Source: Anaerohalosphaeraceae bacterium
GTDB taxonomy: Bacteria > Planctomycetota > Phycisphaerae > Sedimentisphaerales > Anaerohalosphaeraceae
DNA: 28,633 nucleotides
Direction of reading: 5' to 3'
Assembly: GCA_050309605.1 (NCBI GenBank)
Contig: JBNRMN010000017.1
Coordinates: 1-28,633 of the forward strand
The translations under genes and the position numbers were made by a program. Of the stretch, positions 1-28,633 are shown piece after piece (position 1 is the stretch's first letter; every line of letters begins with the position of its first letter). The notes beneath the pieces were generated by a model, which searched no databases, was not told where the DNA came from, and worked only from the letters and a program-made list of their open reading frames with translations.

Positions 1-114
1 ACGCTCAAACAACGCGGATTAAACCCCGTGAATACAGTAAAAGAGGCGCTGAAAATCTATCTCAAAACCGGCCAGCTGCCGGCATTGAAAGAGTTCACTG
101 CTTCAAATGGCTAA
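1..114 (+). CDS. Partial CDS: C-terminal 37 aa of an IS66-like transposase
   Basis: Own translation: TLKQRGLNPVNTVKEALKIYLKTGQLPALKEFTASNG*. The TLKQRGxNP motif resembles IS66 transposase C-termini. Confidence 0.65.
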   Translation, partial: TLKQRGLNPVNTVKEALKIYLKTGQLPALKEFTASNG

Positions 115-122
115 AATCTTAC
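1..122 (+). mobile_element. Right end of an IS66-family (probably single-ORF ISBst12-type) insertion sequence, truncated by the window edge
   Basis: Transposase-like C-terminus in frame 1 stops at 112-114 and is followed within 8 nt by TTAC (119-122), the reverse complement of the conserved IS66 terminal GTAA. Confidence 0.65.
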
Positions 123-480
123 GAAAATTATTCTTTTCACTTAGAATCGACTGGTTTATGACGTGTATAGGTATTGTATTGGATACAGAAAACCTCTTTT
201 TTTGTGGGGACTAACTCGCTGTGTCCGCTCTGCCTTCTGGGTTCACCGATACGCACGGTTTAGTGCCCGCCAGCAGACACATCGTTTGGCGTTTGCATTG
301 GCGGCGAATTCATTCGTAGTTTGCGGTACGTTCACAGGTCGCAAGCCCCGACGGCCTTAATTTATCGGTTGACTTTCAGCCGGTTTTCATTTCTAATTGA
401 TCAACTCGTAAGCCGCATAAGAAGTGCTTATTATCTGCATTATTAACACTGAAAATACAAACAAAACAGGAGAATACTGT

Positions 481-3400
481 ATGCCCAAACGGGACGACAT
501 CCACAAGGTTTTGATCATCGGTTCCGGCCCCATCATCATCGGTCAGGCGTGCGAATTTGACTATTCGGGTACTCAGGCCTGTAAGGCGCTGCGCAAACTG
601 GGCTATGAAATTGTCTTGGTCAATTCCAATCCCGCGACGATTATGACCGATCCGGGGATGGCCGACCAGACCTATATCGAACCGCTGAATGTCGCATCGC
701 TGACCAAGATTATCGCCAAAGAACGGCCCGATGCACTGCTGCCGAATCTGGGCGGGCAGACGGGCCTGAACCTCGCGTCGGAACTGAACAAAGCGGGCGT
801 GCTTGAAAAACACGGCGTGAAAGTCATCGGCGTCCAGCTTGACGCGATTGAACGCGGGGAGGATCGGATCGAATTCAAAAAGACGATGGCACGGCTGGGC
901 GTGGAAGTACCCCGCAGCCAACCGGCTTACACCGTCGAACAAGCCGAGGCCATCGCCATGGAACTGGGGTTTCCGGTGGTGGTCCGTCCGGCCTATACGA
1001 TGGGCGGAACGGGCAGCGGACTGGTCTATAACGTGGACGAGCTGCGCCTTGTAGCCGGACGCGGGCTGGCCGCGAGTATGATCGGCCAGGTACTCATTGA
1101 AGAATCGGTGCTCGGCTGGGAGGAGCTGGAGCTGGAGGTCGTACGCGACGCCAAAGGACAAAAAATAACGGTCTGCTTCATCGAAAACGTCGATCCGATG
1201 GGTGTGCATACCGGCGATTCGTTCTGTACCGCCCCGATGCTGACCATCAGCGAGGAAGTCCAGCAGCGGCTCCAGAAGCACGCTTATGATATTGTCGATG
1301 GCATCGGCGTCATCGGCGGCACCAACGTGCAATTTGCTCACGATCCGGTCAGCGGGAGGATCGTGGTCATCGAGATCAATCCGCGAACCTCGCGCTCCTC
1401 GGCGCTGGCGTCCAAGGCGACCGGTTTTCCGATTGCCCTGATTTCCGCGATGCTGGCGACCGGTATGACACTCGATGAAATCCCCTATTGGCGCGAAGGG
1501 ACGCTGGATAAATACACGCCGTCGGGTGATTATGTCGTGGTCAAATTCGCACGCTGGGCGTTCGAGAAGTTCAAAGGCGTCCAGGACAAACTCGGCACAC
1601 AAATGCGGGCGGTCGGCGAGGTGATGAGCATCGGAAAAAATTACAAAGAAGCCTTCCAGAAGGCGATTCGTTCCCTCGAAACGGGGCGATATGGTCTGGG
1701 TTTTGCCAAAGATTTCAACCGATTGTCGCTGGACGAATTGATGCAGCGGCTGACCACGCCTTCGAGCGAACGGCATTTCCTGATGTATGAGGCCCTTCGC
1801 AAAGGCGCCTCGATGGATCAGATTTATGAAAAAACCAATGTCAAACGCTGGTTCATCGAGCAGATGGCCGAACTGGTGGCACTGGAAGAGAAAATACTCA
1901 AATACAAGGGCAAACGCCTGCCCGATAAGCTGCTCAAACAGGCCAAGCAGGACGGTTTTGCCGACCGTTATCTGGCCAAACTGCTGGGGACCACCGAAGA
2001 GGCAATCCGTCAGCAGCGCACCGGCCTGGGCATTGTCGAGGCGTGGGATGCGGTGCCGGTCAGCGGGGTGGAAAACGCGGCCTACTACTATTCGACGTAC
2101 AACGCGCCCGACCGCGTGGCCGTCAGCGATAACAAGAAAAAAATCATTGTCCTCGGCGGCGGCCCGAACCGGATCGGTCAGGGCATTGAGTTTGATTACT
2201 GCTGCGTGCATACGGCCTTTGCACTGCGCGATCTGGGGTATGAAACCATTATGGTCAACTGCAACCCCGAAACCGTCTCGACCGATTATGACACGTCCGA
2301 CAAGCTGTATTTCGAGCCGCTGACGGTTGAGGATGTCTTGAGCATCTATCAGAAAGAAAAACCGCTCGGTGCGATTGTGCAATTTGGCGGGCAGACCCCG
2401 CTGAACATCGCCAAACAGCTTGAAGAGGCTGGCGTCACCATCCTCGGCACATCCACCGATGCGATTGATCTGGCCGAGGATCGCGACCGTTTTCGTGCGA
2501 TGATGGAGCAGCTCGACATTCCAATGGCCGAGTCCGGCATGGCCAGTACACCCGAAGAGGCGCTGGCGATTGCCGCCAGGATCGGCTATCCGCTGATGGT
2601 GCGCCCGTCGTATGTGCTTGGCGGACGCGGCATGGAAATCGTCCACGATGAACAAATGCTGCGGCACTATATCGCCGCGGCGGTTGAGGTGACACCCGAA
2701 CGGCCGATTCTGATCGACCGCTTTTTGAGCAATGCCATTGAAGCCGAGGCCGACGCCATCGCCGACGGAACGGATGCGTTTGTGCCGACGGTCATGGAGC
2801 ATATTGAATTGGCCGGCGTGCATTCGGGCGATTCGGCCTGCGTCATCCCGCCGGTCTCCATCGCCAAAAAACACCTGGATACCATCGCCGATTATACCCG
2901 CAAAATCGCCGTGGCGCTGAAGGTCGTCGGGTTGATGAATATGCAGTATGCCATCGCAGACGATACCGTCTATGTCCTGGAGGCCAATCCCCGAGCCTCG
3001 CGTACCGTGCCGCTGGTCTCGAAGGTCTGCGGCCTGTCGATGGCCCGCATTGCCACCGAGATCATGATGGGCAAAACACTCAAACAGATCGGGCTAAAGC
3101 ACGTTACGTATCCGCACTTCGGCGTCAAGGAAGCCGTGTTTCCCTTTAATATGTTTCAGGAAGTCGATCCGCTGCTCGGACCGGAGATGCGTTCCACCGG
3201 CGAGGTACTGGGATTGGCCGACTCGTACGGACTGGCCTTTTACAAGGCGCAGGAAGCGACCCAACTGCCGCTGCCGCTGCAAGGAACGGTACTGATTACC
3301 GTAGCCGATGAGGATAAGCCGCTGGTTCTGGATACAGCGCGGCGTTTTGCCGATCTGGGCTTTAAAATTCTGGCCACGGGCGGGACGTACAGTTACCTCA

Positions 3401-3684
3401 CCGACAAGGCAATCACCGTCGAGAAAATCCAGAAAATGCACGAGGGACGCCCGCATATCCTTGACGCGATAACCAACAAAGAAATTGATCTGGTCATCAA
3501 TACCCCGGCCGGCAGCCAGAGCCAGTACGACGACTCCTACATCCGAAAAACCGCGATCAAACACAAAATTCCGTATATCACCACACCTGCGGCCGCCGCG
3601 GCAACGGTGCGCGGCATCGAGGCCAAATGCAAAGGCGAGGCCAGGGTCAAATCGCTGCAGGACTATCATGCGGATATTCGATAA
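481..3684 (+). CDS. carB: Carbamoyl-phosphate synthase large subunit
   Basis: Starts MPKRDDIHKVLIIGSGPIIIGQACEFDYSGTQAC; second ATP-grasp half GGGPNRIGQGIEFDYCC; C-terminal MGS domain. ATG at 481 is preceded by GGAG. Confidence 0.99.
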   Translation: MPKRDDIHKVLIIGSGPIIIGQACEFDYSGTQACKALRKLGYEIVLVNSNPATIMTDPGMADQTYIEPLNVASLTKIIAKERPDALLPNLGGQTGLNLASELNKAGVLEKHGVKVIGVQLDAIERGEDRIEFKKTMARLGVEVPRSQPAYTVEQAEAIAMELGFPVVVRPAYTMGGTGSGLVYNVDELRLVAGRGLAASMIGQVLIEESVLGWEELELEVVRDAKGQKITVCFIENVDPMGVHTGDSFCTAPMLTISEEVQQRLQKHAYDIVDGIGVIGGTNVQFAHDPVSGRIVVIEINPRTSRSSALASKATGFPIALISAMLATGMTLDEIPYWREGTLDKYTPSGDYVVVKFARWAFEKFKGVQDKLGTQMRAVGEVMSIGKNYKEAFQKAIRSLETGRYGLGFAKDFNRLSLDELMQRLTTPSSERHFLMYEALRKGASMDQIYEKTNVKRWFIEQMAELVALEEKILKYKGKRLPDKLLKQAKQDGFADRYLAKLLGTTEEAIRQQRTGLGIVEAWDAVPVSGVENAAYYYSTYNAPDRVAVSDNKKKIIVLGGGPNRIGQGIEFDYCCVHTAFALRDLGYETIMVNCNPETVSTDYDTSDKLYFEPLTVEDVLSIYQKEKPLGAIVQFGGQTPLNIAKQLEEAGVTILGTSTDAIDLAEDRDRFRAMMEQLDIPMAESGMASTPEEALAIAARIGYPLMVRPSYVLGGRGMEIVHDEQMLRHYIAAAVEVTPERPILIDRFLSNAIEAEADAIADGTDAFVPTVMEHIELAGVHSGDSACVIPPVSIAKKHLDTIADYTRKIAVALKVVGLMNMQYAIADDTVYVLEANPRASRTVPLVSKVCGLSMARIATEIMMGKTLKQIGLKHVTYPHFGVKEAVFPFNMFQEVDPLLGPEMRSTGEVLGLADSYGLAFYKAQEATQLPLPLQGTVLITVADEDKPLVLDTARRFADLGFKILATGGTYSYLTDKAITVEKIQKMHEGRPHILDAITNKEIDLVINTPAGSQSQYDDSYIRKTAIKHKIPYITTPAAAAATVRGIEAKCKGEARVKSLQDYHADIR

Positions 3685-3719
3685 GCCTGCGCATACGAAA
3701 CAAATGGGTCGAATCGGCC

Positions 3720-4541
3720 CTATTTTTTCTTCGTATGGTTCGCAGCGTGTGCGGGTTTTTGTTCGCCGTTTTTCAGGCCGCCGGCCCGGCGCAGATAGGC
3801 CAATTGGGCGCCTGAGAGTTTCTTGCATTGGCCGGCGGGAATGCCCTTCAGTTCAATATCACCGATGCGGGTGCGCTTCAGCGCTTTGACCTTATAGCCC
3901 AGCCGGGCGAACGAGCGGCGAACTTGACGATTTAGTCCCTGTCGAATCGAGATTTCAAGAATCGTCTCGACATGAGTCCGGCGAAGGACTCTCACGGCGG
4001 CCCGTTCCGTCTTGCCCTCGGACAGCCACACGCCCTTTTTGAGTTTCTCAATCGCCTCGCCGTCCAGCCGCCCGCGAACCGTCACCTCATAGGTCTTGGG
4101 CAGTTCATACCGCGGATGGGTCAGACGATTGGCCAGCTCGGCGTCGTTGGTCAGCAAAATCAGGCCGGTTGTTTCGACATCCAGCCGTCCCACGCAAAAG
4201 ACCCGCTCTTGGCATGGGGCCAGATCGATCGCCTTGGGCCGGCCCTGCGGGTCGCGATTGGTGCAGATGACGTTTTTGGGCTTGTTCAGCAGAAAATAGA
4301 CCTTGCGCTCCGGTCGAATGCGGCTGCCCTCAACGCGAATATCGTCTGTTTCCGGATTGGCAAACGCCGGCAGCGTATGCACCACCTCGCCGTTGACCGT
4401 CACCGCTCCGCTGAGGATCAGTTCCTCGCACCCGCGGCGGGAATCGATTCCCGCCGAGGCCAAAATCTTCTGCAGGCGGATCGGCTTGCCGGCCCGTCCG
4501 GAGGTCGGGGGTTTTCCGGTTGTTTTCTTATGTGCCGTCAT
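3720..4541 (-). CDS. rluB: RsuA/RluB-family rRNA pseudouridine synthase
   Basis: S4 domain RLQKILASAGIDSRR; catalytic VGRLD motif; LTHPRY..KTY; GLNRQVRR. The exact subfamily is inferred. Confidence 0.9.
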   Translation of the reverse strand: MTAHKKTTGKPPTSGRAGKPIRLQKILASAGIDSRRGCEELILSGAVTVNGEVVHTLPAFANPETDDIRVEGSRIRPERKVYFLLNKPKNVICTNRDPQGRPKAIDLAPCQERVFCVGRLDVETTGLILLTNDAELANRLTHPRYELPKTYEVTVRGRLDGEAIEKLKKGVWLSEGKTERAAVRVLRRTHVETILEISIRQGLNRQVRRSFARLGYKVKALKRTRIGDIELKGIPAGQCKKLSGAQLAYLRRAGGLKNGEQKPAHAANHTKKK

Positions 4542-4570
4542 CGGGTTTATTCCTTAAATAATTCACCCCG

Positions 4571-4599
4571 ACACTACCATAAAATCGCCCCCATGACAA
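4571..4599 (-). promoter_or_regulatory. Putative sigma-70 promoter for the pseudouridine synthase
   Basis: Minus strand TTGTCA-N17-TAGTGT, 30 nt upstream of the ATG, with AAGGA before the start. Confidence 0.45.
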
Positions 4600-4633
4600 C
4601 AGAAAACGGACCGGAAGGGGGGTACTTTGATAC

Positions 4634-4873
4634 AGATTGCCCTTGGCGGGTACGATGCAAGAGTTTGACCGGATCGAGCTGTTGGCGCTGTAGGCGCAAT
4701 TGATCCTTTACAGCATCCGCGATGGCGGGATGTTTCAGCAACCGATCGCAAGGAGTTGCAGGCGGTTGATAGGTGGGTTTTACTTTTGACCCTTCGCACG
4801 TTTTCTGAAGCAGCTTAAAAGACGGCTGGAAGAAGTTTACATACAAACGCGCAGCCTGGTAAAGATGAGCAAG
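4634..4873 (-). pseudogene. Internal fragment of an ISNCY-type (integrase-core) transposase
   Basis: LAHLYQAARLYVNFFQPSFKL..K...G.KV...Y.PPATPCDRLL.HP.....K..L..Q..QLDPV.LL resembles the post-catalytic segment of these transposases. No N-terminus or DDE core is present. Confidence 0.7.
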
Positions 4874-5147
4874 GCCGCCGGCTTGGGCGACCAGCCGCGA
4901 CGGGTTTTTGAGGAACTGGGAAAATTCGCCTGGTGGATCTAATCCTGCCGACGCGATCCGGCCCGTCACTCCGCCGCTGCTGTGTTAGTCAGCCGACGGA
5001 GTATCAGGCCATATTGCTCCAGCGGCTGGGCCTGAATCTGCCGAAACATCTGACGCTGACTGGACGCGGTTGAAATGAAATGGTGTGAAGACTTTCGTCG
5101 TTAGTAGGCCCAAAACAACGGTTTTGCCCCTAACTGCGGAACTTGGG
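4865..5147 (+). pseudogene. Frameshifted 3' remnant and probable right end of an IS1634-family element
   Basis: Own translation: MSKAAGLGDQPRRVFEELG, a 1-nt frameshift at ~4919-4921, then KIRLVDLILPTRSGPSLRRCCVSQPTEYQAILLQRLGLNLPKHL..* (TGA 5071-5073). AACTGCGGAACTTGGG at 5132-5147 resembles IS1634 termini. Confidence 0.7.
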
Positions 5148-5157
5148 TTAGCACCCG

Positions 5158-5940
5158 TTACAGCGAGGTGAGGACGAATTCCTTCTTGCGGGAGTCGAGC
5201 TGGGCTTTGAGCCGGTCAATAATGGATGAGTGCATTTGGGAGACTCGCGATTCGGACAAATCCAGCGTTGCGCCGATTTCCTTCATGGTCATTTCTTCGT
5301 AGTAATACAAGAATAAAATCAGTTTTTCCGCACGGGTCAGCCCTTTGGACAGCAGATTTTTCAGATCGCGTTTTTGCGCTTCGGTGACGGGGTTTTCGCT
5401 GCGCTGATCTTCGAGAATATCAATCTCGCGCATTTCCTTTTCGCCGTCGTTTTCGTTGAACTTATTATTCAGCGAAATCAGTCCGATGGCACTGGCGTCG
5501 CGCTGAAGCCGATGAAATTCCACTTTATCCAGCTCCATTTCCTCGGCCAACTCCTGCTCAGTGGGAATGCGTCCCAATTGAGCTTCCAGTGTCGCGCGCG
5601 CCCGCTCAAGCTGATGAGCACGAGAACGCACCAAACGAGGAACCCAATCCATATTGCGAAGTTCATCAAGAATACTCCCTCGGATCCGCGGCGCACAATA
5701 TGTCTCAAACTTGACACCCCGATTCGGATCGAAGGCGTCAATCGCATCCATCAGGCCGAAAATTCCCGCCTGGATCAGGTCATCCAAATCCACTTTGTCC
5801 GGAAGCTTGGCCCAGATACGCTCGGCCGTATATTTAACATTCTGGAGGTAGTGAACCATCAATGAATTGCGACACGTATCCGAGCGCGTTTCAAAGAATT
5901 CGTTCCAGATCTGTTCAATTTTCACCTGAGGAGCTTTCAT
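5158..5940 (-). CDS. fliA: FliA/WhiG-family RNA polymerase sigma factor (sigma-28)
   Basis: DLIQAGIFGLMDAIDAFDPNRGVKFETY..RIRGSILDELR.MDWVPR (region 2) and MTMKEIGATLDLSESRVSQMH (region 4); GGAGG RBS. Confidence 0.95.
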   Translation of the reverse strand: MKAPQVKIEQIWNEFFETRSDTCRNSLMVHYLQNVKYTAERIWAKLPDKVDLDDLIQAGIFGLMDAIDAFDPNRGVKFETYCAPRIRGSILDELRNMDWVPRLVRSRAHQLERARATLEAQLGRIPTEQELAEEMELDKVEFHRLQRDASAIGLISLNNKFNENDGEKEMREIDILEDQRSENPVTEAQKRDLKNLLSKGLTRAEKLILFLYYYEEMTMKEIGATLDLSESRVSQMHSSIIDRLKAQLDSRKKEFVLTSL

Positions 5941-6061
5941 AAAACCTCCGTGTTTTTTGTCAAGCCCGCATCACGCCATTTGTGACTGTGTCCGATAAGT
6001 GTCGCCGACCTGCGCATTTTGATATTCCCTGACTCATGCTAACGTCATCTCAAGCAGGGTA

Positions 6062-6089
6062 GAATCGTCCAATTGCGCGAGAAACTTTA
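6062..6089 (-). promoter_or_regulatory. Putative sigma-28 promoter upstream of fliA
   Basis: Minus strand TAAAGTTT-N12-GACGATTC, compared with the consensus TAAAGTTT-N11-GCCGATAA. The -35 overlaps the flhG stop codon. Confidence 0.5.
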
Positions 6090-6917
6090 AAAGAACCAAT
6101 TGACAACCTTGCGAAAAAAACCAGGGTTTCGGCGACTTGGGCATATCCCGTGTGCCAGTCGTGTGCCGATGTCATTTAACGAAGCGGCGAACGGCGAGTT
6201 GGGATAGGCCAACACCGTCGGCATCCGCTTACGCACTGCATTGAGAACCGAATCGTCTTTACACAACACCCCGGCGTCATACACGGGGAAATCCAAAAAC
6301 CGACTCGCCACATCTGCAATCTGGCGATAAATCATCCGTCCCTCGCTGACAGATCGGGTCATGTTGACCAGGACATTGACGCGGCCGGCGTACCCATTGG
6401 CAGCCAGTACCTTGATCATGGCATACGCATCCGTCATGGCCGTCGGTTCCGGCGTGGTTACCACAATCGTCTGTTCTGAAGCCAGACAAAATCCCACCAC
6501 ATTGGATTGAATGCCGGCGCCGGTATCGATAATCAAAAAATCCGCCCGATGGTGCAGTTTGTCCAGTCCGTCAAGCAATCGCTGGCGCTGAAACGTGTTC
6601 AGATTCGCCAGCATTTCGATCCCCGACCCGCCGCAGATGACCTCGACGCCCAGCGGACCGACGTGGATGATTTGATCAAGCTCGCGGCGTCCGGAAATCA
6701 CATGCGACAGGTTATACCGACTCTGAATATTGAGCACCACATCCAGATTGCCAAGTCCCAGATCGGCATCCATCAATACAACACGCCGATGCAGGCTCGC
6801 CAGGCAGAGCGCCAGGTTGGCGGCGATATTGGTTTTCCCGACGCCGCCTTTGCCGCTGGTTATCGCCAGGGCCGTTGCGCCGTGTGGAGAAGGTTCACTT
6901 AACGCCGGATGATACAT
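6087..6917 (-). CDS. flhG: FlhG/FleN-like MinD-family ATPase
   Basis: ITSGKGGVGKTN deviant Walker A, DADLGLGNLDV, IIDTGAGI, TTPEPTAMTDAYA, amphipathic C-terminus GFFRKVVNWFF; lies directly upstream of fliA. Start moved to ATG 6917. Confidence 0.88.
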   Translation of the reverse strand: MYHPALSEPSPHGATALAITSGKGGVGKTNIAANLALCLASLHRRVVLMDADLGLGNLDVVLNIQSRYNLSHVISGRRELDQIIHVGPLGVEVICGGSGIEMLANLNTFQRQRLLDGLDKLHHRADFLIIDTGAGIQSNVVGFCLASEQTIVVTTPEPTAMTDAYAMIKVLAANGYAGRVNVLVNMTRSVSEGRMIYRQIADVASRFLDFPVYDAGVLCKDDSVLNAVRKRMPTVLAYPNSPFAASLNDIGTRLAHGICPSRRNPGFFRKVVNWFF

Positions 6918-7084
6918 CGTTTTCGTCCCGGTAAAAAAGTCTTTAAGGTCATAAGCTGTCTGACATTGTCTGTCCGGAACGAACACCGGCACAACGCGGT
7001 TCGTCCCCCAGAGCAAACAAACACTCCAAATCGCTCTTATACCCGGCCGATAACCAATTTGCAAGCGGCGGAAAAAGGACGATT

Positions 7085-7531
7085 CTAATTTTTTTCCGCT
7101 TTGCCGCAGGGATAAACCGAATGACGCGATTGCTGATGGCGCAGCAATTCCGCGGCGATTCGATTATTCATTAAATTTTCAGAGAGCTTTTGTATCTGCA
7201 GTTTCAGATAATCATGCACATTGCTGCCCAGCAGGTCTTTGGCTTTGGCGTCCGGAACCGGCTGGATGTCAAAGCCGCCGCCGGTGTGAAACTGAATATG
7301 CGCGCTGTCGCAGAACAACAGCCGTTCCGAGCGAACGTGCTCTGAGACCGCCTCGGTCATCCGCTGCGCAAACTCCGCTTCCGGAAGATCCTGCGGGCAA
7401 TAGTTATCCTCGCGATAATCAAAAATATTACGGGTTAAGACGTCTCGTCGTCGCTCTGTATAGTCAATAATACGGAGCAGCAGTTCCGTAATATTGTCGA
7501 TTATCTCCGGCTCGGTTTTCATCGCGTTCAT
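7085..7531 (-). CDS. Hypothetical protein, divergent FlgB (basal-body rod)-like
   Basis: IIDYTERRRDVLTRNIFDYREDNYCPQDL parallels FlgB ..RqxviaxNIANxxTPgYxxxDl. C-terminal QIQKLSENLMNNRIAAELL parallels EMxxLaeN...aaxLl. The ANxxTP core is replaced. Confidence 0.6.
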   Translation of the reverse strand: MNAMKTEPEIIDNITELLLRIIDYTERRRDVLTRNIFDYREDNYCPQDLPEAEFAQRMTEAVSEHVRSERLLFCDSAHIQFHTGGGFDIQPVPDAKAKDLLGSNVHDYLKLQIQKLSENLMNNRIAAELLRHQQSRHSVYPCGKAEKN

Positions 7532-7623
7532 CCATTCATTCGGAAAATCATCTCATCGATTTTCTTTTGTTACAGGTATCTCGTGTTCAGGCAATGGTTC
7601 AGATTCATCCCTGCACGGCACAG

Positions 7624-7899
7624 TCAGGACATATGTTCGCCCACGGCCTCCTGACTGAACATGTCGCGAATCTCAGAAAGCGTCTTGGTCTTTCGCAGTT
7701 CCTGAATTCGCCACAGGCGTTCAAATACGGATTCGTCATACAGACGATGCCCGCCTTCGGTCCAGTCCGACTCCTGGATCAATCCCATCGTCGTATAGTT
7801 GTGGATGGTCTGGCGGGTGAAGGGGGTGTGCCGAATGATCTCGCCAATCCGATAAAGCTTGGCCGGCACTTTGAATTTGACGTCTTGCTGCGTCTGCAT
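7624..7899 (-). CDS. Small stand-alone MerR-type winged-HTH protein (91 aa)
   Basis: LYRIGEIIRHTPFTRQTIHNYTTMGLI....TEGGHRLYDES...RL..I..LR...TLSEIR. No effector domain. ATG 7899 is preceded by AAGGGA. Confidence 0.88.
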   Translation of the reverse strand: MQTQQDVKFKVPAKLYRIGEIIRHTPFTRQTIHNYTTMGLIQESDWTEGGHRLYDESVFERLWRIQELRKTKTLSEIRDMFSQEAVGEHMS

Positions 7900-7961
7900 T
7901 GCGCTGTCCCTTACTCCGATTGTCCTTACCTGTGCAAGAACGTGTTGCCTAAACAAAATAG

Positions 7962-7987
7962 TATTTACATTTTATAAAATGTAAATA
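7962..7987. promoter_or_regulatory. Perfect 26-bp palindrome, probable operator
   Basis: TATTTACATTTTATAAAATGTAAATA equals its own reverse complement and covers the -10 of the promoter below. Confidence 0.7.
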
Positions 7988-8005
7988 TAAAAATCTGAGT
8001 GTCAA
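7978..8005 (-). promoter_or_regulatory. Putative sigma-70 promoter for the MerR-type gene
   Basis: TTGACA (8005-8000)-N16-TACATT (7983-7978), with AT-rich upstream DNA. Confidence 0.55.
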
Positions 8006-8115
8006 TGAATTTTTTGAAATAAAATAAAAAATTATTTCATACCGAGGTTATAGGACTTTAAGGGAATGTATTTTTTTTGCTGTGGATGAGTACCAACAGA
8101 AATGCTCAAGAGCAA

Positions 8116-8880
8116 TCAAGCCGTGACAGGCAGCGTGATTTCGACGAGGTTGCCTGTGTCCGATGGGTCGGCGTTGAGAGCGAGCGATCCGCCGTGGGCT
8201 TGGACAACCTGCAGAACCAGCGGAATCTCCAAACCGCTGCCGAGCATATTGCGGCATCGTTCATGCGGCCTCAGCAACGTCCGGCACATGGCCGTCTCAA
8301 GCCGGGGGCCGCTGTCGCTGACCGTAATGCGCACGGCCTGCCCTGAATCAATAAGCTCCGCTGTGATCGCCACTTGCCCCGGTTTGTCATCCAGGTTATC
8401 CACCGCATTGACTAACAAATTCACAACCGTATCCCGAAGTTTTTCCCCGTCGGCGAGAATTGAACACGCCTCGATTTGTGTTCGATTTTCGAACGTGATG
8501 TGTCGCTGCGCAAAAAACGGCTCGATTTGCCGCACGGCCAGAGAAATGAGGGTATGAACGTTGCACGGCTCCGGATTTAACGGATAGTTTTTGGTGAATT
8601 TAATCAGATCAAGCTGAAATTTCTTCAACCGCCAAAAGCTCGGCTGATACAACTGCCAGGCTTGCCGAAGCCGGTCCATTTGGTCAGTGTCAAGCGCCAG
8701 ATCAATGATCTCGCCGCATCCCGACATCACCTGGAGTATATTTTTGACAAGATGTGCCAAATCCGCCACCGCCCGACCCGCCTCAGCCAGGCGCTCCTGC
8801 TCAATAGAATCCGAGGGCCGTGACAACGACGTGAGGCAATCTGCATTATCGGACGCTTGAATGGGTTTGTCTATATTCAT
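8116..8880 (-). CDS. Sensorless histidine kinase-like protein (DHp + degenerate HATPase_c)
   Basis: ERLAEAGRAVADLAHLVKNIL H-box, NLLVNAVD N-box, DSGPR G1, GSGLEI G2, VVQAHGGSL. Start uncertain; ATG 8880 is preferred. Confidence 0.82.
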   Translation of the reverse strand: MNIDKPIQASDNADCLTSLSRPSDSIEQERLAEAGRAVADLAHLVKNILQVMSGCGEIIDLALDTDQMDRLRQAWQLYQPSFWRLKKFQLDLIKFTKNYPLNPEPCNVHTLISLAVRQIEPFFAQRHITFENRTQIEACSILADGEKLRDTVVNLLVNAVDNLDDKPGQVAITAELIDSGQAVRITVSDSGPRLETAMCRTLLRPHERCRNMLGSGLEIPLVLQVVQAHGGSLALNADPSDTGNLVEITLPVTA

Positions 8881-9016
8881 ACTTTCTGCATCGTCAAAAT
8901 GATCCGAACAGATAAGAAAAAAAGCCAGATTCCACATCGCAGAATCTGGCTTCGGAGGAGGGTGATGAAAAGCCTGTATTTGTCGTTGCAAATCGTTGTA
9001 TATCACACTGTTGACT

Positions 9017-9045
9017 GTATCGTATGATATTGAACAAAAACTTTA
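9017..9045 (-). promoter_or_regulatory. Putative sigma-28-like promoter upstream of the sensorless kinase
   Basis: Minus strand TAAAGTTT-N13-TACGATAC. Shares TTAAAGTTT with the site upstream of fliA. Confidence 0.4.
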
Positions 9046-9211
9046 ACATTTCCAGTAAAAAAACCGAAAAATCTATCTTTATTATACCCCCAAACAGAAC
9101 CGCCGGGCCATAATTTTCTGTTGCATATCCTCGTCCGGCCCTTTATAGAAAGAGGAGTAAATTTTCGAAGAACACGTGATATGATTTCACTTGAACTATT
9201 ACGGACAGAAT

Positions 9212-11071
9212 ATGTCTAAATCTTTGTTGGTTGAAAAACTTGCTCAGGGGATTGTCATCGGCGATGGGGCCATGGGGACGCAACTGTATCAGCATGGGGC
9301 GTTTCTGAATACCTGCTTTGATGAATTGAACCTGACCCGTCCGGATCTGATCGAACAGATCCACGCTGACTATATCGCGGTGGGTTGCGATTTTATCGAG
9401 ACCAATACCTTCGGCGCCAATCCGGTCAAACTGGCACGATTCGGTTTGGCTGAAAAGTGTGAGTCCATCAACACCGAGGCGGTTCGTATTGCCCGCCGCG
9501 CCGCCGAACATTCCGGCGTGATGGTCGCCGGAGCCGTCGGACCGCTGGGACTGGACAATCCCCTGCCCTCGGCTGAACAGGCCGAGCAAAGCCTGGCAGT
9601 GTTTTCCCGCCAATGCGATGCGCTGGCCGCGGCCCAAGTGGATTTTTTCCTGCTGGAAACATTTACCGATGTTGCCGAACTGCTCACCGCCATTGAGGCG
9701 GCCGGCCGACATCCTGCCATCCCCATTGTTGCCCAATTGACCTGTACCGAGCAGTTCGAAACACCGTTCGGGACCCCCATTGATCAGGCTGTGGCGCAAA
9801 TCGTCGCCTGCAAAGGCGTTGTGGCGGCGGGACTGAACTGCTCAATCGGCCCGTCGGATATGCTCGAAGCACTCAAGCGGATCGTCGGCGTAACCGACAA
9901 GCCCGTTGCGATTCAGCCCAATGCCGGACTGCCCCGACGGGTGGAAGGGCGAACGCTGTATATGTGTACGCCGGAGTATATGGCCGAGTATGCCAAACGG
10001 TTCTTTGAACACGGCGCCCGCATCATCGGCGGCTGCTGCGGTACCACCCCCGATCATATCCGGCAAATTATCAAGGCAGTGCGCCCCCTGCATAAGGCGG
10101 TTTCACCCAAGGCCGCTGCCGGTCGTATCGCCGTCCGCCAGGCGGTCGCCGAGTCGGCTTTTGAACCGATCCCGCTGGCTGCCAAGAGCCGTCTTGGCCG
10201 CAAACTGGCCGAGCATCGCCCCATCACCTGCATCGAACTGACGCCGCCGCGAGGCGTGGATGTCAGCAAATTGCTGGACAGTGCCCGTCTGTGTGCCGAA
10301 CACGACATCGACGCGATCAACATTCCCGACGGGCCGCGGGCCAGCGCCCGTCTGTCGCCGCTGGTTTCCGCTCTGAAAATCGAACAGGCTGTCGGCATCG
10401 AAACGATTCTGCATATTTGCTGCCGCGACAAAAATCTCATCGGCCTGCAATCCGATCTGCTCGGCATCCACGCTGTCGGATTACGCAATGTCCTGATGAT
10501 CACGGGCGATCCGCCCAAACTGGGCGAGTATCCCGATGCTACGGGGGTGTTTGATCTGGATTCGGTGGCCCTGACGCAGGCGGCCTGCAACCTGAACTCC
10601 GGACGCGACATCGCCGGCAATGCGCTGCCCCAGCCGCTGGCCTTGACCCTCGGCGTCGGGGCCAATCCGGTCGCGTCCGATCTGCATCGGGAGATCGACC
10701 GCTTTCGCCTCAAGGCCCGGGCCGGCGCAGAGTATGCCATCACGCAGCCGGTGTTTGACACGGAGATGTTTTTCGCCTTTCAGGCGGCACTTGAGGATTG
10801 CACAATTCCATTTGTCGCGGGCATCTGGCCGTTTACCAGCTACAAAAACGCCGAGTTTATGGCCAATGAAGTGCCCGGCGTGGTCGTGCCGGAGGCGTTA
10901 TTGAATCGAATGGCCCAAGCGCAATCCGCAGAGGATGCCAGAAAAATCGGCGTTGAAATCGCCCATGAGATGATTGAAACGCTCGCACCGCATGTGGCCG
11001 GCTTTGCCGTCAGCGCGCCGTTCGGCAATGTACGGCTTGCCCTGGCGGCGCTGGGGCGACTGAGTCTATAG
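9212..11071 (+). CDS. yitJ: Bifunctional homocysteine S-methyltransferase / methylenetetrahydrofolate reductase
   Basis: DGAMGT, ETNTFGAN, GLNC and IGGCCGTTP zinc motifs, then an MTHFR domain (IELTPPRG, INIPDGPRA, ITGDPP, ITQPVFD). ATG 9212. Confidence 0.95.
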   Translation: MSKSLLVEKLAQGIVIGDGAMGTQLYQHGAFLNTCFDELNLTRPDLIEQIHADYIAVGCDFIETNTFGANPVKLARFGLAEKCESINTEAVRIARRAAEHSGVMVAGAVGPLGLDNPLPSAEQAEQSLAVFSRQCDALAAAQVDFFLLETFTDVAELLTAIEAAGRHPAIPIVAQLTCTEQFETPFGTPIDQAVAQIVACKGVVAAGLNCSIGPSDMLEALKRIVGVTDKPVAIQPNAGLPRRVEGRTLYMCTPEYMAEYAKRFFEHGARIIGGCCGTTPDHIRQIIKAVRPLHKAVSPKAAAGRIAVRQAVAESAFEPIPLAAKSRLGRKLAEHRPITCIELTPPRGVDVSKLLDSARLCAEHDIDAINIPDGPRASARLSPLVSALKIEQAVGIETILHICCRDKNLIGLQSDLLGIHAVGLRNVLMITGDPPKLGEYPDATGVFDLDSVALTQAACNLNSGRDIAGNALPQPLALTLGVGANPVASDLHREIDRFRLKARAGAEYAITQPVFDTEMFFAFQAALEDCTIPFVAGIWPFTSYKNAEFMANEVPGVVVPEALLNRMAQAQSAEDARKIGVEIAHEMIETLAPHVAGFAVSAPFGNVRLALAALGRLSL

Positions 11072-11099
11072 ACCCCGGACACCGCACTGGCGGCAGACG

Positions 11100-11963
11100 C
11101 TATGGGGTTTTGTGCTGAAGATTGCAGCGATCCATCAAAATGATTATTTTTTTGAAGGTCGCTTCCGACAACGCCTGGCGGAGCATCTTTTTGGCCTGTC
11201 CGATACCGGTGCGTCGAGACAGATGGGTGATGATGATGTGTTTATTGTTCATTCGTTCCAGCAGGGGGGCGAATTCGTCAATGTGCATATGTCGGCCCGC
11301 ATCGGCTCGCGCGGTGTGTTCGTCAGCAAAAAAGGTACATTCGGCGATGAGAATCTTACTGTTGGAGACATAGTCCAACTGTGCATAATCCACATAATGC
11401 GTATCGCCCAGATAACTGACCAGCGGAATCTGAATGGGGGTGTCGATCACCACGCCTTGTTTTTTCAGCTCGACCAGTTTGGGGCCGGTCAGGCCGCGAT
11501 ATTGGCGTTTGAGCTTTTTTCGTTTTTCGATGATGCAAAATCCCACGGCGTCCGGCGTATGTTTGGTGGGAAAGACCCGCGCAATCAGATTGGGTTTAAT
11601 GTTGATCTCATCGCCGGGGCGGACGGGAATCAGCTTGACTGGGATCCGGCTGCCGTCCAGTCGTCCCCAGCCGTCCAGAATCTGACGGATCGGCTCGATA
11701 GTGCTCGGCGGCGTCAGCACCGTGCCGGGCGATTGCCCGCAAAACGCCCGATGCGACAGATAATATGCGATTCCCGCCGCATGGTCGATGTGTCCATGGG
11801 TCAGCAGGACGTGATTGATTGAAATGAACTGATCGGGGGCCTTGCCGATGTCAAAACAGACATCAAGCTGCGGCAGGGCAACCACGGTTTCCTCGCCGCC
11901 CACCGAATATCCGTAAATCTCTAAATCATTGAGGGTTATCTGAGCTAAATTGTGGCTGGGCAT
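11100..11963 (-). CDS. Metallo-beta-lactamase-fold hydrolase, short RNase Z-like
   Basis: GYSVGGEET, FDIG, THGHIDH (HxHxDH), KKLK short arm, YLGDT, ECTF, HMH, THLSRR. ATG 11963. Confidence 0.85.
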   Translation of the reverse strand: MPSHNLAQITLNDLEIYGYSVGGEETVVALPQLDVCFDIGKAPDQFISINHVLLTHGHIDHAAGIAYYLSHRAFCGQSPGTVLTPPSTIEPIRQILDGWGRLDGSRIPVKLIPVRPGDEINIKPNLIARVFPTKHTPDAVGFCIIEKRKKLKRQYRGLTGPKLVELKKQGVVIDTPIQIPLVSYLGDTHYVDYAQLDYVSNSKILIAECTFFADEHTARADAGRHMHIDEFAPLLERMNNKHIIITHLSRRTGIGQAKKMLRQALSEATFKKIIILMDRCNLQHKTP

Positions 11964-11991
11964 TCTCAAAGTTCCTGTTATGAAAACAAAT

Positions 11992-12020
11992 ACTGTAGAA
12001 AAATCGGCGTCCAAAGTCAA
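11992..12020 (-). promoter_or_regulatory. Putative sigma-70 promoter for the RNase Z-like gene
   Basis: TTGACT-N17-TACAGT on the minus strand. Confidence 0.55.
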
Positions 12021-12037
12021 ATGTTTCTTTGAGCGAC

Positions 12038-12066
12038 TTGCCTGAAAAAGTCTCCGATGATACAAT
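12038..12066 (+). promoter_or_regulatory. Putative sigma-70 promoter for the DUF434 gene
   Basis: TTGCCT-N17-TACAAT, ending 6 nt before the ATG. Confidence 0.55.
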
Positions 12067-12072
12067 ATCGCT

Positions 12073-12801
12073 ATGCCTGATAAACGTTCTCATCGCGGCC
12101 CCGGTCCTCAGGATACCGCTTTGTTTGCCAAACGGCACATCGAACGGCTCCGGACTGCGGTGTTTGATCTGAACTGGCTGCTGAGCCATGGGTATGCCGA
12201 TAAATCCGCCCTCAAGCTCGTCGGCGACCGTTACCGTCTGACCGCGCGCCAGCGCACGGCAGTGATGCGGTGTGCCTGTTCGGAGCAGCAGCGGCAGCGG
12301 CGAGAAGACGGCGAAATCTGCGCCGAAGACCTGTACGGCAAGCCGGTTGCCATGGACGGCTATAACGTGCTGATTACGGTCGAGGCGGCCTTGAGCGGGG
12401 CGGTGTTGCTCAAAGGCGCCGACGGCTGCATCCGCGATCTGGCAAGCATCCACGGAACCTACCGCAAAGTCGAACAGACCCTGCCGGCGATTCGCTATAT
12501 TGCCTATGCGCTGGAACGGCTCGGTGTTGCTGACGTGCTGTGGCTGTTGGACAGCCCCGTCTCCAATTCCGGACGGCTCAAAAGCCTCATTCTTGAGTGG
12601 GCCGGACGCAACGACGCGCTCTGGCAGGTGGAACTGGTTCCAAACCCCGACAAGGTGTTAATCACGTCCGATCGCATTGTGCTGACCAGTGACAGCGCCG
12701 TACTGGATCATTGTCGAGGCTGGTTCAACTTCATTCCCCAGGTTCTTTGGGAAATCCCTTTTTCGAAAAAAGGACCGTGGCTGATTGAGTTGTCAGGCTG
12801 A
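12073..12801 (+). CDS. DUF434-domain protein
   Basis: MPDKRSHRGP..D..LF, DLNWLLSHGY...SALKLVGDRY.L..RQR, DGYNVLIT.E, DGCIRDLA, LLDSPVSNSG, TSDS..LD. Confidence 0.82.
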   Translation: MPDKRSHRGPGPQDTALFAKRHIERLRTAVFDLNWLLSHGYADKSALKLVGDRYRLTARQRTAVMRCACSEQQRQRREDGEICAEDLYGKPVAMDGYNVLITVEAALSGAVLLKGADGCIRDLASIHGTYRKVEQTLPAIRYIAYALERLGVADVLWLLDSPVSNSGRLKSLILEWAGRNDALWQVELVPNPDKVLITSDRIVLTSDSAVLDHCRGWFNFIPQVLWEIPFSKKGPWLIELSG

Positions 12802-12836
12802 CTGTCGGCACTCTGTGGGGCAGGCGCCGCAGGCGT

Positions 12837-13187
12837 CTATGTCTGATAGGCAATCGGTACCAGACAGATAAAGCGGGCCGGGTTCGTGTCGGAACAATTT
12901 TTGAACTGATGCCGTTCATTGGGCGCCACCAGCAGCACATCGTTCGGTTTGAGCGGTATTTCCCCATCATCGGTAACCAGCGCCACATCCCCTTCGAGTA
13001 CAATAACCTCATGCTCAAAATCATGCGCATGAAACGGTGTATGGCCGGATGGAGCGGCCTCAAACAAACGCATGGCAAACGTTGGCGCTTGATCCTGCGG
13101 GCCGATCAGCACGCGAACGGTGACATTGTCGGCCCCTTCCATCACGACCGGCTGGGCGGGAACCTCAAACATATTTTTGATCATCAT
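12837..13187 (-). CDS. Cupin-domain protein
   Basis: VRVLIGPQDQAPTFAMRLFE..P.GHTPFHAHDFEHEVIVLEG and PNERHQFKN cupin metal motifs. Confidence 0.92.
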   Translation of the reverse strand: MMIKNMFEVPAQPVVMEGADNVTVRVLIGPQDQAPTFAMRLFEAAPSGHTPFHAHDFEHEVIVLEGDVALVTDDGEIPLKPNDVLLVAPNERHQFKNCSDTNPARFICLVPIAYQT

Positions 13188-13229
13188 CGTGATTGGGCCT
13201 TTCAGAAAAGAGCGATCCTGGAAGAATGG

Positions 13230-15467
13230 TCAGACTTTCGGCAGTCCGACAAAGACAGTTGTACCCTCATCGGGTCTGCTTTCAAGCCGAAGCGTCCCCT
13301 CGTTCAGCAGCAGCAATCGGCGGGCGTGCGCCAGTCCCATTCCGCGGCGTCGTCCCGCCGGGCAATGTGAAAAGAACGGCTCGGTGGCTTTTTGCAGTGT
13401 TTCAAGATCCATTCCGCAGCCTCTGTCGCGGATGATTAGCCGCACGGCGTTGTCCTCGGCCCGCGGCTCGGATTCAATTCGAATCGGTCCGTTCTGTCCG
13501 GGATAGGCCTGCAGGGCGTTGCTGAAAATCTGTGACAGTACCTCGGTGATCTGATGCACATCCACATATATCGATTCTTCTTCATCAATGACGGCTTCGA
13601 TTTCAAGACTGTTGAGCTGATGCTGTGTGCAGGTTTTTTCCACGGCTTTTTGAATCAATTCGCCCAGTGCAACCCGCCGTTTTTCAGGCGGCGAGGGTTT
13701 GGCAAAGCTCATCAGATCGGAAATAATCTGAGCGATGTCCTCGGTGCGCTGCTGAATCTGCCGAAGCATCTGCTTTTTTGTATCGTCCTCCTCCGCGGCC
13801 ATCAGCAGTTGCGCCCGCCCTGAAATCACCGCCAGCGGGTTGTTCAATTCGTGAGCGGCGCCGGCGGCCATTTCGGCCAGGCCCTGCATCGAGTGCGTTT
13901 TGGCCAGCTCGGTGCGCGTCCGTCGCAGCGTGCCGAGCATCTTCACAAATCGGTCGGATAAGTCATCATGCTTTTGAGTATTCAGCGCCATCGCCATCGC
14001 AAAAGCCGCAATCCGACAGGCCGTCTCACATCGACGCCGATCAAATTCATTCGGTTCCATCAGCTCAAACAGCAGCAAACCGGCCGTTTTATCCTGAACC
14101 GCCAGCGGTGCGATACGCATCTGAGCGGGGTTCAGATCCGTCTGAATCGGTTCCATCAGCCAATCGGCCGTGCCGCATACCGGCGCGATATCAAACGGTT
14201 GTTTCAGCGTTTCGGGGATGACCGACTGCTCCGGCGGCGGCTGAACTGAAACGATAGCGGTTTTTCCGTCGCGTCCGACAACCGCCATCTCAATCGGCAT
14301 CTCCGGCACGTCCTTTGCCTCGCCGAGTACCGCCACCGCCGTCGTCCCGCAAAGATAGTGTTTCCGCCAGAATGCTGCAAAATGCTCAGCCACCTCGATC
14401 GGGCTGCTGTAAGCCGAAATGTTGTCCAGAAATCCGCCAATCAGGGCATTTTGATCGTTCAGGGTCGCAACCTGATGCGATGCTTCAGTGAGCGATTGAT
14501 TATCGCGTGCCAGTCCCACGGCGGTATGCTGAACAGCGGTGATGTATGCATGCGAGCCTTCCTGCGGCGAGCACTGGAGCATCTGACATTGCCGGGTGAC
14601 GCTCAGCGGCAATTCATCCTGAACGTGCTGCATCTGATCGGAGGTCAGCTTGAGAAACTCCGCCCATTCATTGAGATCCTCCGGCTCGTTATAAGAGCCG
14701 CTTTGACCGAGTGCCGCTTTTCGTGCGATTCGGTCCGCCAGCGCGATCACGGCCGGCAGCAGCGGTTCCGGCTCAAGGGCCTCCAGCGTATGCGGATCGG
14801 TATGATGCAGCCAGATACTGGAGACAATCGAGGTCGGAAGCTGCCACTTTTCGGCAAGCCGCTTGCCCAGCATCGCATGGTCCAGCCCCAACTGATCCTG
14901 TTCAATCTCATAGAGTTCACATCCCGTATCGCGGGCCTGCTGAATCAGCCGTTCAAAACTTTTGGGCATAATCTCGTCCAGCGCCGGCTTGCCCAGATCG
15001 TGCAGCAATCCCGCCAGATAGGCCGCGGGACGCTGTTCCGGCGGCAGTACAAATTGCGCCAGCAGCTCGGCACAGCAGGCCGTCGCCAGACTGTGCAGGG
15101 CCAATTGACGCCGCGGCAAAAGCCGTCGGCTCTCGCTCTCGGCTGTCCAGTTCAGCGTGGGAAACACCTTGGCCGACAAAATGGCCTCGCGCAGCGCTTC
15201 ACGCGGCAAGCACGCCACGGCTTCGGCAATCGTGGCCCGTCCGTCGGTAAAAGCGATTCGCTCCCGCGCCGCCAGCGATAAAATCAGCGCACTTAAGGCC
15301 GAGTCTGTCTGAATCACAGCCGCCATACGGCTCGTCTCGCACGGCGCCTCGGCCAGCAGCGTCAGCAGTTCGGCGGCAACTTCCGGCAAAGTTGATAATC
15401 CGCCGCTGCGCCGAAGAATCCGCTCAATCTGTCGTGCGGCGGCCTGCTGTTGAACATGTTTGCCCAT
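13230..15467 (-). CDS. Cytoplasmic HDOD-domain histidine kinase
   Basis: N-terminal HDOD (LSTLPEVA, HSLATA, AGLLHDLGK, DHAMLG..LAEKWQLP, LHH), then a central region, then AHELNNPL, DRGCGM, EPFFS, GMGLA. Confidence 0.92.
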   Translation of the reverse strand: MGKHVQQQAAARQIERILRRSGGLSTLPEVAAELLTLLAEAPCETSRMAAVIQTDSALSALILSLAARERIAFTDGRATIAEAVACLPREALREAILSAKVFPTLNWTAESESRRLLPRRQLALHSLATACCAELLAQFVLPPEQRPAAYLAGLLHDLGKPALDEIMPKSFERLIQQARDTGCELYEIEQDQLGLDHAMLGKRLAEKWQLPTSIVSSIWLHHTDPHTLEALEPEPLLPAVIALADRIARKAALGQSGSYNEPEDLNEWAEFLKLTSDQMQHVQDELPLSVTRQCQMLQCSPQEGSHAYITAVQHTAVGLARDNQSLTEASHQVATLNDQNALIGGFLDNISAYSSPIEVAEHFAAFWRKHYLCGTTAVAVLGEAKDVPEMPIEMAVVGRDGKTAIVSVQPPPEQSVIPETLKQPFDIAPVCGTADWLMEPIQTDLNPAQMRIAPLAVQDKTAGLLLFELMEPNEFDRRRCETACRIAAFAMAMALNTQKHDDLSDRFVKMLGTLRRTRTELAKTHSMQGLAEMAAGAAHELNNPLAVISGRAQLLMAAEEDDTKKQMLRQIQQRTEDIAQIISDLMSFAKPSPPEKRRVALGELIQKAVEKTCTQHQLNSLEIEAVIDEEESIYVDVHQITEVLSQIFSNALQAYPGQNGPIRIESEPRAEDNAVRLIIRDRGCGMDLETLQKATEPFFSHCPAGRRRGMGLAHARRLLLLNEGTLRLESRPDEGTTVFVGLPKV

Positions 15468-15491
15468 CGAAGCTGTCCTTGTGTTGAAGGT

Positions 15492-16088
15492 TTAGGCGGA
15501 AACCGTCTCGGTTGAGACCACGTCCACGATGCGATCCACCAGGCGGGCGATGTCGAACGGTTTTTTCATAAAATCCGCCGCTCCAGCCTGCAAAAGTCCT
15601 TCAATTTCATCCTGATTGACCACGCCGCTGACAATGATAATCCGGATAGTGGAAAAATGCGGATTGCGTTTGATGGTCTGGCACACAATATTGCCGTTGA
15701 CGTCCGGCAGCATATAATCAAGGATAATCACATCCGGCATAAACTGCTGCGTGACCAAGCCTGCGTCGTAGCCGCTGGTCGCGGTGCGCACCTCAAACCG
15801 TCCGTCGCGATTCAGGACATCCACCATCAATTCCACGATTTCCTGGTCGTCATCGACAATCAGTATCTTGATTCTGCCCGGACGCTCGGCGATCAGATTA
15901 TCCAGCGGAATCCCGTTTTCTTTCATAAATCGAATCAGGCTGTCGCGCGGGATGCGACGGAATCGTGAGCCGGGAACGCGAAACCCGTCCAGTTTTCCGG
16001 AGTCAAAACATCGGATGATAGTCTGCTGGCTGATATTGCAGATTTCCGCCGCCTCACCGGTCGTAAATAAGTTCTTCATCTTCTCCAT
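15492..16088 (-). CDS. Response regulator with N-terminal excisionase-like HTH and C-terminal receiver domain
   Basis: FTTGEAAEICNISQQTIIRCFDSGKL.GFRVPGSRFRRIPR, then ILIVDDD...ILDYMLPD...VSG...KKPF. Confidence 0.93.
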   Translation of the reverse strand: MEKMKNLFTTGEAAEICNISQQTIIRCFDSGKLDGFRVPGSRFRRIPRDSLIRFMKENGIPLDNLIAERPGRIKILIVDDDQEIVELMVDVLNRDGRFEVRTATSGYDAGLVTQQFMPDVIILDYMLPDVNGNIVCQTIKRNPHFSTIRIIIVSGVVNQDEIEGLLQAGAADFMKKPFDIARLVDRIVDVVSTETVSA

Positions 16089-16267
16089 ATTCTGCCTCTT
16101 GCAAATAAGGTTGCGCCTGCGTCCTGCCTATATTACGCTATTTGACTAAATTAACTATCGGCACACTATCCTGTCAAGCATGAATATTTGTTGTTTTTAA
16201 CGCTGAAAATCGCAAAATTATCGTTCAATTTCAAAACTGCCCATCCGCGACTTCACGCAAAAATGCG

Positions 16268-16295
16268 TTGACTTGAGGCGGGAATTTGATATAGT
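16268..16295 (+). promoter_or_regulatory. Putative sigma-70 promoter for purF-purM
   Basis: TTGACT-N16-TATAGT with an extended TGn; GAGGA RBS before ATG 16336. Confidence 0.55.
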
Positions 16296-16335
16296 TTGAT
16301 TTTTGCAACCCCTTATCCCTGAATAACGAGGACTT

Positions 16336-17775
16336 ATGACAGATAAAAAAGAAGAATGCGGGTTGTTCGGTGTTTACGGCGATCCGCAGGCGGTACAAAA
16401 AGCATATTTTGCGTTACACAGCCTTCAGCATCGGGGTCAGGAATCGGCGGGTATTGCCAGCAGCGACGGCGAGTATATCCACTGTTACGCCCGAATGGGA
16501 CAAGTCAGCCGGGTGTTTCGTTCCGGTCGGGGAATACTGGAGCGGCTGGATAACTCCATTGCCATCGGCCATGTACGCTATTCGACCTCCGGCTCGACAA
16601 ACCCGACCAATTCCCAACCTTTTTTGAGTGAATTTTCACGCGGCCAGGTTGCCGTCGCACACAACGGCAATCTGATCAATGCCTCCCTGTTGCGGGATGA
16701 ATATGAGGCTTACGGCCATATTTTCAAATCCACCAGCGACACGGAGATTATTGTTCACCTGATGGCCAAGCCGACGCACGTCAGCAAACCCGATCCGTTG
16801 GGCCATGTGCTCAATCATCTGCAGGGGGCCTTTTCGCTGCTGTTTTTGTTTCCCGACCGTATCGAAGCGGCGCGCGACCCCTACGGCATCCGCCCGCTTT
16901 GCATTGGAAGAACACCGGAGGGGGCGTATTGTGTGGCCAGTGAGACCTGTGCCCTGGACGCCATCGAGGCCGACTATATCCGCGATGTCGAGCCGGGCGA
17001 AATCGTTACCTTCGACCATCGGGGGCTGACCAGTCGTTACTTTGTCAAGCCCGGAACGGTTACCCCGGCGCATTGTATTTTTGAACATGTCTATTTTGCC
17101 AAACAGAGCAGCGTCATCTTCGGCGACAACGTGCACGAAGTGCGCAAGCGCTGCGGTGCTCAGCTTGCCCGCGAGCATCCGATTGAAGCCGATGTCGTGA
17201 TTCCCGTGCCGGATTCCGGTACTTCGGCGGCTATCGGCTACTCCACCCAAAGCGGGCTTCCGTTTGATATGGGTTTTGTCCGAAGCCACTATATCGGACG
17301 AACGTTTATCGCACCATCACAGATGATGCGCGACCTGGCCGTCAAACTCAAATTAACGGTGGTCAAGAACGCCGTTCGCGGCAAACGGGTGGTCGTGGTC
17401 GATGATTCGGTGGTCCGCGGCACGACCACACGCGGCAAGATTCGTTCGCTGCGTATGGCCGGCGCCAAAGAAGTGCATATGCGGGTGGCTTGTCCGCCGG
17501 TCAAACATCCGTGTTTTTACGGTGTCGATTTTCCCACCTATGGCGAGCTGCTGGCCAATCAGAAAAAGACAATGGAACAGATTCGTGAATTTCTGGAAGT
17601 GGACAGCATCGGTTATTTGTCGCTGGACGGATTGTTGAAAAGCGCCTCGCTGCCGCCGGATCATTATTGTACCGCCTGCTGGAGCGGACAGTATCGGATT
17701 CCGGTCAGCACCGTCGTGAACAAGTTTACAATGGAACGGCACCAAATGCAGTTATTTGATGATGTTGAGCTGTAA
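16336..17775 (+). CDS. purF: Amidophosphoribosyltransferase
   Basis: EECGLFG, LQHRGQESAGI, GHVRYST, AHNGNL, CIFEHVYF, PVPDSG, VVVDDSVVRGTT, CFYGVDFP, CTACW. Confidence 0.98.
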   Translation: MTDKKEECGLFGVYGDPQAVQKAYFALHSLQHRGQESAGIASSDGEYIHCYARMGQVSRVFRSGRGILERLDNSIAIGHVRYSTSGSTNPTNSQPFLSEFSRGQVAVAHNGNLINASLLRDEYEAYGHIFKSTSDTEIIVHLMAKPTHVSKPDPLGHVLNHLQGAFSLLFLFPDRIEAARDPYGIRPLCIGRTPEGAYCVASETCALDAIEADYIRDVEPGEIVTFDHRGLTSRYFVKPGTVTPAHCIFEHVYFAKQSSVIFGDNVHEVRKRCGAQLAREHPIEADVVIPVPDSGTSAAIGYSTQSGLPFDMGFVRSHYIGRTFIAPSQMMRDLAVKLKLTVVKNAVRGKRVVVVDDSVVRGTTTRGKIRSLRMAGAKEVHMRVACPPVKHPCFYGVDFPTYGELLANQKKTMEQIREFLEVDSIGYLSLDGLLKSASLPPDHYCTACWSGQYRIPVSTVVNKFTMERHQMQLFDDVEL

Positions 17776-18849
17776 ATGGCTAAAAAAAACTCTCTCAGTT
17801 ATGAGCAGGCCGGCGTCAGCATCGATGCCAACGACGCTATGGTCCGGCGCATCAGCCGCAGCCTGAAATCCACGCACGGCCCGCGGGTCATGGCCCTGGA
17901 AAATGGTTTTGCCGGGCTGTTTCGACTGGATTATGACGAAAAGCTGTTCAAGAAAAATTACAAAAACCCCGTGCTGGTTGCCTGCACCGACGGCATCGGC
18001 ACCAAGGTCTTGATCGCTCAGCAGGCCGGCCGATTCGGTACACTCGGTATGGATCTGGTGGCCATGAGCGTCAACGATATGATTGTTCAGGGCGCCGAGC
18101 CGTTGTTCTTTCTGGACTATCTGGCGATCAACAAGCTCGAACCGGCACTGGTGGCCGAGATGGTTGAAAGCATTGCCGCCGGCTGCCGTATGGCCGACTG
18201 CGCCCTGATCGGCGGCGAAACGGCCGAGATGCCGGACCTCTACGGCAAAGGCGAATACGACCTGGCCGGCTTTGCCGTTGGTGTCGTGGAGCGCAGCCGT
18301 ATCATCACCGGCAAAACCGTCCGCCCCGGCGATGTGGTGCTGGGGCTGGCCTCCAGCGGTCTGCACAGCAACGGTTATACGCTGGTTCGCCACATCTGTT
18401 TCAAACAGGAAAAACTGGATATCCACGCGAATTTTAAGGAGTTCAACGGTGCGACGCTGGGCGAGGTGCTCCTTGAGCCGACACGCATCTATGTGAGATC
18501 TATTGTATCTCTGCTCAACGGCTACAGACGCAAAAAGGTCGTGCACGGCATGGCTCACATCACCGGCGGCGGGCTGGTCGGCAATATCCCTCGTGTGCTG
18601 CCGAGCGATTGCGATGCCGTTCTCAAAACTTCGACCTGGCCGTCGCCGCCGATTTTTGACTTTTTGCGTCGCCGCGGCCCGGTACGCAGGGCCGAGATGT
18701 ATCGCGTGTTCAATATGGGCATCGGATTTGTACTGATTGCGGCAAAGGATTTCGCGGATGCCATTGAGGACAAATTAGCCCGCAGCGGCCAGACCGTCTA
18801 TCGCATCGGTCATATTGCCGCCGGAACCGGAAAAGTCATTTTGAAATAA
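17776..18849 (+). CDS. purM: Phosphoribosylformylglycinamidine cyclo-ligase (AIR synthetase)
   Basis: YEQAGV, TDGIGTK, AMSVND, GAEPLFFLDY, GGETAEMP, SSGLHSNGY, AHITGGG, FNMGIG. Abuts purF. Confidence 0.98.
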   Translation: MAKKNSLSYEQAGVSIDANDAMVRRISRSLKSTHGPRVMALENGFAGLFRLDYDEKLFKKNYKNPVLVACTDGIGTKVLIAQQAGRFGTLGMDLVAMSVNDMIVQGAEPLFFLDYLAINKLEPALVAEMVESIAAGCRMADCALIGGETAEMPDLYGKGEYDLAGFAVGVVERSRIITGKTVRPGDVVLGLASSGLHSNGYTLVRHICFKQEKLDIHANFKEFNGATLGEVLLEPTRIYVRSIVSLLNGYRRKKVVHGMAHITGGGLVGNIPRVLPSDCDAVLKTSTWPSPPIFDFLRRRGPVRRAEMYRVFNMGIGFVLIAAKDFADAIEDKLARSGQTVYRIGHIAAGTGKVILK

Positions 18850-18872
18850 CGCATGCCCTTAAAGGAGTTGTT

Positions 18873-19895
18873 ATGGGTTCTCGTCAGGGATGGACAGCCC
18901 GGCCGGTTGCCGGTGCGGTGTGTGCCGCGGTATTTTACAGCCTGTGGGCGGTGCTGTTGTTTTTGCCGCACGCCAAGAGCCTGTCATCGTCCTTTCGGTT
19001 GCTGTATGCGGTCAATCCGGCGGTTGCCGCCGCAGGTGTTTTTTTTCTGAGCCGACGGTGGGTGGCCGGCTGGATGCCTGCCGCGACGGCGGGGTGGGTC
19101 TATGGGTTTGGCCCTTTCGGACTCAGCTTTATCGGCTTTCATCCCTTGACAGGGTTTACGTTCGCCGCCGTTCCGTGGCTGCTGCTTCCCGCGGTGTATT
19201 GGCATCGGCGATATAGACCCACTGCGATGCGTTTTTTGGTGCGGGCGGTGTTTTGCCTGCTGCCGTTTGCCTTTATCATAGTGTTCTTCTGGACATTTTC
19301 ACAGCATTGGGCCGGTCGGTTGTTTCTACTGCCCAAAAAAACCATGTTGTCCGGATACGATTTTCTGGGGTTGTTTTTTCCGCTTTCGATGACCGGTCGT
19401 CCGGTTGTGCTGAGTGTGACTCATTTTGGGTTGCCGGCACTGCTGATGGGGGTGTTTGTGTATGTATCCGCTCAGCGGGTCGCGGTCTTGATCCTGCCGG
19501 CCGTCGGGCTTGTTTTGGCCTTTCTGAATCCTGTTTTCGGCGTCAGTCCGGTGATCTGGGCGGCTCTGCCGATGGTTTTTCTGGCCGTGCTGTCCGGCGT
19601 CGGGATCCAAAGCCTGATGTGGGCGGGTAAGAATGATTCAAAATGGGTCCTGTGCTGTGTCCTGACGGCCGGGGTGACGGGGGGTGTTTCGTGGCTGTTG
19701 TCTATGTCGAATCAATCGATGGTATATTACAATTCCGCCTTATTATATCTTATATCAATTCTTGTCTTTGGTGTGGTGTTCCTTTTGAGCCGGGCTTCAC
19801 TTCGCTGGTTGACGGTACGATGGCTTCTGCTGGCCGGCACAGCACTGACCGATTGCTATATATCCGGCCGCTGGCTGATTGAAAAGCTGCTCTGA
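18873..19895 (+). CDS. Uncharacterised multi-pass membrane protein, weakly YfhO/GT-C-like
   Basis: Many hydrophobic segments; GVFFLSRRW..AATAGWVYGFGPF..H..VPWLLL pattern; AAGGAG RBS; 23 nt after purM. Confidence 0.75.
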   Translation: MGSRQGWTARPVAGAVCAAVFYSLWAVLLFLPHAKSLSSSFRLLYAVNPAVAAAGVFFLSRRWVAGWMPAATAGWVYGFGPFGLSFIGFHPLTGFTFAAVPWLLLPAVYWHRRYRPTAMRFLVRAVFCLLPFAFIIVFFWTFSQHWAGRLFLLPKKTMLSGYDFLGLFFPLSMTGRPVVLSVTHFGLPALLMGVFVYVSAQRVAVLILPAVGLVLAFLNPVFGVSPVIWAALPMVFLAVLSGVGIQSLMWAGKNDSKWVLCCVLTAGVTGGVSWLLSMSNQSMVYYNSALLYLISILVFGVVFLLSRASLRWLTVRWLLLAGTALTDCYISGRWLIEKLL

Positions 19896-19966
19896 GGGCC
19901 TGTAAAAGGCTCTTTGCATCCGGTTTCCAAAGATTGTATCAGCACGATAGCAATAATTGGGCGGCT

Positions 19967-20059
19967 GCATAATTGGTCTGGAATTTGGTATAACTGATTC
20001 TGATATGACCCGTTCCGACAAATCCACGCATAATTGGTCTGGAATTTGGTATAACTGAT
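19967..20059. repeat. Two exact 32-bp direct repeats separated by 29 bp
   Basis: GCATAATTGGTCTGGAATTTGGTATAACTGAT at 19967-19998 and 20028-20059; spacer TCTGATATGACCCGTTCCGACAAATCCAC. Confidence 0.92.
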
Positions 20060-20085
20060 AGGTAATGTTTTGTGTCTGGTTTTCC

Positions 20086-20185
20086 AAAAAAAGTGGCGAG
20101 GATCGCGGCACCGTCTGGGGGGGAAAACGGATAACCACTTCGCCTCGCCGAGGATTATCGACAGGCCCGAAGGCCTCATTGTCAT
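20086..20185 (-). ncRNA. Candidate ~100-nt structured small RNA of unknown family
   Basis: Upstream near-consensus promoter; 5' hairpin GACA..GGCC-UUCG-GGCC-UGUC; long stem GGCGAGG..GUGG..CCGUUU-UCCCCCCC-AGACGG..CCGC..CCUCGCC; U7 tail. No credible ORF. Confidence 0.6.
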
Positions 20186-20190
20186 CAGCT

Positions 20191-20219
20191 AATATATCGG
20201 TATGGAAACACAATGTCAA
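20191..20219 (-). promoter_or_regulatory. Near-consensus sigma-70 promoter driving the candidate sRNA
   Basis: TTGACA (20219-20214)-N17-TATATT (20196-20191), with an AT-rich upstream tract. Confidence 0.7.
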
Positions 20220-20329
20220 CACCTTTTTCAAAAAAAATTAAAGAAAATGAGAATTATCCAAATGTCCACCCCGCCGACTTCCTTTCGACGATACTCAAAC
20301 AGGTTTTTATGGGTCGGCTTCAAAACCGC

Positions 20330-20358
20330 TTGCATTGACCGCATTTTTGCATTACAGT
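20330..20358 (+). promoter_or_regulatory. Putative sigma-70 promoter for top6A-yggS
   Basis: TTGCAT-N17-TACAGT; AGGAG before ATG 20401. Confidence 0.5.
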
Positions 20359-20400
20359 AAGGCCGTAATTTTTCAAGATCTCGCAGGAGTAACCCAACGT

Positions 20401-21495
20401 ATGGCTCGAAGTTTAAAAAGTCCCGTTGTCGAACGGATCAAAGGCAACGCCAACGATGTGTATAAAAAAATCCTGGCTAACCAGAAGCCGACGATGAGCA
20501 CGCCTATCCGCTCGCTGTCGAACGTCAAATACAGCGCGCGCAAAGGCCATTTCGAAATGCAGGATCGCGCCAAAAAACGCACCCTGACCGTCAGCACCGT
20601 CAAGACCTTTGCCCAGACGCTTAAAATGATGGCGCTGTCCAAAGATCTGATCGAAACCGACGACATGGCCACCAAACGAGAAGCGTACTATATCTCAAAG
20701 AACTGGGGCAAAGCCGGCTTTGATGAACAGCCCGAATCCGATACCATTATGGATGACATTGAGGCGATGTTCGGCGTCAACCGCGAGCAGCTAAAGTTTG
20801 TCCCTGAAGAAAAAGGCGGCGATGTCGCCGGTCGGCTGGTCGTGGTGGACAAAGACGCCTCCGGCAAAAAACTCCGCATCGACTGCACCAAATTCGGCTC
20901 CGGCGCGTATTCCATCCCCGTTGAAGTCGAAGACCTGAAGTTTGAAAGCAAAGCCAAATTCATCCTGGCCATTGAAACTGCCGGCATGTTTCAGCGTCTG
21001 GTTAAATACGATTACTGGAAGACGGCCGATTGTATTCTGGTCAGTATGGGCGGCGTGCCGACGCGGGCGTGCCGACGCTTCATCCGCCGTCTGAGCGACA
21101 GTCTGAAGATCCCGGTGTATGCCTTTGTGGACGGCGACCCCTACGGATATTTTAACATCTACCGCACCCTGAAGGTCGGCTCCGGCAATGCGGCGCATCT
21201 CAATGAGTTTTTCTGTGTCCCCAAGGCGTCCTTTCTGGGCGTTACGCCGCAGGACATCAAAGATTATGATCTGCCGACGCATCCGCTCAAGGATGTTGAC
21301 ATCAAACGTGCCAAAGACGCGCTGAAGAACGATCCCTTTGTCAAACATCACAAGCAATGGCAGCTTGCAATCAATCAAATGCTCAAGCTGGGCGTGCGCG
21401 TCGAACAGCAGGCTTTTGCCAAACACGGCCTGGATTTTGTCGTGAATGAATACTTACCGTATAAGCTGAAGAATGCCGCTAAGTTTTTGCCGTAG
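20401..21495 (+). CDS. top6A: DNA topoisomerase VI subunit A (Spo11-like)
   Basis: TKREAYY catalytic-Tyr motif, F.EQ.ESD.IMDDIE, NREQL, TOPRIM LAIETAGMF.RL, GGVPTRACRRFIRRL, DGDPYG, EQQAFA. Confidence 0.95.
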   Translation: MARSLKSPVVERIKGNANDVYKKILANQKPTMSTPIRSLSNVKYSARKGHFEMQDRAKKRTLTVSTVKTFAQTLKMMALSKDLIETDDMATKREAYYISKNWGKAGFDEQPESDTIMDDIEAMFGVNREQLKFVPEEKGGDVAGRLVVVDKDASGKKLRIDCTKFGSGAYSIPVEVEDLKFESKAKFILAIETAGMFQRLVKYDYWKTADCILVSMGGVPTRACRRFIRRLSDSLKIPVYAFVDGDPYGYFNIYRTLKVGSGNAAHLNEFFCVPKASFLGVTPQDIKDYDLPTHPLKDVDIKRAKDALKNDPFVKHHKQWQLAINQMLKLGVRVEQQAFAKHGLDFVVNEYLPYKLKNAAKFLP

Positions 21496-21505
21496 CGCAA
21501 ATACG

Positions 21506-22228
21506 ATGAACCAGATTCTTGCAGACAGATTGAAACGGCTTCAGGACTCGATCGCCGATGCCTGCGGGCGCGCCGGACGACCCGAAAAATCCGTCCGTCT
21601 TGTCGTCGTGACCAAAACCGCCCCGCCCGAGGCCGTTAAAGAAGTCATTCGGCTGGGCTGCACCGAACTGGGCGAGAATCGCGCCCAGCGTCTCAAACCC
21701 ATTGCTGAAGAGATCGATCTTTTTCTCAAAGACAATGCCGGAGATCCGGCTTTGCCCAAACAGGTCCATTGGCATATGATCGGTCACCTTCAGCGCAACA
21801 AGGTCAAGACCACACTGAAATACAGCCACATCATTCATTCAGTCGATACGCTCCGTCTGGCCGAGGAAATCAATACCTGCGCCTATAACCGCGGCCTGCA
21901 TATCGACGTCCTTCTGCAGGTCAATTGCTCCGGCGAACCGCAGAAGTACGGCGTGCCCGTCGGGGCGGCGATGTATCTGGCCGAGCAAATCTCAACGATG
22001 CCCAATCTGCGGCTGGTCGGGCTGATGACAATGGCCCCGCTGACAATGGATAAAGACCGCGTGCGGGCCTGTTTTGCCCGAGCACGCGAAATTTTCGAGG
22101 ATATCCGTGCTGAAAAAATCGTCAGCGCCAAATTCAAACATCTGAGTATGGGAATGAGCCAGGATTATGACATCGCTGTCGAAGAAGGGGCCACGATGCT
22201 GCGTATCGGTTCAGCCTTGTTTGCCTGA
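21506..22228 (+). CDS. yggS: YggS/PLPBP pyridoxal-phosphate homeostasis protein
   Basis: LVVVTKT, LGENR, WHMIGHLQRNKVK, IHSVD, QVN.SGE..KYG, GLMTM, LSMGMSQDY..AVEEGAT..RIGSALF. Confidence 0.96.
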   Translation: MNQILADRLKRLQDSIADACGRAGRPEKSVRLVVVTKTAPPEAVKEVIRLGCTELGENRAQRLKPIAEEIDLFLKDNAGDPALPKQVHWHMIGHLQRNKVKTTLKYSHIIHSVDTLRLAEEINTCAYNRGLHIDVLLQVNCSGEPQKYGVPVGAAMYLAEQISTMPNLRLVGLMTMAPLTMDKDRVRACFARAREIFEDIRAEKIVSAKFKHLSMGMSQDYDIAVEEGATMLRIGSALFA

Positions 22229-22337
22229 ATTATCGCCCGCTCATTATGGGACGATGCCGTCTCATAACTTGCCGTAGGCACTATTTTTCACGGATTAAAA
22301 CCGTTTTGATTCAAAACAGGTAAATTGGCTTCGTCGG

Positions 22338-23531
22338 ATGGCCGACATATCGGCTATGATTCAAACGGAAGCCCGACATGTCGGTCAGACGGCGGCCTCG
22401 CCGGTTAATGTCCTGTTCGTGGACTGCGAAGCGGCGTTCGTTCAAAAGATGGCGCCTCGATTGATCCAGAAAAAACTGAGCTGGCAGGACGTTTCGTTTT
22501 CCGAGTTTCAGCATGGCCTTGAAAGCCGCACCATCATCGGTTCGGTGGTTTTCGGCCCGTCCGTTGTCCCCGATCTCGAATCGGATGCCTTTGTGTCATT
22601 GCTCAAAATACTCCAAAGCCGACACATCGCGGTCTTTTTCAGGGACTGCGAACTCAAAGACGCTGCCGTGCATCCCCTGACATGTGTCATCACGCCCGAA
22701 ACAGAGCACGAAATGCCTGCCCGGCTGGAGACCGCCGCTCAATATGCCCGACAATATCTGATTGAACAGCGCGGTTTGGCGCTGGAAAATGACCTGACCG
22801 AACAGCTTGAAATGGCCGGCCAGGTGCAGCGCAATTTTTTGCCCTTGCGTCTGCCGCATACCGAACACGTTCGCTGGGCCGCCGCATTTCGCCCGGCGCA
22901 ATGGGTCTCCGGTGATATTTACGACATCGCCCGGCTGGACGAAACGCATATCGGTTTTTATCTGGCCGATGCGGTGGGGCACTCGATGCCCGCGGCCCTG
23001 CTGACGATCTTTCTCAAGCAAGCCACCGTCATGCGTCAGACCTTCGGCCACGATTATCGTATCTTCGAACCGGCTGAGGTGATTGCCGAGTTGAATCGAC
23101 GCATGGCGCAGCAGGAATTTGCCGGCTGCCTGTTTGCGACCTGTTGTTACGGGCTGCTGAATAGTGAGACGTATGAGCTGAAACTGGCGCGGGCCGGCCA
23201 TCCCTACCCCGTCCTTGTTCGCGGCGGCACGCTGTCCTGTCTGCAAAGCCGGGGCGGCCTGCTGGGCGTCTTTGGCGAGGCACAATTTGAACAAATTTCC
23301 CTGACCCTGCAGCCCGGCGACAAACTGTTTGTCTATTCCGACGGCGGCGAGCCGCTCATCGGAACCCCCAAAGACGACGGCACACTGGCTTTTGGCAAGC
23401 CCTTCCAGGCTGTTTCAGAACGACCCATTGACCAGATGATTCAAGCCTACGACCAAATGGCGCAACATCATCATTTTGGTCCGGGTGAGATCGATGATGT
23501 AACGGCTGTCGGTCTGGAAATCCTGCCCTAA
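22338..23531 (+). CDS. SpoIIE/RsbU-type PP2C serine phosphatase
   Basis: LEMAGQVQRNFLP, VSGDIYD, LADAVGHSMPAAL, ARAGHPYP, LQPGDKLFVYSDG, DDVT. The start could be 22356. Confidence 0.92.
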   Translation: MADISAMIQTEARHVGQTAASPVNVLFVDCEAAFVQKMAPRLIQKKLSWQDVSFSEFQHGLESRTIIGSVVFGPSVVPDLESDAFVSLLKILQSRHIAVFFRDCELKDAAVHPLTCVITPETEHEMPARLETAAQYARQYLIEQRGLALENDLTEQLEMAGQVQRNFLPLRLPHTEHVRWAAAFRPAQWVSGDIYDIARLDETHIGFYLADAVGHSMPAALLTIFLKQATVMRQTFGHDYRIFEPAEVIAELNRRMAQQEFAGCLFATCCYGLLNSETYELKLARAGHPYPVLVRGGTLSCLQSRGGLLGVFGEAQFEQISLTLQPGDKLFVYSDGGEPLIGTPKDDGTLAFGKPFQAVSERPIDQMIQAYDQMAQHHHFGPGEIDDVTAVGLEILP

Positions 23532-23532
23532 G

Positions 23533-23549
23533 TCAGCCGAGCGGGCTGA
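23533..23549. terminator. Small hairpin between convergent genes
   Basis: TCAGCC-GAGCG-GGCTGA right after the phosphatase stop; no U-tract. Confidence 0.25.
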
Positions 23550-23573
23550 TGGATTAACAGAAAGCGACGAGAT

Positions 23574-25673
23574 CTAATATCCCGCCATGATTCGGGCCTT
23601 CAACAGGACCACCGCCGCGGAAAGCTGCGCATCGGTCATCAGCATCTGCTGCGTCAGCGATTCGGTCTGCAAATCCGACTGCGTTTCAGGCTCCCTGGAC
23701 ATCAGCTGTCGGCGGCGTTCGAGCTGAATCTCTCGAATACGGCTTTGTTCATACGCAAACAGCGGCAGTTCAATCGTCGGGGCGATTCCCCAATCCGTGC
23801 GGTTCTGCGCTTCCAGTTTATAGCGATTCTGCACCGCCCGTCCGTCGGGAAGGTAGTAATAAGCGGAGGTAAATTTCAGTCGTCCGCCGGCAGGTCCCAG
23901 ATTCACAACCTCTTGCACCGAGCCTTTGCCGTAGCTTCTGCGGCCGATCAGCGTCGCCTGATCGGGCAATCGCACCGCGGCGACCCCGGCGACAATCTCC
24001 GAGGCACTGGCGCTGCCCTCATCAATCAAAATCACGATCGGATACGTCCGACGCGCCCCGTTGGGCCGGGCGTGCCAGACGGTATTGTTTTCACCCCGAC
24101 CGCGGCTGCTCAGCAGCACCCCGTCGTCAATGAACAAGTTCGCAAACGCCGTCGCCTCATTCAGCAGGCCGCCGCCGTTGCCGCGCATATCCACGATCAG
24201 CCCGCCGAGCTGCTGCTGTTCGAGTTGTTCCAGAACGCATTTGGCCTGCTCGGCGGTTTTTTCGGTAAAGCCGTGCAGATGGAGATAACCGATGCGATCT
24301 TTCGCATCCAGAAAATAATCCCAGTGCCCCTGCATCGTGCCGTTGTCGGCACGCTGGGCCCCCTCGACGGTGGGCAAGACGATTTTTTGCCGCGTTACCG
24401 TTACGACCTGACTTGAGTCCGCTCCGGCCGGTCGCACCGTCAGACTGACCGATGTTCCCACCGGCCCCGAAATAAGCCGAACCGCACAGTCGGTGGGCAT
24501 GGATCGGGTGGATTGTCCGTCAACCGCCAGGATGATATCGTCGGCCGCAAGCGTCGTCTCGGCTGCGGGTGTATCGGGAATGACCGACACGATGACCAGA
24601 TGCTCGCCGTCCTTGCGAACGCGAATCCCGACGCCGCCGAACTGACCGGTCAGATTCTTTTCAAAGACGTCCACCCCCTCCGGCCAGACGACCTCGGTAT
24701 AGGGATCCAGCGCCCCCAGTGCCGCTTCCGTAAATTGAGCAATAATGACGCCTTCGGGCAGCTTCAGCGTGGTTTCATTGATCGCCAGCAGCGTATCCAG
24801 CACCGCGGCCGCATCTGTGGACGCGGCGGCTTTCGGATTCGCTTCAAGACGGTTGAGATGGTCCGTCCAGGCCGAAAAACTATTCGGATCGGATCGCACG
24901 GCAAGCGACACCGTTGGATTGCTCAAGGCGTCCGGCAGCCGCTTCAGCCGCTGCAAGCCCGCTTTGACGAGGTCATCAAACGGCATCGGTTCGACGTATT
25001 GACCTTCCAGAATCTCAAACACGCGCACCGCCGTTTCCCGTTTGACCAGTGCATAAGGCACCGCCGATTCATCGCAGGGATTGACGCGAATGGCATTGAC
25101 GATAGCCCGTCGCTGTTTGATATCCTCGACGGCATCGCGATATGGCTGCGGCTCGAACACCACCAGCCAACTGAGCCATTTGCTCCAGGACGCATCCCAC
25201 CGGCCGGCCTGAACGTCTGCTTCAAAGTGCTCATAGACGGCATTCCGCAGCGACAGATACGTCGTTCGCTTGAGTAAATCCGCTCGTTCGACTTCGGTCG
25301 CGTTGTCCCAGGCCGCCTTAAACAACGCCATGGCGTCGCGCAGCACCTCTTCCTCGGCGCCGTCCACATCCAGCGCTTCCAGCGCCTCGCATTTTTCATG
25401 AACGATGGCACGCCGCTGTTCCTGCCGCTGTTGCTGGAGTGCCATATGCTCCAGTAAAAGGCCGCGCAACTGACGAACCTGCGGATCTGTGCGGTCCTCG
25501 ACGGATTGCAGCACCTCCAGCGCCTGTGCCCACTGACCTGCCAGAACGTATTCGGTCGCTTGCCTGACGGCATCCGTTGACGCCCGAACGCCGCCGCAAA
25601 CCCCCATAAAAACGGCTGCCGCTATGAAAACAGCAAACCGTAGATTGAAATCCATTTTATCGGCTTTTTGCAT
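23574..25673 (-). CDS. S41-family carboxyl-terminal processing protease with PDZ domain and signal peptide
   Basis: LDPYT, GQFGGVGI, PDZ region, DMRGNGGGLL, SASASEI (catalytic Ser), GRRSYGKGSVQ (Lys), YYLPDGR, WGIAP; hydrophobic N-terminus. Confidence 0.93.
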   Translation of the reverse strand: MQKADKMDFNLRFAVFIAAAVFMGVCGGVRASTDAVRQATEYVLAGQWAQALEVLQSVEDRTDPQVRQLRGLLLEHMALQQQRQEQRRAIVHEKCEALEALDVDGAEEEVLRDAMALFKAAWDNATEVERADLLKRTTYLSLRNAVYEHFEADVQAGRWDASWSKWLSWLVVFEPQPYRDAVEDIKQRRAIVNAIRVNPCDESAVPYALVKRETAVRVFEILEGQYVEPMPFDDLVKAGLQRLKRLPDALSNPTVSLAVRSDPNSFSAWTDHLNRLEANPKAAASTDAAAVLDTLLAINETTLKLPEGVIIAQFTEAALGALDPYTEVVWPEGVDVFEKNLTGQFGGVGIRVRKDGEHLVIVSVIPDTPAAETTLAADDIILAVDGQSTRSMPTDCAVRLISGPVGTSVSLTVRPAGADSSQVVTVTRQKIVLPTVEGAQRADNGTMQGHWDYFLDAKDRIGYLHLHGFTEKTAEQAKCVLEQLEQQQLGGLIVDMRGNGGGLLNEATAFANLFIDDGVLLSSRGRGENNTVWHARPNGARRTYPIVILIDEGSASASEIVAGVAAVRLPDQATLIGRRSYGKGSVQEVVNLGPAGGRLKFTSAYYYLPDGRAVQNRYKLEAQNRTDWGIAPTIELPLFAYEQSRIREIQLERRRQLMSREPETQSDLQTESLTQQMLMTDAQLSAAVVLLKARIMAGY

Positions 25674-25857
25674 TTCGCTTGTGTTTCACCGCAGTACTTT
25701 CAACACAGTTTCTTTTAGCATACCCGGTTGCTCGTCAAAAATCAAGACCGATAACCGAGAACCTGTCTGCTCGGTCGAATTCGGCGTTTGTGGGGTCATT
25801 TTAATATCGCCTTCTGTCATTCCGGGTACAGGAAAGAATCTATCTCAGGCGTGTCGT

Positions 25858-26979
25858 TTATTTGTCGATGCGGGCAGAGATACACACGTCGGTCTCAAAC
25901 GTGCTGATGCACACACGGCTCAGCGGCCGCTCACTGACCAGAGCGGTCACGTGGTGTGCCAAATCCGCTCGGCTGTTTCCGCCGAGCAGCAGTGCGGCGA
26001 TGTAAATTCGAACCTCATCGGCCAAATTGTGCCGAAGAAATTCGGTCAGCAAAGTTGGCCCGGCCTCCACGAGCACCTGCTGAACTCCGCGCCGGCCCAG
26101 TGCCGTCAGGGTTTCGTTCAGATCGCACCGATTCTCGGTCTCGCGCACTGCCAGCACCGCAACGCCGGCGTCTTTCAATTTATCCACCTGGGCGAACTCT
26201 GTTTGTGCCGTGTGTTGGGTCGTTACGATCAGTGTCGGCGCTTCAGGCACGGTAATCAACCGACAGTCCCACGGCATTCGCAGCCGGCTGTCCAGCACCA
26301 CCCGCAGCGGGGGGCGTTCAATCGTCCGTCCGTCCTCAAGACGCACCGTCAGCCGCGGATTGTCGGTCAGCACCGTACTGATGCCGGTCAGCACGGCCTG
26401 CACTTTTTTGCGAATCCGATGCACATCCCGACGGCTTGTTTCGTTGGAAATCCACGCGCCTTGGGCCGGCGGATTTTTCCAGGCCAGCTTGCCGTCGATG
26501 GATTGTGCCCATTTGAGGATGACCCACGGCAATCCGGTGCGGCCGTGCTTATAGAACGGGGCGTTCAGTTCCTCGGCCTGGTCGCGACTAAGCCCGACGT
26601 TGACATCGATCCCGGCCGCCTGAAGCTGCTCGATGCCGCCGCCGGCCTGCGGCGTTGGATCTTCGGCGGCAATGACCGCGCGGCGAATTCCCGCGGCGAT
26701 GACCGCCTTGCTGCACGGCGGCGTCTTACCCGTATGACGGCACGGCTCCAATGTGACATACATCGTCGCCCCGGCCGGATCGTATCCCTTGGCGCGGCAA
26801 TCAGCCAGCGCCTCGACCTCAGCATGCAGCCCGCCGAACCGCCGATGCCATCCCTGACCGATTTCACGCCCGTCTTTGACGAGGACACATCCCACCGCGG
26901 GATTCGGCTCAACCTCGCCCAATCCCTTTGCAGCCAGGGCCAGCGCCTGCTGCATCCAATGTTCATCCGTTTGTGCCAT
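25858..26979 (-). CDS. ribD: Riboflavin biosynthesis bifunctional deaminase/reductase
   Basis: PNPAVGCV, HAEVEAL, YVTLEPC.HTGKTPPC, KWAQSIDGK, DNPRLTVR, LVEAGP. Confidence 0.97.
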   Translation of the reverse strand: MAQTDEHWMQQALALAAKGLGEVEPNPAVGCVLVKDGREIGQGWHRRFGGLHAEVEALADCRAKGYDPAGATMYVTLEPCRHTGKTPPCSKAVIAAGIRRAVIAAEDPTPQAGGGIEQLQAAGIDVNVGLSRDQAEELNAPFYKHGRTGLPWVILKWAQSIDGKLAWKNPPAQGAWISNETSRRDVHRIRKKVQAVLTGISTVLTDNPRLTVRLEDGRTIERPPLRVVLDSRLRMPWDCRLITVPEAPTLIVTTQHTAQTEFAQVDKLKDAGVAVLAVRETENRCDLNETLTALGRRGVQQVLVEAGPTLLTEFLRHNLADEVRIYIAALLLGGNSRADLAHHVTALVSERPLSRVCISTFETDVCISARIDK

Positions 26980-27040
26980 AACCGTAATTTTATGTGTCCA
27001 GGACCAACCAAGTCAACCAAAATAGACGGGATGCAGCAGT

Positions 27041-28483
27041 TTACAGATTCGGCGGTTCGTGAAAGCCGTTGCCGGTTGGCGGGGGTATTTCCGGCTCCGG
27101 TTCCGGTTCCACGATGCGAAGCGTTCGCCATTGGCCGCCGCGGTAGCGCAGATAAAACACAAAACTGAAGCTCATAAACACCAGACACAGCGCCAGCCAG
27201 GCCCCCAGTGGTCCAACATGAAACACCCGCAGCAGCACATACAGCACCGCGACCAAAATCCAGTGAAAGGTTACCGAGATGCACATCGCCCAGAACGTGT
27301 CGCCCGCGCCGCGCAGCGCGCCGCTGAAGACCAGAAACATGGCATCGGCCATAACGTACAGCGCCGCCAGTCGCAGCATTGATTCAGCCAGCGGAACCAC
27401 GTCTGCAAACACCCCCGTCGGATCGGCGGGTCGAAAGACGGCTACGAGATGGCCGGGAAAGACCGCAAAGGCAATCAGCGTACACGTTGAATAGACCCAC
27501 GCCAGCTTCAGTCCGGACAGCGTCGCCCGGTGGGCCGTATCGGGCAGGGCGGCGCCCATATACCGTCCGACCAGGCTGGTCACCCCGATGTTGATGCCGA
27601 TCAGCGGCACAAACGCCACCATATCCCAGTTAAACACCACCGTCACCGCCGCGGCGGTCACGACGCCCTGAGACTGAAAAAGAAAAATCATCAGCGTAAA
27701 AGCCAGCAGGTTGAGAAAAAACTCCAGCCCCGCCGGATACCCGTAACGGCACAGCTTCAGCAGGACGTGTTTGTCAAAGCGCAAACTCTCTTTGATGTGG
27801 TAGGTTCTGCGATTGTCGGCTCGCAGATACGCCGCGGCCAGCACCGCCAGTCCGCACACTCCGCCGGCAATTGTTCCGATGGCCGCACCGCGAATTCCCA
27901 TTGCCGGCAATCCGAATTTGCCGAAGATCAGGGCGTAATTGGCCCCGACATTGACGATCATGGCGCTGATGGCCGAGACCATCACGACGCGGGTTTTGCC
28001 GATGCCGGAGAAAAAACAGCTCAGGCAGTTACGCAGCAGTCCCGCAATCGTGCCGTAAATCAGGATATTGAAATAGATTCGCTGCGGCTCAAGCTGCGCG
28101 GGCGGAATATCAACCACTTCAAACAGCAGCAGGGATAGCGGGCGTGCGGCCAGAATGATCGGATAGGCCGCTGCCGCAATCAGCATCGCCTGGGTGACCG
28201 TCAGCGCACAGTATTTGTCTCGTCCGCCGCCGAGATATTGGGCCACCAGCGCGGTCGTATAGCCGGTCAGGCCGAGAAAAAACGTCATCATTGAAAAGCT
28301 CGCCAGCCCGCCGGCCATGGCTGCGCTCATCAGCTCCGGCCCCAGCCGCGACAAAAACAGCCGGTCGGTGAAGGTCATCACCGTTTCGCACGCACTGGAG
28401 ACCACCATCGGCAGGGCGATGGCGACCATTTGCCGGATGCCGCCGGGGCCGTCAAGATGGGTTTTCAATAGATTATTCAGCAT
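27041..28483 (-). CDS. MATE-family efflux transporter
   Basis: IALPMVVS, FTDRLFLSRLG, VAQYLG, FFSGIGKTR, LIFGKFGLPAMGIRGAAIGT, VGRYMGA, GALRGAGDT; Pro/Glu-rich C-terminal tail. Confidence 0.95.
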   Translation of the reverse strand: MLNNLLKTHLDGPGGIRQMVAIALPMVVSSACETVMTFTDRLFLSRLGPELMSAAMAGGLASFSMMTFFLGLTGYTTALVAQYLGGGRDKYCALTVTQAMLIAAAAYPIILAARPLSLLLFEVVDIPPAQLEPQRIYFNILIYGTIAGLLRNCLSCFFSGIGKTRVVMVSAISAMIVNVGANYALIFGKFGLPAMGIRGAAIGTIAGGVCGLAVLAAAYLRADNRRTYHIKESLRFDKHVLLKLCRYGYPAGLEFFLNLLAFTLMIFLFQSQGVVTAAAVTVVFNWDMVAFVPLIGINIGVTSLVGRYMGAALPDTAHRATLSGLKLAWVYSTCTLIAFAVFPGHLVAVFRPADPTGVFADVVPLAESMLRLAALYVMADAMFLVFSGALRGAGDTFWAMCISVTFHWILVAVLYVLLRVFHVGPLGAWLALCLVFMSFSFVFYLRYRGGQWRTLRIVEPEPEPEIPPPTGNGFHEPPNL

Positions 28484-28633
28484 TCAAAATATCCATTAAA
28501 CGAGCGGCGTTTTGTCAAAAATTTTTCCTATATTTATCTTAAAATCCCTTATATCAAAGGACTTACACCAGTTACTGTTTTTCCCTGTTTTTATTGACTA
28601 ATTTGGATTTTTGGAAAAAATGTGTGGGCGTCG

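Follow-up and report, generated by a model that had tools for sequence, protein, structure and literature searches.

In Bacillales, RsaE/RoxS (about 100 nt) carries more than one unpaired C-rich motif, and these are thought to pair with SD regions; its regulators and targets are known. In sX13, a proteobacterial RNA of Xanthomonas, short C-motifs are carried on three loops. Helicobacter pylori, the host of RepG, has no Hfq. The RNAs CsrB and RsmZ titrate or scaffold CsrA, a protein that binds GGA motifs. 6C of Actinobacteria uses its C-rich loops to bind RBSs that are rich in G, for instance AGGGGGG, and needs no chaperone to do so (PMC6486639). By full-text searching of the literature, no description of a regulatory sRNA from Planctomycetes or Phycisphaerae was found.

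Here we describe a predicted sRNA of about 100 nt, encoded on the minus strand at 20086..20185 of a 28,633-nt stretch of DNA from an Anaerohalosphaeraceae bacterium (the whole of this stretch is referred to as the window). Its 5' end was placed from the -10 box and its 3' end from the U-tract, and the RNA sequence written in the initial annotation is exactly the minus strand from 20185 to 20086. The sRNA represents a previously uncatalogued RNA family of a functional kind that is already known. It resembles RsaE/RoxS in its size of about 100 nt and in its C-rich unpaired motifs, which are here a linker CCUC and a loop C7, but these motifs differ in length and position and no homology was detected in Rfam scans. 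With sX13, which is described as an abundant and conserved sRNA, it has C-rich loop motifs in common; sX13 differs in its three loops and its proteobacterial lineage, and no sequence relationship was found. The likeness to 6C consists in C-rich loop seeds, here proposed ones, against G-rich RBSs, in independence from Hfq and ProQ and in conservation over a large clade (PMC6486639). 6C differs in having two C-rich loops, against one here in most families (three modules in family f5), and in its fold. In our RNA the C-loop caps the terminator and no match to the 6C Rfam model was observed; neither this genome nor most families showed more than a single hairpin with a C-rich loop. RepG is a short sRNA with two stem-loops and a C/U-rich pairing loop on the terminator hairpin (PMC8295292). 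The same arrangement is present here, with UUCCCCCCCA atop the stem and U7 after its base. The two RNAs have no sequence or Rfam relationship and belong to different phyla. RepG targets a phase-variable G-repeat in one leader (PMC8295292), whereas no such partner was found here; G-runs near starts were listed, and none proved to be a conserved partner.

Transcription unit and predicted fold

The intergenic region that holds the sRNA is flanked by top6A and by a gene of unknown family for a 340-aa protein (18873-19895, plus strand), the latter convergent to the sRNA. Upstream of the predicted 5' end, promoter scan identified a -10 box TATATT (20191..20196, minus strand), preceded by a conserved CCGA, and, with a spacer of 17, a -35 box TTGACA (20214..20219, minus strand). 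The combination TTGACA-N17-TATATT scores 11/12 against the sigma-70 consensus. It had been called the best promoter in the window, and this was borne out, as no other site on either strand of the 28.6-kb window scores 11/12 and six others score 10/12. The whole genome has 25 sites of the form TTGACA-N16-18-TATAnT, of which 19 do not lie in crude ORFs and one precedes a tRNA gene, indicating that the organism uses this consensus. The sRNA promoter is likely to be a strong housekeeping-type promoter. Just 5' of the -35 box there is an A/T-rich stretch, UUUUUUUUGAAAAA (20224..20237, minus strand), which may serve as an UP element; in 20 aligned loci, a run of T and then A-rich sequence line up 5' of TTGACA. 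A sigma-28 reading of the conserved CCGATAT was dropped, as the -35 box is a perfect TTGACA and sites of the form TAAA-N14-16-CCGATA lie mostly within ORFs. Among the homologous matches listed (see below), TTGACA is found upstream in 27 of the 33 loci whose core is of the CCGTTT type and in 56 of the remaining 94, and CGATAT in 23 of the former 33.

For homologues outside family f1 (for instance L039, L040 and L050), TTGACAG was observed about 80-85 nt 5' of the core, followed by TAGnnT-like boxes, so that the RNA there may have an extra 5' part of about 40 nt; a motif GCUCUUUAA/GAAAU recurs in this possible extra part. In these families a GGGGTG..CACCC hairpin often lies 5' of the promoter, and the word GGGGTG occurs in 22/94 loci among the matches listed.

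Among public sequencing runs on record as RNA, none was listed with the region 19700-20700. Two compost runs labelled 'transcriptomic' were examined, both flagged as probably DNA; one contig of 194 nt from them spans 20041-20234, including both gene and promoter, at a depth of 2.7. From the conserved promoter and terminator, we infer that the sRNA is transcribed.

The 100-nt RNA is predicted to fold with an MFE of -38.2 kcal/mol (z = -2.93), and one of 200 dinucleotide shuffles folds as well. The MFE fold consists of a 5' hairpin, ten unpaired bases GAUAAUCCUC, a long 3' stem-loop with the loop UUCCCCCCCA, and then U7. The 5' hairpin, GACA..GGCC-UUCG-GGCC..UGUC (20160..20183, minus strand), is conserved in structure and free in sequence. 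A hairpin of at least 4 bp was predicted in the corresponding 36 nt for 119 of 127 homologues among the matches listed, and for these 127 the mean z is -2.3 against mononucleotide shuffles. The cUUCGg tetraloop that the initial annotation had noted was detected only in this genome and one congener; elsewhere the sequence of the 5' hairpin differs. The linker GAUAAUCCUC (20150..20159, minus strand), with the consensus AUAAACCUC, is unpaired in the MFE fold.

The long 3' stem-loop (20095..20149, minus strand), identified by fold and covariation, doubles as the intrinsic terminator. It is built of an outer helix GGCGAGG/CCUCGCC, a middle helix GUGG/CCGC and an apical helix CCGUU/AGACGG, and within the apical loop UUCCCCCCCA the C7 run (20117..20123, minus strand) is the proposed seed, chosen by its conservation. 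The U7 tract read at 20086..20092 (minus strand) completes the terminator, and at least five T within the first 8 nt past the stem were found in all 128 loci (128/128) among the matches listed. A simple terminator scan omits the sRNA terminator because its rule wants a short uninterrupted hairpin with a loop of 3-8 nt. That the feature exceeds chance is argued from conservation and covariation, not from the fold of the single sequence.

The search of known RNA classes was performed with Rfam 15, which gave no gathering-level match in the whole window. For 19900-20334 at E<=10, the sole match was a mammalian lncRNA (E = 7.4) over the promoter region, which was judged junk, and 0 matches were obtained for 10 homologous loci at gathering level and for four divergent loci at E<=1. 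ARAGORN found nothing, and SRP RNA and 6S RNA are located elsewhere in the genome. The initial annotation had stated that the RNA does not resemble tRNA, SRP, 6S, tmRNA or RNase P RNA, and had proposed an Rfam scan; these results agree with the statement, and the scan places the RNA outside Rfam. A tRNA-like reading of GGCGAGG...CCUCGCC-A was rejected, given the empty ARAGORN result and a middle that falls short by about 18 nt. The view of the locus as an independent structured non-coding RNA gene is upheld by its own promoter, its own intrinsic terminator, its intergenic position and the lack of a conserved reading frame.

Conservation, covariation and distribution

Using 19900-20334 as a BLAST query against 40 relatives and the source genome, matches were obtained in 31 of the 41 genomes, always to the 3' ~70 nt and with 76-90% identity; the flanks of the sRNA were matched within the genus only. 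In 20 aligned loci the promoter TTGACA/TATAnT is conserved and the 5' hairpin is kept with free sequence. There follow, in the same loci, an invariant AUA-ACCUCGGCGAGGC, an invariant CCGUUUyCCCCCCCAGACGG, middle-helix arms that vary yet stay complementary, and then CCUCGCC and the U-tract. Across the 19 relatives that BLAST had identified, the C run does not vary.

With each species represented by a single genome, a pattern scan was performed; counting the loci obtained before, it yielded at least 140 matches. Seven of these were dropped as chance, having cores of 47-66 nt, G+C-rich coding-looking DNA and non-planctomycete titles; at least 133 matches with cores of 54-56 nt were kept, 128 of them distinct among the matches listed. 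The labels of their records, as given, are almost all from Planctomycetota (among the matches listed) and name Sedimentisphaerales, Phycisphaerae, Anaerohalosphaeraceae, many 'uncultured Pirellulales' MAGs and one 'Ca. Kuenenia' MAG. Except for L128, which was left out for its short flank, these loci were assembled into a core alignment of 127 rows (A2, among the matches listed). The three-helix structure pairs 99.9% of the cells of A2, compensatory changes were observed in seven pairs among the matches listed, none of 500 shuffles reaches any of five measures, and controls with slid pairing gave 0-2 compensatory pairs. Within the linker, the bases C, U and C each show full or at least 90% conservation in A2 (among the matches listed), and in divergent families the motif changes to CCAC or CUCUC.

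For most rows of A2, the scan pattern itself had imposed an unvarying outer helix, and for this reason a covariance model of the 3' 71 nt (R1) was built and divergent homologues outside the reach of the pattern were collected with it. The resulting alignment of 33 homologues, divergent ones included (A4), has 97.5% of its cells paired and compensatory changes in 12 of 16 pairs. Three of the seven outer-helix pairs are compensatory. GGCGAGG/CCUCGCC is replaced by GGCCAGG/CCUGGCC in eight rows, and GGCUAGG/CCUAGCC and GGGCCGG/CCGGCCC also occur. A4 was fitted to the covariance model and is biased towards it, and slid controls gave 39-46% paired cells, indicating that the pairing signal is real.

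The apical loop is the most conserved element of the RNA, and remains so where the outer helix is altered on both of its strands, in line with the attention first drawn to the C7 loop. The C run has seven C in 115 and eight C in 13 of the 128 loci among the matches listed, the pattern having forced at least seven, and it ranges from five to eight C in those homologues for which the covariance model was the sole means of detection. Core lengths are 54, 55 and 56 nt in 104, 21 and 3 loci, respectively (among the matches listed), and such differences of 1-2 nt exclude a reading frame. This bears on the reading of the RNA as a small protein-coding or dual-function transcript, for which overlapping ORFs of 109 aa or 144 aa on the minus strand could be invoked and for which the AUG at the predicted 5' end, opening a 109-codon frame (19856..20185, minus strand), might speak. 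The 109-aa ORF gave no Pfam match, however, the AUG and the 5' region are not conserved, the homologue cores differ by 1-2 nt, and the substitutions track base pairing instead of codons; the probability of a coding role is thus negligible. Altogether, we are highly confident that the locus is a real, conserved and structured sRNA gene.

Of 151 genomes sampled from the order, 129 gave an R1 match; for those of high quality the count is 106 of 118. By family within the order, the counts are 41/43 for f1, 15/25 for f2, 3/3 for f3, 0/1 for f4, 24/26 for f5, 2/2 for f6, 43/43 for f7 and 0/7 for f8. Outside the order but within the class, matches are weaker (E about 1e-10 to 7e-6) and were obtained for 8/8 genomes of f88, 1/4 of f95 and 1/19 of f86. 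In an evenly drawn sample of the phylum, seven of 151 genomes matched, and the strong matches are those of the source genome and one genome of the same order only. The five weak matches of this sample (E = 2e-4 to 5e-4) lack the loop or helices and were treated as chance. The R1 searches employed strict filters with 33 first-look candidates scored per genome, and a genome counted as having no match is accordingly one in which the RNA was 'not found', which is not to say 'absent'.

Most genomes carry a single copy of the sRNA gene. In several f7 genomes a second, shorter paralogue with a CCCCCA loop was observed. The f5 locus L172:100-430 (genome G198) contains one TTGACA/TATAAT promoter, three tandem C-loop modules and one final terminator, and tandem matches about 150 nt apart recur in several f5 genomes.

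Neighbouring genes, direct repeats and cis-acting readings

The gene upstream of the sRNA, top6A (20335-21495), encodes TOP6A/Spo11 Pfam domains. Its true start is probably the ATG at 20402, behind AGGAG; alignments of the relatives begin at residues 16-31 of the longer top6A frame. The amino-acid identity of top6A is 81-91% across genera of the family, which is unusually high. In the window, the gene that comes after top6A is YggS-like and is not top6B.

As sRNA genes often adjoin their partners, we considered that the sRNA and top6A are under a common divergent control region and that the sRNA acts on top6A expression. The gene top6A lies upstream and divergent in 16 of the 20 loci with 1.5-kb flanks, the source locus included, and upstream in six further short-flank loci among the matches listed. 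Against this local role, the leader and start of top6A contain neither a G-run nor a complement to the loop or CCUC, and the two transcripts need not overlap, with about 150-215 nt between the sRNA 5' end and the top6A start. Furthermore, top6A was detected in only six of 108 loci with flanks of up to 400 nt (among the matches listed), where an adjacent gene should show its first 40-70 residues. Local control of top6A is therefore regarded as very unlikely.

On the 3' side, a convergent yjbQ-like gene follows the sRNA in 61 of 128 loci among the matches listed; the downstream neighbours being convergent, there is no gene for a leader to serve. The initial annotation had offered an attenuator or scaffold controlling read-through into a repeat unit, and a related alternative is a cis-acting leader for read-through into downstream DNA or a mere terminator common to convergent genes. 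Such readings draw on the 3' stem-loop, which is a terminator, and on a short conserved UGCGC past the U-tract in 83/128 loci among the matches listed. A gene on the same strand 3' of the RNA is present neither here nor recurrently in the 128 loci among the matches listed; this speaks against a riboswitch or other leader. Conserved helices that exclude each other were not detected. A plain terminator, moreover, needs no strong promoter of its own, no 5' hairpin and no invariant loop.

The alternative hairpin needed for attenuation is not maintained. The sequence AUCCUCG does occur twice in the RNA, as direct reading confirmed, and GAGG had been proposed to pair locally with CCUC. In 7-8 of 33 sequences this local pairing is disrupted, precisely at the points where compensation is seen in the terminator helix, and its own compensatory changes number 0. 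The second alternative, AAGUGG with CCACUU, relies on the variable bases after CCUCGCC (A, then C, U or A) and was likewise abandoned.

The repeat unit itself consists of perfect 32-nt direct repeats at 19967-19998 and 20028-20059, 29 nt apart and just 3' of the sRNA terminator, and these are the only two copies in the whole genome. The region of the repeats (query positions ~276-368) gave no match in the 40 relatives, for which BLAST matches span query positions 82-260 only. With repeats unique to this genome and the RNA detected in 129 of 151 genomes of the order, the RNA is not functionally tied to the repeats, and the read-through proposal was given up. Overall, we judge an attenuator, a leader or a mere terminator to be highly improbable.

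The U-tract is followed by (A)UGCGC in the above 83 of 128 loci (for example L024-L143, among the matches listed), and by GGAAA in its place in the source genome; the motif may be part of the 3' end or a termination-context signal.

In its geometry the 32-nt repeat pair equals a mini-CRISPR array with a single spacer, but its sequence is A/T-rich. The assembly graphs of two DNA runs break at this repeat, where the depth is doubled. CRISPR arrays elsewhere in the source genome, at G000:C29:2300-4200 and G000:C13, have repeats unrelated to the 32-nt repeat, and one of them includes a G6 run. A CRISPR/tracrRNA reading of the RNA together with the repeats was rejected: no complementarity between RNA and repeat was found by eye, and the repeat is absent from the relatives and unlike the genome's own CRISPR repeats.

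Proposed action of the C-rich loop

With modest confidence, we propose that the RNA is a chaperone-independent, trans-acting base-pairing sRNA with the C-rich terminator loop as its seed. The stand-alone gene would be transcribed from a strong sigma-70-type promoter and the transcript ended by its own intrinsic terminator. The 5' hairpin, which needs only be a hairpin, probably protects the 5' end, and it would be followed by a short, unpaired, A/U-rich linker ending in CCUC, possibly a second, anti-SD-like seed. The terminator hairpin would present the nearly invariant U/C-rich loop UyUCCCCCCCAG, whose C-run, perhaps aided by the CCUC linker, would pair with G-rich single-stranded sites. G-run SD sequences or G-tracts in 5' leaders are candidate sites, at which the pairing would block ribosome binding or alter mRNA stability. 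An all-G:C seed would make Hfq or ProQ unnecessary, and searches for Hfq and ProQ gave no match in the 99.7% complete genome. Trans action, the seed and every target named below are to be taken as putative.

SDs of the host are of the AGGAGG type at -15 to -6, and some tens of genes carry G5-6 runs there instead. The C7 loop would pair perfectly with a G5-6 SD and with an A.C mismatch on GGAGG, and could thus single out a subclass of genes. We then searched for a signal of such pairing. Duplex energies between the loop and TIRs (windows -45..+21 of 2,799 crude genes) gave no excess over windows inside genes, duplexes of -18 kcal/mol or below being found for 8.6% of TIRs vs 8.7% of within-gene windows. 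Genes with a G-run SD form a mixed set; signal-peptide-like/secreted or large proteins account for 16 of 35, compared with 47 of 95 genes with GGAGG (p = 0.84), giving no enrichment for this category. Since a G5 SD pairs with the anti-SD via one G.U, the sRNA is not needed to explain the G5 SD.

Individual candidates were treated in the same way. A 598-aa protein (C34), the most promising candidate at first sight, was rejected as a target, since its G6 is kept in four of 30 orthologous loci and lies about 30 nt 5' of the real start. A formyltransferase-like protein (C96) was also rejected: it has one true orthologue, with an alignment that starts at residue 22, indicating that the annotated start is wrong. 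For a family of 391-aa secreted proteins (G000:C67:96946-98128; L213, L248, L249-L262), a G5-6 SD was observed in seven of nine loci from three genera, the remaining two loci having GGAGG or GGGAGG. This family is a lead for a target of the loop, but simple SD variation would account for its G5-6 run just as well.

As the complement of the loop, the 11-mer CTGGGGGGGAR was counted by hand tally 246 times in the order, against about 47 for the reversed control. About 115 of the 246 matches are the sRNA gene itself, and 12 others that were inspected lie mostly in apparent coding sequence, several at Trp-Gly-Gly codons. Tracts of G8-G10 were also found in the genome, those inspected being located in promoter spacers or coding DNA. 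A G10 tract lies between TTGACA and TATATT at G000:C9:11021-11030. At G000:C68:31683-31690 and G000:C70:5041-5049, G8 directly follows TTGACA and G9 stands just 5' of TTATAAT, respectively. These poly-G tracts of 8-10 in promoter-like elements are candidates for phase variation by slipped-strand change of spacer length.

The lack of an mRNA target signal in the energy, orthologue and enrichment tests bears also on another interpretation, that the C-rich loop on its fixed stem is recognised by an RNA-binding protein and that the RNA titrates or scaffolds this protein without mRNA pairing. Repeated loop modules are typical of decoy RNAs, and the f5 locus L172 has three C-loop modules between a single promoter and a single final terminator. 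All 114 of 114 rows from the order have an identical outer helix (among the matches listed), though it can covary elsewhere, and the U.G pair that closes the loop is fixed in 112 of 114 rows (among the matches listed). A fixed outer helix and a fixed U.G pair would fit protein recognition as well as pairing, but in most rows it was the scan pattern that kept the outer helix from varying. No candidate protein is known. CsrA is present in the genome, but the RNA is without the GGA motifs, multiple in loops, of the CsrB/RsmZ type; direct reading found no GGA in a loop. In addition, base pairing is the mode of action of C-rich sRNAs with several loops, 6C being an example (PMC6486639). A protein decoy is the chief alternative, though rather unlikely, and base pairing in trans is the reading that we carry forward.

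A wider proposal, which we offer tentatively and regard as doubtful, is that the C-loop module, present in one to three copies per transcript, is the RNA half of an unknown global post-transcriptional system in Phycisphaerae free of Hfq and ProQ. The module could be either a decoy for a putative protein that reads C-rich loops, similar to CsrB/CsrA but inverted in its sequence logic, or else a reader of the RepG kind for G-run SDs and phase-variable poly-G tracts.

The sRNA provides an entry point to these questions, having mostly one gene per genome, a structure backed by covariation and a C7 loop open to mutation. The covariance model R1 and the alignments A2 and A4 could become an Rfam family. 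About 85% of the genomes sampled from the order have the RNA, and this order, to judge from record and run labels, is a common inhabitant of anaerobic digesters and of sediments. The same C-loop theme is known from Actinobacteria, Bacillales and Epsilonproteobacteria, and chaperone-free pairing of a C-rich loop to G-rich sites would herewith be extended to a fourth distant lineage. If the role of a RepG-like reader is true, a single RNA would govern how an entire class of genes is translated, a class with no other defining mark than a G-run.
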